Translations under genes and position numbers: made by a program
In this document: in pieces, positions 1 through 16,219 of the stretch
How the letters are laid out: every line of letters begins with the position of its first letter
How positions within the stretch are numbered: position 1 is the stretch's first letter
Notes under the pieces: model-generated
What the model was told of the DNA's origin: nothing
The model's database searches: none
The model's input: the letters and a program-made list of their open reading frames with translations, nothing else
IMG/VR virus record: IMGVR_UViG_2537562231_000027
Length of the DNA stretch: 16,219 nt
Reading direction: 5' to 3' (one strand)
Origin: a virus
Lineage: Duplodnaviria; Heunggongvirae; Uroviricota; Caudoviricetes

Positions 1-900
1 ACTGCTGGCCTCTATTATCTGACGCAACATATCTGCCGGTTTTTCACAGGGGTGTTTGCCCGGATAATACTGTACAGGCTTATACATCCAGACATCCGTA
101 TACGGAACAGCAGCCGATACAGAAAAATAACGCCGCAAAGATTTGTACTCCTCCAGCAGGCTGGCATATTGCCGGTTAAGTTCACTGTATGTGCTGACCA
201 GCTGGTGGTGTGGCCATTCCAGTTCACCGCGCTGATGCTTCTCTTCTGCCACCCGGGCAAACAGGGCCTGTAATTTCAGATAATCGCTTTCGTTCGGCAG
301 CTGCCACTGACTGGCACTGAACCAGTGCGACACCATGTTTTTCTTTCCTGTGGCATCTGCAATCTGTTTTGCCGTTATCCCAAGAGCAGCACGCGCATCA
401 CGAAAGTAAGAAATCAGCGGGGCCATCACATGCTGTTTCAGTGCCCTGCCCTTCGCCTCATCGCCATCATCTTTCGGACGATACGGCCCCTGATAATGTT
501 CCGCGAACAGAATGCGTTCTGTGGCCGGAAAATACGCCCGCAGGCTTTCCTTGTCGCACCCGTTCCAGCGTCCGGACGGCTTCGCCCAGATAATATGGTT
601 CAGCACATTGAAGCGTTCACGCATCATGATTTCGATATCAGATGCCAGGCGATGACCACAGAACAGGTAAAGACTTCCGGCAGGTTTCAGCACCCGCCAG
701 AACTGCGCCAGACACTGGTCCAGCCACTTCAGGTAATCATCGTCGCCCTTCCACTGGTTATCCCAGCCCTCAGGCTTCACTTTAAAGTACGGCGGGTCCG
801 TGACTATCAGGTCAACAGAATTTTCGGGTAACGACCGGATAAATTCCAGGCAGTCGGCGTTGATTAACTCACAACTGGATATTTTTACAGTATTAGCCAT
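1..900 (-). CDS. DNA N6-adenine (or N4-cytosine) methyltransferase, N6_N4_Mtase-type; partial, 3' end beyond window start
   Basis: Manual reverse-strand translation from ATG at 900-898 stays open to position 1 (300 codons). N-terminus MANTVKISSCELINADCLEFIRSLPENSVDLIVTDPPYF carries the DPPY catalytic motif; LKPAGSLYLFCG and C-terminal HPCEKP motifs follow. Missing from the ORF track, apparently because no stop lies within the window. Confidence 0.85.
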   Translation of the reverse strand, partial: MANTVKISSCELINADCLEFIRSLPENSVDLIVTDPPYFKVKPEGWDNQWKGDDDYLKWLDQCLAQFWRVLKPAGSLYLFCGHRLASDIEIMMRERFNVLNHIIWAKPSGRWNGCDKESLRAYFPATERILFAEHYQGPYRPKDDGDEAKGRALKQHVMAPLISYFRDARAALGITAKQIADATGKKNMVSHWFSASQWQLPNESDYLKLQALFARVAEEKHQRGELEWPHHQLVSTYSELNRQYASLLEEYKSLRRYFSVSAAVPYTDVWMYKPVQYYPGKHPCEKPADMLRQIIEASS

Positions 901-1040
901 AGATCAATAAGCACTTCTCTGATAGGCTCATACCGCTTTTGCGCAAAGCAGATGGGCCTGAGGTTTGCTTGTGACCACAACGCATGAGCAGATGGCTGGT
1001 GAGTGCCCCTAACACCCACCAGCCGCCCATTTACCACAAA

Positions 1041-1065
1041 TAAAAAAGCCTTCACTGCGGAAGGC
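1041..1065 (-). terminator. Rho-independent terminator (minus strand)
   Basis: Minus-strand RNA reads GCCTTC-CGCAGT-GAAGGC followed by TTTTTTATTT; the stop codon of the upstream small ORF lies inside the hairpin. Confidence 0.5.
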
Positions 1066-1249
1066 GTCTGTAACAACCGAACTGATAGTCTGCCAGACCC
1101 GCCATAACAAGTTGGGTCAGTATTAACTGACAGCGTTCGCGTGAAAGGTAAGTATTCTGCGCAATCTCCCCGACTGTCGCCGGTTCGGTGACGCTTAATT
1201 CATTAAACACCACTCTGGCGGTTTCTGTCATATCCTGCTGTTTCAGCAT
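1052..1249 (-). CDS. Hypothetical small protein (about 65 aa) with HTH-like segment
   Basis: Internal ATG at 1249-1247 preceded by AAGGGAAAAAGAC; product MLKQQDMTETARVVFNELSVTEPATVGEIAQNTYLSRERCQLILTQLVMAGL... The track ORF 1052..1342 is longer from an upstream alternative start. Confidence 0.4.
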   Translation of the reverse strand: MLKQQDMTETARVVFNELSVTEPATVGEIAQNTYLSRERCQLILTQLVMAGLADYQFGCYRRLPQ

Positions 1250-1371
1250 GTCTTTTTCCCTTTTTCGGTTAACGTGACACACCAATAACTCTTGTCGAAA
1301 AAGCCAGCAAGCTGAAAGACAGGTATTCACCGCCACCAGCACGTTTACTGTACTGGACCGATTTCAGCCAT

Positions 1372-1391
1372 AAAAAAACCCGCTCGCGGGT
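1372..1391 (-). terminator. Rho-independent terminator downstream of Q (tR'-like)
   Basis: Minus-strand RNA reads ACCCGC-GA-GCGGGT followed by TTTTTTTA, about 60 nt after the Q stop. Confidence 0.5.
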
Positions 1392-1447
1392 GAAGTAACC
1401 ACTCTTAACATACTGACATACTTTTTGCGGACCGCACTAATCATTTT

Positions 1448-1828
1448 TTACTTTTTTAGCAGCCAGTCGTCCATCTCCAGTCTTACCCCCAGCACAGACA
1501 AACATCCGTCAATAAACCCTTCGGCTATCTGCATCTCAATTCGTATTGCTTTTTCGCTTTTCTTTCTCGTCCTGGCTATCTGTCTTTTTGATATTCGCAA
1601 CAAATAATGAGCAATGAGAAGCGAATACTCCTCAGGTTTTTTCTGCTTCAGACGAGCAAGACAGTTTTCAATGATAAGTCCGTCATCATCGCAGCAGGCC
1701 GGACGTGGTTTAGTGGCAGATGGTAAAAGTCCTTTGAATCCGGCAGCGATCGGAGAATAGTCCACCCCGGTGTTACCACTTGCAGCCCATGCCCCCCAGC
1801 GTTCAAGAACTATCTGAATATCACGCAT
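1448..1828 (-). CDS. Late-gene antitermination protein Q (QuuD/Phage_antitermQ-type)
   Basis: MRDIQIVLERWGAWAASGNTGVDYSPIAAGFKGLLPS...ACCDDDGLIIENCLARLK matches my recollection of the short Q proteins of DLP12-type prophages. ATG at 1828 has SD GGAGAAAG 6 nt upstream; the track start at 1843 is a TTG. Confidence 0.8.
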   Translation of the reverse strand: MRDIQIVLERWGAWAASGNTGVDYSPIAAGFKGLLPSATKPRPACCDDDGLIIENCLARLKQKKPEEYSLLIAHYLLRISKRQIARTRKKSEKAIRIEMQIAEGFIDGCLSVLGVRLEMDDWLLKK

Positions 1829-1845
1829 CAACTTTCTCCACAAAA

Positions 1846-2835
1846 TCAGGACAGCACACCAATCGCCAGCGCGCGATCGATAAAACGAAATATCAGCTCC
1901 AGTTGGGAACCATACTTCTCTTCAAATGCCACGGTATCCGCATGCAGTTCGTCATGGTGTTTTCTGCACAAAGGCAACACAAAAAGGTCATGCGCTTTTG
2001 TACCCATTCCACCCTGACCATGACCAATCAGGTGATGAGGATCGTCGGCTGGCTTACCACAACATGCACACGGCTGTGTCTTAACCCAGCGCGTGTACTT
2101 TTCATTAACCCAGCGACGACGTTTTGGGCGTAACATAAAAGACTCCGGCGACTCTGGATCCACTTTCAGCGCCAGCACCTTTTTCGCTTTATCCTGGATA
2201 ATGCTGGTGGCAGGAACCGAAGGAACAAGGTCACTCTCCCGGGTGACAGACGGCACAACAGGCTTCGGTAATCTCAGTGCCTTACGGGCTGCACTTTCCG
2301 GTAAGGCATCAGCCAGGTCATTACGAGCCAGCCACCAGCACAGTTCCGGCATTGTCACAACGTGACTGTCATCAAAACCGAGATCCCGACGCACAACAGA
2401 CAACACCCAGCGGGCACAGTTATCCGTTGCCATTGATTCCAGCCGTTCCGTGAACTGATCGCGCAGCTGGTTATCGCAGTGCCAGCACAGACGGATTGCG
2501 CCCGGAGCGTGTCGCATTGTGGTCATGTTCTCGCTGTGCCAGTTGGAATGAGGCCACTGACAGCCCTTTTCACGAAGTAACCAGCTTTCAAGACATTCCA
2601 CGCCACCAGCACGACGGATCACTGCCTCATTGCGGAACACGGCCCGAACGGCAGGATCATCCGCCAGCGGTTGTGATGCCGCCGGAACGGCACCACTGGC
2701 AAAAGATGAATAACGTTCCGGCTCAGGCTCCAGCAGGACACGCCCCTGCATAAACAGGGGCATCAGCTCTGAACCGGGCCTGAACAATACGATCCCCATA
2801 CGCGGGGCAATTTCAGGGGTCAGTAGTGCTCTCAC
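1846..2835 (-). CDS. Phage protein with C-terminal Cys/His-rich HNH-like zinc-binding motif (DUF968-like?)
   Basis: C-terminus CACCGKPADDPHHLIGHGQGGMGTKAHDLFVLPLCRKHHDELH. Sits in the nin-region position between the replication genes and Q. Start ambiguous: GTG at 2841 (track) or GTG at 2835, which has GAGG 5 nt upstream. Confidence 0.65.
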   Translation of the reverse strand: MRALLTPEIAPRMGIVLFRPGSELMPLFMQGRVLLEPEPERYSSFASGAVPAASQPLADDPAVRAVFRNEAVIRRAGGVECLESWLLREKGCQWPHSNWHSENMTTMRHAPGAIRLCWHCDNQLRDQFTERLESMATDNCARWVLSVVRRDLGFDDSHVVTMPELCWWLARNDLADALPESAARKALRLPKPVVPSVTRESDLVPSVPATSIIQDKAKKVLALKVDPESPESFMLRPKRRRWVNEKYTRWVKTQPCACCGKPADDPHHLIGHGQGGMGTKAHDLFVLPLCRKHHDELHADTVAFEEKYGSQLELIFRFIDRALAIGVLS

Positions 2836-2886
2836 GGTCACCTCAGCGAACGGTATTGCATGAACGCAGAAGAAAAAATTCAGCCA

Positions 2887-3144
2887 TCACGCAGTAAACT
2901 CCTTCACCAGTATTTCAAACTGGCTTACCTGTCCTTCCAGTTCCGCCACGCAATCCACCAGCTCATCCACCGCCTTTTGTGTGCGGTGTTTTGCCTGCAG
3001 CAGATCACGAAGCGCCGGAGTAAGCTGCTTGCGGAGCGTATCTTTTTTCACGCTCGTTTTTTCCATCTGTTCAGCACAACGAAGCATCTCCTGCGCCTGC
3101 CGACGAAGTTGTTCCGGTGAAACAGTGGTTGTTCTGTTGTTCAA
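2887..3144 (-). CDS. Hypothetical coiled-coil protein (85 aa), TTG start
   Basis: TTG start overlaps the DnaB-like stop (TTGA); GGAG about 10 nt upstream. Product is charged and helical-looking (QLRRQAQEMLRCAEQMEK...). Confidence 0.4.
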   Translation of the reverse strand: MNNRTTTVSPEQLRRQAQEMLRCAEQMEKTSVKKDTLRKQLTPALRDLLQAKHRTQKAVDELVDCVAELEGQVSQFEILVKEFTA

Positions 3145-4541
3145 AATAAACGCTCCGTTTTACTACCCGACATGCGGTTATTGCTGTATCTGCGCGGATT
3201 GCCCGGCGTCATGGGAGTGGAAAGAACCCGGGCACTCTCCTGGTCCACAGGCAGAAAATGCCCGTTATGAAAACGCCGGTAAATGGTACCCAGCGTACCA
3301 TTACGCTGTTTCGTGATGTTGATTTCTGCTATGCCTCTCGCCTGTGTCTCCGGGTTGTACACCTCATCCCTGTAAAGCATCAGAATGATGTCTGCATCCG
3401 CCTCTATTTCCCCTGAGTTTTTCAGGTCCGAGTTCATGGGGCGTTTATTGGGTCTGGATTCCACACCGCGGGAGAGCTGGCTCAGAGCAATCAGCGGAAA
3501 ACCGCCGGATTTTGCCAGGCTTTTTAGTCCCTTTGAGATTTCCCCCACAGCAAGGTCGTGACGCCCCATGCTGCGGGTTTTAATCAGGCCGAGGTAATCG
3601 ACCACCACCAGCGCCGTTTCCGGGTGTTTCATCCGGTGGTGCCTCGTAGTTGCACATATCTCATCAATGGTCAGGTTTGCCTGGTCCACCATCCAGATAT
3701 TACGCCCCGTCATTCGTCCCACGCCCTGTGAGAAACGTGCCCAGTCTTCGTCTTCAAAACGGGCAACTGACTTAAGACGGGATACCGGCATTCCCCCGGC
3801 AGCAGACACCATACGTTCACCAATCTGAATGTTCGCCATCTCCATGGTGAACAGAAGCACGCCATGCCCCTGCTCAGTCACCTTGTCGATGATATCCAGC
3901 GCAAGTTCGGTTTTCCCCATCGAAGGACGAGCCGCAATGAATACCAGGTCGCCTGGCTCCATACCGCCCGTTTTTGCGTCCAGCTCATCAATACCGGTCA
4001 TCAGCGCCCTGGATTTCTCCAGTCCCTGATTGCGGCATTCAACACGGTCGACCACTTCTGGAAGGACATCATCAATGTGAACCGGCTGAATGACGCCCTT
4101 TCCGGTCGACAGTGAGGCCATCATGTTCTGCGCATCCTTCAGGGCATCCTCGGCTGCTTCACAGGTATACGCATCACGTAAATTCTGTAATGCTTCAGTC
4201 AGTGTTTTTTCTGCATCGCGCAGTACGGCATTACGCCGCAACGCTGCGACATAGTGCTCCAGTGAAGACTTCACCCAGGTTTTGCGTCCGGTGTCGGTAA
4301 TCACCGGGGCAAGTTCCGGCATCTCATTGCACAGCAGTACGGGGTCAATGACGCCGGATACACGGGCCTGTCTGCAAATTCCCGCGTAAATATCCCTGTA
4401 CTGACGCACGAAAAAGACATCCGCCGGAAGCGTGGCCAGAATATCCATCACTTCCGGATCAGCCCCACGCAGAAAAAACGCACCGATGACAGCTCCTTCC
4501 AGGTCATCATTACGCCACGCCGGATTTGTCGGGTTTGTCAT
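3141..4541 (-). CDS. Replicative DNA helicase, DnaB family (phage-encoded)
   Basis: Walker A ARPSMGKTELALD and DnaB-like C-terminal RecA fold motifs. ATG at 4541 has SD GAGGTG and overlaps the DnaC-like stop (ATGA); the track start at 4580 is a TTG. Confidence 0.9.
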   Translation of the reverse strand: MTNPTNPAWRNDDLEGAVIGAFFLRGADPEVMDILATLPADVFFVRQYRDIYAGICRQARVSGVIDPVLLCNEMPELAPVITDTGRKTWVKSSLEHYVAALRRNAVLRDAEKTLTEALQNLRDAYTCEAAEDALKDAQNMMASLSTGKGVIQPVHIDDVLPEVVDRVECRNQGLEKSRALMTGIDELDAKTGGMEPGDLVFIAARPSMGKTELALDIIDKVTEQGHGVLLFTMEMANIQIGERMVSAAGGMPVSRLKSVARFEDEDWARFSQGVGRMTGRNIWMVDQANLTIDEICATTRHHRMKHPETALVVVDYLGLIKTRSMGRHDLAVGEISKGLKSLAKSGGFPLIALSQLSRGVESRPNKRPMNSDLKNSGEIEADADIILMLYRDEVYNPETQARGIAEINITKQRNGTLGTIYRRFHNGHFLPVDQESARVLSTPMTPGNPRRYSNNRMSGSKTERLF

Positions 4542-5428
4542 GCTGCCACACCTCTGATATGCGCGCGGTAGCTTTCCCAACCAAACACCAGGCAGTTACG
4601 CCCACCATCAGTAACGCGATCCACAATCCGTTCACCAATGGATTCCTTAAGCTGTTCAAACGTCAGGTTGCTGATCAAAATTGTCGGTAAAACGCTTTCG
4701 TAACGCGCATTTATGATTTCCTGCAGGATGGTTATCTCCGCAGGCGTACCGAACTGCACACCAACCTCATCGATGATAAGCAGATCCAGCGATGCAAAAT
4801 GATTAATCACTTCATCGTCAGTGCGCTCAGAGTTGTGGCGCCAGGTATTTTTCACCGCACGGGTAAGCCGCATTACATCCGTGATTTCTATGGTTGCCTG
4901 GTGGTGGCGAATAATATTTTTTGCCATTGATACAGCCAGGTGATTTTTACCGGTACCACAATTGCCAATCATGACCATGCTGGTGCCTGCAGCGAGACAT
5001 TTCTTCCAGGAAGCGGCATAGCGCTGACAGGCTTCAAGGTTTTTCTGTGCGTCAGTATTCACCGCCTGATAATTCTCAAACTCACAGTCCTGGAACCGGC
5101 GGGCAATACCGGCCTGATCGAGTAATTCACGAACCTTCAGGGCGCGTAATTCGTCATACACGCGGCCCAGCTCCTCACTGAGGCAGGACAGGCAACCGGA
5201 CACCCGTTTGACAGCTTTCCCCCTTACATCCGGGCCAGTCAGCACATAGCGCGTGTATTTTCCGTGTTTCCCGCAGGACACCGTCTCAGTGCTTTGCACC
5301 CAATGCTCACAGCGCCACGGACGCTTTCCGCCACGGACAAATGCCAGCTCCTCTTCCAGGTCTGCCTTGCGGTTAAGTAACTGCGCTTTGTCGTGTTGCA
5401 TGTGTTGTTTGTTCAGGAAATTAGTCAT
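4538..5428 (-). CDS. DnaC/IstB-like AAA+ helicase loader
   Basis: Walker A GNCGTGKNHLA and Walker B LLIIDEVG. ATG at 5428 is preceded by GGGGAGGGTGAAA; the track ORF extends further upstream without an RBS. Confidence 0.85.
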   Translation of the reverse strand: MTNFLNKQHMQHDKAQLLNRKADLEEELAFVRGGKRPWRCEHWVQSTETVSCGKHGKYTRYVLTGPDVRGKAVKRVSGCLSCLSEELGRVYDELRALKVRELLDQAGIARRFQDCEFENYQAVNTDAQKNLEACQRYAASWKKCLAAGTSMVMIGNCGTGKNHLAVSMAKNIIRHHQATIEITDVMRLTRAVKNTWRHNSERTDDEVINHFASLDLLIIDEVGVQFGTPAEITILQEIINARYESVLPTILISNLTFEQLKESIGERIVDRVTDGGRNCLVFGWESYRAHIRGVAA

Positions 5429-5447
5429 TTTCACCCTCCCCACAAAA

Positions 5448-6341
5448 TCACCAGTTGAAGTTCGTTGAGCCGTAGTCCTGTTCACTGAATCCCGAGATCG
5501 GGAGGCTTTTGCCCCGCCCACCTCCGGGGGCTGCTGGCTGTTGCCAGGATTCCTCGAAATGACGATCGGGTCCAAAGAACGTCGACGCCTGCTTCACGAA
5601 CTGGGTACCGGTATTTCCAGAGACACGCACCCAGGCGGCATACCGCTTCACGCCATCAAGCATGTTCTCCGGTTTTATTCCCTCCCTGATACGTGCTTTC
5701 CAGGCTTTGAAGGCTGCTGACTTGGAATTGCCACCAGCACGTTTGGGATATTCCTGCCATGCCTGTTCAAATTCCGGTGAATATTCCTGTCGGGCAGAAC
5801 GCGCTGGTGCAGACGCGTCAGCGGATGCGCCAATAGTGTTTTTACTCTCTGTAGTACTCTCTGAAGTAATCTCTGTTGTATTCTCTGTAAGATCGAAATT
5901 GGTTTTCCCTTCACCGCGGCGAGGGGTTTCCCGTGTCCGCGGTGAAGGCTTTCCCTCCTCCGCGAAATTGGGTTTTACAGTTTCCCGAAAACGGGTTTCC
6001 CCATTTCGGGAAAACTGATTGTTTTCATTGATAATTTCATTAAGGCGCTCACAATCTATACGGTAGAACATTTTGTGCTCAAGACGCTTGTTGGTTTCAA
6101 CCAAAATGCCTCTGGACACAAGATGCTTACGCGCTACAGCCTGTTGTTCAAATGTAAGTCCGGTTTCGTGTTGTATCTCTTCACGCGTTTTATGTACGCC
6201 TTCCGCTGCATGTGCTTTATCCTGCCAGTAAAAAATCTGACCAAAGAAAATAACAGCGTGCGGACTTCCCATGTATTTAACGAGCCCAGGGTAATAAGCA
6301 ACCGGATGCCCAAAATCGAGCAGAAGATCAGACGGACGCAT
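5448..6341 (-). CDS. Phage replication initiator (O-like replisome organizer) with internal origin repeats
   Basis: ATG at 6341 preceded by GGGAGGTG. Central T/E/S-rich linker is encoded by tandem DNA repeats. Lies immediately upstream of the DnaC-like and DnaB-like genes. Confidence 0.75.
   Translation of the reverse strand: MRPSDLLLDFGHPVAYYPGLVKYMGSPHAVIFFGQIFYWQDKAHAAEGVHKTREEIQHETGLTFEQQAVARKHLVSRGILVETNKRLEHKMFYRIDCERLNEIINENNQFSRNGETRFRETVKPNFAEEGKPSPRTRETPRRGEGKTNFDLTENTTEITSESTTESKNTIGASADASAPARSARQEYSPEFEQAWQEYPKRAGGNSKSAAFKAWKARIREGIKPENMLDGVKRYAAWVRVSGNTGTQFVKQASTFFGPDRHFEESWQQPAAPGGGRGKSLPISGFSEQDYGSTNFNW
5842..6060. repeat. Candidate replication origin inside the initiator gene: four 12-bp tandem repeats, five TTTCCC-core iteron-like repeats, adjacent AT-rich tract
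   Basis: 12-bp repeats GTAnTCTCTGnn at 5842-5889. TTTCCC cores at 5904, 5927, 5950, 5981 and 5997 (first three 23 bp apart), with a local palindrome CCCGAAAACGGG. AT-rich tract at 6020-6060. Confidence 0.5.
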
Positions 6342-6561
6342 AGCCACCTCCCAGGCGTTTAAACATTTTTCCGGACTGAAACGCCACTAGTGGGTAACTG
6401 ATGGTGTAGTTACGCCCCAGTAATTCACACACAACTTTCTGGCTTTCGGTGCTGACCAGGCAAACCCGCAGAACGCGACCGTCGCTGGTGGCGAACCACT
6501 GCCCCACACGGGGGCAACGGTTGTGTCGGTGATACAGAGAATTAACGAGGCGGCGAATCAT
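6328..6561 (-). CDS. Hypothetical protein (77 aa)
   Basis: ATG at 6561 with SD GGGAGGTG 6 nt upstream; ATGA overlap with the upstream gene's stop; 3' end overlaps the initiator start by 14 nt. Confidence 0.55.
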   Translation of the reverse strand: MIRRLVNSLYHRHNRCPRVGQWFATSDGRVLRVCLVSTESQKVVCELLGRNYTISYPLVAFQSGKMFKRLGGGYASV

Positions 6562-6920
6562 GGGCGCACCTCCCATTGATTACAGCGGAAAGCTGTATGA
6601 TTCAGGCTGGTTTCAGCTTCATGGAATGCCTCAATGCAGCTCTCGTAGTACCGCATTGTGCGCAGACTTAACCCAAGCTGAAGCATCATCAGGCCATCAA
6701 GAGTGATGTAATAACCACGCAGGGAGTCACCGTAGATGTGATAAGTACCCGGTATGAAATTGCAGGTAAAAAACTCGCGTGAGCAGTTCAGATACTCGAT
6801 TTTGTCAACGATGTTCTGGTGCATTCGCTTAAAGTGGCAGGCAACATGCAGGGAGAAAATAACGGCCTTGCCGTTGACAACTTCAATTTTCAGGTATGGG
6901 GAAGTTGGGACAGTAGCCAT
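6558..6920 (-). CDS. Hypothetical protein (120 aa), Cys/His-containing
   Basis: Internal ATG at 6920 with SD GGAGG 8 nt upstream; product MATVPTSPYLKIEVVNGKAVIFSLHVACHFKRMHQNIVDKIEYLNCS... The track ORF extends to an ATG at 7220 through GC-rich, low-complexity sequence with no RBS. Confidence 0.5.
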   Translation of the reverse strand: MATVPTSPYLKIEVVNGKAVIFSLHVACHFKRMHQNIVDKIEYLNCSREFFTCNFIPGTYHIYGDSLRGYYITLDGLMMLQLGLSLRTMRYYESCIEAFHEAETSLNHTAFRCNQWEVRP

Positions 6921-7085
6921 GATGGCAGCCTCCGTTGACTGTGGAAAACTTCCACCACCGGAGCTGCGAAACTCACTGGTGGCAGACTGAACAGGGTTCG
7001 CAGTACCGGCGTCAACGGAGACCGGCGAGCCTTTCGGCTCCCCTGCCCAGCCCACCATAATTCTGGCGTGCGTGAGCGCGGACGA

Positions 7086-7106
7086 TAAAAAAGACGCTGG
7101 CGCGTC
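7086..7106 (-). terminator. Candidate intrinsic terminator in the early-right operon (tR1-like)
   Basis: Minus-strand RNA reads GACGC-GCCA-GCGTC followed by TTTTTTAT. Short 5-bp GC stem. Confidence 0.4.
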
Positions 7107-7304
7107 ATATATCGCCGTTGACAATTCCGGGCTGCGACCCCCGGCACCCGCTTTATAAGGTGCGGAGACAGTGTAACGTCCCGAAATTGCAGAATCAATA
7201 TTTGGTCTTGAAATGATCATATAGCTGCTGATATCTTTAGAACTGTTCTTGGATGTTTCGGAGCCGTTTTATGCGAAACAGCTCCCCGTTATTGATGTTG
7301 AGTG

Positions 7305-7329
7305 AGCCGGGTTACTCCCGGCTTTTTTT
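7305..7329 (+). terminator. Rho-independent terminator on plus strand, antisense to the early-right operon
   Basis: AGCCGGG-TTACT-CCCGGCT followed by TTTTTTT; the T-run ends at the Rha-like stop codon. No U-tract on the minus strand, so it is unidirectional. Confidence 0.55.
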
Positions 7330-8036
7330 CACCGCTGCCAACCAATAACCTGAAATAACCCCATTTTCGGGTGATACCAGCGAGTCCCTCGCGGTTCTGC
7401 TTCCTCCATAACCCGATAAAAAGCAGCCATAAACGGTTCCACAGCAACAATTGCGCGACGTGACAACAATCCGTCCGGCGTCATGAACTCATGGGTGTCT
7501 GTAGGAATCTGATAGGCGTTCACCAGATTGCGGCATTTATCATCTGACAAACCGGTTTTTGCTTTCAGTTGGCGATATCCGGCATAGCCCTCACGAATAG
7601 TGCCCTTTTTAATTTGCTCGACTGTTTCAGCAACGTGGCTGACTTTTTCTTCCACCTGAGTGATCCGTTTCTGCTGACGAACTGCTTCAAGAGCCATCGC
7701 GGCAACCATTTCGATTTCGCTCATTGGCTTACGGATCTGTTCTTCCAGTTCGCGCCAGCGATCTACCAGGCGAGCAGTGAATTCAGGACAGAGCTGTGCG
7801 ACGACAATGATGCTGTCGCGCTTACCTCGTTCACCTTCGAATACATACGCGCTAGAAAATCGGCGAGGCCCAAGTGATTGTTTATTCTCAATTTCCACAG
7901 TCTGTGGAAATTGGATGATTCCCTTTTTAGCCAGTGTTTCAATAGTTCTCTTAACACTATCTGGTCGGCTTCCCACCAGCTCTGCGATCTCAACGCTGGT
8001 CATGGATGCTTTGCCGTTAAAAATTGCGGTGTTCAT
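7329..8036 (-). CDS. Phage regulatory protein, Rha family
   Basis: N-terminus MTSVEIAELVGSRPDSVKRTIETLAKKG...RLVDRWRELEEQ resembles the Phage_pRha signature. SD AGGAG 7 nt upstream; ATG overlaps the Cro-like stop (ATGA). Confidence 0.8.
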   Translation of the reverse strand: MNTAIFNGKASMTSVEIAELVGSRPDSVKRTIETLAKKGIIQFPQTVEIENKQSLGPRRFSSAYVFEGERGKRDSIIVVAQLCPEFTARLVDRWRELEEQIRKPMSEIEMVAAMALEAVRQQKRITQVEEKVSHVAETVEQIKKGTIREGYAGYRQLKAKTGLSDDKCRNLVNAYQIPTDTHEFMTPDGLLSRRAIVAVEPFMAAFYRVMEEAEPRGTRWYHPKMGLFQVIGWQR

Positions 8037-8323
8037 TGTTTATCTCCTGCGTGTATTCCATCCGCTCTGTGTGGTGAACTTGGATTTAGGCTTTTGCGTA
8101 ACAAGTTAGGAATTCCATCTTCAGGGTGAGGATAAAGATCTGGCCTTAAGCCATGAGGCGTAACCTTCCATGCAACTACTTCACATACTCGTAAAACGAA
8201 ACGAGCAGGAATTGTGCTTTTTGAAAACCACTGATTCACCGCTTGCGGCGTCACACCAAGATTTCGCGCTATGGCATTTTGCGCAATTAATGCACGAAGT
8301 TTGTCGTAATCATTTCCTTCCAT
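8033..8323 (-). CDS. Cro-like HTH regulator (YdaS-type)
   Basis: LIAQNAIARNLGVTPQAVNQWF...LRPDLYP is HTH-like. Divergent from the cI-like gene across a 133-bp regulatory region. Confidence 0.7.
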   Translation of the reverse strand: MEGNDYDKLRALIAQNAIARNLGVTPQAVNQWFSKSTIPARFVLRVCEVVAWKVTPHGLRPDLYPHPEDGIPNLLRKSLNPSSPHRADGIHAGDKQ

Positions 8324-8456
8324 AACAAAGCACCAATATTAACTTTATAAATCAAGAATACATCAAGTTTAAATTAACATGCAAGTTGCAAAAGGATCGA
8401 ATACACTAAAATCAAGTAAAGATTTATCCTTGTAAAGAAACCCACAGGATTTGGTC
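8324..8456. promoter_or_regulatory. Divergent immunity control region (OR-like) between cro-like and cI-like genes
   Basis: AT-rich. Contains three direct ATCAAG motifs, the palindrome TGCAAGTTGCA and the near-palindrome CAAGTAAAGATTTATCCTTG. Individual promoters not confidently resolved. Confidence 0.5.
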
Positions 8457-9146
8457 ATGAAGAACGTCAAAAACACGGAAAATCGAATAGCCGCGATGCT
8501 GAAAGCAAAAGGATGGACTCAGGCTCAACTGGCCCGCAAGTTAGGTGTGAGTGCGCAATCAGTGCAGTACTGGACAACAGGAAAAACATTTCCACGGAGT
8601 GATAAGCTCGCGCATTTATCAGAGATTAGCGGTTATCCACAATCCTGGTTCTTAGGTGAAGACTCCTCACCAACCTTTTCTTCGCAAGAGAAACACCAGA
8701 CAAGAACAGATAGCGTCGTATTTAATGTCCTTGATGTTGAGTTTAGTTGCGGTGATGGAACTCATGTCCGTGGTGACTTGATAGATGTAGTGCGCTCAAT
8801 AGAACTTGATCCTGAATATGCCCGACGTCTTGTTGGAAATCGGGCATTCAAAAATATAGAAATAGGTAACGCCAGAGGAGACAGTATGGCTCCCACAATC
8901 TCACCTGGCGACCTTCTTTTTCTTGATAAGACAGTAACTTATTTTGATGGCGATGGTATTTATGCATTTTGTTTTGATGGAGAATGCTACGTGAAAAGGC
9001 TTCAAAAAATTGGAAGCAAAATCATGGTGTTATCTGATAACCCCAATTATCAACCATGGAGCATCGAAAAAGAGGGGTTAGCTCTGCTTTATATCCAGTC
9101 TAAAGTGATCTCATCAGTACCATTCAACATAAACAGATTTGGTTAG
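8457..9146 (+). CDS. Prophage repressor, cI/LexA-like (N-terminal HTH, C-terminal S24 peptidase)
   Basis: HTH WTQAQLARKLGVSAQSVQYW; S24 motifs GDSMAPTISPGDLLFLDK and YVKRLQK (Ser/Lys dyad). ATG at 8457; the track start at 8451 is a TTG. Confidence 0.85.
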   Translation: MKNVKNTENRIAAMLKAKGWTQAQLARKLGVSAQSVQYWTTGKTFPRSDKLAHLSEISGYPQSWFLGEDSSPTFSSQEKHQTRTDSVVFNVLDVEFSCGDGTHVRGDLIDVVRSIELDPEYARRLVGNRAFKNIEIGNARGDSMAPTISPGDLLFLDKTVTYFDGDGIYAFCFDGECYVKRLQKIGSKIMVLSDNPNYQPWSIEKEGLALLYIQSKVISSVPFNINRFG

Positions 9147-9158
9147 TCTTTGATTTTA

Positions 9159-9180
9159 ACGGGCTTTGCCCGTTTTTTTT
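9159..9180 (+). terminator. Rho-independent terminator after the repressor gene
   Basis: ACGGGC-TTT-GCCCGT followed by eight T residues, 13 nt after the cI-like stop. Confidence 0.7.
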
Positions 9181-9210
9181 CTGCCTGAAATATACGATAT
9201 CAATTTTTTC

Positions 9211-9239
9211 TTGACAGCCTGTTTCCCAAAACATAATAT
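9211..9239 (+). promoter_or_regulatory. Strong sigma70-type promoter (PL-equivalent or accessory-operon promoter)
   Basis: TTGACA (9211-9216), 17-bp spacer, TAATAT (9234-9239). Flanked by dyads ATCAATTTTTTCTTGAC and ATCAATTATAACTTGAT that share ATCAA/TTGAT half-sites with the OR-like region. Confidence 0.6.
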
Positions 9240-9292
9240 CGCACCATCAATTATAACTTGATTTGATTCAATTTAAAATTGTTGGCGGATAT

Positions 9293-9841
9293 ATGAAGAC
9301 ACTAAAAGCAACTCCAGAAACAACTAATTTTATCAACTGCGGCTGTGTTACGCTTAAGGGCTTAGAACTTGATTCCTTTGCATTAAATATTGCAAATTTG
9401 CTAAGTGCTGTACGCACATTCCATCTTCTGGATTGTGCTCGCTCAAAGGAACTGGGCATTGAGGTAATGGAATTTATCCATGAATATGCTCTATCTGCTG
9501 CTTCTCCTGCACAACAAAAACAATCCTTCCCTGAAAGCTGGCTGGTTAACCTTCGCACCCAACGCGAAGCCTGCGGCTTAACAACCGCCGAACTCGCCAG
9601 GCTGCTCGATCTCGATGAAGAAATTATCATCCAGTGGGAGAGCGGAGAGTATGAACCAACTATCAGTATGCTTATCCCACTGGCAAATATTCTTGGCTGC
9701 GATCCGATGTGCCTGTTAACTGGTGAGGTTACTCCTCCGGAGCAACCAAAAAGTGAGGAGCAGCAACACCATGACGCATCTCAACAAGTTTGCCCCTTAT
9801 CTCGCGAAGCTCTTCTGCGGAAGAACCAATACCAATGGTGA
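9293..9841 (+). CDS. Hypothetical protein with C-terminal XRE-type HTH domain (gene A)
   Basis: HTH GLTTAELARLLDLDEEIIIQWESGEYEPTISMLIPLANILGCDPMCLL; N-terminal about 90 aa unrecognised. ATG at 9293; the track start at 9263 is a TTG. Confidence 0.6.
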   Translation: MKTLKATPETTNFINCGCVTLKGLELDSFALNIANLLSAVRTFHLLDCARSKELGIEVMEFIHEYALSAASPAQQKQSFPESWLVNLRTQREACGLTTAELARLLDLDEEIIIQWESGEYEPTISMLIPLANILGCDPMCLLTGEVTPPEQPKSEEQQHHDASQQVCPLSREALLRKNQYQW

Positions 9842-9969
9842 CATAATCGCCGCTTCGCCCTTCAAGGTACATGCGAACATTTTTATCAATCATTGCGGAA
9901 ACAGTCTCAATATGAAAACACTTCTGAGACTCGCTATATAGCAGAACATATAAGTCAGCTGAGGAAGCC

Positions 9970-10335
9970 ATGAAAAAGTTCGAAAACATAACTGTTCTCC
10001 ATGTTGATGACTTTGATTATACAAACCCGGAACTTCTCCCGGAGGTTGTAAAGGCAATAGATGTTGCCGATATAGTGATTAGAGAAAAGAGAATTGTCAA
10101 AAACAGGCTCGCATGCACTTCAGGAGCAATGACAGAAACAACCTCACAGCAAGATAATTACGAAGGCATTTGTCTGGAGCCTGATTCATTTGCGGTAAAT
10201 GTTTATCATTTATTGCATGCAACACAGGTATTACATATGTCCAGTAATCACGAAACGAAAACACTCGGCAGCGAAATTCTGAGTTTTGCATGTGAGTATA
10301 CAAAAGCTGCTGCCGAAAAAGAATTAGCGCAATAA
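9970..10335 (+). CDS. Hypothetical protein (121 aa, gene B)
   Basis: ATG with SD GAGGAAG 5 nt upstream; no recognisable motifs. Confidence 0.6.
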   Translation: MKKFENITVLHVDDFDYTNPELLPEVVKAIDVADIVIREKRIVKNRLACTSGAMTETTSQQDNYEGICLEPDSFAVNVYHLLHATQVLHMSSNHETKTLGSEILSFACEYTKAAAEKELAQ

Positions 10336-10413
10336 CAACAAATATGCCCTGAACGTTTATTGCGGTTTTATCGCCGGGGATTGTTACAACCTTAATCCAC
10401 AGGAGGCTTTATT

Positions 10414-10527
10414 GTGACTTTTATAAAGAATATGGCATCACACAAGACCGCCTGCCTTATTGCACAATACGGTGAAAATTACATGCATATTGCCTACTTA
10501 TTTCTGCGTAAAGCATACGGGAGATAA
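10414..10527 (+). CDS. Candidate small ORF (37 aa), GTG start
   Basis: Perfect SD AGGAGG 7 nt upstream of GTG; stop lies 2 nt before the gene C ATG. Below the ORF-track size cutoff. Confidence 0.3.
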   Translation: MTFIKNMASHKTACLIAQYGENYMHIAYLFLRKAYGR

Positions 10528-10529
10528 TA

Positions 10530-10712
10530 ATGCATCAGAAAACAGCAGAACACGAGCAAACCAGAGTATTGCTGACCGTCAAAAACGGGAAAGTAATATT
10601 AATTCGTCATGTTCATGACGATGAACTTGTAGGAAGTCTTTCAACATTCCTGTTTATTGCAGAAAAGGCAGGATATGACGTTATTGCACCAGCTGATGAA
10701 GATGAGGAGTAA
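10530..10712 (+). CDS. Hypothetical small protein (60 aa, acidic C-terminus; gene C)
   Basis: SD GGGAGA 6 nt upstream; its 3' end contains the GAGGAG SD for the following IS1-disrupted gene. Confidence 0.55.
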   Translation: MHQKTAEHEQTRVLLTVKNGKVILIRHVHDDELVGSLSTFLFIAEKAGYDVIAPADEDEE

Positions 10713-10717
10713 ATATC

Positions 10718-10792
10718 ATGCAATACACTGAATTCCAGGCTGAAGCAACAGCCGGTAATGACTCCAACTTATTGATAGTGTTTTATGTTTAG
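10718..10792 (+). pseudogene. 5' fragment of IS1-interrupted gene D (12 native codons, then read-through into IS1)
   Basis: ATG at 10718 with SD GAGGAG 8 nt upstream; reading frame enters IS1 at 10754 and stops at 10790-10792. Deleting IS1 plus one target-duplication copy joins it in frame to the ORF at 11552. Confidence 0.6.
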
Positions 10793-11272
10793 ATAATGCC
10801 CGATGACTTTGTCATGCAGCTCCACCGATTTTGAGAACGACAGCGACTTCCGTCCCAGCCGTGCCAGGTGCTGCCTCAGATTCAGGTTATGCCGCTCAAT
10901 TCGCTGCGTATATCGCTTGCTGATTACGTGCAGCTTTCCCTTCAGGCGGGATTCATACAGCGGCCAGCCATCCGTCATCCATATCACCACGTCAAAGGGT
11001 GACAGCAGGCTCATAAGACGCCCCAGCGTCGCCATAGTGCGTTCACCGAATACGTGCGCAACAACCGTCTTCCGGAGCCTGTCATACGCGTAAAACAGCC
11101 AGCGCTGGCGCGATTTAGCCCCGACATAGCCCCACTGTTCGTCCATTTCCGCGCAGACGATGACGTCACTGCCCGGCTGTATGCGCGAGGTTACCGACTG
11201 CGGCCTGAGTTTTTTAAGTGACGTAAAATCGTGTTGAGGCCAACGCCCATAATGCGGGCGGTTGCCCGGCAT
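10769..11272 (-). CDS. insB: IS1 InsB reading frame (made as an InsAB' fusion by -1 frameshift)
   Basis: Canonical InsB-frame sequence ...[49 protein letters not shown]... Confidence 0.9.
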
Positions 11273-11466
11273 CCAACGCCATTCATGGCCATATCAATGA
11301 TTTTCTGGTGCGTACCGGGTTGAGAAGCGGTGTAAGTGAACTGCAGTTGCCATGTTTTACGGCAGTGAGAGCAGAGATAGCGCTGATGTCCGGCAGTGCT
11401 TTTGCCGTTACGCACCACCCCGTCAGTAGCTGAACAGGAGGGACAGCTGATAGAAACAGAAGCCAC
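11191..11466 (-). CDS. insA: IS1 InsA
   Basis: [43 protein letters not shown]... (91 aa); ends at the A6C frameshift motif. Confidence 0.9.
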
Positions 11467-11551
11467 TGGAGCACCTCAAAAACACCATCATACACTAAAT
11501 CAGTAAGTTGGCAGCATCACCGCAACAGCCACAGGTATACGAACTGGCAGT

Positions 11552-12067
11552 ATGACTATTGATTATCACGACGCAATCCGCCGTCTGGATGCAGGTGAAT
11601 TCGATCATCCTAATGTGAAAGGTTTGCAAATCCTTCAATGCCTCGCACAAGCCGACAATGCAGGATTACTGGGTAAACTCCCTGTTGAGATGAAGGTAGC
11701 CCAGTGGCGCTGGTTGTACGTGACGACATTCATCAACGAAGAAGAAAACAAGAATGGCACTATTGATATCCCAAACGAACACGGAACAACAGATCGCGCC
11801 GTAATATATAACGGGAAGCATGGGGTTATGACGATATATCCCGGCCCCATTCGGTTTGCCTTACAGCAGTATATTGAATGGAATTTAATTCAAAAATACG
11901 GCGAGGCAGAAGGAATGGGTAGAGCACTATTTCTTTATCAGAAAATGCTCATTACATACCCAGATAAAGGTTTCATTGTTTCAGACATGGGGCGAGAAGG
12001 GCTTGAACTCCTTCTGGATGAAATGATTAACGACCTGAATACTCATGGTATGCCAGAAGGCCAGTGA
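11552..12067 (+). CDS. 3' portion (171 codons) of IS1-interrupted hypothetical gene D
   Basis: Intact ORF from ATG 11552 with no SD of its own. In frame with the 10718 fragment once IS1 is removed; reconstructed product about 190 aa: MQYTEFQAEATATGIRTGSMTIDYHDAIRR... Confidence 0.6.
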   Translation: MTIDYHDAIRRLDAGEFDHPNVKGLQILQCLAQADNAGLLGKLPVEMKVAQWRWLYVTTFINEEENKNGTIDIPNEHGTTDRAVIYNGKHGVMTIYPGPIRFALQQYIEWNLIQKYGEAEGMGRALFLYQKMLITYPDKGFIVSDMGREGLELLLDEMINDLNTHGMPEGQ

Positions 12068-12263
12068 CACATTAAATATTAAGAGGAATATAATTCTTCC
12101 GTTTTTTACTAACCGTTTATATGAAAAGCAACCGTGACTTAAGCAGAGTAAAACTGCTTTTAATCCTTGCCACAGTACTGACAATAACAGAAATCATTAT
12201 TCTCTTTAGGTGATGCTGCCAACTTACTGATTTAGTGTATGATGGTGTTTTTGAGGTGCTCCA

Positions 12264-12539
12264 GTGGCTTCTGTTTCTATCAGCTGTCCCTCCTGTTCAG
12301 CTACTGACGGGGTGGTGCGTAACGGCAAAAGCACTGCCGGACATCAGCGCTATCTCTGCTCTCACTGCCGTAAAACATGGCAACTGCAGTTCACTTACAC
12401 CGCTTCTCAACCCGGTACGCACCAGAAAATCATTGATATGGCCATGAATGGCGTTGGATGCCGGGCAACCGCCCGCATTATGGGCGTTGGCCTCAACACG
12501 ATTTTCCGCCATTTAAAAAACTCAGGCCGCAGTCGGTAA
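12264..12539 (+). CDS. insA: IS1 InsA (variant)
   Basis: 91 aa; differs from copy 1 by L to F in ...[14 protein letters not shown]; A6C frameshift motif at 12515-12521. Confidence 0.9.
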
Positions 12540-12961
12540 CCTCGCGCATACAGCCGGGCAGTGACGTCATCGTCTGCGCGGAAATGGACGAACAGTGGGG
12601 CTACGTCGGTGCTAAATCACGTCAGCGCTGGCTGTTTTACGCGTATGACAGGATACGGAGGACAGTTGTGGCGCACGTTTTCGGTGAACGCACTCTGGCC
12701 ACACTGGAGCGTCTTCTGAGCCTGCTGTCGGCCTTTGAGGTCGTGGTATGGATGACGGATGGCTGGCCGCTGTATGAATCACGCCTGAAGGGAAAGCTGC
12801 ACGTTATCAGCAAGCGTTACACTCAGCGCATTGAGCGACATAATCTGAATCTGAGACAACATCTGGCAAGGCTGGGACGGAAGTCGCTGTCGTTCTCAAA
12901 ATCGGTGGAGCTGCATGACAAGGTCATCGGGCATTATCTGAACATAAAACACTATCAGTAA
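12458..12961 (+). CDS. insB: IS1 InsB reading frame (variant)
   Basis: InsB frame with substitutions relative to copy 1 (IRR versus [22 protein letters not shown] versus [19 protein letters not shown]). Confidence 0.9.
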
Positions 12962-13028
12962 GTTGGAGTCACTACCTTCTCTTTATTGCGCTGTCTGTCA
13001 GTTAAAAATATCGGGATACCACATACCA

Positions 13029-13217
13029 ATGAAACTGTATTTCACAATAGTAATTTTACTGGCAATTATCGCATGCATTTACGGATTACTCGTTCCGTTC
13101 CTTATATCCATGAAGGATACGATAGCAGTTATTTCTGGCTTTGCACTGGCGTTTCTGACCCCGCCCTGCATTTATGCCATTTACAAGGGTCTTTCTTTCA
13201 CTAAGGATAAAAAATGA
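13029..13217 (+). CDS. Small integral membrane protein (62 aa, two predicted TM helices)
   Basis: MKLYFTIVILLAIIACIYGLLVPFLISMKDTIAVISGFALAFLTPPCIYAIY...; stop overlaps the lipoprotein start (ATGA). The track ORF begins at a TTG inside IS1 and was trimmed. Confidence 0.55.
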   Translation: MKLYFTIVILLAIIACIYGLLVPFLISMKDTIAVISGFALAFLTPPCIYAIYKGLSFTKDKK

Positions 13218-14041
13218 AAAAATTTATTTTTGCTTTAGCCATTGTTCTGCCGACCATTGGCCTTGTCGGCTGCGATCGCGTTGAACCCGGTAATGTTGGC
13301 ATCAAAGTAAATAAACTGGGCGACGATAAAGGCGTCGGTGAGGTGGTCGGTGTTGGTCGCTACTGGACTGGCTGGAATACTGAAGTTTACATCTTCCCAA
13401 CCTTCAAACAAATGAAGACCTACGATGAGCCGTTCAGCTTCCAGATGAGTGACGGCACAACCATTGGCTATCACATCGGTGTTGCCTACAAAGTTGATCC
13501 ATCCAAAGTTACCACGGTGTTTCAGACCTACCGCAAAGGCGTGGATGACATTACCGACACTGACCTGCGCCAGAAGATCGCCGACGCACTCAATCGACTG
13601 GCCAGCAAAATGACCACTGACAAATTTATCGACGGCGGGAAGTCTGAACTACTGGATGCAGCTCTTAAAGACATTCAGGCAGAAATGACGCCCATAGGTA
13701 TTCAGGTAATGAGTCTCTCATATGTGGGTAAGCCGGAGTACCCGCCAACCGTTATCGACAGCATTAATGCCAAAGTCACGGCGAACCAGAAAACCCTGCA
13801 ACGCGAACAGGAAGTAAAACAGCGCGAAGCGGAAGCTAACATGTTGCGCGCGGAAGCTGCCGGACAGGCAGATGCGATTCGCACAAAAGCCCAGGCCGAG
13901 GCCGATGCTATTCGTTTACGCGGTGAAGCTCTGCGCCAGAACCCTGGCGTCATGGAGCTGGAAGCCATCAACAAGTGGAACGGTACTCTGCCGCAATACA
14001 TGACCAGCGGTGCCAATACACCATTTATCCAGATTAAATAA
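13214..14041 (+). CDS. SPFH/band-7 (prohibitin/HflC-like) domain lipoprotein
   Basis: Signal peptide with lipobox LVGC (Cys20) and Asp at +2, predicting inner-membrane retention. SPFH-like core and Ala/Glu-rich coiled-coil tail. SD AAGGA 7 nt upstream. Confidence 0.85.
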   Translation: MKKFIFALAIVLPTIGLVGCDRVEPGNVGIKVNKLGDDKGVGEVVGVGRYWTGWNTEVYIFPTFKQMKTYDEPFSFQMSDGTTIGYHIGVAYKVDPSKVTTVFQTYRKGVDDITDTDLRQKIADALNRLASKMTTDKFIDGGKSELLDAALKDIQAEMTPIGIQVMSLSYVGKPEYPPTVIDSINAKVTANQKTLQREQEVKQREAEANMLRAEAAGQADAIRTKAQAEADAIRLRGEALRQNPGVMELEAINKWNGTLPQYMTSGANTPFIQIK

Positions 14042-14069
14042 CTTACACGCCCGGCAAACCGCCGGGTTA

Positions 14070-14453
14070 ATGGAAAATCAGATGAACAACCAGAATACTC
14101 AACCGCAAATAATGAACTATGACCCGAATCTGACGTCGTGCGGACGCATGGCAAAACAAACCGTTCGATTAACTTTCGGACTATGGGAATACCGCGAAAC
14201 ATTCGAAGTTACTGTCGGCGGCAATCTGACCGGACTGGATGTTATCAATTGCGCTATTGAAAGCCTGTACGCAACGCTGCCTTATGAAGAAGTCCTGGAT
14301 GAGCGCACAGGGAAAACGGATATCATGGCCACCATTAATATTGGCGAACTGATATGCCAGGATGAAGACCTGTCCGGGGAACTCTGGCTTGCCGGGATGC
14401 TTATCTCAGCAGAAATTATCAGTATTGAACCCGCTACAAACATACGGCTCTGA
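14070..14453 (+). CDS. Hypothetical acidic protein (about 128 aa)
   Basis: Track ORF trimmed to the first ATG after the lipoprotein stop; start uncertain (ATG at 14082 also possible). A GC-rich hairpin lies just upstream. Confidence 0.55.
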   Translation: MENQMNNQNTQPQIMNYDPNLTSCGRMAKQTVRLTFGLWEYRETFEVTVGGNLTGLDVINCAIESLYATLPYEEVLDERTGKTDIMATINIGELICQDEDLSGELWLAGMLISAEIISIEPATNIRL

Positions 14454-14484
14454 AGTTCTCACTATTCAGAGAGCAGGAGAAAAA

Positions 14485-14601
14485 ATGTTCGCTCTGATTA
14501 ATCAGGGACAACTGTATACCGACAGTGCCGGTTACCCGGTAAAAATTGTTCGCTGCATAAACAACACCGTGTTGTACAGAAGATGTGAAGCGAATGTTTG
14601 A
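14485..14601 (+). CDS. Hypothetical small protein (38 aa)
   Basis: ATG with strong SD AGGAGA 5-6 nt upstream; track ORF trimmed from an upstream alternative start. Confidence 0.4.
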   Translation: MFALINQGQLYTDSAGYPVKIVRCINNTVLYRRCEANV

Positions 14602-14644
14602 AGTGTGGTGCCACTGCCGTGGATGAAAGTTTTATGAGGTTGGC

Positions 14645-14899
14645 ATGCAGACAATCATCTATCAGATAACCCCCAGCAAATGGTGTACGGAGAGAGTCCT
14701 CATTGCATCAACAGGGCTAAAGCCTGGCACCATCGAGCGAGCCAGAAGAAAGTCATGGATGCAGGGAAAAGAATACCGCCATTACGCTGTAGAAGGTGAT
14801 CCGGGGCATTACAGTGAATGCCTGTACAACATCGAAGAAATTATGCGATGGATCGAAAACCAGAAACAACCAGGTGCCAAAAATGCAAGTTCCGGTTAA
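14645..14899 (+). CDS. Excisionase-like protein (DUF1233-type putative Xis)
   Basis: ITPSKWCTERVLIASTGLKPGTIERARRKSWMQGKEYRHY resembles excisionase-like proteins found upstream of prophage integrases. SD GAGG 5 nt upstream. Confidence 0.7.
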   Translation: MQTIIYQITPSKWCTERVLIASTGLKPGTIERARRKSWMQGKEYRHYAVEGDPGHYSECLYNIEEIMRWIENQKQPGAKNASSG

Positions 14900-14932
14900 C
14901 CTGTTAATGCTCCTGGACGTCTGGGAGGTTTT

Positions 14933-16219
14933 ATGAGTAACGCATCATACCCGACAGGCGTTGAAAACCATGGAGGATCACTCCGTATATGGTTTCACTA
15001 TAATGGCAAACGTGTCAGAGAAAACCTCGGTGTTCCTGACACCGCCAAAAACCGGAAGATCGCTGGTGAGCTTCGCACTTCTGTTTGTTTTGCAATCAGA
15101 ATGGGGAGTTTCGACTACGCCGCGCAGTTCCCTAATTCCCCTAACCTGAAACACTTTGGTCTGGGAAAAAGAGAGATAACCGTTAAGGCACTTTCGGAAA
15201 AATGGTTGGACCTTAAGAAAATTGAGATTTGTGCGAATGCACTTAACCGTTACCAGTCAGTAATTAAAAACATGTTACCAATGTTAGGTGAAAAAAAACT
15301 GGTTTCATCCATAACAAAAGAGGATTTACTTTTCGTAAGGAGAGATTTGTTGACCGGTTACCAAAAGCTTTCTAATGGAAAGACTTCTTCCATAAAAGGG
15401 CGCTCAGTGGTCACGGTAAACTACTATATGACAACCATAGCTGGAATGTTTCAATTTGCAACAGATAATGGTTATACCTCAGGAAACCCATTTAACGGTC
15501 TGGCTCCCTTAAAAAAGTCCAAGGTAAAACCAGATCCTCTCACCCGTGACGAATTTATTCGTTTTATTGAGGCCTGCCGTCATCAACAAACAAAAAACCT
15601 GTGGATTCTCGCTGTATACACGGGTATTCGTCACGGGGAGTTGGTATCGCTGGCATGGGAAGATATAGACCTTAAAGCAAGGACTATAACCATCCGTAGA
15701 AATTATACAAAACTTGGCGAATTCACTCCACCAAAAACCGATGCTGGCACCGGAAGGACAATTCATCTGGTTCAACCAGCTATTGATGCTCTTAAAAGCC
15801 AGGCGGAAATGACCATGCTTGGAAAGCAACATTCTGTAGAGGTAAAGCAGAGGGAATATGGGAGAACAGCTGTGCATAAATGTACTTTTGTTTTTAGCCC
15901 TCAGGTAATAAAACAGCAGCAGTTGTCTGGACCTCACTACAAAGTTGACTCCATCAGGGAGTCATGGACAAGTATCTTAAAACGCGCAGGTCTGAGACAC
16001 AGAAAATCGTACCAATCCAGGCATACTTATGCATGCTGGTCACTTGCCGCTGGAGCTAATCCTAGTTTTATCGCAAGCCAGATGGGCCACACAAACGCAC
16101 AAATGGTATTCAATGTTTACGGAGCATGGATGAAAGACAACAATCACGAACAGATAGAACTCCTTAACAAAAGACTATCTGAAAGTGTCCCATGTATGCC
16201 CCATAAGAAAGTGGGGTAA
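14933..16219 (+). CDS. int: Tyrosine site-specific integrase (lambda Int family)
   Basis: C-terminal catalytic region includes LAVYTGIRHGELVSLAWEDIDL, HTYACWSLAAGANPSFIASQMGHTN and VYGAWM (catalytic Tyr); N-terminal arm-binding-like domain. Stop codon is the last triplet of the window. Confidence 0.9.
   Translation: MSNASYPTGVENHGGSLRIWFHYNGKRVRENLGVPDTAKNRKIAGELRTSVCFAIRMGSFDYAAQFPNSPNLKHFGLGKREITVKALSEKWLDLKKIEICANALNRYQSVIKNMLPMLGEKKLVSSITKEDLLFVRRDLLTGYQKLSNGKTSSIKGRSVVTVNYYMTTIAGMFQFATDNGYTSGNPFNGLAPLKKSKVKPDPLTRDEFIRFIEACRHQQTKNLWILAVYTGIRHGELVSLAWEDIDLKARTITIRRNYTKLGEFTPPKTDAGTGRTIHLVQPAIDALKSQAEMTMLGKQHSVEVKQREYGRTAVHKCTFVFSPQVIKQQQLSGPHYKVDSIRESWTSILKRAGLRHRKSYQSRHTYACWSLAAGANPSFIASQMGHTNAQMVFNVYGAWMKDNNHEQIELLNKRLSESVPCMPHKKVG

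Follow-up and report, generated by a model that had tools for sequence, protein, structure and literature searches.

A probable iteron-type replication origin embedded in the initiator gene of a lambdoid Eru7-type Escherichia coli prophage

The repeats embedded in the initiator gene of a lambdoid Eru7-type E. coli prophage, where it encodes the linker of the protein, are probably the replication origin of this phage, a reading to which we assign a probability of about 0.72. The DNA analyzed, hereafter the window, is a stretch of 16,219 nucleotides from a member of the Caudoviricetes (IMG/VR record IMGVR_UViG_2537562231_000027). A preliminary description of this DNA had proposed an iteron-type origin within the initiator gene, comparable to that in lambda gene O but with DnaC-like and DnaB-like partners; comparative and codon-level evidence now lends strong support to this proposal.

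In the mechanism proposed here, the initiator would be expressed from an early rightward-type operon comprising cro, Rha genes, and the genes of the initiator, the loader, and the helicase. Its winged-helix N-terminal domain would bind five iterons phased at 23 bp (GGGAAAnCC…CG, some with GAAA-N5-TTTC) and an inverted copy. Such sites, about two helical turns apart, may allow the bound proteins to wrap the DNA into a nucleoprotein complex resembling the lambda O-some. This complex would destabilize an adjacent low-stability tract, preferably a downstream tandem of 12-mers, and the conserved C-terminal domain would then bring to the opened DNA the DnaC-like loader and the DnaB-like helicase of the phage. 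Protein binding, unwinding, the identity of the opening tract, and the reader of the 12-mer are the parts of this scheme that we infer.

The initiator gene and its module

The initiator gene (5448..6341, minus strand) was delimited from its open reading frame and translation. It starts with an ATG at 6341, stops at 5448-5450, and encodes a protein of 297 amino acids. Its counterpart in LC567835, with 99.9% identity, is labelled 'phage replication protein O', and the protein matches phrog_270, 'replication initiation protein', at 1e-62. The AF2 model assembles a winged-helix-like N-terminal domain, a disordered linker, and a small helical C-terminal domain. The N-terminal domain (residues 1-109, 6015..6341, minus strand) exhibits the pattern H-E-H-H-E-E, the segment 110-184 has a pLDDT<50, and helices are predicted at 189-266; the C-terminal domain (residues 185-262, 5556..5789, minus strand) harbors the stretch …YPKRAGGN…. 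Fold searches are weakly supportive of these assignments: with the full model, Foldseek returned weak matches to MarR/ArsR-type winged helices and RepA_N plasmid initiators (E 0.01-0.1), the best E value being 0.01 and the similarity being of the generic winged-helix kind only. Homologues of the N-terminal domain are found in phages BcepIL02, DC1, and Aaphi23, as well as in Acinetobacter and Vibrio phages. This domain is presumed to read the iterons, while the C-terminal domain, common to initiators with many differing N-terminal domains, is presumed to recruit the helicase or its loader.

The gene had previously been called O-like. This holds as an analogy, but homology to lambda O is undetectable, since Pfam Phage_rep_O gives no match at E 10 and hhalign a probability of 0.3%; PHROG labels are the only annotations that read 'O-like'. 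Searches of Pfam and NCBIfam with the initiator, whole and by separate domains, returned no family up to E 10, and a PDB sequence search with the profile of the initiator family returned no match. BLASTP against P22 gp18 yielded a non-significant E value of 0.066 over 94 residues, and against Rac YdaU an E value of 0.57, with DUF1376 absent.

The initiator gene is followed by the DnaC-like and DnaB-like genes, in this order and all on the minus strand, and the pairing already noted for this locus is confirmed by profile searches. The DnaC-like AAA+ helicase loader (4538..5428, minus strand, 296 aa) matches IstB_IS21 at 6.8e-16 and phrog_50 at 5e-80; its match to NF005931 DnaC, at 3.7e-44, is under the curated cut-off. 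Its start codon agrees with the LC567835 annotation. The DnaB-like replicative helicase (3141..4541, minus strand, 466 aa) matches DnaB_C at 5.2e-74 and the DnaB N-terminal domain at 1.1e-5, and shares 39.8% identity with P22 gp12. The start of its gene overlaps the stop of the loader gene. On the other side of the initiator gene, Phage_ASH is found at 6558-7220 and Phage_pRha at 7329-8036.

Alignment of initiators with unrelated N-terminal domains and iterons identifies a mosaic breakpoint at position 5835, from which these genes display 100% DNA identity up to their 3' end. In one locus (L116), the DnaC-like and DnaB-like proteins are 99% and 98% identical to those of the window, while the N-terminal domain is different. 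The C-terminal domain is linked to the DnaC-like and DnaB-like genes, which come after it regardless of the N-terminal type, and each of the unrelated N-terminal domains that share this module has its own 15-24-bp array at the junction. The family offers many natural versions of cassette swapping at a joint inside one gene, the exchanged cassettes being origin specificity (N-terminal domain and iterons) and helicase delivery (C-terminal domain, loader, and helicase).

Iterons, tandem 12-mers, and AT-rich flanks

The iteron array (5887..6001, minus strand) consists of five 23-bp units in exact register, identified by TRF, lag-23 autocorrelation, and core matching. On the coding strand, these units begin at 6001, 5978, 5955, 5932, and 5909 and share the consensus GGGAAAcCCnttttCGcGg, with the core GGGAAAnCC…CG; on the plus strand, the 16-bp cores start at 5894, 5917, 5940, 5963, and 5986. 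TRF reports a 23-bp period with 2.7 copies at 5904-5964, and the lag-23 autocorrelation of the stretch is the highest among 3221 windows of 115 bp over the 16 kb. The 23-bp phasing claimed in the preliminary description is thus real, but extends to five units instead of the first three alone. The five TTTCCC cores described there are present on the plus strand at 5904, 5927, 5950, 5981, and 5996. The unit at 5963-5978 (second on the coding strand, fourth on the plus strand) has a degenerate core, GTAAAA, and an extra GGGAAA is located within the array at 5981-5986. TTTCCC or GGGAAA occurs 20 times in the window, with 6 occurrences inside 110 bp; 9.8 +/- 3.0 are expected for the whole 16 kb, and 20 were reached in 0/200 shuffles. 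When up to two mismatches are allowed, all matches to the 16-bp unit fall at 5894-6001, without any second cluster in the 16-kb window.

The dyad GAAA-N5-TTTC is found in coding-strand units 1 and 5 and is approximated in unit 2; units 3 and 4 do not contain it and jointly form a 19-nt imperfect inverted repeat. An inverted iteron copy, ATTTCGGGAAAACTG (6003..6017, plus strand), has its GGGAAA on the plus strand at 6008. Together with unit 1 it forms an imperfect dyad, the sequence of which is unchanged in the orthologues L105, L106, and L109. Larger imperfect dyads associate 5978-5995 with 6000-6017 (18 nt, 78%) and 5908-5926 with 5930-5948 (19 nt, 84%). The segment CCCGAAAACGGG (5984-5995), earlier taken for a local palindrome, is not self-complementary, its reverse complement being CCCGTTTTCGGG; it possesses 4-bp arms around AAAA and belongs to these larger dyads. 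The iterons encode residues ~114-151, within the linker 110-184 predicted by AF2 to be disordered, and the array is kept in orthologues at 59-75% amino-acid identity.

Past the iterons, four in-frame tandem 12-mers (5841..5888, minus strand) are found: ACAGAGAATACA, ACAGAGATTACT, TCAGAGAGTACT, and ACAGAGAGTAAA, with the consensus nCAGAGAnTACn. TRF reports here a 12-bp period with 3.9 copies at 5843-5889. They encode residues 152-167, also within the predicted disordered linker. The tract has a GC content of 0.33-0.35, lies at the 98th percentile of the least stable segments, and is purine-rich on the coding strand, although its AT-richness and purine bias are confounded with coding for a T/E-rich peptide. 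In 160 related loci, the coding strand has 195 occurrences of CAGAGAnTAC and the other strand one, for 3.4 expected per strand, a strand specificity that is confounded with the in-frame coding sequence. The loci carrying the motif have hosts in several bacterial phyla: it is found in the origins of phages or prophages of Enterobacteria, Pseudomonas, Vibrio, Acinetobacter, Aeromonas, Burkholderia, and Nostoc, and in those of MAGs assigned to Actinobacteria, Acidobacteria, and Nitrospirota. The ~40-bp tract itself matches 1416/5426 complete E. coli genomes (26%). A DNA scan with the 12-mer motif only retrieved at least 120 viral stretches and recovered the same initiator family and the 23-bp arrays; of 76 distinct stretches, 74 have the motif in the same phase, 65 the N-terminal domain, and 49 an upstream 23-bp array. 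The exact motif is missing within 260 nt in 18/58 distinct loci with the N-terminal domain, some of which have it further downstream or in a variant form.

The positions of the 12-mer that vary fall at codon positions 1, 2, and 3 of different codons, whereas three of the wobble positions never change. The encoded residues vary (T/A/S/P; N/I/T/S) with CAGAGA·TAC remaining fixed, and the motif is retained in high-GC hosts in which ACA represents 0-13% of Thr codons. The four 12-bp repeats, presented in the preliminary description as encoding a T/E/S-rich linker, do exist, but they are a DNA motif and not just a linker: the comparison indicates conservation across phyla that does not follow codon degeneracy and that exceeds that of the iterons. 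This strict conservation suggests a sequence-specific recognition, perhaps as single-stranded DNA, and makes the tract a candidate unwinding or single-strand-recognition element. By analogy with DnaA-trios or the DUE 13-mers bound by Rep, the 12-mer could be a strand-specific site of this kind, read by the winged-helix initiator family or by a conserved partner. We propose only tentatively that the tandem of nCAGAGAnTACn (2-4 copies), a few bases past the last iteron, acts in the origin through its specific sequence instead of as a generic AT-rich tract. If true, such origins would form a very large class, so far undescribed and recognizable from DNA alone, in which the specificity of the N-terminal domain varies, the iterons have a 23-bp period, and the 12-mer tandem is invariant. 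If its role in cis is confirmed, the 12-mer would provide a compact signature for finding temperate-phage origins in many phyla, a new model of sequence-specific origin opening, and a clear case of a non-coding function that constrains wobble positions, with consequences for recoding, synthetic-genome work, and codon-based analyses of selection.

Two AT-rich tracts flank the array. The upstream one (6018..6060, GC 0.30-0.33), already pointed out previously, is confirmed, with a GC content of 0.30 at 6020-6059 and a rank at the 97th percentile of the least-stable 41-mers in the window; as it encodes the last helix of the structured N-terminal domain (…RLNEIINENNQ), its composition has an explanation at the protein level. 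The preliminary description had placed the AT-rich tract upstream of the iterons, but a second, equally unstable one is located right after them in gene orientation (5841-5900), and it is the more consistent of the two family-wide. Among 33 N-region types, obtained by dereplicating fetched loci that share the C-domain motif, a GC minimum is observed 120 to 90 nt before this motif in 28-29 loci, which corresponds to 5840-5870 in the window. Across the family, the upstream flank of the arrays shows a mild AT-richness (-0.039, p=0.004). When each locus is anchored on its own array (18-30-bp periods), both flanks are AT-rich and do not differ significantly (p=0.23); anchoring on the best periodic array of any period picked the 12-mer tandem itself.

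The iterons could be initiator sites, and the origin could be located here, with the upstream tract as the unwinding element; the 12-mer would then be a spacer, a recombination joint, or a site for a double-strand DNA-binding factor of the host or phage. The two tracts are equally unstable, and the upstream one abuts the inverted iteron, has its DNA conserved in L105 and L106, and belongs to a flank that is significantly AT-rich family-wide, while the mosaic breakpoint directly adjoins the 12-mers. We nevertheless consider this arrangement rather unlikely: the AT-rich unwinding tract is downstream in lambda and P22, the deepest and most consistent GC dip of the family is also downstream, and the extreme conservation of the 12-mer would still require a function at the DNA level. 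The 12-mer tandem (5841-5888) is modestly favored over the upstream tract as the unwinding site.

Family comparison and constraint at the DNA level

Within the 33-type sample, direct repeats are found 90-240 nt upstream of the C-domain in 27-30 loci, their sequence being particular to each N-region type. Arrays with an 18-30-bp period exceed the internal null in 29/35 loci, mostly with a period of 21-24 bp. GAAA-N5-TTTC, for which ~0 occurrences are expected, is present at the junction in most homologues of the N-terminal domain, at identities down to 61%, including every Burkholderia locus; the exception is L106 (82%), and more distant homologues do not have it. Remote homologues, with 30-45% identity, retain a GGAAA(A/C)C core and a period of exactly 23 bp. 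The iteron sequence co-varies with the DNA-binding domain of the initiator in this comparison.

Repeats that bind the initiator need not be an origin. Iteron arrays in plasmids also serve copy control, and those of the window might act in autoregulation, titration, handcuffing, or incompatibility, with the true origin elsewhere in the phage, a view to which the lack of direct origin mapping for the family in the literature is favorable. It appears improbable, however, as the iteron units form a single cluster in the window, as low-stability DNA flanks the arrays in every case and the loader and helicase genes adjoin them in all N-terminal types, and as the layout is that of the lambda origin, defined experimentally, and of the P22 origin, annotated from its similarity to lambda. 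In the searchable literature, no origin was found for this initiator family, Eru phages, or Bcep22-like phages; nor was any experimental report of binding, unwinding, or autonomous replication for a member of the family, or any phage or origin context for the motif strings. The initiator gene contains no DnaA box, the scan of 5300-6700 giving one match with one mismatch (6421-6429), upstream of the gene. Promoter-like sites are not enriched, nor are terminator-like ones relative to shuffles. A single GATC is found in the origin region, at 5891.

The reading of the repeats as cis-acting DNA gains weight from codon-level comparison with L105, L106, and L109. Over linker codons 107-169, amino-acid identity is 0.59-0.66, against 0.66-0.80 in the folded domains; conversely, third-position identity is higher in the linker (0.72-0.78) than in these domains (0.40-0.52), the Fisher p for the excess being 2e-5 to 1.4e-3. 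These values argue for a function of the linker stretch at the DNA level. Low-complexity or tandem peptide repeats generated by slippage, devoid of a cis-acting role, would fit a region that encodes a predicted disordered linker, a 12-bp period that is a multiple of three, a variable copy number (5 in L103 and L107, about 3 in L105, L106, and L109), and the in-frame deletions P0003 and P0004. Yet the iterons are not a peptide repeat, as a period of 23 bp shifts the reading frame and as the GGGAAA core occurs in codon phases 1, 1, 2, 1, and 0 across the five units, i.e., one hexamer in all three phases. In addition, wobble positions are more conserved, and amino acids less conserved, than in the folded domains, and the 12-mer keeps its fixed bases and the rare ACA in high-GC hosts while its residues vary. 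The codon-phase and wobble tests thus already counter the slippage explanation, which is disfavored to the point of being very improbable.

Equally hard to credit, and rejected here, are mRNA hairpins acting on translation, stability, or termination of the initiator message: the RNA of 5880-6025 (minus strand) does fold strongly (-60.2 kcal/mol, z = -5.3 versus shuffles) and a terminator-like hairpin scores at 5996-6013, though on the opposite strand, but covariation is absent (covariation term -0.06), orthologues retain only a 4-bp CGCG core of the 12-bp hairpin seen in the window although their direct repeats persist, the lack of enrichment of terminator-like sites tells against it, and any array of dyad-symmetric protein-binding sites is expected to fold strongly.

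Comparison with known systems

In iteron plasmids of the RepA_N family, the iterons are located in the central linker-coding part of the rep gene and are read by a winged-helix N-terminal domain. The initiator of the window yields weak Foldseek matches with the RepA_N structures 5kbj, 4pt7, and 4pql (E about 0.1), and sequence homology was not found. The unwinding elements of some origins are short tandem repeats recognized as single-stranded DNA, such as DnaA-trios or the Rep-bound 13-mers of DUEs; the 12-nt period and the motif of the window differ from both the 3-nt DnaA-trios and the 13-mers.

Judging by sequence, the replication module is that of Eru7-type Shiga-toxin phages. The Eru7 representative Stx2_14040 (LC567818) has an initiator gene 97.2% identical to that of the window, its cI-proximal region displays 83% identity over 92%, and Eru7 phages, like the window, have Rha and Ash/Rha genes next to cI. 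Eru types are defined solely by two genes next to cI, and it has been stated that nothing is known on the proteins involved in Eru phage replication (PMC8951638); the same study does not describe the initiator-loader-helicase module or its origin. With a candidate origin of about 220 bp and a three-protein set, Eru7 Stx-phage replication would become directly testable, and plasmid replication assays have already been used for lambda-type Stx phages (PMC7466680). Since Stx production depends on phage replication, the Eru7 module is of medical relevance.

As in ILH-type modules, the initiator gene is followed by those of a DnaC-like loader and a DnaB-like helicase. This classification concerns gene order, and its accessible source gives no origin, iterons, or 12-mer for the initiator family. 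Homologues of both initiator domains occur in the Bcep22-like Burkholderia phages BcepIL02 and DC1.

The repeat architecture of the window, compared with the origins of P22 and lambda as had been suggested, shows the same layout. In P22, a rep_origin is annotated inside gene 18, with four repeats spaced by 20/24/23 bp, followed by an AT-rich short tandem (14 bp x2), the sequence of which, ACAAAAGACAATAT, differs from the 12-mer of the window. P22 also encodes its own DnaB-like helicase (gene 12) but has no DnaC-like loader gene, and its gp18 shows no significant similarity to the initiator.

[quoted passage not shown] With the same tools as used for the window, lambda exhibits four dyad-containing iterons spaced by 20/24/23 bp, followed downstream by a tract with a GC content of 0.225, whereas Stx phages 933W and P27 harbor six lambda-type iterons. 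In both lambda and the window, the AT-rich tract adjoins the iterons and the origin belongs to the early operon, downstream of cro. The parallel is only architectural, as no homology of the initiator to lambda O, P22 gp18, or Rac YdaU is detectable. Unlike lambda, the window has five units whose 23-bp register never varies, and it carries a tandem of strongly conserved 12-mers where lambda has an A-rich tract. Helicase delivery also differs, the window encoding a phage DnaC-like loader together with a DnaB-like helicase, whereas in lambda P hijacks the host DnaB.

Gene context and internal iterons of the candidate initiator

The window corresponds to the early region of a lambdoid E. coli prophage, where a minus-strand operon faces a plus-strand gene for a cI-like repressor (8451-9146). 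The operon comprises a cro-like gene (8033-8323), two genes of the Rha family at 7329-8036 and 6558-7220 (the second encodes an Ash domain as well), a small gene of phrog_1153 (6328-6576), the candidate initiator gene (5448-6341), a DnaC-like loader gene (4538-5428), a DnaB-like helicase gene (3141-4541) and a DUF968/HNH gene. The initiator is paired with DnaC-like and DnaB-like genes, as the preliminary description had it, and this order is of the recognised initiator-loader-helicase (ILH) type in the scheme of Weigel & Seitz (2006), as cited in PMC9144972. The loader stop overlaps the helicase ATG at 4538-4541. A mechanical ORF list starts the loader at a TTG at 5575, with a 128-nt overlap with the initiator 3' end; its start is likely the annotated ATG at 5428 (296 aa), 19 nt after the initiator.

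The initiator gene is 99.9% identical to a gene of prophage PPyecE_EH1910 annotated 'phage replication protein O', and some 20 Stx1/Stx2-converting phages carry genes 96-97% identical to it; their cI-proximal regions are 83-88% identical to that of the window. Among them is Stx2_14040 (LC567818), which represents the replication type 'Eru7' in PMC8951638. Eru types are defined solely by the two genes adjoining cI, and nothing is known on the proteins replicating Eru phages, according to the same study (PMC8951638). The two Rha-family genes between cro and the initiator, on which the Eru7 definition is based, are probably regulators rather than replication proteins.

The best-supported reading of the sequence is that a five-iteron locus inside the initiator gene would be a lambda-like origin. 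The TTTCCC repeats reported within this gene are present on the plus strand at 5904, 5927, 5950, 5981 and 5996, with a complement at 6008; counting both orientations, 6 of the 20 occurrences in the window fall inside 110 bp, the whole-window expectation being 9.8. TRF returned one 23-bp and one 12-bp tandem. The 23-bp spacing, initially described for the first three repeats, extends further: on the coding (minus) strand, five units are in exact 23-bp register (starts 6001, 5978, 5955, 5932 and 5909; column consensus GGGAAAcCCnttttCGcGg). By lag-23 autocorrelation, this array ranks top among all 3221 115-bp windows of the 16 kb, and every match in the window to its 16-bp unit (at most 2 mismatches) is confined to 5894-6001. 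GGGAAA is also found on the minus strand in the DnaC-like gene, at 5216-5221 and 5267-5272 near its 5' end and at 4573-4578 near its 3' end; none of these three hexamers matches the extended unit. The element CCCGAAAACGGG, taken for a local palindrome, is not self-complementary and forms part of larger imperfect dyads (5978-5995/6000-6017 and 5908-5926/5930-5948).

The AT-rich tract noted upstream of the iterons exists (GC 0.30-0.33 at 6000-6059), but the downstream flank is equally AT-rich (0.33-0.35 at 5840-5899). Both flanks lie at the 97-98th percentile of least-stable duplex, while the array centre is among the most stable DNA in the window. Duplex stability reaches its minimum for the window between cI and cro, at 8336-8440 (41-mers at -40.6 and -44.0 kcal/mol); this intergenic segment presumably corresponds to the operator-promoter region, and the 16-bp unit search detected no alternative iteron cluster there.

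The iterons are constrained as DNA rather than as peptide, because their period moves the reading frame (GGGAAA core in codon phases 1, 1, 2, 1 and 0), because the five units are kept in place in three orthologues with the same N-domain (L105, L106 and L109; 75%, 73% and 59% amino-acid identity), and because third codon positions are conserved in excess. Comparing the window with these orthologues, amino-acid identity is 0.59-0.66 over linker codons 107-169 and 0.66-0.80 in the folded domains, whereas third-position identity is 0.72-0.78 and 0.40-0.52, respectively (Fisher p 2e-5 to 1.4e-3). In the AlphaFold model, both repeat sets fall inside low-confidence, presumably disordered residues 110-184, which separate the winged-helix-like N-domain (1-109) from a small, helical C-domain (185-262). 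RNA structure is unlikely to explain the repeats: the region folds strongly (z = -5.3), but the fold displays no covariation and its long hairpin is not conserved.

The initiator variants P0003 and P0004 of E. coli (277 and 267 aa), elsewhere ~97-98% identical, have in-frame deletions (window ~5960-6050) that take out one or two iteron units along with the inverted copy and the AT-rich tract upstream. These variants may represent crippled origins of decaying prophages or deletions between repeats. In viral contigs L110 and L111, the ORF with iterons and C-domain begins only at '…KQSVSRNGETRF', while the N-domain, 99-100% identical, is still found upstream of it, which suggests that a frameshift or stop splits the initiator; these may be pseudogenes.

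Exchange of N-domains together with their iterons

The C-domain (…YPKRAGGN…) is common to initiators with many unrelated N-terminal regions, and at the shared junction the repeat array differs from one N-type to the next: five 21-bp units in L008 (TGGTGCAGCAGTTTCACCACA), four units of 21-24 bp in L115, four 23-bp units in L113 (TGTGGAAACCCCGCAAAC), and 15-bp units varying from 3 to 5 copies between L116 and L150. Direct repeats cluster 90-240 nt upstream of the C-domain motif in 27-30 of 33 loci (33 dereplicated types), and arrays with an 18-30-bp period, mostly 21-24 bp, exceed the internal null in 29 of 35. In enterobacterial loci, the DnaC-like and DnaB-like pair always follows the C-domain, irrespective of N-type. 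The loader and helicase of L116 are 99% and 98% identical to those of the window, whereas its N-domain and repeats differ. Across all types, the DNA is 100% identical starting at window position 5835. Two cassettes are therefore swapped separately: N-domain and iterons, conferring specificity, and C-domain, loader and helicase, for helicase delivery.

The iteron motif follows the N-domain. GAAA-N5-TTTC, with ~0 copies expected, is at the junction in most N-domain homologues of at least 61% identity, every Burkholderia phage among them, L106 (82% identity) being the exception. Homologues of 30-45% identity (Aeromonas, Acinetobacter, Serratia and a Thermodesulfovibrio MAG) retain a period of exactly 23 bp, and their GGAAA(A/C)C core sits inside different dyads. 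Fold searches with the C-domain gave weak DnaD-like hints. Those with the modelled N-domain gave weak matches that include RepA_N plasmid initiators (5kbj, 4pt7 and 4pql, E ~0.1), whose iterons are likewise located inside the rep gene; this likeness could reflect convergence or a very remote relationship.

The 12-mer tandem and the proposed opening tract

Downstream of the iterons, four 12-bp units follow each other on the minus strand: ACAGAGAATACA (5888-5877), ACAGAGATTACT (5876-5865), TCAGAGAGTACT (5864-5853) and ACAGAGAGTAAA (5852-5841). They had been described as linker-coding repeats; all four are indeed in frame, but their conservation, which crosses phyla, is not peptide-like. The variable sites are codon 1 position 1 (T/A/S/P), codon 3 position 2 (N/I/T/S) and codon 4 position 3, while the wobble positions of codons 1-3 are invariant, and ACA is retained in high-GC hosts although it represents 0-13% of the Thr codons of the same ORF. 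In 160 loci fetched by protein similarity, an ascertainment blind to the tract, the coding strand has 195 copies of CAGAGAnTAC and the opposite strand a single one (~3.4 expected per strand); 148 of the 195 lie at most 260 nt past the N-domain. Hosts comprise Enterobacteria, Pseudomonas, Stutzerimonas, Vibrio, Vreelandella, Acinetobacter, Aeromonas, Burkholderia and Nostoc, as well as MAGs labelled Microbacterium, Blastocatellia and Thermodesulfovibrio, in which the N-domain is only 30-45% identical. Among close relatives, L103 and L107 have five copies, the window four, and L105, L106 and L109 about three.

A scan of the viral collection with two adjacent 12-mers alone (18 specified bases) retrieved at least 120 stretches. 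Among the matches listed, 76 stretches are distinct, and 74 of these have the 12-mer inside an ORF of 250-490 aa, always in the same codon phase. The N-domain HMM matches 65 of these ORFs. The best upstream array has a period of 23 bp in 49 cases, and all 65 that scored fall in the range of 21-24 bp; their iteron sequences differ widely. As the 12-mer recurs beside different iterons in a motif-only scan, it is the more conserved of the two. The full N-domain-plus-iteron type is found in 101 of 5426 complete E. coli genomes, and the ~40-bp tract (window 5855-5894) at ≥95% match in 1416 of them, BL21 included; where the tract occurs alone, it is inside another gene, annotated 'replication protein O' or 'hypothetical protein'. 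At the corresponding place, other initiator families have short tandems that differ from it: three copies of GAAYCAGTCAAA in L115 and in L008, and a pair of 24-bp units in L116. A contig labelled giant-virus MAG (L187, IMGVR GVMAG-M-3300023179-150) has ACAGAGATTACA tandems at 765-786 that are read in another codon phase and belong to a longer tandem, 'ACAATAGAGATTAC', with a 21-bp period, and it has no match to the N-domain HMM; this is probably an unrelated repeat fitting the pattern by chance of composition. In the searchable literature, no mention of the 12-mer motif turned up in connection with phages or origins.

In the proposed mechanism, the winged-helix N-domain would bind the phased iterons and the complex would open an adjacent low-stability tract, the C-domain bringing the phage's DnaC-like loader and DnaB-like helicase. 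Within the window, neither flank is less stable than the other, and an array-anchored test does not separate them (p = 0.23). The downstream 12-mer tandem is favoured as the opening or single-strand-recognition element because of its lambda/P22 position, of the family-wide GC minimum there (28-29 of 33 loci) and of a sequence conservation demanding a DNA-level role.

Comparison with known origins

In lambda, analysed with the same tools, four annotated iterons spaced 20/24/23 bp are followed by a downstream tract of GC 0.225. The P22 origin, annotated inside gene 18, exhibits four repeats spaced 20/24/23 bp, then an AT-rich 14-bp tandem, and the next gene encodes a DnaB-like helicase. The window follows the same layout, with 23/23/23/23-bp spacing and an AT-rich 12-bp tandem. 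In the Rac prophage of E. coli K-12 (L164), ydaU, a DUF1376 initiator-like gene followed by the DnaC-like ydaV, contains four internal direct repeats AAGCAGATGTTCAA at 2472-2563, spaced 33/33/12 bp, which would fit an embedded origin of a further type. The window initiator has no detectable relation to lambda O, for which hhalign gives a probability of 0.3% and Pfam no hit, nor to P22 gp18 (E 0.066) or Rac YdaU (E 0.57). In lambda-type Stx phages, the origin lies mid-O and synonymous iteron mutations abolish plasmid replication (PMC7466680).

The observation of the preliminary description is confirmed, and its origin reading, corrected in two details, is supported in its core by the DNA-level constraint, the domain swaps and the lambda/P22 layout. 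As an origin it would be of a known kind, in a non-homologous, unclassified initiator family and in medically relevant Eru7 Stx phages. The new feature is the cross-phylum 12-mer tandem, by which this candidate origin counts as a new variant and not merely as a further member of its kind.

Follow-up and report, generated by a model that had tools for sequence, protein, structure and literature searches.

A probable IsrK/seqA-C4/CI antisense-RNA control cassette, overlain by an eta-like open frame, among the early-right genes of a lambdoid prophage

Positions 6921-7220 of the viral DNA record IMGVR_UViG_2537562231_000027 (IMG/VR, Caudoviricetes; 16,219 nt, referred to as the window in the following) raise the question whether some 300 nt full of inverted repeats serve as RNA, as coding sequence or as both. 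The original prediction decided for RNA, i.e., for a GC-rich structured leader that regulates the early genes rather than coding for protein. We interpret the stretch as an antisense-RNA control cassette of the IsrK/seqA-C4/CI type and assign a probability of about 80% to this full model, which includes the inferred switch steps and an eta-like translational override. The cassette, an ordinary new member of the P4 CI / P1 c4 / Gifsy-1 IsrK family, belongs to a lambdoid prophage; within the early-right operon of this prophage, it is found between a Rha/Ant-like gene and replication genes. Overall, the predicted regulatory RNA core stands, while its reduction to a leader and the wording "rather than coding" need correction.

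All features discussed below are on the minus strand unless stated otherwise. With regard to composition, the 300-base stretch shows a G+C content of 56.3% compared to 48.4% for the whole window, in line with the predicted GC-richness. Folding of the 300 nt results in a z-score of -5.07, and none of 200 shuffles folded as well. These fold z-scores, together with the covariation of pairings in relatives, indicate RNA structure beyond chance. The stretch is located between genes as predicted but does not abut the Rha gene, which stops at 7329; the ORF-free spacer proper is 7221-7328, in which a terminator scan found no minus-strand terminator. That the stretch holds no convincing ORF did not survive closer inspection, since 6921-7220 makes up codons 1-100 of a 220-aa ORF (7220-6558) whose frame is open across diverse relatives.

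An Rfam scan, which had been suggested along with the prediction, identified isrK (RF01394, 58.7 bits) and C4 (RF01695, 78.8 bits) as the only matches in the whole window at or above gathering score. Weak matches on a plus-strand terminator (sroD-like with 24.5 bits, PrrF, SorX and others) were discarded, as they are far under their thresholds and point to nothing more than a generic terminator hairpin. The window shows neither isrJ nor antQ next to the cassette.

The isrK match covers 7087-7163 over the full model length (1-77/77; gathering score 50). According to the isrK model and the predicted fold, the RNA is composed of hairpin 1 (7163-7144), hairpin 2 (7143-7128) with the target segment a1 in its loop, a single-stranded segment b1 and an intrinsic terminator (7087-7106). 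Both segments emerged from a repeat search: a1 (GGGGUCGCAG, 7132-7141) is the complement of segment a' of the C4 RNA, and b1 (GUCAACGGCGA, 7112-7122) that of its loop b' (91% complementary to 7011-7021). The terminator, i.e., GACGC-GCCA-GCGUC followed by U6, was called by the terminator scan and coincides with the 3' hairpin plus U-tail in the isrK model. It is identical to the minus-strand terminator of the original prediction (GACGC-GCCA-GCGTC, then T6, at 7106-7087), which can now be named the IsrK/seqA terminator. The isrK family matches the seqA region of P4 and a P1-like plasmid as well, both with 60.8 bits. Experimentally defined properties of IsrK are that it binds Hfq and acts in trans on the read-through transcript (PMC4825925).

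In front of this RNA, we read from the sequence a candidate internal promoter (7170-7198), which would be the counterpart of P_LE of P4 and PisrK of Gifsy-1. It comprises a -35 hexamer TTGATT (7198-7193), a 17-nt spacer and a -10 hexamer TACACT (7175-7170), such that transcription is predicted to start at about 7163. The promoter scan gave no call because 8/12 matched consensus positions fall under its threshold. In all subtypes among 113 related loci, a -35/-10 pair keeps the same distance to IsrK, with varying hexamers (TTGCCT-17-TATAGT in P4; TTGAAA-17-TATAGT or TTGCCA-17-TACATT in others). The term leader is right as far as regulation is concerned but falls short, since the stretch encodes two distinct RNAs and appears to include a promoter for them that is conserved in position. 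One of these RNAs at least would, by analogy, correspond to an RNA that acts in trans in characterised relatives.

The second RNA is given by the C4 match at 6975-7062 (model positions 1-87/87; gathering score 45), which contains no non-canonical pair. A 17-bp helix closes the structure and encloses two hairpins, the second of which carries the 12-nt loop b'; on its own, the RNA folds with an MFE of -47.8 kcal/mol (z = -4.34). Typical of the C4 family is the processing of a longer transcript, which leaves a stable RNA (about 77-80 nt) that represses in trans. Both antisense parts were located by repeat search and C4 model, namely loop b' (CUCCGUUGAC, 7011-7020) and segment a' (CUGCGAACCC, 6994-7003), the latter at the junction of hairpin 2 and closing helix. 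The repeat search also identified two targets downstream, i.e., a2 (UUUCGCAG, 6964-6971) and b2 (GUCAACGGAG, 6930-6939), where b2 overlaps the Shine-Dalgarno sequence (SD) GGAGG (6933-6929) of the 120-aa gene. Loop b' (7020-7011) and b2 (6939-6930) pair in 10/10 positions, and a' (7003-6994) is complementary to both a1 (7141-7132) and a2 (6971-6964). In the MFE fold of the whole leader (z = -4.84), b' and a' pair with b2 and a2 in cis and the SD is buried.

The inverted repeats listed in the original prediction are explained by these pairings. Its 10-bp repeat (CTCCGTTGAC at 6930-6939 vs GTCAACGGAG at 7011-7020) is perfect and represents target b2 vs loop b'; its proximal arm indeed lies over the SD of the 120-aa gene. 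The nested CTGCGAA/TTCGCAG stem is part of 13-nt arms (6958-6970 / 6997-7009) and corresponds to a' vs a2, while CCACCA/TGGTGG is found at 6949-6957 / 6977-6985. That is, terminator, 10-bp repeat and nested stems are all present where they had been placed, and every listed feature maps to a part of a known module, which agrees with the suggested translational or termination switch.

To which extent these pairings are maintained was assessed in the 113 loci, which were found by a pattern that fixes part of C4 and are kin by descent, i.e., all following counts are non-independent. Within 77 C4 variants, 99.8% of the 2079 cells of C4 helices are paired, compared to 30-47% for slid controls. Changes on both sides are observed for 12/27 pairs, and compensatory cells amount to 296 vs 83±8 in shuffles; here, helix 3 is fixed by the search pattern and therefore uninformative. 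The folding and covariation check proposed with the prediction thus yields C4 helices that covary in relatives and stems that are conserved.

Loop b' itself is hypervariable, with 43-44 variants in the 113 loci. Combining 43 b' variants with 16 a' variants, 64 combinations are seen. A locus' own a'-a1 pairing reaches at least 9/10 in 110/113 loci vs 0.6% of cross-pairings between specificities, and its own b'-b2 pairing does so in 105/113 loci vs 12% of cross-pairings. In other words, a' and b' change jointly with their targets a1, b1, a2 and b2, and their variants look like a combinatorial specificity code. We also considered a plus-strand candidate sRNA (about 7244-7330) as a second antisense regulator, given that it shares UGCGAAAC with the a' segment. 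This match was judged to be chance because no covariation is found in loci with the same spacer that carry another a'.

The gene behind the cassette (6558-6920, from the ORF list) encodes 120 aa with a Phage_pRha domain of the Rha/Bro network (PF09669, 30.1 bits vs cut-off 29.9). The protein belongs to PHROG 995/518 (transcriptional regulator or Rha-like) and shows weak matches to the anti-repressor PHROGs 373 and 15204; when tested for a Kil/Icd-like product, it matched Phage_pRha instead. Its ATG 6920 is preceded by the GGAGG of 6933-6929 with an 8-nt gap. Selection acts at the protein level, i.e., the synonymous share of differing codons is 0.40 in frame vs 0.06-0.08 out of frame. Replication genes follow directly. 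Judged by its place in the gene order, the 120-aa gene appears to be the regulated target, since it occupies the kil/icd/anrP position.

Given these parts and their characterised relatives, we propose the following switch. In the lysogen, the internal promoter would yield mainly short IsrK, and read-through transcripts would be processed to stable C4. Acting in trans, or as unprocessed leader in cis, C4 would pair with a2/b2 and block translation of the 120-aa gene; the untranslated RNA would then be subject to termination by Rho. Consequently, the 120-aa gene and the replication genes behind it would stay unexpressed from the internal promoter. Short IsrK may titrate C4 via a1/b1 and thereby tip the switch on, as in Gifsy-1. 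After induction, transcripts from pR that run through the cro-like and Rha genes would carry ATG 7220, and ribosomes on the 220-aa frame would traverse IsrK, C4 and a2/b2. As proposed for P4 eta, this transit would prevent RNA folding and termination, such that the pR transcript is expected to be insensitive to the RNA block.

The last steps depend on the 220-aa frame (6558-7220; ORF list, Pfam PF10554), which RefSeq names "ash family protein". From a start located before the candidate internal promoter, it spans IsrK and C4 and merges with the frame of the 120-aa gene: ATG 7220 is 22 nt upstream of the -35 hexamer, and the frame is open to 6558 with ATG 6920 in phase. Within C4, a frame-0 stop occurs in none of the 113 loci. 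In the hypervariable loop, 44 different b' sequences contain stops in 18 (frame 1), 9 (frame 2) and 0 (frame 0) cases. The distance from IsrK to C4 takes nine values, all of them multiples of three (-165 to -78), in 106/110 loci. Furthermore, many loci provide in-frame start codons, often with strong SD, just upstream of the -35 hexamer; the start region of P4 at the equivalent spot is ATGATGATG. Finally, A5, U6, G7 and G8 of C4 are invariant in the 77 variants, where positions 5-7 form an AUG (7056-7058) in frame with the 220-aa ORF. This AUG 7058 corresponds to the first start codon of orf45 of Gifsy-1, for which start positions have been reported (PMC4825925).

Does this make the stretch a protein-coding region? 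For the first 100 codons, synonymous changes make up 0.18 of the differing codons in frame, vs 0.20 and 0.13 out of frame, and neither codon periodicity nor a third-position excess of variability is observed; codon-level tests detected no purifying selection on Phage_ASH amino acids in these codons. Since the frame lacks amino-acid-level selection, we attribute the sequence conservation to RNA and not to protein. The wording "rather than coding" is therefore correct with regard to what drives the conservation and incorrect with regard to the frame, which is kept open. In this respect, the frame of ATG 7220 is like eta of P4, where translation belongs to the mechanism, and it may serve likewise here. 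ATG 7220 has no recognisable SD, unlike many relatives, so translation of the long frame may be weak in this phage; alternatively, AUG 7058 within C4 may be used as start, as for Gifsy-1 orf45. Nor is the read-through ORF universal, since the start codon downstream of C4 is out of frame in 21/112 loci (five length classes) and P1-type loci carry an in-frame stop. We thus ruled out an in-frame fusion of C4 with the downstream gene as a universal rule; the in-frame junction was probably inherited together with the conserved GGAGGCTGCCATCATGGCTAC junction. For the P4-like and lambdoid members, the odds seem about even that the frame over IsrK and C4 is kept only as an open ribosome track, with ribosome transit as the general switch. 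If true, RNA and promoter conservation rather than a protein domain drive the "Ash" family PF10554, which is annotated in thousands of genomes and used as a marker of P4 "epsilon".

Two other readings of the frame go in opposite directions. According to one, the leader is purely non-coding, i.e., the 220-aa ORF is an artefact of gene calling and translation starts from ATG 6920 only. This would agree with the start signals (no SD at ATG 7220, GGAGG with 8-nt gap at ATG 6920), the missing amino-acid-level selection over the first 100 codons, the lack of the open frame in P1-type loci, and records that annotate both ncRNAs and begin the CDS after them (LC710660). Against it stand the 27 stops in the other two frames of the 44 loops compared to none in frame 0, spacer length classes that differ by multiples of three, and start codons with strong SD that recur at the equivalent position. 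In addition, P4 eta is reported as translated, with polar nonsense mutations, in the summary of Forti 1999 given by PMC10111431, and translation of Gifsy-1 orf45 from the AUG within C4 was demonstrated (PMC4825925). We thus regard a purely non-coding leader as improbable, and the idea of a simply spurious Ash ORF was dropped in view of the spacer difference between P4 and the window, which amounts to 84 nt when taken from the conserved IsrK hairpin, and the phase conservation in the survey. The other reading takes "Ash" as a real folded N-terminal domain fused to Rha, i.e., an ordinary two-domain protein with incidental RNA matches. Database evidence speaks for it, namely the PF10554 match (Phage_ASH, residues 16-108, 59.8 bits vs cut-off 26), PHROG 995 covering residues 5-219 and the single 220-aa CDS annotated in RefSeq, as does the conserved frame. 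PF10554, however, also matches P4, where its hit to the obsolete "cI protein" ORF coincides exactly with the CI RNA. The RNA helices covary via changes that radically alter the peptide, the codon statistics above show no preference for the frame, and P1-type loci keep both RNAs though the frame is broken. An ordinary two-domain protein hence appears very hard to believe.

More weight is due to the possibility that the Gifsy-1 mode dominates, with the cassette mainly serving as an SOS-independent induction switch and not as an immunity or termination device. In this scenario, rising short IsrK would pair with C4 as contained in read-through transcripts and open the start at AUG 7058, by which the antirepressor-like Rha-domain protein would be switched on and start the lytic programme. 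The element order equals isrK-orf45-anrP (PMC4825925), the AUG at C4 positions 5-7 is invariant, the downstream protein shows the weak anti-repressor PHROG matches, and the cis fold hides the SD like the inactive structure A of Gifsy-1. On the other hand, no stop creates a separate orf45-like leader peptide, i.e., the frame enters the 120-aa gene, whose product is a Rha domain only and lacks the C-terminal parts of known antirepressors, and replication genes are directly downstream as in P4. Moreover, such a mode is compatible with the antisense-RNA cassette and its ribosome override and does not exclude it. We therefore consider its dominance a tentative option on the unlikely side, and the cassette with eta-like override remains our preferred model.

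Annotation currently hides this arrangement. RefSeq and several phage records treat the stretch as nothing but a portion of a CDS named "ash family protein", "antirepressor" or "Rha family", and the two RNA genes therefore go unseen. By analogy, these may well decide the expression of the downstream regulator and the replication genes. Cassette-like DNA is present in 3287/5426 complete E. coli genomes, often in several copies, and many Stx-converting phages carry related sequence in the cassette region. Placed between lysis-lysogeny regulators and replication genes, an RNA switch could have an influence on spontaneous induction as well as on cross-immunity.

The cassette type is known from P_LE-seqA-CI-seqC-kil/eta of P4, c4-icd-ant of P1/P7 immI and isrK-orf45/STnc1160-anrP of Gifsy-1. 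The pair of isrK and C4 is found in the same order in P4, over seqA and CI, and in a P1-like plasmid, upstream of icd-ant. The equivalence of IsrK with seqA and of C4 with CI, as well as the occurrence of both in lambdoid prophages, has been described (PMC3632133).

P4 and our locus agree in the order of their elements (promoter, here a candidate; IsrK-type RNA with intrinsic terminator; C4-type RNA; target over the SD of a short gene). They also have in common a long ORF that begins before the internal promoter and enters the short gene in frame, an identical GGAGGCTGCCATCATGGCTAC start junction, and replication genes downstream. For P4, PMC10111431 describes, in summarising Forti 1999, nested eta/kil with an internal promoter, where eta translation prevents termination; the Rho-dependent terminator timm is located at 8365-8209 of X51522 and begins at the kil ATG (PMC3177188). 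The immunity factor is the CI RNA (seqB), a short processed RNA, according to the P4 papers listed in PMC3177188. P4 differs in being a satellite rather than a lambdoid prophage, in its a'/b' specificities, and in a 65-aa Kil/Icd-like peptide in place of the 120-aa Rha domain; the C-terminus of P4 Eta matches NCBIfam phage_ICD_like with 73.3 bits. Furthermore, hairpin 2 of IsrK is 165 nt before C4 in P4 compared to 81 nt here (spacer 24 nt), and the long ORF here neither overlaps an upstream gene nor has an SD. In P4, PF10554 maps to the CI RNA and not to the epsilon protein (which is PF25738); the family, and with it NCBI's "ash family protein", behaves as a conceptual translation of seqA/IsrK, C4/CI and a2/b2.

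P1/P7 immI likewise combines a C4 with a'/b', a1/b1 upstream and a2/b2 over the RBS of the next gene, and the P1-like plasmid has an isrK-type element upstream of c4. The downstream genes, in contrast, are icd and a KilAC antirepressor. In P1-type loci, an upstream ORF is missing as well and a TAA within b2 stops the frame, such that there is no eta-like read-through frame.

The Gifsy-1 isrK-orf45-anrP-isrJ locus with STnc1160, from Salmonella (PMC4825925), agrees in its lambdoid prophage context and in a downstream gene of the antirepressor/Bro network. Transcription of its IsrK starts from a separate promoter and meets a leaky terminator (PMC4825925), to which the candidate promoter and the IsrK terminator here may correspond; the 5'-terminal part of the C4-type element contains a start codon (PMC4825925), and the stable RNA processed from the region downstream of IsrK (PMC4825925) may be likened to our C4. 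Differences concern the frame, which ends in Gifsy-1 after 45 codons at the anrP start and results in translational coupling, whereas the frame of AUG 7058 runs stop-free for 166 codons through the 120-aa gene and also reaches 54 codons upstream to ATG 7220. Conceptually, nothing is new in this locus, i.e., its module and logic were already worked out in P1, P4 and Gifsy-1.

The window spans the immunity/early region of a lambdoid prophage. An XRE-family repressor gene (8451-9146) is divergent from the minus-strand early genes, which are, in this order, a Cro/YdaS-like gene (8323-8033), a 235-aa Rha/Ant-like gene (8036-7329), the 120-aa gene downstream of the flagged stretch (ATG 6920, stop 6558), an 82-aa gene, an O-like replication initiator and DnaC-like and DnaB-like genes. 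The 120-aa product is a Rha-domain protein (Pfam PF09669, PHROG 995/518).

The stretch 6921-7220, for which the original prediction proposed a regulatory RNA element, is a real regulatory RNA module of a kind already known (C4 plus isrK). An Rfam scan of the whole window gives two matches at or above the gathering score, both full length, on the minus strand and inside this stretch: isrK (RF01394, 7163-7087) with 58.7 bits (gathering score 50) and the C4 antisense RNA (RF01695, 7062-6975) with 78.8 bits (gathering score 45). The element satisfies the sequence and structure definitions of both families. The stretch is indeed GC-rich (56.3% vs. 48.4% G+C in the window) and folds far better than its shuffles (z = -5.07). 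Stems CTGCGAA/TTCGCAG and CCACCA/TGGTGG are found where they had been placed, and the minus-strand terminator noticed there, a stem-loop followed by T6 (7106-7087), corresponds to the hairpin and U-tail at the 3' end of IsrK. A candidate internal promoter on the same strand (-35 TTGATT 7198-7193, 17 nt, -10 TACACT 7175-7170) is below threshold by consensus; it predicts a transcription start near 7163. In the related loci, every subtype has a -35/-10 pair at a fixed distance from IsrK on its upstream side, although the hexamers differ, and the pair at the equivalent position in P4 would be P_LE.

Two minus-strand antisense segments of C4 each have two complements. Segment b' (CUCCGUUGAC, 7020-7011) lies within the 12-nt loop of C4 hairpin 2 and a' (CUGCGAACCC, 7003-6994) in the junction after it. 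Their upstream complements b1 (7122-7112) and a1 (7141-7132) are inside IsrK, and the downstream ones, a2 (6971-6964) and b2 (6939-6930), follow C4, with b2 covering the Shine-Dalgarno of the 120-aa gene. The predicted 10-bp inverted repeat (6930-6939 / 7011-7020) is perfect, and its proximal arm overlaps GGAGG (6933-6929) 8 nt ahead of ATG 6920. In the MFE fold of the whole leader (7163 to 6900, z = -4.84), b' and a' pair with b2 and a2 in cis and the Shine-Dalgarno is buried. The inverted repeats noticed earlier are the b'/b2 and a'/a2 pairings. Directly downstream of a2, a conserved GGUGGUGG (6949-6957) is a repeat of AUGGUGGG (7050-7057), the 5' arm of the helix that closes C4, and could pair with the 3' arm (CCACCA; 6977-6985) in its place. 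Such a pairing could represent an alternative structure of the unprocessed transcript, reminiscent of structures A/B of Gifsy-1.

A search of IMG/VR with a C4-core pattern returned 120 loci, i.e., 113 distinct contexts with 77 distinct C4 sequences; these related loci are not independent samples, and the pattern fixed part of C4. Across the 77 sequences, 99.8% of cells are paired on the Rfam structure (30-47% in partner-slid controls), with 296 compensatory cells compared to 83±8 in shuffles. Covariation in relatives, proposed as a check, is thus present: 12/27 C4 pairs changed on both sides. Both a' and b' are hypervariable, with 16 and 43 variants, respectively, in 64 combinations, and their targets change along with them. 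A locus's own b'-b2 pairing reaches at least 9/10 in 105/113 loci vs. 12% for mismatched specificities, and its own a'-a1 pairing in 110/113 vs. 0.6%. The isrK-then-C4 pair is also seen in P4, over seqA and CI, and in a P1-like plasmid, where it precedes icd-ant. Some viral contigs have cassettes in tandem: L041 (~9700-11110) has three C4 copies 656 nt apart and L022 and L023 two each, every cassette being complete (promoter, IsrK, C4, ~120-aa Rha-domain gene) with its own a'/b' specificity.

The stretch had been described as adjoining the Rha gene and free of a convincing ORF. Neither holds: it makes up codons 1-100 of a 220-aa ORF (7220-6558), and with the Rha gene ending at 7329, the ORF-free part is limited to the spacer 7221-7328. 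On the plus strand, 7208-7330 carries a promoter-like site (TTGAAA 7208-7213, 18 nt, TGATATCTT ending 7237) upstream of a strong intrinsic terminator (GAGCCGGG-TTACT-CCCGGCTT, then T7; 7304-7330) directly beyond the stop of the minus-strand Rha gene. Together they would yield a ~87-nt RNA complementary to the spacer that precedes ATG 7220, and a second, diverged spacer version (loci L087, L092) retains both signals. Rfam gives no family at threshold in this region, and the candidate RNA does not covary with the C4 a' segment.

RefSeq annotates 7220-6558 as a single "ash family protein", and Pfam PF10554 (Phage_ASH) matches residues 16-108 with 59.8 bits. Whether the stretch is coding can be judged from the relatives. 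ATG 7220 shares its frame with the invariant AUG at C4 positions 5-7; this frame is stop-free across C4 in 113/113 loci, the other two in only 39 and 60. Among 44 different b' loops, stops number none in frame 0, 18 in frame 1 and 9 in frame 2. IsrK hairpin 2 and C4 are separated by one of nine distances (-165, -156, -126, -120, -108, -102, -90, -81, -78), all multiples of three, in 106/110 loci. In many loci, the -35 is directly preceded by an in-frame start codon, frequently accompanied by a strong Shine-Dalgarno (e.g., GGGAGGTGCATCAATG); P4 has ATGATGATG at this place. On the other hand, the related loci show no third-position excess of variability anywhere in the first 100 codons, where the synonymous share of differing codons is 0.18 in frame vs. 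0.20 and 0.13 out of frame; for the neighbouring 120-aa gene, the same loci give 0.40 vs. 0.06-0.08. Judged by these substitutions, the encoded peptide appears not to be under selection. Relatives thus maintain an open frame without keeping it constant, the pattern to be expected if passage of ribosomes is what counts, not the product. On this comparative evidence, "rather than coding" stands for the peptide, but not for the overlying frame, which relatives appear to conserve only as an open track. Open read-through is not universal: the downstream start is out of frame in 21/112 loci, and P1-type loci lack an upstream ORF and are interrupted in frame by a TAA within b2. In L087, the frame over IsrK and C4 is open 896 nt upstream and begins with VNTAIFNDKASMTSV, i.e., with the Rha gene that is separate in the window, such that a single ORF runs through the Rha, 'Ash' and Rha-domain parts.

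Without amino-acid-level selection, Ash fails as a "protein domain". In P4 (L003; regions 8168-8584 and 7888-8175), PF10554 matches the obsolete "cI gene product" ORF exactly over the CI RNA, and the helper-derepression protein epsilon belongs to a different family, PF25738. "Ash" is therefore the conceptual translation of the seqA/IsrK, C4/CI and a2/b2 region, and its label hides two RNA genes. A survey of P4-like satellites took PF10554 as its 'epsilon' marker (PMC8628076) and thus in effect detected the seqA-CI RNA locus; an Stx phage paper handles 'Ash' as a protein domain of unknown function (PMC8951638). The Stx2 phage record LC710660 already annotates both RNAs, and cassette-like DNA is present in 3287/5426 complete E. 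coli genomes.

The equivalences IsrK = seqA and C4 = CI, and their occurrence in lambdoid prophages, were noted before (PMC3632133). For P4, the summary in PMC10111431 describes a constitutive promoter inside eta. Interactions involving CI and seqA end its transcript early, and processing of this transcript gives CI. Ribosomes make full-length Eta only from transcripts of an upstream promoter, where its translation prevents termination, and Kil is the short in-frame C-terminal product. Forti et al. (1999) reportedly describe P4 in the same way. The cassette of the window has this nested-ORF arrangement. By analogy, the internal promoter would in the lysogen yield mostly IsrK and some read-through transcript, the latter being processed to C4. 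The Shine-Dalgarno of the 120-aa gene would be occluded by C4 in trans or by the unprocessed leader in cis, and the untranslated RNA would be terminated ahead of the replication genes. IsrK might titrate C4 via a1/b1. Transcripts from pR would include ATG 7220 and be protected by translation of the long frame; a weak point of this mechanism in this phage is that no Shine-Dalgarno was found at ATG 7220.

The junction GGAGGCTGCCATCATGGCTAC (window 6897-6933) recurs at the equivalent place in most of the related loci L003-L123, and otherwise unrelated downstream genes (Kil/Icd-like, Rha-domain, others) share an N-terminus MAT..P.. from a C-rich, G-poor tract. The P4 Rho-dependent terminator timm has been placed at X51522 8365-8209 (PMC3177188), which by our coordinates starts at the kil ATG. 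As timm starts here, the conserved tract might serve in Rho loading rather than as a protein motif.

Compared to P4, host element and spacer length differ, and the regulated gene encodes a Rha-domain protein instead of a Kil/Icd-like peptide. The open frame is absent in P1. In Gifsy-1, the read-through transcript is a trans target of short IsrK, which thereby activates translation of orf45 and of the antirepressor AnrP, and the orf45 region gives a stable RNA, STnc1160 (PMC4825925); the cassette studied here lacks the stop that would make a separate orf45.

Follow-up and report, generated by a model that had tools for sequence, protein, structure and literature searches.

Why does a terminator that points along the plus strand lie in the middle of an operon transcribed from the minus strand? 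This question is raised by positions 7208-7329 of a 16,219-nt stretch of viral DNA (Caudoviricetes; IMG/VR record IMGVR_UViG_2537562231_000027), the whole of which was analyzed and is referred to as the window. An initial annotation had proposed that this terminator and a promoter-like sequence upstream of it delimit a small antisense RNA whose geometry resembles that of the OOP RNA of phage lambda.

In the window we recognize the immunity and replication region of a lambdoid E. coli prophage that resembles phiP27 or Stx phages. A CI-type repressor gene (8451-9146, S24/HTH, identified by ORF and Pfam analyses) is located on the plus strand. All convincing ORFs between 1052 and 8323 form an unbroken run on the minus strand, and those scanned against Pfam correspond to phage regulators and DnaB/DnaC-like replication proteins. 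In addition to a Cro/YdaS-like gene (8033-8323, ORF and Pfam), this run contains a gene for a 235-aa Roi/Rha-like DNA-binding protein with a TGA stop codon (7329-8036, weak Pfam matches to Phage_pRha and HTH), an annotated "ash" ORF (6558-7220), a DnaC-like replication gene (4538-5575, ORF and Pfam), and a DnaB replication gene (3141-4580, ORF and Pfam). In relatives, the 235-aa gene is annotated as Roi or as a Rha-family regulator, and the "ash" ORF as an ash family protein or an antirepressor. The early-right operon reads PR, cro, Roi-like gene, isrK-C4-antirepressor, replication genes, and the plus-strand terminator does lie inside a minus-strand operon (ORFs at ~1050-8323), as had been claimed. 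The candidate unit lies in a 108-bp gap that separates the Roi-like stop codon from the start annotated for the "ash" ORF. Homology to other phages stops at ~7203 on one side and within the last Roi-like codons on the other, so the unit is positioned at a mosaic junction. Elsewhere in this region, ATCAAGT/ACTTGAT repeats that look like operators are present in the interval between cro and the repressor gene (8340-8425) and past the repressor terminator (9205-9285). A candidate for the leftward early promoter is TTGACA-17-TAATAT (9211-9239), which is close to consensus and lies on the plus strand.

The minus-strand operon had been recognized in the initial annotation, but the adjoining isrK-C4-antirepressor module, which was revealed by Rfam, had been missed. 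On the minus strand, an isrK RNA gene (RF01394) is found at 7087-7163 with 58.7 bits against a gathering score of 50 (E = 1.3e-10), and a C4-type antisense RNA gene (RF01695) at 6975-7062 with 78.8 bits against a gathering score of 45 (E = 2.3e-14). The isrK promoter (minus strand, 7170-7198) was read from the sequence as TTGATT (7198-7193), a 17-bp spacer, and TACACT (7175-7170), a reading that is anchored by the start of the Rfam isrK model at G7163. This promoter stretch is conserved in many phages, and the activity of PisrK has been demonstrated in Salmonella Gifsy-1 (PMC4825925). An in-frame ATG at 6920 has its ribosome-binding site in GUCAACGGAG (6939-6930), and the loop of C4, CUCCGUUGAC (7020-7011), can pair with this sequence without a mismatch. 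A copy of the C4 target, GUCAACGG (7122-7115), is also present in IsrK, which fits a role of IsrK as a decoy for C4. Such C4/IsrK logic is known from P1 C4, P4 CI/seqA, and Gifsy-1 IsrK (PMC4825925, PMC10111431).

Both the isrK and C4 genes fall within the first ~100 codons of the "ash" ORF, and the Pfam Phage_ASH match (residues 16-108) covers exactly these two RNA genes. We examined the distribution of polymorphic sites over codon positions in 40 related sequences. Sites at positions 1/2/3 numbered 30/25/69 from ATG 6920 onward and 43/40/36 upstream of it; a third-position bias that begins only at this ATG suggests that the true antirepressor gene is probably 6920-6558 (120 aa). The "Ash domain", which is described as having no known function (PMC8951638), is probably, at least in this lineage, the two RNA genes translated on paper. 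The C4 region (6937-7060) and an internal part of the Roi-like gene (7826-7975) are local hot spots of divergence, with 31-85% identity between relatives that are otherwise 93-100% identical around both. Each occurs in several freely assorting types. These hot spots may be specificity regions, for RNA heteroimmunity in the case of C4 and for DNA binding in the case of the Roi-like protein. The variable part of the Roi-like gene also contains a perfect 12-nt inverted repeat with a 1-nt gap, CAATTTCCACAG c CTGTGGAAATTG (7889-7913), which could be a protein-binding site or a hairpin.

The terminator, which together with a preceding GTTGAG box spans 7297-7329 on the plus strand, was analyzed by a terminator scan, folding, shuffling, and comparison of alleles. 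Its 5' arm GAGCCGGG (7304-7311), loop TTACT (7312-7316), and 3' arm CCCGGCTT (7317-7324) form a stem of eight pairs, six of them G-C, with seven T residues at 7323-7329 and a hairpin energy of -14.7 kcal/mol. It thus has the G+C-rich stem, the 5-nt loop, and the directly following U-tract of an intrinsic (Rho-independent) terminator. The T-run ends, as initially described, at the stop codon of the Rha-like gene, T7329 being the complement of the A in the TGA of ORF 7329-8036. This terminator is far beyond chance. One as good (at least 8 pairs, 6 G-C, and 7 T) was obtained in 0 of 300 dinucleotide-preserving shuffles of the whole window, both strands included, and even a looser class (6 pairs, 4 G-C, and 6 T) appeared at a rate of only 0.06 per shuffle. 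The only other plus-strand terminator of the looser class lies after the repressor gene (9158-9174).

When the same hairpin is read on the minus strand, it is preceded by A7 and followed by CACUCAAC, with no U-tract. Sense transcription would therefore not terminate there, and the A/T run is explained solely by plus-strand termination. The unbroken minus-strand run from 1052 to 8323 contains no plus-strand gene upstream that the terminator could serve. The stem is the same in all loci examined except for one C-to-T change, which leaves a G:U pair when read on the plus strand. The loop is variable, and every variant retains 6-8 T in the T-run. No covariation was observed in the terminator, whose stem hardly varies among the loci. 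A 12-mer located just before it, TTGATGTTGAGT (7292-7303, plus strand), has an exact copy in the same orientation in the repressor gene (8731-8742, plus strand). This repeat is probably a coincidence (we estimate that ~0.16 are expected in the 2.3-kb region).

The two promoter hexamers named in the initial annotation, TTGAAA at 7208-7213 and TATCTT at 7232-7237 on the plus strand, were both recovered by a promoter scan of the window. With a TG at 7229-7230, they give a candidate antisense promoter (P_as) of the form TTGAAA-18-TGaTATCTT (7208-7237), whose extended -10 element spans 7229-7237. Its two hexamers, a spacing within 16-18 bp, and the TG at -15/-14 predict a sigma-70 promoter of the extended -10 type. 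P_as matches 9 of 12 consensus positions in addition to the TG. Lambda pO, which was used as a positive control in the same scan, has an equal score (TTGAGT-17-CATAAT, 9/12 with TG), and the neighboring isrK promoter has a lower one (8/12, our count). The weaknesses of P_as are its 18-bp spacer and its TATCTT -10 hexamer, both of which are suboptimal. By itself the match is at chance level for the window, in which the scan found 16 promoter-like sites versus 19.8 expected. From such counts, we estimate that ~0.002 sites with 9/12 matches and a TG would be expected on the right strand within 60-120 nt upstream of the terminator. P_as lies 92 nt before the end of the T-run and is arranged back-to-back with the isrK promoter, the two -35 hexamers being 9 bp apart.

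Comparison with related prophages revealed that the ~140-bp segment which includes the unit has three diverged alleles: A (this window), B (e.g., MS8345), and C (e.g., tcmA_3). The body of the segment is only 26-70% identical between alleles, with insertions and deletions, and the flanks are 93-100% identical. Such a sharp drop between near-identical flanks indicates that a small module has been exchanged by recombination rather than worn down in place. Kept in all alleles are the -35 hexamer, the TG, the -10 hexamer (TATCTT or TATTTT), the 18-bp spacer length, the motif GTTCTTGG, the GTTGAG box, the terminator stem, and a run of 6-8 T. The -35 sequence TTGAAA is the same in alleles A, B, and C, with one variant, TTGGAA (L114), among ~130 loci; alleles B and C have TGgTATTTT as the extended -10 element. 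In every allele, the spacer (7214-7231) measures 18 bp without any indel, and a 6-nt indel is present just past the -10. In alignment A1, the hexamers and the TG are identical between alleles at 13/14 positions, versus 8/15 in the remaining spacer (hand count).

All ~130 recovered loci carry intact elements. These include 28 loci from a metagenome scan which was anchored solely on the two flanks, so that the elements of the unit were not selected for. All 28 have intact hexamers and an intact terminator, and they represent alleles A-C with no fourth allele. Conservation was measured in E. coli prophages only, and the three alleles represent few independent lineages; within this scope, the promoter-terminator pair appears to behave as a transcription unit that has been conserved despite the divergence of the three alleles. 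Allele identity varies freely with respect to the Roi variable region and the C4, cro/cI, and antirepressor types, implying that the segment acts as a module of its own. Such free assortment would also be unexpected if the variable body were an operator co-evolving with one of these proteins, and co-evolution with a protein was rejected on the same ground, as the alleles follow none of the four types. A role as a CI operator was likewise discarded. The CI-operator-like ATCAAGT/ACTTGAT repeats (around 8349-8423 and 9249-9273) show only a loose resemblance to allele A (~7205-7219), and this is not retained in alleles B and C. Inspection by eye found no LexA box.

If P_as fires, the predicted plus-strand RNA would extend from ~7242-7245 to ~7329 and have a length of 85-88 nt. 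The size of ~80 nt proposed in the initial annotation, which had placed the promoter about 75-85 nt upstream, therefore stands approximately, the predicted length being slightly greater. At or near the predicted 5' end, alignments of the alleles identified a 5' box, GTTCTTGGAT (7245-7254, plus strand), the core of which, GTTCTTGG, is unchanged in alignments A1 and A3. The distance from this core to the -10 is 7 nt in alleles A and B and 13 nt in allele C, suggesting that the box is part of the transcript and not of the promoter. Downstream of it, folding indicated a central hairpin, GGAGC.GTTT...AAAC.GCTCC (7260-7285, plus strand), which is formed in all three alleles by a different sequence in each. 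This hairpin is statistically weak, with z-scores that range from -3.0 to +0.4 depending on allele and strand. In allele A, the minus strand forms a perfect 10-bp stem (z = -2.96), and the plus strand has a C.A mismatch (z = -1.24). RNAalifold gave a poor consensus fold on the sequence alignment. All five substitutions observed in stems are transitions, each of which keeps a G:U pair on one strand (three on the plus strand and two on the minus strand), and transversions are confined to loops and unpaired parts. This pattern suggests that pairing matters and is compatible with either strand.

The predicted RNA overlaps the Roi-like coding sequence by a single nucleotide, the last base of the stop codon, and covers no ribosome-binding site; a gain from antisense pairing is therefore not obvious. 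A small ORF on the plus strand was considered and rejected, since allele B has no ATG and the frame in allele A has no stop before the terminator and runs through it. Searching the whole window against Rfam 15 gave nothing on 7208-7329 at E <= 1. The best result of a focused Rfam search was sroD, with 24.5 bits against a gathering score of 50 and a match to the terminator half only. Neither the candidate RNA nor its hairpin sequence was reported in the literature searched.

We then asked how widely the unit is distributed. It (7204-7345) was detected in 237 of 5426 complete E. coli genomes (~4%), in every case on the chromosome, and its neighbors in all 237 are annotated as a "Rha family regulator" on one side and an "ash family" ORF on the other. 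Further carriers are nine phage records, ~100 IMG/VR contigs, and 28 metagenome contigs, and Shiga-toxin-converting phages of the phiP27/Eru type are included among the carriers. Examples of carriers are E. coli O111:H- 11128 (NC_013364, ~2,433,077-2,433,218), O145:H28 RM12761, ST131 isolates, and the phages ASU11 and PhiR49_2. A backward terminator at the isrK junction is absent from phiP27, ST64B, SfV, mEp460, Stx1 phages, and other Stx2 phages, as well as from ArgO145, PhiR12_1, and APSE-7. These phages share the isrK promoter but have coding sequence upstream of isrK. The unit is also absent after distant Roi homologs (Yersinia, Providencia, Proteus, Atlantibacter, and others), where the next gene follows directly. 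Thus, the unit is lineage-specific. In the Stx1a phage Stx1_14040 (L013, ~1235-1425), we read a 61-codon ORF whose start lies 2-3 nt past the stop codon of Roi and whose TGA falls within the -35 hexamer of isrK. In existing annotations, this stretch is instead fused to the "Ash" region, giving proteins of 340-383 aa. The junction upstream of the isrK promoter is likewise coding in SfV, mEp460, and ST64B (L010-L012).

Considering a strong one-directional terminator without a plus-strand gene, a promoter of consensus quality at a suitable distance from it, conserved elements, and a modular segment, a real plus-strand unit is the simplest account. The elements, their non-chance quality, their conservation across the alleles, and their fixed position are seen directly in the DNA. 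From these we infer that the promoter fires, where the transcript starts, and each step of the mechanism given below, and we lean toward the view that the candidate RNA is made. In this proposal, 7208-7329 would be a self-contained plus-strand unit, in which P_as would start an RNA at ~7242-7245 and the terminator would end it at ~7329, yielding a non-coding product convergent with the early-right operon. Its full complement would be found only in the 3' UTR and spacer of read-through transcripts from PR, between the Roi-like gene and the isrK promoter; transcripts initiated at the isrK promoter would lack the target. Since PR read-through RNA holds the sole perfect complement, an OOP-type cis-antisense action would be the most likely one. 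Pairing with PR read-through mRNA could form a duplex of ~85 bp cleavable by RNase III, and such cleavage might uncouple or destabilize the cro/Roi message and the antirepressor/replication message. Convergent transcription over ~85 bp might possibly add transcriptional interference. Taken together, a real cis-antisense RNA of ~85-88 nt, convergent with the early operon and OOP-like in layout, has in our judgment about an even chance of being correct.

A more far-reaching version of the cis-antisense proposal, which we consider improbable, takes the three freely assorting alleles as an antisense-RNA cassette that determines specificity between related prophages. The RNA of a resident prophage would then pair with and disable early-right transcripts of other phages, incoming or co-resident, only if these carried the same allele. 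Next to the CI repressor and the C4/IsrK antirepressor switch, it would provide a further, RNA-based layer of immunity or exclusion, with its diversity kept by selection for new specificities.

Several other explanations of the unit were weighed. Divergent firing is common among bacterial promoters, and the terminator might act as an insulator which halts such firing from the A+T-rich region upstream of isrK, the short RNA being a functionless by-product. Its use would be to prevent an antisense run through the Roi-like gene and cro and a collision with transcription from PR. The back-to-back arrangement of P_as and the isrK promoter, whose -35 hexamers are 9 bp apart, the absence of any coding sequence or ribosome-binding site under the RNA, and an RNA body that is free to diverge are all consistent with this explanation. 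However, one would not expect the -35, TG, -10, and spacer length of a by-product promoter to persist through allele replacement as the surrounding sequence changes, and the conserved 5' box is left unexplained. Moreover, other phages with the isrK promoter have coding sequence and no terminator at this position, so insulation is not generally needed. We regard this explanation as unlikely, though the least so of the alternatives. A trans-acting small RNA of the Hfq type appears a little less likely again. Here, the conserved, probably single-stranded 5' box GUUCUUGGAU would be a seed for mRNAs of the host or of other prophages, the variable hairpin a structural spacer, and the terminator hairpin with its U7-8 tail after a U-rich stretch an Hfq-binding module. 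A G+C-rich hairpin with at least 6-8 U is indeed the usual 3' end of Hfq-dependent small RNAs. In addition, the 5' box and the pre-terminator sequence are kept across alleles whose bodies differ, a conservation that pure cis-antisense action does not need because complementarity is then automatic. Against a trans role, the only occurrence of the 9-nt complement TCCAAGAAC in 1.18 Mb of contigs from related phages is the cis site, and the best other pairing in the window (9735-9750) is with allele-specific sequence and is at chance level by our estimate. Conservation of the box could equally result from a start-site requirement or from a function in the sense mRNA.

The sense strand itself offers another possibility, namely that the hairpins belong to the 3' UTR of the cro/Roi message, where they would serve as an exonuclease barrier or a processing site, and that the plus-strand signals are incidental. 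The perfect 10-bp central stem of allele A on the minus strand, which is mismatched on the plus strand, agrees with this, as do two allele A variants (GGAACC and AGAGCC) that both keep G:U pairs on the minus strand only. Yet variants in allele C and in the terminator stem (GAGGT, GTC, and GCTGGG) retain pairing on the plus strand only, and the 6-8 A before the minus-strand hairpin are always kept but would have no role. The conserved promoter hexamers and their spacing would also be unexplained. Although we consider this very unlikely as the main function, it does not exclude an antisense RNA, since a sense hairpin and its antisense mirror always coexist. Two further sense-strand models, a put-like antitermination RNA and sib-like retroregulation, were dropped for lack of a matching feature, with no Rfam match and no sense-strand terminator found. 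Finally, the unit might be a recombination scar of no present function, the remnant of a vanished plus-strand gene (its 3' end and terminator) beside a chance promoter-like match. Its location exactly at a mosaic junction and the abundance of promoter-like matches in the window are what such a fossil would show. It is nevertheless hard to see in this light why three alleles exchanged by recombination each keep promoter, spacing, 5' box, and terminator, or why the elements are intact in ~130 loci, including 28/28 from the non-selecting scan, with no decayed copies seen. We find this the least credible explanation.

On the evidence of sequence comparison, the candidate may plausibly be regarded as a new antisense small RNA restricted to a group of prophages of E. 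coli, Stx phages among them. Lysis-lysogeny control is poorly known in Stx phages of the phiP27/Eru type (PMC8951638). If the RNA is real, it would be a third RNA regulator beside IsrK and C4, placed where the early operon enters the antirepressor and replication genes, and it could influence prophage induction and toxin release. It would also provide a second, independently evolved case of the OOP layout, suggesting that temperate phages have repeatedly arrived at a short convergent RNA placed just behind their first regulatory genes. If the unit is only an insulator or a by-product, the finding would be an ordinary one.

How far, then, does the candidate resemble known phage RNAs? [quoted passage not shown] Similar to OOP, the candidate is predicted to be a short RNA that opposes the early-right operon and starts from a promoter located right after the gene next to cro, to end at an intrinsic terminator, to have a similar size, and to point toward the repressor gene. 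P_as and pO are both extended -10 promoters with equal consensus scores in the same scan. On the other hand, no homology was found; a MAFFT alignment of OOP with alleles A, B, and C showed only generic terminator similarity. By our reading, OOP covers ~50 nt of cII coding sequence, whereas the candidate covers 1 nt of the Roi-like gene. Instead of cII, the gene upstream is one of Roi/Rha type (weak matches to Phage_pRha and HTH), and in place of gene O the downstream neighbor is the isrK-C4-antirepressor module. Furthermore, unlike OOP, the candidate has a promoter back-to-back with the isrK promoter and occurs in three alleles. The OOP region of lambda itself gives no Rfam match, and hence Rfam has no OOP model. 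The lack of homology, the 1-nt overlap, and an upstream gene other than cII indicate that the candidate is not a member of the OOP family. Accordingly, the OOP-like geometry initially proposed holds for the layout (antisense, convergent, with its own promoter and terminator, ~80 nt) but not for homology, for the cII gene, or for coding overlap. OOP-BTP1 of the Salmonella prophage BTP1, which was detected by RNA-seq and runs antisense to a cII gene at its 3' end (PMC7067206), is also an RNA in the OOP position and shows that such positional analogs are transcribed in other lambdoid prophages. It was detected experimentally and lies at cII, whereas the candidate is known from sequence prediction and lies elsewhere.

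The antirepressor control region has its own precedents. Sar of phage P22 covers the ribosome-binding site of ant and blocks its translation. A sar-type action was rejected for the candidate, as the ribosome-binding site and ATG of the antirepressor gene (6939-6918) are outside the predicted RNA; the ribosome-binding site (6939-6929) is ~300 nt away and is instead targeted by the C4 loop. What the two have in common is that sar is a small antisense RNA of immI, convergent with its operon and expressed from a promoter within an antirepressor control region (PMC12197685), and that the candidate is likewise predicted to be a small antisense RNA convergent with an operon in such a region. The C4 RNAs of P1 and P7, the CI RNA of P4, and IsrK of Gifsy-1 belong to the same type of locus and share the logic of RNA-controlled antirepressor expression. 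They are located on the sense strand, are processed from or terminated within the operon transcript, and are matched by Rfam families. The candidate differs from them in lying on the opposite strand, upstream of their promoter, and in having no Rfam family. The C4 RNAs of P1 and P7 are heteroimmunity alleles, and it is these that the hypervariable, allele-like body of the candidate recalls.

Follow-up and report, generated by a model that had tools for sequence, protein, structure and literature searches.

A predicted operator family common to the cI/cro promoters and the promoter downstream of cI in a lambdoid Escherichia coli prophage

The ATCAA/TTGAT motifs on either side of the cI gene of this prophage are very probably operator sites, as predicted here, of an ordinary lambda-like prophage switch. 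Five imperfect dyads of 17 bp, with the consensus ATCAA(G/T)-N5-(C/A)TT(G/T)A(T/C) across 81 loci, occupy conserved positions: three lie between cro and cI (OR1, OR2 and OR3) and two around the promoter whose -35 hexamer begins at 9211 (OL2 and OL1). In each dyad the half-sites are one helical turn apart. The window (the whole 16.2-kb stretch of DNA analysed) is from a lambdoid E. coli prophage and is 99.4% identical to the inducible phage PhiR49_2 over positions 8000-9900. PhiR49_2 is carried by ECOR13, and strain B19374 matches the window at 100% identity over 8030-9300. Its gene order comprises divergent cro and cI, a terminator, the 9211 promoter and a string of + strand genes that runs up to an excisionase (DUF1233, 2e-29) and an integrase (Table 1). 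A Roi/Rha-like gene follows cro. Of 5426 complete E. coli genomes, 142 carried this immunity type, with Stx2a- and Stx2d-converting phages of non-O157 STEC among its carriers, and a full-text literature search for its operator strings returned no match.

Table 1. Features of the immunity region; scores out of 12 are matches to ATCAAG-N5-CTTGAT.
Feature	Position	Strand	Sequence	Details
cro-like gene, 96 aa	8033-8323	-		YdaS/Cro-type HTH; Pfam YdaS_toxin 1.4e-12, P22_Cro 1e-4
OR1 (predicted)	8332-8348		ACCAATATTAACTTTAT	9/12; about +1 to +17 of putative PR
Non-conserved ATCAAG	8351-8356	+	ATCAAG	In OR1-OR2 spacer; overlaps end of PR -10
Putative PR -10	8355-8360	-	TATTCT	By conservation
OR2 (predicted)	8362-8378		ATCAAGTTTAAATTAAC	Fills PR spacer; abuts PRM -35
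Shared hexamer	8379-8384	+ / -	ATGCAA / TTGCAT	PRM -35 position on +; PR -35 on -
Putative PRM -10	8402-8407	+	TACACT	By conservation
OR3 (predicted)	8411-8427		ATCAAGTAAAGATTTAT	10/12; about -3 to +14 of putative PRM; 49-50 bp from OR2 in 81 loci
cI repressor, 229 aa	8457-9146	+		Pfam Peptidase_S24 4e-17, HTH_3 5e-8; PHROG 4
Intrinsic terminator after cI	9158-9182	+	AACGGGC-TTT-GCCCGTT + T run	Terminator scan
OL2 (predicted)	9199-9215		ATCAATTTTTTCTTGAC	10/12; right half supplies PL -35
PL-equivalent promoter (putative)	9211-9239	+	TTGACA (9211-9216), 17 nt, TAATAT (9234-9239)	Promoter scan 10/12
OL1 (predicted)	9246-9262		ATCAATTATAACTTGAT	11/12; about +1 to +17 of PL; 6 nt past -10
Candidate weak third OL dyad	9267-9283		TTCAATTTAAAATTGTT	8/12; 21 bp from OL1; from dyad enumeration
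Gene A, phiP27 L10-like, 182 aa	9293-9841	+		HTH_3 (Pfam 3e-10); first gene of putative PL operon

The decisive evidence for such a predicted operator family is its conservation across relatives. The comparison set consisted of 81 related immunity regions with 19 distinct site combinations, cI 74-100% identical and at least eight sub-lineages; promoter hexamers, OR half-sites and the Cro helix were checked in nine lineage representatives. A motif search across these related prophages recovered the five dyads in all 81 homologous regions at constant centre-to-centre spacing (OR1-OR2 30-31 bp, OR2-OR3 49-50 bp, OL2-OL1 47-48 bp); in the underlying site table, the entries for OR1, OR3 and OL2 were each chosen as the best match in a narrow interval, so that the logo is skewed toward the consensus. 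The same dyads at fixed positions in both regions agree with the proposal of the preliminary description that a single repressor specificity, of cI and/or Cro, serves the two. Among the nine representatives, two of the 12 half-site columns of OR3 were variable as against all five of its central columns, and for OR2, whose half-sites were invariant in 9/9, the figures were none of 12 and three of five. Distant relatives carry perfect palindromes of the form ATCAAGTTTAACTTGA(T/C) at the OL positions. In those relatives with perfect 17-bp palindromes at both OL positions, cI is only 74-80% identical and the DNA between has diverged beyond recognition.

Chance occurrence was assessed by scoring sites out of 12 against ATCAAG-N5-CTTGAT, with Markov-1 shuffles as the expectation. 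Four sites of at least 10/12 were found in the window against 0.9 expected, three of them within the two intergenic regions, and at this threshold the complete 41-kb PhiR49_2 genome contains OL1, OL2 and OR3 only. None of 5000 shuffles of the OL region held two sites of at least 10/12, and none of 5000 shuffles of the OR region held three of at least 9/12. The weak matches in the window are OR1 and OR2 (9/12 each), and in the Stx2-phage lineage OR1 reaches only 7/12. The pattern ATCAA-N7-TTGA[TC] occurs in the window only at 9199-9215 and 9246-9262, and ATCAAG occurs five times, three of them at 8351, 8362 and 8411. A de novo enumeration of dyads in the window alone (6-mer halves, spacers of 0-12, up to three mismatches) ranked ATCAAT-N5-ATTGAT joint first with seven matches, which is not above shuffles (mean 5.7, maximum 10); this count was dropped as evidence because it fell within the shuffle range. 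The pattern that tied with it for first place was a T-run artefact.

The preliminary description had read the cro-cI intergenic region as three direct ATCAAG motifs plus palindromes, a reading that, on comparison with the relatives, is wrong in detail. All three motifs are present, and those at 8362 and 8411 stand as parts of OR2 and OR3. The third, at 8351, is not conserved: close relatives have AACACAAG, containing ACACAAG (L012/L014), ATCAAA (L013) or TTCAAG (phi467), and it is absent from L005-L007, L080 and L087. It was rejected as an operator half-site, being variable even among relatives with 98-100% identical cI. The palindromes TGCAAGTTGCA (8380-8390) and CAAG..CTTG (8413-8432) likewise exist as strings, and both were rejected as operators on the grounds that their right arms are not conserved. 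All that is kept of TGCAAGTTGCA is ATGCAAG, which holds its left arm and is invariant in all lineages, the sequence beyond diverging. OR1 had been overlooked. A dyad lies 30-31 bp from OR2 in 81/81 loci, as exemplified by ATCAAGCTATAATTGAT (L005), ATAAAGTATAACTTGAT (L080) and ACCAATATTAACTTGAT (L012).

Neither PR nor PRM was picked up by a standard promoter scan, and both are placed by conservation only. The putative PR -10 is a TAnnnT hexamer (TATTCT, TAATCT, TAACCT, TATTAT or TATCCT) found in every lineage 16-18 nt past the invariant TTGCAT, an arrangement valid in 9/9 lineages, and OR1 begins 6-9 nt after this hexamer in all of them. A different PR, with its -35 (TTGATG) inside OR2 and its -10 inside OR1, was rejected; the -10 that this would imply, GTTAAT in the window, has no A as its second base and varies among relatives. 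For PRM, the hexamer TA(C/A)A(C/A)T follows ATGCAA by exactly 17 nt in 9/9 lineages across spacers that diverge, and it ends 3-4 nt ahead of OR3 in the nine lineages.

The 17-bp dyads that had been reported to flank the 9211 promoter, one overlapping the -35 and the other just past the -10, proved to be position-conserved. In L005-L007, L080 and L087 the OL2 position is occupied by ATCAAGTTTAACTTGAC, always 47-48 bp from OL1. The OL1 position is the perfect palindrome ATCAAGTTTAACTTGAT in L005-L007 and L080 and ATCAAGTAAATCTTGAT in L087, where the centre has changed from TTTAA to TAAAT and the half-sites are intact. In every lineage a TAnnnT -10 lies beyond TTGAC(A/G/T), and OL1 begins 6 nt past it in most and 8 nt past it in L007. 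PR and PL are alike in geometry (-10, 6 nt, operator) in the window and most lineages. The terminator hairpin after cI is kept in L005-L007, L080 and L087 and is absent in the Stx2-phage and phi467 lineages. The candidate third OL dyad, which reads GTTAATTTTAAATTGAT in phi467, is restricted to gene-A-bearing lineages; it is weak and may be a chance product. Two further candidates in this stretch were rejected. An antisense promoter from 9277 to 9250 (TTTAAA-16-TATAAT) has the OL1 centre as its -10 and is not conserved where that centre is TTTAA. For a YdaT site, given for CP-933P in one report as TTGATT-N6-AATCAA (PMC9986795), the window lacks a YdaT gene and offers no more than a partial match (4/6) at 9258-9275.

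Both candidate regulators are well marked. The cro-like product belongs to PHROG 35 (transcriptional repressor) and is annotated Cro in PhiR49_2; its recognition helix, (T/S)PQAVNQWF, is invariant in nine lineages. The cI protein, annotated as cI in the same phage, has a C-terminal domain that aligns to UmuD/LexA, and its N-terminal domain gives a weak match to the 434 repressor (E 0.0095). EFSCGDG, GDSM (Ser143), KRL (K180) and the helix GV(S/T)AQ(S/T)V.YWT are invariant in cI, and its Cys-Gly pair we take to be the putative cleavage site by analogy with UmuD Cys24-Gly25. The helices of cI and Cro are themselves alike (BLAST 42% over 26 aa, E 3e-4). Across lineages with the operator family the cI helix, VSAQSVQYWT, and the Cro helix are essentially invariant. 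The operators are co-inherited with both recognition helices; in phiP27, where cI is another one, the repeats differ too. CTTGAT also occurs four times inside cI (8730, 8777, 8805 and 8922); these copies were rejected as operators, none lying in a 17-bp dyad. Three are Leu-Asp codons (CTT GAT) and the copy at 8777 spans Asp-Leu-Ile.

Judged from sequence comparison, a lambdoid immunity switch with one operator family for cI and Cro is highly likely to be the explanation. Both cI and the YdaS-type Cro would recognise the 17-bp imperfect dyad. OR1 would lie over the PR start region, OR2 in the PR spacer abutting a weak PRM -35, and OR3 over the PRM start, and past the cI terminator OL2 would cover the -35 of a strong promoter with OL1 at its presumed +1 to +17. 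In the lysogen, cI at OL1/OL2 and OR1/OR2 would shut PL and PR, cI at OR2 would probably stimulate PRM, and OR3 would provide negative autoregulation. RecA-stimulated cleavage of cI would allow PL to fire into gene A, L08 and onward toward xis/int, and Cro would then bind the same sites. The binding, its order of occupancy, the activation of PRM and the exact transcription starts are inferred, whereas the sites, their conservation and geometry and their co-inheritance with cI and Cro are observed. The occupancy logic is not transferable from lambda because the spacings (30-31, 49-50 and 47-48 bp) differ from the ~23-25 bp of adjacent sites in lambda cooperativity. Each lytic promoter is bracketed by two non-adjacent operators, 30 bp apart at PR and 47 bp (~4.5 helical turns) apart at PL. 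Repression could conceivably depend not on lambda-type adjacent-dimer cooperativity but on a promoter-embracing micro-loop, or on non-cooperative binding as in 933W, together with a short 0.86-kb OL-OR loop, and with gene A perhaps as a third player via the weak third dyad; we regard this version as unlikely.

That only one regulator, cI or Cro, uses the OL sites, without full lambda-like dual control, is decidedly unlikely. To our knowledge, the lambdoid switches characterised so far (lambda, 434, P22) all have repressor and Cro binding to one operator family, which counts against a single regulator, as does the pattern xxQxVxxW common to the two recognition helices here. What keeps this reading alive is that cI and Cro are both co-inherited with the sites, and inseparable by computation, and that in CP-933P the footprints of the YdaS-type Cro and of PaaR2 overlap without being identical, PR and PRM being repressed to different degrees (PMC8630535).

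The dyads at the 9211 promoter had alternatively been ascribed to autoregulation by gene A, which would make the operon cI-independent and possibly lysogen-expressed. Gene A is the first gene past the dyads, has a good HTH_3 domain that is distantly similar to that of cI (31% over 67 aa) and falls in PHROG 4836, labelled 'CII-like regulator' (4e-77). However, the dyads persist without it. L005, L006, L007, L080 and L087 retain both OL dyads in perfect form; the first downstream gene of L005-L007, when translated, has no similarity to gene A, and that of L005 and L007 has no HTH PHROG match. Conversely, L10 of phiP27, which follows a different cI (L11), has an HTH domain 77% identical to that of gene A over 81 aa, yet the phiP27 immunity region has no site of at least 9/12, and its upstream repeats are of another type (GTATCA). 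Moreover, three copies of the motif lie in OR, a region in which no role for gene A is evident. Autoregulation by gene A at these sites is accordingly disfavoured and appears very improbable. A negligible probability attaches to there being no common operator, the motifs arising from promoter elements and a high A+T content (CTTGAC as a -35, ATCAA by chance): the right half of OL2 is indeed a -35, the intergenic regions are ~70% A+T and the lax window-only count is not above shuffles, but conservation contradicts it, since OL1, although not part of the core promoter, is perfectly palindromic over its 17 bp in five lineages and spacings are constant though the surrounding DNA diverges, and so do the strict-threshold shuffles (0/5000) and the lack of any other site of at least 10/12 in the 41-kb phage.

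Because the dyads travel with cI and Cro and not with gene A, the view of the 9211 promoter as a putative OL/PL equivalent, already put forward in the preliminary description, is supported: it heads an early-left operon of + strand genes that ends in xis/int. It is almost certainly off in the lysogen, because the 17-bp site is common to the cI/cro promoters and the 9211 promoter. The genes past it (gene A, L08 and onward) would thus form a repressor-controlled early-left operon and not a lysogen-expressed accessory cassette. The operator consensus now defined for this immunity type should aid prediction of heteroimmunity and superinfection immunity among these prophages, and be of use in planning induction or reporter assays. 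The PhiR49_2, phi467 and Stx2_14040 types would be expected to be homoimmune, as they have half-sites and recognition helices in common. In conceptual terms, little is added to the lambda paradigm.

Among known systems, P22 c2 and 434 cI are likewise HTH repressors of dyads in which roughly one helical turn separates the half-sites and the AT-rich centre is not contacted; their operators, of 18 bp and 14 bp, differ from the predicted ones in both length and sequence, the P22 half-site ...TTAAG resembling TCAAG. CP-933P / Sp12 (PaaR2, YdaS, YdaT) also has a YdaS-family protein as Cro analogue, and its PR, PRM and PL analogues, shown experimentally, are cross-regulated by repressor and YdaS (PMC8630535). 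It differs in that PaaR2 is reportedly dissimilar in sequence to lambda CI, whereas the window repressor is of the cI type (HTH + S24); in its 18-bp palindromic operators with half-site GTTTAGTAA; in its leaderless paaR2; and in having YdaT where the window has the Roi/Rha-like gene after cro. The switch of the Stx2 phage 933W, likewise lambdoid, has three OR sites but lacks OL3 (PMC3317979), the same 3+2 layout as predicted here. The repressor specificity and sequence of 933W are different, and its non-cooperativity is an experimental finding. Compared with lambda, the operator sequence is unrelated and Cro is of another fold family (YdaS-type HTH). OL has two clear sites where lambda has three, the centre-to-centre spacings are 30, 49-50 and 47 bp as against ~23-24 bp, and OL and OR are separated by ~0.86 kb as against 2.3 kb. 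A leader bearing a Shine-Dalgarno sequence precedes the window cI, a terminator comes directly after it and rex genes are absent; nor was an N gene recognised in the window, the first PL gene encoding an HTH protein. The architecture is nevertheless that of lambda: divergent cI (HTH + S24-type cleavage domain) and cro, three predicted 17-bp imperfect dyads between them over back-to-back PR and PRM, OR2 abutting a weak PRM -35, and the same operator family at a promoter past cI, oriented as cI and apparently driving an early-left operon toward xis/int.

The window's 8000-9900 region shares 99.4% identity with Escherichia phage PhiR49_2 (host E. coli ECOR13), and the annotated gene order of that phage is the gene order of the window (see table). 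The window is a lambdoid prophage that runs in reverse relative to the lambda map, and the promoter just 3′ of cI, pointing in the same direction as cI, holds the place of lambda PL.

Features of the immunity region and flanking genes (1-based window coordinates)
Feature	Position	Strand	Sequence or remarks
Q and replication genes		-	order as annotated in PhiR49_2
Roi/Rha-like gene	7329-8036	-	
cro	8033-8323	-	YdaS/Cro-type HTH protein
OR1	8332-8348		ACCAATATTAACTTTAT
Putative PR -10	8360 to 8355	-	TATTCT; from conservation
OR2	8362-8378		ATCAAGTTTAAATTAAC
Putative PRM -10	8402-8407	+	TACACT; from conservation
OR3	8411-8427		ATCAAGTAAAGATTTAT
cI	8457-9146	+	HTH_3 and Peptidase_S24
OL2	9199-9215		ATCAATTTTTTCTTGAC; overlaps TTGACA (9211-9216)
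OL1	9246-9262		ATCAATTATAACTTGAT; TAATAT (9234-9239) six bases earlier
Gene A	9293-9841	+	phiP27-type L10
L08	9970-10335	+	small genes follow
Excisionase	14645-14899	+	end of gene string; DUF1233, 2e-29
Integrase	14933 onward	+	end of gene string

The preliminary description had proposed that ATCAA/TTGAT half-sites are shared between the cro-cI intergenic region and this promoter, and all strings it quoted were found in the window: ATCAAG at 8351, 8362 and 8411 (three of five window copies), TGCAAGTTGCA at 8380-8390, CAAG..CTTG at 8413-8432, and the two dyads at PL. No further copy of ATCAA-N7-TTGA(T/C) exists in the window beyond those two dyads. When dyads were scored against ATCAAG-N5-CTTGAT, four sites matched at least 10 of the 12 half-site positions (0.9 expected), three of them in the two intergenic regions, and the observed counts were reached in 0/5000 shuffles of each region. 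In the full 41-kb PhiR49_2 genome only OL1, OL2 and OR3 reach this threshold. A lax, unbiased dyad enumeration of the window alone placed ATCAAT-N5-ATTGAT joint first, level with a T-run artefact; its 7 hits are not above shuffles for AT-rich DNA and the window alone is therefore not compelling. All six CTTGAT copies in the window lie within 8730-9368 (640 bp). Four are inside cI (8730, 8777, 8805 and 8922), three as Leu-Asp codon pairs and that at 8777 spanning Asp-Leu-Ile; none of the four is in a 17-bp dyad, and the clustering is probably coincidence.

Relatives comprised Stx2a/Stx2d-converting phages (cI 93-94% identical) and phi467 (88%) from GenBank, three GTDB genomes (Pseudocitrobacter, an Enterobacteriaceae MAG and Citrobacter youngae; cI 74-79%) and 80 IMG/VR contigs, including two more lineages at about 80% (the L080 group and L087/L088). 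The immunity region was also found in 142/5426 complete E. coli genomes. Distant lineages carry two perfect 17-bp palindromes 3′ of cI, of which ATCAAGTTTAACTTGAC is positioned over the -35 and ATCAAGTTTAACTTGAT (ATCAAGTAAATCTTGAT in L087) starts 6-8 nt past the -10, while the DNA between and around them is almost completely diverged. With all loci aligned by the invariant OR2, the motifs proved to be conserved as five dyads whose spacing is constant across 81 loci, representing 19 distinct combinations: 30-31 bp for OR1-OR2, 49-50 bp for OR2-OR3 and 47-48 bp for OL2-OL1. The pooled matrix is A-T-C-A-A-(G/T)-N5-(C/A)-T-T-(G/T/A)-A-(T/C), somewhat biased to consensus because, for OR1, OR3 and OL2, the best-matching dyad was taken from positions up to a few bases either side of the one expected. 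Half-site columns are much better conserved than the five centre columns; variable columns number 2/12 against 5/5 in OR3 and 0/12 against 3/5 in OR2.

A closer inspection revealed that the preliminary description was right about the strings and the OL dyads but not about every proposed operator. Of its three direct ATCAAG repeats, two form the left half-sites of OR2 and OR3. The remaining copy (8351) falls in the spacer from OR1 to OR2; it differs even between phages whose cI is 98-100% identical (AACACAAG, ATCAAA, TTCAAG) and is absent from distant lineages. Nor do the two supposed palindromes hold as operators: only the ATGCAAG part of the 8380-8390 string is invariant, the bases after it not being conserved, and CAAG lacks a conserved CTTG partner. 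The real third site, OR1, had been overlooked because it is degenerate in E. coli lineages (9/12; 10/12 in loci L012/L014 and 7/12 in the Stx2 lineage).

PRM and PR were inferred from conservation across nine lineage representatives, and their starts are predicted. For PRM, all nine representatives have TA(C/A)A(C/A)T exactly 17 nt beyond an invariant ATGCAA (8379-8384), although the spacers differ, and OR3 begins 3-4 nt beyond this -10. Since the -10 closely precedes OR3 and ATGCAA lies beside OR2, OR3 would cover the PRM start and OR2 would adjoin a weak -35. The geometry of OR2/PRM activation in lambda is similar. On the opposite strand the same hexamer reads TTGCAT, with TAnnnT 16-18 nt beyond in every lineage and OR1 starting 6-9 nt past this putative PR -10. 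OR2 would thus occupy the PR spacer and OR1 would span about +1 to +17 of the predicted PR. PL is predicted to consist of TTGACA, 17 nt, TAATAT, 6 nt and OL1, and shares with PR the arrangement of -10, six bases, operator.

The cI recognition region GV(S/T)AQ(S/T)V.YWT is essentially invariant in all lineages with the operator family, as is that of Cro, (T/S)PQAVNQWF, and the two helices resemble one another. Judged by sequence, the candidate operators are co-inherited with cI and Cro, not with gene A. It is unlikely that the OL dyads are instead autoregulatory sites of the gene A HTH protein, because they persist without gene A and are missing in phiP27. In L005-L007, three distant loci, the first PL gene has no resemblance to gene A, and those of L005 and L007 match no HTH PHROG family, yet the dyads are perfect. 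Conversely, phiP27 L10 has the gene A HTH domain (77% over 81 aa) but lies behind a different cI (L11), and in the two intergenic regions of the phiP27 immunity locus the repeats are of the GTATCA type and no dyad scores 9/12 or more. With conserved dyads at both OR and PL, we consider it highly probable that a shared repressor would act at both and that the 9211 promoter would be a PL equivalent and stay off in the lysogen. Both cI and Cro probably occupy OL, judging by the lambdoid switches already characterised and by CP-933P, whose switch is of the YdaS type (PMC8630535). Downstream of OL1, at a distance of 21 bp, is a weak dyad, TTCAATTTAAAATTGTT (8/12; 9267-9283), which holds the perfect palindrome CAATTT-A-AAATTG. 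It is found only in gene A-carrying lineages, and its phi467 counterpart (GTTAATTTTAAATTGAT) has a sequence similar to the reverse complement of OR2. The dyad may be either a third OL site or an element specific to gene A.

Between cI and PL, the window and most lineages have a strong terminator (9158-9174 in the window, followed by a T run). The Stx2-phage and phi467 lineages are without this hairpin and have a lone extra ATCAAG half-site upstream of OL2 (about 4095-4110 in L002/L003 and about 4086-4092 in L004; AAAAATCAAGTTTATCAAT; ACAAATCAAGTAAAAG). In these lineages transcription from PRM may run on into the PL region, or a remnant of OL3 may be present. Within the PL operon, two inverted IS1 copies lie between L08 and xis/int (10747-11528 and 12202-12983; transposase ORFs 10769-11272 (-) and 12458-12961 (+)), with 782-nt, 94% complementary arms around a 673-bp phage segment. 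A polar effect on PL transcription is likely and, as the copies interrupt the operon, transcription may reach xis/int inefficiently even once derepressed; the prophage may be excision-defective. PhiR49_2 appears IS1-free there, no transposase being annotated in its record. A domain of unknown function is common to the adjacent gene A and L08 (gene A residues 24-70 against L08 residues 69-115, 43% identity, E 7e-9; PHROGs 4587, 5451), and the Stx2-phage gene A has a second HTH domain. An unannotated 86-aa antisense ORF (9729-9989, -) overlaps the gene A 3′ end and the interval between gene A and L08; Pfam gave no match for it, and it shows no resemblance to phiP27 L09, whose antisense position is comparable.

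On the other side of cro, Rfam gathering-level matches to C4 antisense RNA (6975-7062 (-), 78.8 bits) and the Hfq-binding sRNA isrK (7087-7163 (-), 58.7 bits) lie at the 5′ part of a mechanical ORF (6558-7220) with Ash and Rha domains. This looks like an antisense-RNA-controlled antirepressor of the P1 immI/Gifsy isrK type in the early-right operon, a second immunity layer. Just downstream of the Roi/Rha-like gene in minus-strand terms is a hairpin resembling a strong terminator, GAGCCGGGTTACTCCCGGC followed by seven T (about 7304-7330, +), which may work in both directions between roi and the C4/isrK module.

The operator set of this immunity type appears new to the literature, since its sequences gave no match in the papers searched; the kind of switch is thoroughly known. 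On its sequence-level defining features it is predicted to be functionally lambda-type: cI and cro are divergent, a tripartite OR overlaps promoters placed back to back, and operators of the same family recur at PL. In contrast to lambda, the operators are widely spaced and non-adjacent, Cro is of the YdaS family, cI is leadered, rex and a recognisable N gene are absent, and the first PL gene encodes an HTH 'CII-like' protein. OL has two clear sites where lambda has three, which resembles 933W, a phage that lacks OL3 (PMC3317979).

Follow-up and report, generated by a model that had tools for sequence, protein, structure and literature searches.

The 16,219-nucleotide stretch of viral DNA analyzed here (IMG/VR record IMGVR_UViG_2537562231_000027, hereafter the window) contains a prophage gene, gene D, whose coding sequence has, with a probability of about 95% in our estimate, been split by a simple transposition of the insertion sequence IS1. 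Both copies of the 9-bp sequence GCAACAGCC directly abut the ends of this element (IS1-A), and the repeat is perfect. Identity of 9 bp at two fixed positions is expected by chance with a probability of 4^-9, or about 4e-6, and 9 bp is the size established for the target duplication of IS1. The original prediction had placed an IS1 with identical flanking repeats at this locus, and all of its coordinates, given here in Table 1, hold.

The IS1 element interrupting gene D

All coding and end features of IS1-A are intact, and the element is a complete IS1. It is exactly 768 bp in size, with IRL and IRR matching at 18 of 23 positions. The minus strand holds insA (11466-11191), encoding a 91-aa InsA (zinc ribbon and HTH) with the PF03811 and PF12759 domains in a Pfam scan, and the insB' frame (11272-10769). 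The A6C frameshift motif TTAAAAAAC is preserved, and a simulated -1 frameshift yields a 232-aa InsAB' protein, the DDE transposase, matching PF03400 (E = 2e-78). The DNA of IS1-A is 100% identical to copies annotated as 'IS1-like element IS1A family', and its IRL end points toward the 3' part of gene D.

Of the 5426 complete E. coli genomes, 4951 contain IS1, at a median of 11 places in those with a match. The element reportedly prefers AT-rich targets (Zerbib et al. 1985, cited in PMC9330008), and the neighborhoods of both IS1 copies in the window (the second, IS1-B, is described below) fit this preference, the GC content being 0.37 around the target of IS1-A and 0.36 around that of IS1-B versus 0.48 for the window. 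In its 768-bp length, imperfect terminal inverted repeats of about 23 bp, insA, A6C frameshift, InsAB' transposase, 9-bp target duplication, and locally AT-rich target, IS1-A is the same as other simple insertions of IS1 (IS1A/IS1R type) in E. coli; there is no difference in kind, and only the insertion site is particular.

Removal of positions 10754-11530 leaves an open frame of 573 nt (190 codons and a stop) that ends at 12067. This agrees with the original prediction, by which IS1 splits gene D after codon 12 and excision of the element with one repeat restores a frame of roughly 190 aa. Comparison with uninterrupted related loci, the check named beforehand, gave the same frame and the same continuity as the reconstruction. 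In E. coli STEC17-190 (NZ_CP075649.1) there is an uninterrupted 573-nt CDS, WP_032253186.1, annotated as 'hypothetical protein', from which the rebuilt gene differs at 0 of 573 nucleotides and whose product is 100% identical to the rebuilt protein. With zero substitutions relative to the intact allele, the description of the insertion as recent is also borne out.

At least 1000 contigs encode precisely this 190-aa protein. A gene D CDS of the same 573 nt occurs in the Stx2a phage LC567842, with 38 nucleotide differences, of which 22 fall on the third position of a codon, and 94% identity of the protein (179/190 aa). With the IS removed, the region is matched across 80% or more of its length by 136 complete E. 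coli genomes, and it also matches several Stx-converting and phiP27-like phages. Members of the gene D family are present in 273 of the 5426 complete genomes, always on the chromosome, and all 40 matches sampled from throughout the ranked list had it as one unbroken piece.

By profile comparison, gene D belongs to phrog_1515, a family of unknown function that is represented in phiP27-like and Stx-converting lambdoid prophages by a 'hypothetical protein'. The rebuilt protein matches the profile end to end (residues 1-189 against positions 12-199 of 203, E = 6.3e-92). No Pfam, defense-system, or structural relative of gene D was found. Among the PADLOC-DB profiles, none matched the gene D, 60-aa, 121-aa, SPFH, or DUF5406 proteins of the region, and the 192-aa regulator gave generic HTH matches only.

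Table 1. Coordinates of gene D, the two IS1 copies, and neighboring genes in the window
Feature	Position	Strand	Details	Basis
CI-type S24 repressor	8451-9146	+		Pfam
HTH protein	9263-9841	+	192 aa	Pfam
Upstream 60-codon gene	10530-10712	+	phrog_340, function unknown; 'hypothetical protein' in loci L001 and L002	
Gene D Shine-Dalgarno sequence	10704-10709	+	GAGGAG, 8 nt before ATG 10718	
Gene D, 5' fragment	10718-10753	+	codons 1-12, MQYTEFQAEATA	
Left target-site duplication of IS1-A	10745-10753	.	GCAACAGCC, gene D codons 10-12	sequence slicing
IS1-A	10754-11521	-	complete 768-bp IS1, IS1A type	open frames, Pfam, identity to annotated copies
Right target-site duplication of IS1-A	11522-11530	.	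GCAACAGCC	sequence slicing
Gene D, 3' fragment	11531-12067	+	codons 13-190 plus stop	
Left target-site duplication of IS1-B	12200-12208	.	TTCTCTTTA	sequence slicing
IS1-B	12209-12976	+	another complete IS1 of 768 bp, opposite in orientation to IS1-A	
Right target-site duplication of IS1-B	12977-12985	.	TTCTCTTTA	sequence slicing
SPFH lipoprotein gene	13214-14041	+		Pfam
Excisionase (xis)	14645-14899	+		Pfam
Integrase (int)	14933 onwards	+		Pfam

Start of gene D and order of the insertions

The upstream ATG 10718 is the true start of gene D, because the N-terminus is conserved, the phrog_1515 match spans residues 1-189, the starts of homologues overlap the upstream gene, and a strong Shine-Dalgarno sequence is present. 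The latter is located within the final codons of the 60-codon gene, and ATG 10718 stands 5 nt after the stop of that gene; in diverged prophages the homologue starts at the full-length position, with a 4-nt overlap with the upstream stop. In an alignment of 23 homologues, residues 1-19 are conserved down to 46% identity, with E9, T11, G14, and I15 invariant, and position 20 is Met in this sublineage only and T, R, or L in the other homologues. One might instead take the 171-codon ORF from 11552 as the real gene, in which case IS1 would lie in the leader between two genes and affect transcription only, without splitting a CDS. Automatic gene calling does give a 171-aa product, both for the interrupted allele and for an allele with a 14-bp duplication discussed below, and several NCBI accessions contain precisely this 171-aa protein. 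However, such calls are limited to alleles in which the 190-codon frame is broken, intact alleles being annotated as 190 aa, and this places IS1-A inside the coding sequence, after codon 12. The conservation of residues 1-19 as protein, the restriction of Met20 to one sublineage, the lack of any Shine-Dalgarno sequence at 11552, and the overlap of distant homologue starts with the upstream stop codon also stand against the shorter gene, which we consider very improbable; on the grounds of conservation, Shine-Dalgarno sequence, and gene overlap, the internal ATG was rejected as the true start.

An origin of the split from a larger mobile unit was weighed in the same way. IS1-B lies 141 bp downstream of the gene D stop; it has 39 mismatches to IS1-A in 768 positions (5% divergence), and copies in E. 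coli ATCC 8739 match it with 100% identity. The pair forms an inverted 782-nt repeat, 94% complementary, around 673-687 bp. Composite transposons may contain direct IS1 copies, as in Tn9, or inverted copies, as around the ST enterotoxin gene in Tn1681, and here two intact inverted IS1 copies bracket 687 bp (11522-12208), so that a Tn1681-like unit could have arrived together with a gene fragment. Each IS1, however, keeps its own perfect 9-bp duplication, which means that the pair did not arrive as a composite transposon and that no inversion or deletion has taken place between the copies. In contrast to transposons of the Tn9/Tn1681 type, which likewise have two intact IS1 copies around a short segment, there is no shared outer target duplication, as the outer flanks GCAACAGCC and TTCTCTTTA differ; the copies are divergent; and what lies between them is a gene fragment alone, whose DNA is identical to that of IS-free prophages and collinear with it. 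Moreover, locus L005 (GCA_036927635.1) is identical to window positions 5552-12208 including IS1-A, with the IS1-B site empty. Contigs L007 and L008 begin inside the IS1-A end and have the same right junction and, again, an empty IS1-B site; single copies of GCAACAGCC and TTCTCTTTA are found at the empty sites in L001 and L005. Thus IS1-A inserted first and is shared by a lineage, being common to at least four assemblies (L004, L005, L007, and L008), and IS1-B followed later, the pair being built in place via two separate insertions. A composite-transposon origin, refuted by the intermediate state in L005, deserves next to no credence. We give as little to an assembly artefact, in which IS1-A would have come from a collapsed repeat in a draft contig. 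The window does derive from a draft assembly (ADUM01000115.1 of GCA_000184765.2, without a mismatch in the 10.7 kb of overlap), and IS1 is multiply present in E. coli genomes as noted above. Against this, both junctions are base-perfect with the target duplication, and other samples show the same junctions in independent assemblies, among them Logan assemblies built from raw reads (L005, L007, and L008). The left junction of IS1-A was found in 0 of the 5426 complete E. coli RefSeq genomes.

Several observations concern the surroundings of IS1-B. It is positioned 43 bp before ATG 13029 of a 62-aa gene coupled to the SPFH gene, and it may sever the SPFH operon from upstream transcription. It also splits an unannotated 35-codon ORF, MKSNRDLSRVKLLLILATVLTITEIIILFIALSVS (12121-12208 plus 12986-13006), whose interrupted version has 30 aa. 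This ORF resembles a single-pass membrane peptide. It has no evident Shine-Dalgarno sequence, and its DNA is 100% identical in all close loci, hence its conservation is uninformative. At the left end of IS1-B, on the minus strand (12193-12222), the outward -35 TTGGCA is combined with AATGAT at 18-nt spacing, matching 9 of 12 positions as a hybrid promoter; this candidate is directed leftward, antisense to the gene D remainder.

Consequences for the remainder of gene D

The interrupted 5' frame continues into IS1-A as far as TAG 10790-10792 and so encodes a stub of 24 aa. The only available start in the 3' fragment is the non-conserved internal ATG 11552 (171 codons, 11552-12067), and the earlier statement that this part lacks its native start and Shine-Dalgarno sequence is correct. 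It had been added that the remainder is probably inactivated or else depends on IS1-derived signals. The former stands; for the latter, neither a promoter-like site nor a hybrid promoter nor a fusion frame was found.

In a consensus promoter scan, which detects sigma-70-like promoters only, no promoter-like site was seen on the plus strand from IS1-A to 11552, the inward insA promoter on the minus strand being the sole detection. The inverted repeat of IS1 is described to carry an outward -35 box (PMC8764528; PMC9330008), with hybrid promoters formed only if a -10 box is correctly spaced (PMC8764528). For the outward -35 TTGGCA at 11508-11513 there is no -10 partner, the best match to TATAAT at spacers of 15-20 being 2 of 6. 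The in-frame TAA 11504-11506 inside the IS1-A end means that there is no fusion reading out of IS1. Given the consensus scan, the manual hybrid-promoter test, and the in-frame stop, IS1-derived expression of the gene D remainder was therefore rejected as improbable. A weak possibility is that some weak transcription out of or through IS1 might be combined with inefficient initiation at ATG 11552.

The AF2 model of a 95%-identical homologue (P0001, the first sequence of a 23-sequence alignment) has a mean pLDDT of 85 and a pTM of 0.81, and in it three beta strands are predicted at residues 8-11, 14-17, and 20-22. The insertion removes or truncates these strands (residues 8-22). According to this model, a product starting from Met20 would lack the first two strands as well as the invariant residues. 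The interrupted gene D is most likely a null allele.

The proposed course of events is as follows. Gene D normally has its translation start at ATG 10718, in close coupling with the 60-codon gene before it. The IS1 transposase would have made a 9-bp staggered cut at GCAACAGCC, within codons 10-12, and gap repair would have duplicated these 9 bp on either side of the 768-bp IS1-A. The insertion leaves the short stub and a 178-codon 3' remainder without start or ribosome-binding site, and, with no new promoter supplied for the remainder, a null allele is the most likely outcome. A second IS1 variant then inserted downstream in the opposite orientation, producing the look of a composite transposon that was in fact assembled in place.

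Prophage setting and other disrupted alleles

Gene D lies between repressor and integrase in the left arm of a lambdoid prophage integrated at mlrA (yehV), the site being assigned because mlrA comes after the integrase in L004; no tRNA genes were found within the window. On the minus strand, Pfam identifies a Q antiterminator, DUF968, a DnaB-like helicase, a DnaC/IstB-like loader, Rha/Ash proteins, and a Cro-like protein. On the plus strand, the HTH protein is followed by a 121-aa ORF, the 60-aa gene, gene D, and small membrane ORFs, and a DUF5406 gene is present between the SPFH gene and xis. A short DUF4222 ORF (14425-14601) lies between DUF5406 and xis, and its equivalent in NZ_CP075649.1 is flagged as an incomplete pseudogene.

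One part of the original prediction, that gene D is the last gene of its operon, is unproven, since the 62-aa gene, the SPFH lipoprotein gene, the DUF5406 gene, xis, and int come after it on the same strand. The hairpin with a T-run after gene D (dG -4.6 kcal/mol, z = 0.58) is no better than in shuffled sequence. Gene D thus probably does not close the run of genes on this strand. IS1 is polar in both orientations, and if transcription normally continues past gene D, polar effects of the two IS1 copies on the genes from SPFH to int are to be expected.

Directly after the repressor gene there is a terminator-like hairpin (9158-9174 plus a T-run), followed by a good sigma-70-like promoter, TTGACA-17-TAATAT, at 9211-9239. 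The latter is flanked by the 17-bp palindromes ATCAA-N7-TTGA(T/C) at 9199-9215 and 9246-9262, and ATCAAG half-sites occur again in the cI-cro intergenic region (8351-8427). The stretch 9158-9262 resembles an early-left promoter of the OL/pL type, under repressor control, that would serve the gene D operon. In the stretch 9263-10335, the 192-aa HTH protein (in its N-terminal part, residues 33-81) has the same PHROG matches (phrog_5451 and phrog_4587) as the 121-aa ORF in its C-terminal half, which suggests a duplicated or shuffled module. Compared with L001 and L003, this stretch is also the mosaic breakpoint: identity is about 79% upstream of approximately 10358 and 99% downstream.

Gene D is broken in other prophages as well. 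A 14-bp tandem duplication, ACTGGCAGTATGAC, is present in L003 (5960-6000) and L006 (3555-3595), corresponding to window positions 11538-11551, and it shifts the 190-codon frame just upstream of the internal ATG. Within the aligned segments, gene D of these loci has no mismatches with the window, and the 171-aa remainder is exactly identical. Both prophages are IS-free, and the duplication is an independent disruption of gene D. Homologues on other E. coli contigs (P0023, P0026, P0027, P0031, and P0033) have out-of-frame C-terminal tails or truncations, and these broken alleles point to repeated pseudogenization of the gene D family in E. coli prophages. It is conceivable, though we regard it as unlikely, that loss of gene D is favored, or that two polar IS1 copies between the putative early-left promoter and xis-int lock the prophage, toward domestication. 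The case for repeated loss comes from the same gene D sequence having been disabled twice independently, by IS1-A and by the 14-bp duplication, together with the frameshifts in P0023, P0027, P0031, and P0033. The disruptions of gene D are compatible both with selection and with the neutral decay usual for prophage accessory genes.

Overall, the finding is an ordinary IS1 insertion, routine mobile-element biology already known in kind, whose effect would be loss of gene D function and possibly polarity on the genes downstream. For annotation, it means that the 171-aa call in the source assembly is the 3' part of an IS1-disrupted pseudogene of a 190-aa family. The nested history, from the intact locus to IS1-A and then to IS1-A with IS1-B, with the 14-bp duplication as a sister allele, serves both as a lineage marker and as an illustration of stepwise IS1 accumulation. 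The strain can be used as a natural knockout of an uncharacterized prophage gene, and, should a function be assigned to phrog_1515 later, such natural null alleles would be convenient controls.

Follow-up and report, generated by a model that had tools for sequence, protein, structure and literature searches.

We propose that the pair of IS1 elements in the 16,219 nucleotides of viral DNA analyzed here (the window; IMG/VR record IMGVR_UViG_2537562231_000027) almost certainly arose by two separate simple IS1 transpositions, copy 1 and then copy 2, into the early-left region of a lambdoid prophage. This region lies on the pL side of an E. coli prophage and is bordered by the immunity region and by xis-int. 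An IS1A-like element would have entered codon 12/13 of a phrog_1515 gene in reverse orientation, duplicating GCAACAGCC, and later, in a very close descendant, a mosaic IS1 would have inserted in the forward orientation 687 bp downstream, in front of the membrane/SPFH genes, where it would have duplicated TTCTCTTTA and clipped a 35-codon open reading frame (ORF). Both insertions would have followed the standard IS1 mechanism, in which the InsAB' transposase, made via a -1 frameshift at an A6C motif, acts on terminal inverted repeats of about 23 bp, and the 9-bp staggered target cut, once repaired, leaves a duplication. The sequence comparisons show where each element begins and ends, its duplication and its empty site, which of the two came first, which isoform each represents and that the spacer is uninverted, and we found nothing that contradicts the two-insertion account. 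The locus represents routine mobile-element damage of a known kind rather than a new type of element. It documents the stepwise erosion of a lambdoid prophage by IS1 and matters little beyond annotation.

Two complete IS1 elements of different isoforms

Copy 2 is a 768-bp element on the forward strand (12209-12976) that begins at its left end with the IRL GGTGATGCTGCCAACTTACTGAT and is flanked on both sides by the exact 9-bp target-site duplication TTCTCTTTA (12200-12208 and 12977-12985). These boundaries and flanking repeats were already given in a preliminary description of this DNA, and they proved exact on re-inspection, both by reading the sequence and by a script check. The duplicated 9-mer occurs twice in the whole window, both times next to copy 2, against a chance expectation of 0.12 occurrences. 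Within the element, insA lies at 12264-12539 (+), the insB frame at 12458-12961 (+) and the A6C frameshift motif at 12515-12521 (+), and a simulated -1 shift gives a 232-residue InsAB' (12264-12961, +). This product matches the Pfam families Zn_ribbon_InsA (PF03811, 1.4e-19), HTH_Tnp_IS1 (PF12759, 6.4e-28) and DDE_Tnp_IS1 (PF03400, 2.1e-74), the last over the full length of the profile (positions 1-131 of 131). The Pfam scan was of the copy 2 protein, from which the InsAB' of copy 1 differs at 9 of 232 residues. The promoter scan also lists a promoter-like site at 12216-12243, in the IRL of copy 2.

Copy 1 is an IS1A-like element, also of 768 bp, on the reverse strand (10754-11521), with its IRR at 10754 and its IRL at 11521. 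It has its own exact 9-bp target-site duplication, GCAACAGCC, at 10745-10753 and 11522-11530. Its insA (11191-11466, -), insB frame (10769-11272, -) and A6C motif (11209-11215, -) are arranged as in copy 2, with AAAAAAC at IS position 307 in both copies and a 232-residue InsAB' from each after the simulated -1 shift. Counted from the alignment, 18 of the 23 positions of the IRL agree with the IRR in both elements. There are exactly four IS1 termini in the whole window, and a repeat finder picks up the two copies together as a single 782-nt inverted repeat with 94% complementarity. Between them lies a 687-bp spacer (11522-12208), the size given previously, which is native prophage DNA in its native orientation. 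Both copies are thus IS1 elements by their length, terminal repeats, A6C frames, transposase domains and 9-bp duplication. Neither shows any structural difference from the IS1 family as represented by the IS1A/IS1R and IS1F types of E. coli K-12, with which they share the 768-bp length, imperfect repeats of about 23 bp starting with GGT, insA and insB', the A6C site, the 232-residue InsAB' and the 9-bp target duplication.

The two copies differ from each other at 39 of 768 nucleotides (94.9% identity), and all 39 differences fall at IS positions 298-764, leaving the first 297 nt on the IRL side identical. Since the copies are inverted with their IRL ends inward, these identical parts are the inner ends that adjoin the spacer. 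At the protein level, the preliminary description had InsA and InsB differing at several residues, which holds for InsAB', where the nine replacements are all conservative, and does not hold for InsA, where a single residue is changed (L81F). Silent changes therefore make up most of the 39 nucleotide differences, a pattern that speaks against sequencing error, the explanation that would have undermined the earlier reading, and points to two diverged lineages that are probably functional.

The isoforms were compared site by site with the IS1A and IS1F copies of K-12. Copy 1 differs from K-12 IS1A at 4 of 768 nucleotides, and it is 100% identical in two genomes, and 99.9% identical in many, to copies annotated by PGAP as 'IS1-like element IS1A family transposase'. 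Copy 2 differs from K-12 IS1A at 41 and from K-12 IS1F at 44 of 768 nucleotides, and it is a mosaic that is IS1A-like at positions 1-297 and IS1F-like from about 396 to 764. Three differences at positions 298-304 fit neither parent. Compared with the copy in E. coli ATCC 8739 it shows no difference in 768 nucleotides, and it is 100% identical to IS1 elements that occupy numerous unrelated sites, on chromosomes as well as plasmids, across many E. coli genomes. That identical sequences sit at so many different sites, in genomes that can have up to 40 or more places with IS1, is an indirect hint of transposition activity. PGAP names the identical copies only 'IS1 family transposase' and annotates them with 'programmed frameshift'. 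The mosaic isoform is widespread and unchanged in E. coli. Hence the view that copy 2 is a different isoform rather than a local duplicate of copy 1 is borne out, as the one isoform occurs at many unrelated sites and the other is IS1A-like. Both isoforms are also found together in single E. coli genomes. Either element could therefore have transposed from a copy already resident in the genome, and the 'acquisition' spoken of earlier need not mean import.

Empty sites and the origin of the pair

When both IS elements and one duplication of each are removed in silico, the remaining DNA forms a single collinear alignment of 4,308 bp at 99.5% identity to an IS-free reference, prophage L001 of E. 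coli STEC17-190. Two complete E. coli genomes, those of STEC17-190 and FHI_NMBU_10, contain the spacer at 100% identity, collinear and in the same orientation. At the empty sites, TTCTCTTTA and GCAACAGCC each occur once. Further loci were found by way of the truncated 171-residue product predicted by gene callers for the disrupted gene. Both IS1 copies are present in GCA_000184765.2 (L007, contig ADUM01000115.1), which matches the window at 100% over 6.5 kb. The window corresponds to the first ~16.2 kb of this contig, starting at about position 3, with each window position equal to the record position minus 2. The decisive locus is L008 (GCA_036927635.1), which contains copy 1 only and a single TTCTCTTTA, with 100% identity over 8552-12208 and 12977-15844. 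It therefore preserves the copy-2 target site intact within flanks of 6.5 kb that are 100% identical to the window, and its copy 1 is already identical to that of the window. Two further contigs begin inside copy 1, lack copy 2 and are 100% identical over the shared parts (GCA_003651345.1, L010; Logan ERR4899398, L011). Neither copy is present in GCA_012698185.1 (L006) or Logan SRR6396369 (L009), which share 99.9% identity with the window downstream of the copy-1 site; their identity drops to 94% immediately upstream of that site and to ~79% in the immunity region.

As L008 has copy 1 without copy 2 and a single TTCTCTTTA, copy 1 inserted first, and the insertions are separate and sequential. 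Copy 2 would then have arrived later, in a lineage that has accumulated zero substitutions in the shared flanks. The states with no, one and two IS elements are all represented in public assemblies, which makes this an unusually well documented case, and the comparison with related prophages that was proposed earlier supports independent insertions through both the IS-free (L001) and the one-IS (L008) relatives. The population-level support for both insertions comes from draft assemblies only. A megablast search with the region, and with the spacer plus IS ends, found neither insertion in complete E. coli RefSeq genomes, and an exact-junction scan for both IS-flank junctions gave 0 matches in contigs of species representatives.

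Two IS1 copies that bracket a short segment call to mind the composite transposons Tn9, which reportedly has direct IS1 copies, and Tn1681, which is said to have inverted IS1 copies around a heat-stable toxin gene. The layout here is inverted as in Tn1681 and both outer ends are IRR, so a unit of 2,223 bp (10754-12976) that arrived whole might be envisaged. We regard such an origin as vanishingly improbable and consider it refuted. Unlike Tn9 and Tn1681, the pair has no common outer duplication, its left outer flank being GCAACAGCC and its right one TTCTCTTTA, with a separate duplication for each IS; the supposed passenger is not foreign but native prophage DNA, collinear with and 100% identical to that of IS-free genomes; and an intermediate with one IS exists in L008. 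Taken together these three features argue that the pair was assembled in place, in agreement with the preliminary description, which had also concluded that the intervening segment is not inverted. The latter follows from the orientation of the spacer in the two complete genomes, and L008 agrees.

The distribution of the differences between the copies raises a separate possibility, that local gene conversion or a double inversion made the inner 297 bp identical and that the pair has already recombined. All 39 differences do lie in the outer ~470 bp with the identical parts facing the spacer, and the two copies share 127T and 262C, both of which are missing from K-12 IS1A. The mosaic structure of copy 2 is nevertheless present at many unrelated sites, including the ATCC 8739 copy, which shows that the pattern predates the insertion. 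In addition, copy 1 is within about one base in 768 (99.9%) of IS1A-family copies in many genomes while differing from K-12 IS1A at four positions, and thus at least one of 127T and 262C must be widespread. Finally, L008 has a copy 1 identical to that of the window without having copy 2. Hence the identical 297 bp are a property of the isoforms, and local gene conversion, which is rejected, is to our minds very improbable. Much the same low probability attaches to copy 2, or its position, being an artefact of draft assembly in which a repeat was wrongly placed. The source is a draft, IS1 is a classic contig breaker, the L010 and L011 contigs indeed break inside copy 1, and copy 2 was found in a single assembly, the source L007, the contig of which is on record for 2 samples. 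A misplaced repeat, however, would not leave an exact 9-bp duplication where the empty site has the sequence once, and copy 2 is a complete 768-bp element of a genuine isoform unlike copy 1. Two independent transpositions are thus the reading with which we proceed.

The inverted pair was earlier said to be capable of driving inversion or deletion of the intervening segment. The longest uninterrupted identity between the copies is the 297 bp at their inner ends, which is enough for RecA-dependent inversion of the spacer, and so inversion is possible in principle. Deletion is another matter, as homologous recombination between inverted repeats leads to inversion and deletion needs intramolecular transposition of IS1; that part of the proposal falls away. 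An inversion would just flip a gene fragment and swap the duplications. Comparison of the window with IS-free relatives revealed no sign of a past inversion of the spacer, and the pair is a potential but unremarkable inversion substrate.

The reading frame clipped by copy 2

Copy 2 lies in the 184-nt gap between the phrog_1515 gene and the gene for a 62-residue membrane protein, and in doing so it cuts a candidate small ORF that starts with ATG at 12121. In its present state this ORF has 30 codons, ending with ...ILFR, and a TGA inside the IRL (12121-12213, +). Without the IS it continues at 12986-13005 and is reconstructed as 35 residues, MKSNRDLSRVKLLLILATVLTITEIIILFIALSVS. The interruption of a short ORF encoding a hydrophobic 35-residue peptide had been described correctly, and the question is whether that ORF is a gene.

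The predicted peptide resembles TisB, Ldr and ShoB in having a short basic N-terminus followed by ~24 hydrophobic residues. Unlike these it has no family match, Shine-Dalgarno sequence, nearby Rfam antisense RNA or sign of purifying selection. Specifically, the sequence before the ORF contains no Shine-Dalgarno; Pfam, PHROG and PADLOC returned no family match; the ORF is left unannotated in the records examined, namely phiP27, one Stx2a phage and RefSeq genomes; its two commonest alleles do not occur in a collection of 15 billion proteins; and no cognate antisense or regulatory RNA lies near it among the curated Rfam families. A tblastn comparison of the peptide with phages gave no match and missed even the copy in phiP27, an outcome that we put down to low-complexity filtering and to which we give no weight. 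The frame is open in 48 of 49 related loci, which represent 24 alleles, with ATG changed to ATA in the remaining one. Polymorphism density is 0.21 within the ORF vs 0.20 in the non-coding flanks, and the variants comprise 7 synonymous changes at about 26 sites and 16 nonsynonymous changes at about 79 sites, or a pN/pS of about 0.75. The ORF is absent from 27 of the 79 IMG/VR SPFH loci.

The case for the 35-codon ORF as a gene is therefore weak and, judged from the sequence comparisons, is not favoured. It seems unlikely that it encodes a meaningful protein, that is, a real and so far unannotated small membrane peptide of phiP27-like and Stx-phage-like prophages. If it did, the peptide might be toxic, or might be an accessory of the module formed by the 62-residue and SPFH membrane proteins, and selection, rather than neutral damage by an IS, would then account for the truncation of the ORF or for the module having been uncoupled from pL.

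Prophage genes around the insertions

The gene hit by copy 1 begins with ATG at 10718, with a GAGGAG Shine-Dalgarno sequence 8 nt upstream, and is split after codon 12. Its 5' fragment of 12 codons lies at 10718-10753 (+), and codons 13-190 with the stop lie at 11531-12067 (+), a 3' part of 537 bp that makes up most of the 687-bp spacer. The reconstructed gene encodes a 190-residue protein of phrog_1515 (E = 6e-92), the function of which is unknown, and an intact phrog_1515 gene is annotated in STEC17-190. We infer that copy 1 knocked out this gene, which here is to be annotated as a pseudogene. A hairpin with a T-run that follows its stop codon (about 12080-12106) was considered as a terminator and rejected (-4.6 kcal/mol, z near 0). 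Over the same spot the arrangement GTGACA-19 nt-TATAAT can be seen by eye; it is absent from the promoter scan list.

Downstream of copy 2 are the gene for the 62-residue two-helix membrane protein (phrog_1130, 13029-13217, +), with its ATG at 13029, and the overlapping gene for an SPFH/Band-7 lipoprotein (phrog_200, 13214-14041, +). PADLOC gave no defense-system match for the SPFH protein, the 62-residue protein, the 35-codon ORF or phrog_1515. The 62-residue and SPFH module travels as a cassette among IMG/VR relatives (L015-L094, compared upstream of locus position 2001), and 27 of the 79 IMG/VR SPFH loci have unrelated genes upstream of the module and a strong AGGAGG ribosome-binding site. 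In the lineage of the window no obvious Shine-Dalgarno sequence precedes the 62-residue gene, although the 24 nt immediately before its ATG hardly vary.

Upstream, the immunity region includes a cI-like S24 repressor gene (8451-9146), directly followed by a terminator-like hairpin (9158-9174). The promoter scan lists a strong near-consensus promoter-like site, TTGACA-17-TAATAT, at 9211-9239, after which comes a run of forward-strand genes that ends in xis and int (14933-16219). This site is a candidate for the early-left promoter of the operon broken by both IS1 copies.

Copy 2 has the same orientation as the downstream genes and copy 1 the opposite one. As IS1 is classically polar in both orientations, it is reasonable to expect reduced pL-driven transcription of the membrane/SPFH genes and xis-int, and both copies are likely to be polar on transcription toward them. 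Such polarity would fit the decay of a prophage in an IS1-rich lineage. The xis-int and membrane/SPFH genes may thereby lose early-left transcription, which could help to make the prophage a permanent part of the chromosome.

A sigma-70-like site, GTTACA-17-CATAAT (9 of 12 matches; 12816-12844, +), lies in the IS1F-like part of copy 2 and reads toward the membrane/SPFH genes; its equivalent in copy 1 is not listed by the promoter scan. As the region has, in all, just as many promoter-like sites as chance predicts, this site is a lead only.

Some features of the wider prophage can be added. The immunity region (8092-9706, with the cro-like gene, the cI-like gene and the next HTH gene) is ~79% identical to that of the IS-free relatives (L001, 3873-5489; L006 and L009), and from there rightward to int the identity is 99-100%, a case of lambdoid mosaicism with a breakpoint near 10358. 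The last nucleotide of the window, 16219, is also that of the integrase stop codon, which leaves the attachment site and the host flank outside the window; the equivalent integrase in STEC17-190 adjoins mlrA (yehV). At gathering thresholds, the curated families of Rfam have no match from 7163 to the end of the window. Above their gathering scores are matches to C4 antisense RNA (6975-7062, -, 78.8 bits) and to the Hfq-binding RNA isrK (7087-7163, -, 58.7 bits), which adjoin each other within a 220-residue ORF (6558-7220) that aligns to a STEC17-190 gene annotated as 'ash family'. This pair looks like a P1/P7-style antisense module for immunity or antirepressor control in a lambdoid prophage.

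Follow-up and report, generated by a model that had tools for sequence, protein, structure and literature searches.

What does a phage gain from carrying an SPFH protein? Cages built by proteins of this type (HflK/C, prohibitin, stomatin, erlin and flotillin) are under active structural study, and both their contents and their purpose are debated. The prophage DNA analysed here, a stretch of 16,219 nucleotides referred to as the window, encodes a 275-aa SPFH lipoprotein preceded by a 62-aa protein with two transmembrane (TM) segments. An earlier note on this DNA had read the pair as a possible regulator of the lysis-lysogeny decision. The analysis presented here points elsewhere: the pair is probably a membrane scaffold of the infection phase rather than a lysogeny switch, because it occurs in temperate and strictly lytic phages alike. 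The near-obligate partnership of the two genes, their in-frame fusions and their presence in virulent phage families are additions to what the earlier note had described.

Organization of the locus

All the features that the earlier note had listed for the pair were found where it had placed them, including the ATGA by which the stop of the two-TM gene overlaps the SPFH start (Table 1). RefSeq already annotates the larger gene as SPFH, carries the smaller one as hypothetical protein WP_000780790.1, and shows xisR and an integrase adjoining mlrA.

Table 1. Features of the two-gene cassette and its surroundings, in window positions.
Feature	Position	Strand	Basis
IS1 copy (insA 12264-12539; insB frame 12458-12961)	12209-12976	+	Alignment to uninterrupted Stx2_95 phage
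62-aa two-TM partner gene, predicted inner-membrane protein, phrog_1130 family	13029-13217	+	ORF, ATG 13029 to stop 13217
Coupling signals: AAGGA Shine-Dalgarno sequence (13203-13207) in the 3′ end of the two-TM gene, ATGA overlap (13214-13217)	13203-13217	+	Sequence
275-aa SPFH/Band-7 lipoprotein gene, phrog_200	13214-14041	+	Pfam, PHROG, AF2
Predicted lipoprotein signal peptide MKKFIFALAIVLPTIG with lipobox L17-V18-G19-C20 (13262-13273), then Asp21	13214-13273	+	Sequence
SPFH (Band 7) domain, residues 22-208	13277-13837	+	Pfam envelope, AF2 model
Ala/Glu/Gln-rich long helix, residues 178-242	13745-13939	+	AF2 secondary structure
GC-rich hairpin just past the SPFH stop, 7-bp stem, 5-nt loop	14049-14067	+	RNA fold -14.1 kcal/mol, z -2.4
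DUF5406 gene, acidic protein, pI 4.1 (alternative starts 14082, 14112)	14070-14453	+	Pfam E 2e-22
DUF4222 (PF13973) gene remnant, 38-codon ORF, truncated 5′ part	14485-14601	+	Pfam profile positions 2-31 of 53
Excisionase, DUF1233, directly downstream	14645-14899	+	Pfam
Tyrosine integrase	14933-16219	+	Pfam

The two small genes downstream, which the earlier note had left as unknowns of the same module, turned out to be a DUF5406 gene and the remnant of a DUF4222 gene, independent modules outside the pair. The acidic DUF5406 protein has 127 aa from 14070, not 128; in RefSeq it has 123 aa, with a start that corresponds to window position 14082, and the family consensus begins at Met15 (14112). 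The 38-aa ORF does possess the strong Shine-Dalgarno sequence ascribed to it (AGGAG), but it is not a gene of its own. The intact DUF4222 gene, present in phiP27, encodes 79 aa; the ORF here retains only its first 33 codons, is identical to the phiP27 homologue up to residue 33, and is then cut at a mosaic junction marked by a break in homology (14583/14584). RefSeq labels it a pseudogene.

Upstream of the pair lies an IS1 element that had gone unnoted, flanked by the 9-bp target duplication TTCTCTTTA (12200-12208 and 12977-12985) and ending 52 bp before the ATG of the two-TM gene. Uninterrupted copies of the module with 100% identity exist in STEC genomes. In this prophage, IS1 probably prevents transcription that starts further upstream from reaching the pair, leaving the cassette poorly expressed or silenced. 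The hairpin that follows the SPFH gene is not a canonical intrinsic terminator because it has no U-tract, and a terminator scan did not pick it up. When the surroundings of the cassette were scanned for promoters and terminators, both in the window and in an uninterrupted STEC copy, sites were no more numerous than in shuffled sequence; since promoter-like sites are no more frequent than chance, the expression timing suggested below is deduced from gene position. Opposite the SPFH gene runs an antisense ORF of 166 aa (13702-14202), taken to be a putative by-product of the region that codes for the Ala-rich helix.

The SPFH lipoprotein

The larger protein matches Pfam Band_7 (PF01145) over residues 22-208 with 107.8 bits against a cut-off of 23.6 (E 8.2e-31) and phrog_200 with E 4e-114. 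Together with the AF2 fold and the PDB matches described below, these matches bear out the SPFH assignment made in the earlier note. Its N-terminus reads MKKFIFALAIVLPTIGLVGC followed by DR, and is composed of an MKK n-region, the h-region FIFALAIVLPTIG and the lipobox LVGC, with Asp at +2 and Arg at +3. It thereby agrees with the pattern used for lipoboxes, a basic n-region and a hydrophobic h-region before [LVI][ASTVI][GAS]C. Cys20 is invariant in alignment A2, whose 45 sequences reach down to 30% identity, and in alignment A3. A simple lipobox is present in 93 of about 135 full-length SPFH representatives, and homologues devoid of the Cys have a plain N-terminal TM anchor instead. The canonical lipobox and the invariant Cys20 thus uphold the prediction of a lipoprotein, the mature SPFH part of which is predicted to face the periplasm.

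Retention in the inner membrane, which the earlier note had derived from the Asp at +2, stands as a prediction for this copy but not for the family as a whole. Asp occupies this position here and in copies from E. coli, Salmonella, Pantoea, Kluyvera, Yersinia and a Serratia phage. Elsewhere the residue is Glu (E. coli phage 18-1-2, a Cronobacter phage and Vequintavirinae), Tyr (Erwinia phage S6) or Ser (Pseudomonas and Xanthomonas phages), and in most other family members it is Ser or Thr. Because Asp is not conserved, the canonical E. coli sorting rule would put some of the relatives in the outer membrane.

Conservation is unevenly spread over the cassette. The SPFH core has dN/dS values of 0.04-0.08, indicating strong purifying selection, a pattern more in keeping with a conserved host target or with constraints of assembly than with an arms race. 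Between the window and phage P88, pN is 0.56 in the two-TM partner and signal peptide vs 0.044 in the SPFH core, and nucleotide homology to P2-like and P1-like copies begins exactly at the lipobox (13262-13267). At the other end of the protein, the conserved columns W255, G257 and P260 form the C-terminal motif K-W255-x-G257-x-L-P260.

Many GenBank phage records annotate this protein as a 'serine protease', a label rejected here as the protein contains no protease domain. Its sole protease hint is a weak match to phrog_11227 (E 6.5e-4).

Fold and structural relatives

The AF2 model of the SPFH lipoprotein, computed as a monomer, has a mean pLDDT of 88.5 and consists of a beta-sheet with helices over residues 20-175, a 65-residue helix (178-242) and a further helix (244-254). 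It therefore contains the SPFH fold, long coiled-coil helix and C-terminal segment seen in cage-forming members of the superfamily, and the long helix corresponds to the one that forms the wall of SPFH cages. In Foldseek searches the model aligned over its full length with chains of HflC, HflK, PHB1/2, erlin, stomatin and flotillin (E 1e-13 to 1e-8). By sequence, the nearest solved relatives are prohibitin 1/2 (E 2e-9), HflK, QmcA and HflC. Assembly of the phage protein into a ring or cage is suggested by this monomer model.

Three known systems invite comparison. QmcA faces the cytoplasm, whereas the phage protein is predicted to be exported and lipidated. SPFH-NfeD operons such as QmcA-YbbJ (PDB 8z5g) nevertheless share with the phage locus the translational linkage of an SPFH gene to one that encodes a small membrane protein, and this likeness would place the phage partner in the membrane patch beneath a cage. 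The likeness to the NfeD-SPFH pairing that the earlier note had drawn is an analogy only, since neither NfeD nor any other Pfam domain was detected in the 62-aa partner, and the OB-fold of NfeD cannot fit into 62 aa made up of just two TM helices.

Another relative is the E. coli HflK/HflC-FtsH complex (PDB 7vhp, 7wi3, 9cz2), which has the SPFH domain, long wall helix and C-terminal cap in common with the phage protein. HflK and HflC are anchored in the inner membrane and face the periplasm, as predicted for the phage lipoprotein, and are structurally close to its model (Foldseek E 1.5e-13 for HflC and 3e-13 for HflK; 14-21% identity). However, they are a pair of paralogues with N-terminal TM helices, while the phage has one SPFH gene, a predicted lipid anchor and a separate two-TM partner. 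The lipoprotein is not an HflK/C equivalog: it scores 24.6 bits against the HflC equivalog TIGR01932 (cut-off 134.4) and 22.7 bits against the HflK equivalog TIGR01933 (cut-off 159.4). Prohibitins PHB1/PHB2 (PDB 8rrh, 9o9z), the best sequence relatives among solved structures (about 15% identity), are of similar size at about 270-300 aa and have an equivalent topology, facing the intermembrane space. They differ in being eukaryotic, TM-anchored subunits of a heterodimeric ring that have no small partner gene.

The two-TM protein and its linkage to the SPFH gene

The 62-aa protein (MKLYFTIVILLAIIACIYGLLVPFLISMKDTIAVISGFALAFLTPPCIYAIYKGLSFTKDKK) contains two hydrophobic stretches separated by the short loop ISMKDT. 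With charges at both ends, K2 and the C-terminal KGLSFTKDKK, the positive-inside rule argues for an N-in/C-in orientation, and the protein is predicted to form a hairpin with a conserved periplasmic turn (P23-x-L-I26-S27-M-K-D-T31). Its family alignment, A1, has invariant residues at Y4, Y18, P23, I26, S27, V34 and G37. A match to the PHROG profile phrog_1130 (E 2e-23), 35 homologous clusters and a dN/dS of 0.11 vs the Pantoea copy identify the ORF as a real gene. In Pfam searches, the protein itself has no domain at E<=0.1, and 16 members of its family gave zero matches at E<=1, NfeD included. The family likewise has no match among holin families at E<=1.

The tight coupling of the two genes, which the earlier note had read from their overlap, extends well beyond this locus. 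Of 49 non-redundant SPFH loci, 36 have the two-TM gene directly upstream and most of the rest have it close by, and among 4577 ORF segments 90 of the 96 matches to a two-TM HMM lie directly upstream of an SPFH gene. Enterobacterial loci have it directly upstream in every case but two (L086/L087), in which IS1 separates the genes. Adjacent, co-oriented genes match phrog_1130 and phrog_200 here and in eight other phages of different families, with phrog_1130, as an independent model, recognising the partner in P88, RCS47, Erwinia S6, Serratia Spe5P4, Cronobacter EspYZU08, Xanthomonas PB119, Agrobacterium OLIVR5 and Pseudomonas D14B. An overlap or a gap of <=13 nt between the genes recurs in P88, RCS47, S6, Spe5P4, D14B, PB119 and OLIVR5. 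In some relatives the partner is a gene or two off or downstream, and it is absent in a few (Erwinia phiEa104, a Cytophagales group and L104).

The two proteins are also found as one. Among 150 representative clusters, about 18 have the two-TM module fused in frame, through a signal-like segment that keeps the lipobox, to the SPFH part; four of these fusions were confirmed as real ORFs on contigs. Their neighbourhood is an early-type one made up of small same-strand genes, with an adjoining Acb2/Tad1-type gene and a PD-(D/E)XK gene. Such fusions imply that the C-terminus of the hairpin must be cytoplasmic and the SPFH part periplasmic. Judged from synteny across phage families, the fusions and the HMM matches, the two-TM gene is a near-obligate partner of the SPFH gene.

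Distribution

The module is ordinary in frequency and constitutes common, already annotated cargo. STEC prophages at mlrA/yehV carry it with 100% identity and Stx2a phages with 97.8%, and of 5426 complete E. coli genomes 535 (about 10%) contain it. SPFH homologues form 718 clusters at 90% identity (E<=1e-5) and 3001 clusters at 50% identity (E<=1e-3). They occur in 648 phage records, including Kayvirus and haloarchaeal viruses, the members from which have just 24-27% identity. Alignment A3, used as a query in viral contigs, recovered near-identical copies only, and searches for related loci that started from single distant proteins yielded next to nothing.

The pair is present in about 1% of sequenced phage records, and its carriers include Stx phages, P1-like and pMT1/SSU5-like phage-plasmids, and N4-like and rV5-like virulent phages. 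Among virulent families it is present in Schitoviridae, Vequintavirinae and Pootjesviridae, and it is also found in Myosmarvirus. As a self-contained unit, the cassette moves among lambdoid, P2-like, P1-like and SSU5/pMT1-like elements. Its positions are of the early type: in P2-like P88 it is found between cox and a replication gene, in P1-like RCS47 upstream of ban, and in this prophage downstream of cI and upstream of xis-int.

Phage SPFH/Band 7 proteins are likewise represented by Kayvirus MbpS, RB43 ORF139c, 44RR ORF098c, Aeh1 ORF064c, AH14b_p02 and the GIB1 lipoprotein. Several of these proteins, which come from Kayvirus, T4-like phages (RB43, 44RR, Aeh1), Pseudomonas AH14b_p02 and N4-like GIB1, have been annotated as lipoproteins, and the roles of all of them have only been speculated on. 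The genome papers on the Kayvirus, T4-like, AH14b_p02 and GIB1 proteins do not describe the conserved two-TM partner or the fusions. A full-text literature search did not find a functional study of the phage SPFH/two-TM family, and according to a 2026 paper, why phages carry the lipoprotein 'remains unclear' (PMC13239085).

Possible functions of the cassette

The reading preferred here, put forward tentatively, is that of a self-contained phage cassette whose products form a small assembly of the prohibitin/HflKC type, placed at the periplasmic surface of the inner membrane and active in lytic growth. The 62-aa protein would insert as an N-in/C-in helical hairpin, and the 275-aa protein would undergo export, receive its lipid at Cys20 and lose its signal peptide to signal peptidase II, with Asp at +2 expected to keep it in the inner membrane in enterobacteria. 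The SPFH domain, long helix and C-terminal motif may then drive oligomerisation into a ring or cage, of which the hairpin protein would be the integral-membrane subunit. Expression would belong to the early lytic programme, here from the cI-side leftward operon and in virulent phages from early or middle regions. The assembly would exert its effect at the inner membrane of the host while the phage develops, most likely by corralling or shielding an inner-membrane machine. An FtsH-type protease is the best candidate for that target, by analogy with the two closest relatives of the cassette, and it is a candidate only.

The model of the earlier note starts from the same relatives, proposing an HflK/C mimic that modulates the degradation by FtsH of CII/CIII-type regulators or Xis and thereby tunes lysis-lysogeny or excision. 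The same proposal had been made before for another prophage SPFH gene (PMC4936722). The topology shared with HflK/C and prohibitin, also the nearest relatives, speaks for such a mimic, as does the position of the gene upstream of xis-int in a cI-side operon. Lysis-lysogeny control is nonetheless not supported as a general function, because the pair is common in obligately lytic families that face no lysogeny decision and has different regulatory settings in P2-like and P1-like elements. It is weakened further by scores far under the HflK and HflC equivalog cut-offs and by the presence of one lipid-anchored protein in place of a TM-anchored K/C heteropair. The mimic is consequently judged improbable, and the cassette is not a lysogeny-specific switch. 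Nor is it a recognised defence system: PADLOC-DB v2 contains 0 families matching the two-TM, SPFH, DUF5406 or DUF4222-remnant proteins at E<=0.1. This result bears on superinfection exclusion, in which a periplasmic SPFH assembly and hairpin would block the entry of DNA from later phages at the inner membrane, in the manner of T4 Imm and P22 SieA, which are small inner-membrane exclusion proteins. Exclusion would benefit virulent and temperate phages alike and so matches the distribution; the cassette is self-contained and mobile between element types, and its fast-diverging two-TM partner and signal peptide could be the part that determines specificity. Yet the proteins have no homology to a known exclusion or defence protein (none in PADLOC, and none in Pfam for the partner), the SPFH core is under a purifying selection unlike that of typical arms-race proteins, a cage would cover only a tiny fraction of the membrane, and an experimental report of exclusion was not found in the literature search. 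On this evidence exclusion is unlikely, though less so than the mimic. Abortive infection, another role offered in the earlier note, likewise met with no match in PADLOC and no functional study in the literature search.

SPFH proteins are generally linked to membrane integrity, and a cage could also stabilise the energised inner membrane or restrain a membrane-active phage protein, thereby affecting the timing of lysis. The partner resembles a class II holin in its length, N-in/C-in two-TM arrangement and basic C-terminus. In Kayvirus, the neighbour of the SPFH gene mbpS, close to lysK and holA, encodes a small holin-like membrane protein (PMC7150955), a setting that favours this explanation. 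The lack of a holin family match weighs against it, however, and in the Gram-negative phages examined the pair is away from lysis genes; here its neighbours are DUF5406, xis and int, with no endolysin or spanin adjoining. A role in lysis timing is hence given little credence, about as little as the mimic. A two-component spanin was also considered and rejected, as the 275-aa lipoprotein has an SPFH fold, the membrane protein has no coiled coil in the periplasm, and any lysis genes lie at a long distance from the pair. An outer-membrane lipoprotein of the Cor/Llp/Bor type was discarded as well, there being no similarity and Asp at +2 indicating the inner membrane. Any lipoprotein activates TLR2, a generality that detracts from the remaining proposal, a surface or virulence factor of lysogenic conversion in which the lysogen-made lipoprotein would leave in vesicles and act as a TLR2 agonist in the animal host. 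Its precedent is an HflK/C-like protein of a Pasteurella multocida prophage, PM0222, a putative relative only, which was detected in the lysogen and in OMVs, acted through TLR1/2 signalling, and attenuated virulence in mice when deleted (PMC9872710); its presence in OMVs also counts against the preferred reading of an inner-membrane assembly. The cassette is moreover frequent in STEC prophages. But the pair has a wide distribution among virulent and environmental phages that have no animal host, and Asp at +2 predicts retention in the inner membrane here, making this proposal the most improbable of those weighed.

Implications

Taken to its full extent, the scaffold reading would describe an undescribed, widespread two-component 'mini-prohibitin' cage that acts in early infection and captures a host inner-membrane machine, either FtsH or a transport or entry complex. 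In about one eighth of lineages, both subunits would come from one precursor, with signal peptidase II separating the hairpin from the lipidated cage subunit. This extended form is rather doubtful and is offered with more reserve than the cassette reading itself. For the window, the message is a modest one, namely a common, annotated module that IS1 probably silences. The phage version of the SPFH system is nevertheless compact, with one lipoprotein and one 62-aa hairpin. Its conserved partner and natural fusions offer a concrete, minimal setting in which to ask how an SPFH cage affects a bacterial inner membrane, and why a virus needs one.

A two-TM partner accompanies the phage SPFH gene

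Phage SPFH lipoprotein genes are almost always accompanied by a gene for a small two-transmembrane (2-TM) protein, and this near-obligate linkage is the main new result of the analysis. The fetched loci were scanned with a partner HMM built from separate 2-TM proteins together with the N-terminal parts of fusion proteins. When 109 further loci were grouped at about 80% identity into 49 SPFH clusters, 36 had the 2-TM gene immediately upstream, and most of the others have the partner in another arrangement. Across 4577 ORF segments, 90 of 96 HMM matches lie directly upstream of an SPFH gene, as does the 2-TM gene in all enterobacterial loci except L086 and L087. In the P2-like phage P88 the two genes are annotated (gp11 and gp12) and overlap by 4 nt; in P1-like RCS47 the upstream 2-TM gene is an unannotated ORF. 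Divergent two-TM ORFs with a P-x-L-(I/V)-S-like turn occupy the same position in Sutterella and at loci L102, L103, L114 and L135. Elsewhere the partner is found two genes off (Pseudomonas phage TL), 900 nt off (L155) or downstream (L162, L190). Among the loci scanned, it is absent only from Erwinia phiEa104, a Cytophagales group and L104. An independent profile, phrog_1130, recognises it in eight phages of different families.

The two proteins also occur as one. Among the 150 best representative protein clusters, about 18 (including P0160, P0165, P0178 and P0186) are in-frame, single-ORF 2-TM/SPFH fusions, and in each of them a signal-like hydrophobic stretch and a lipobox Cys remain between the fused modules. 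Four fusions checked on their contigs (loci within L195-L199) translate as called, and their neighbours are small genes on the same strand, as is usual in phage early regions. In L196, an Acb2/Tad1-hairpin anti-defence-type gene is two genes away from the fusion, and one fusion adjoins a PD-(D/E)XK nuclease gene. The fusions provide Rosetta-stone evidence, at the level of sequence, for a physical partnership, and would fix the topology, with the C-terminus of the hairpin inside and the SPFH part outside. The lipobox has been kept though TM anchors were available, which suggests that it matters for the SPFH part to be released and lipidated; the fusion may be a precursor that signal peptidase II would cleave into two proteins. 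In the window, the 2-TM stop and the SPFH ATG share ATGA. The earlier note had read tight coupling from this overlap, and synteny, HMM matches and fusions make the case much stronger than was visible there.

Gene content and membrane topology

All ORFs of the earlier note were recovered at the same coordinates, and its SPFH assignment was borne out by the Pfam Band_7 profile (residues 22-208, E 8.2e-31). In the 62-aa protein, the short turn ISMKDT links two hydrophobic helices. The protein's N-terminus carries one basic residue and its C-terminal tail is KGLSFTKDKK, so that the positive-inside rule predicts an N-in/C-in hairpin. The small ORF can be taken as a real gene because it has 35 homologous clusters, seven invariant residues among copies sharing only 18-92% identity, and a dN/dS of 0.11 against the Pantoea copy. 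The SPFH protein begins with what reads as a textbook lipoprotein signal peptide (MKKFIFALAIVLPTIGLVGC followed by DR), with the lipobox LVGC and Asp at +2.

Features of the window discussed in the text
Feature	Coordinates	Strand	Description
DnaB-like helicase, DnaC-like loader, Rha/Ash regulators, Cro-like gene	window	-	domain annotation
CI-like repressor	8451-9146	+	followed by a same-strand gene run ending in xis, int
IS1 copy 1	10754-11521	-	cuts 5' end of phrog_1515 gene; 9-bp target duplication
phrog_1515 gene	11552-12067		flanked by both IS1 copies; 5' end lost to first insertion
IS1 copy 2	12209-12976	+	ends 52 bp 5' of 2-TM start codon; 9-bp target duplication
2-TM gene	13029-13217	+	62-aa ORF; phrog_1130 ('membrane protein'), E 2e-23 (PHROGs)
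Shine-Dalgarno of SPFH gene	13203-13207	+	AAGGA, read in sequence
SPFH lipoprotein gene	13214-14041	+	275-aa ORF; phrog_200 ('lipoprotein'), E 4e-114 (PHROGs)
Antisense ORF	13702-14202	-	166 aa; within SPFH gene, opposite Ala-rich helix-coding region; probably a compositional artefact
GC-rich hairpin	14049-14067	+	stable, -14.1 kcal/mol, z -2.4; directly 3' of SPFH stop; without U-tract; could stabilise the transcript or act as a weak terminator between pair and DUF5406
DUF5406 gene	14070-14453	+	acidic, pI 4.1; 127 aa from 14070; E 2e-22 (Pfam)

In E. coli, Asp at +2 retains a lipoprotein in the inner membrane, and the SPFH protein is predicted to stay there. The Asp on which the earlier note based its predicted inner-membrane anchor is present in the window and conserved in the enterobacterial prophage and plasmid copies, but not more widely: the +2 residue is Glu in E. 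coli phage 18-1-2 and a Cronobacter phage, Tyr in Erwinia S6, and mostly Ser or Thr in the remaining members. An uncleaved TM anchor replaces the Cys in roughly 15-20 representatives. These anchors, together with the inner-membrane partner, suggest assembly of the complex at the inner membrane.

The two genes have diverged very unequally. Between the window and P88, 4% of non-synonymous sites differ in mature SPFH and 56% in the partner. Nucleotide similarity to P2-like and P1-like copies starts exactly at the lipobox (13262-13267), and the same breakpoint recurs in hundreds of E. coli records (query positions 234-243). Among lambdoid, P2-like and P1-like elements, DNA of the mature SPFH core is 85-92% identical; the 2-TM gene plus signal peptide cannot be aligned as DNA and is only 18-26% identical as protein. 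A recombination boundary lies exactly at the lipobox, and a single conserved SPFH core has been joined to '2-TM plus signal peptide' heads of several widely differing kinds.

Neighbouring genes and prophage context

The window is one end, from immunity to attachment, of a lambdoid prophage of the phiP27/Stx type. STEC chromosomes have the module at 100% identity, in a prophage that adjoins mlrA (yehV); its identity is 97.8% in the case of eleven Stx2 phages and 95% in that of phiP27 (L05). Comparison with these copies revealed two inverted IS1 insertions, each with its own 9-bp duplication (GCAACAGCC and TTCTCTTTA), an arrangement found in no complete E. coli genome of the collection. IS1 insertions are classically polar, and with an IS1 end so close upstream the window's pair has probably been severed from any upstream promoter that serves it; promoter scans around the cassette identified no promoter of its own. 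In L086 (Shigella flexneri SFBU1023) and L087 (E. coli ECMA0423), a gap of ~770 bp (~2230-2997) with IS1-like reading frames parts the 2-TM gene from the SPFH gene, so that IS1 has struck the same cassette independently at a different site.

Of the two small genes that had been left unassigned downstream, the acidic one belongs to DUF5406. Its start is ambiguous (14070, 14082 or 14112): RefSeq begins 12 nt after 14070, and the family consensus opens MNYDPNL at Met15, window position 14112. The predicted alpha/beta fold has no convincing relative in the PDB. Halomonas phage phiHAP-1, Escherichia phage ASU11 and Pseudomonas jumbo phages carry DUF5406 but no SPFH gene beside it, and so it is an independent module. 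The 38-aa ORF was rejected as a gene in its own right; its match to the 53-position DUF4222 profile (Pfam) is confined to positions 2-31, and it shares its first 33 residues with the 79-aa phiP27 homologue and is a pseudogene in RefSeq. Similarity to phiP27 falls from 95% to 68% exactly at a mosaic junction within it (14583/14584), which shows that the xis-int module was exchanged for a different one and the ORF truncated in the process.

Distribution and annotation

The SPFH gene has 718 clusters at 90% identity and 3001 at 50% identity (E<=1e-3), and 648 of 50,697 phage records have a homologue. Of 5426 complete E. coli genomes, 535 show nucleotide matches to 13029-14041, most spanning the SPFH core only, and 198 of the places are on plasmids. 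Among 673 plasmid records with matches, 630 are non-mobilizable and about 90-110 kb; carriers (H128-H135) include Yersinia pestis (pMT1 size), Citrobacter, Salmonella, Klebsiella and E. coli O104:H4, and a 108-kb Y. pestis NCTC5923 contig (L093) carries the pair. The non-mobilizable carriers of ~100-110 kb are presumably phage-plasmids. RefSeq already names the gene 'SPFH domain-containing protein'. GenBank phage records (LC5678xx, AJ298298, HQ728266 and others) widely label it 'serine protease' and, once each, 'transferase', 'RIIB lysis inhibitor', 'putative transposase' or 'outer membrane lipoprotein', none of which its domain content supports. As a database object, the pair is common and annotated.

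Relatives and possible function

Against solved structures, the family profile matches prohibitin 1/2 first (E 2e-9), then HflK, QmcA and HflC. In the AF2 model (pLDDT 88.5), the SPFH domain is followed by a 65-residue helix (178-242), a short helix and, at low confidence, a tail bearing a conserved K-W-x-G-x-L-P motif. Full-length Foldseek alignments were obtained with chains of HflC, PHB2, PHB1, HflK, erlin, stomatin, flotillin and QmcA from cage structures. The protein is no HflK or HflC equivalog; scores of 22.7 (HflK) and 24.6 bits (HflC) fall far below the cut-offs of 159 and 134. The parallel with NfeD-SPFH operons drawn in the earlier note survives in the coupling of an SPFH gene to a membrane partner, but that partner has no NfeD domain. 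The HflK/C and NfeD comparisons are both analogies, not memberships. PADLOC returned nothing for the 2-TM, SPFH, DUF5406 or DUF4222-remnant proteins.

The same note had suggested that the pair might influence lysogeny through FtsH and lambda CII. As a general function this is not supported, since virulent phage lineages also carry the pair: Schitoviridae (Erwinia S6, Xanthomonas PB119), Vequintavirinae (Cronobacter EspYZU08, Escherichia phage 18-1-2), Serratia Spe5P4 (Myosmarvirus) and Agrobacterium OLIVR5 (Pootjesviridae). More distant SPFH homologues occur in Bruynoghevirus, Ounavirinae, Kayvirus, phiCbK-like phages and haloarchaeal viruses. In temperate elements the cassette lies between cox and a replication gene (P88), upstream of ban (RCS47) or between cI and xis-int (window), positions that suggest early lytic operons and timing. 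By its distribution, the pair does not appear to be a lysogeny device.

A literature search found no functional study of the phage pair. An HflKC-like lysogeny role (PMC4936722) and help in secretion by the Kayvirus protein (PMC7150955) have been speculated upon, Pfam SPFH matches were noted in T4-like phages (PMC1524935), and a Pasteurella prophage protein described as HflK/C-like was reported to be a virulence factor and a TLR1/2 agonist associated with OMVs (PMC9872710). A 2026 paper says of a phage SPFH lipoprotein that why it is there 'remains unclear' (PMC13239085). The best-supported reading is an SPFH cage facing the periplasm, with a dedicated hairpin subunit, that would act in the lytic cycle on the inner membrane of the host. 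Its structural level, cage plus hairpin, is considered likely; any specific target, FtsH included, is doubtful at best. As a biological system, the pair represents an uncharacterised variant of SPFH-partner operons.
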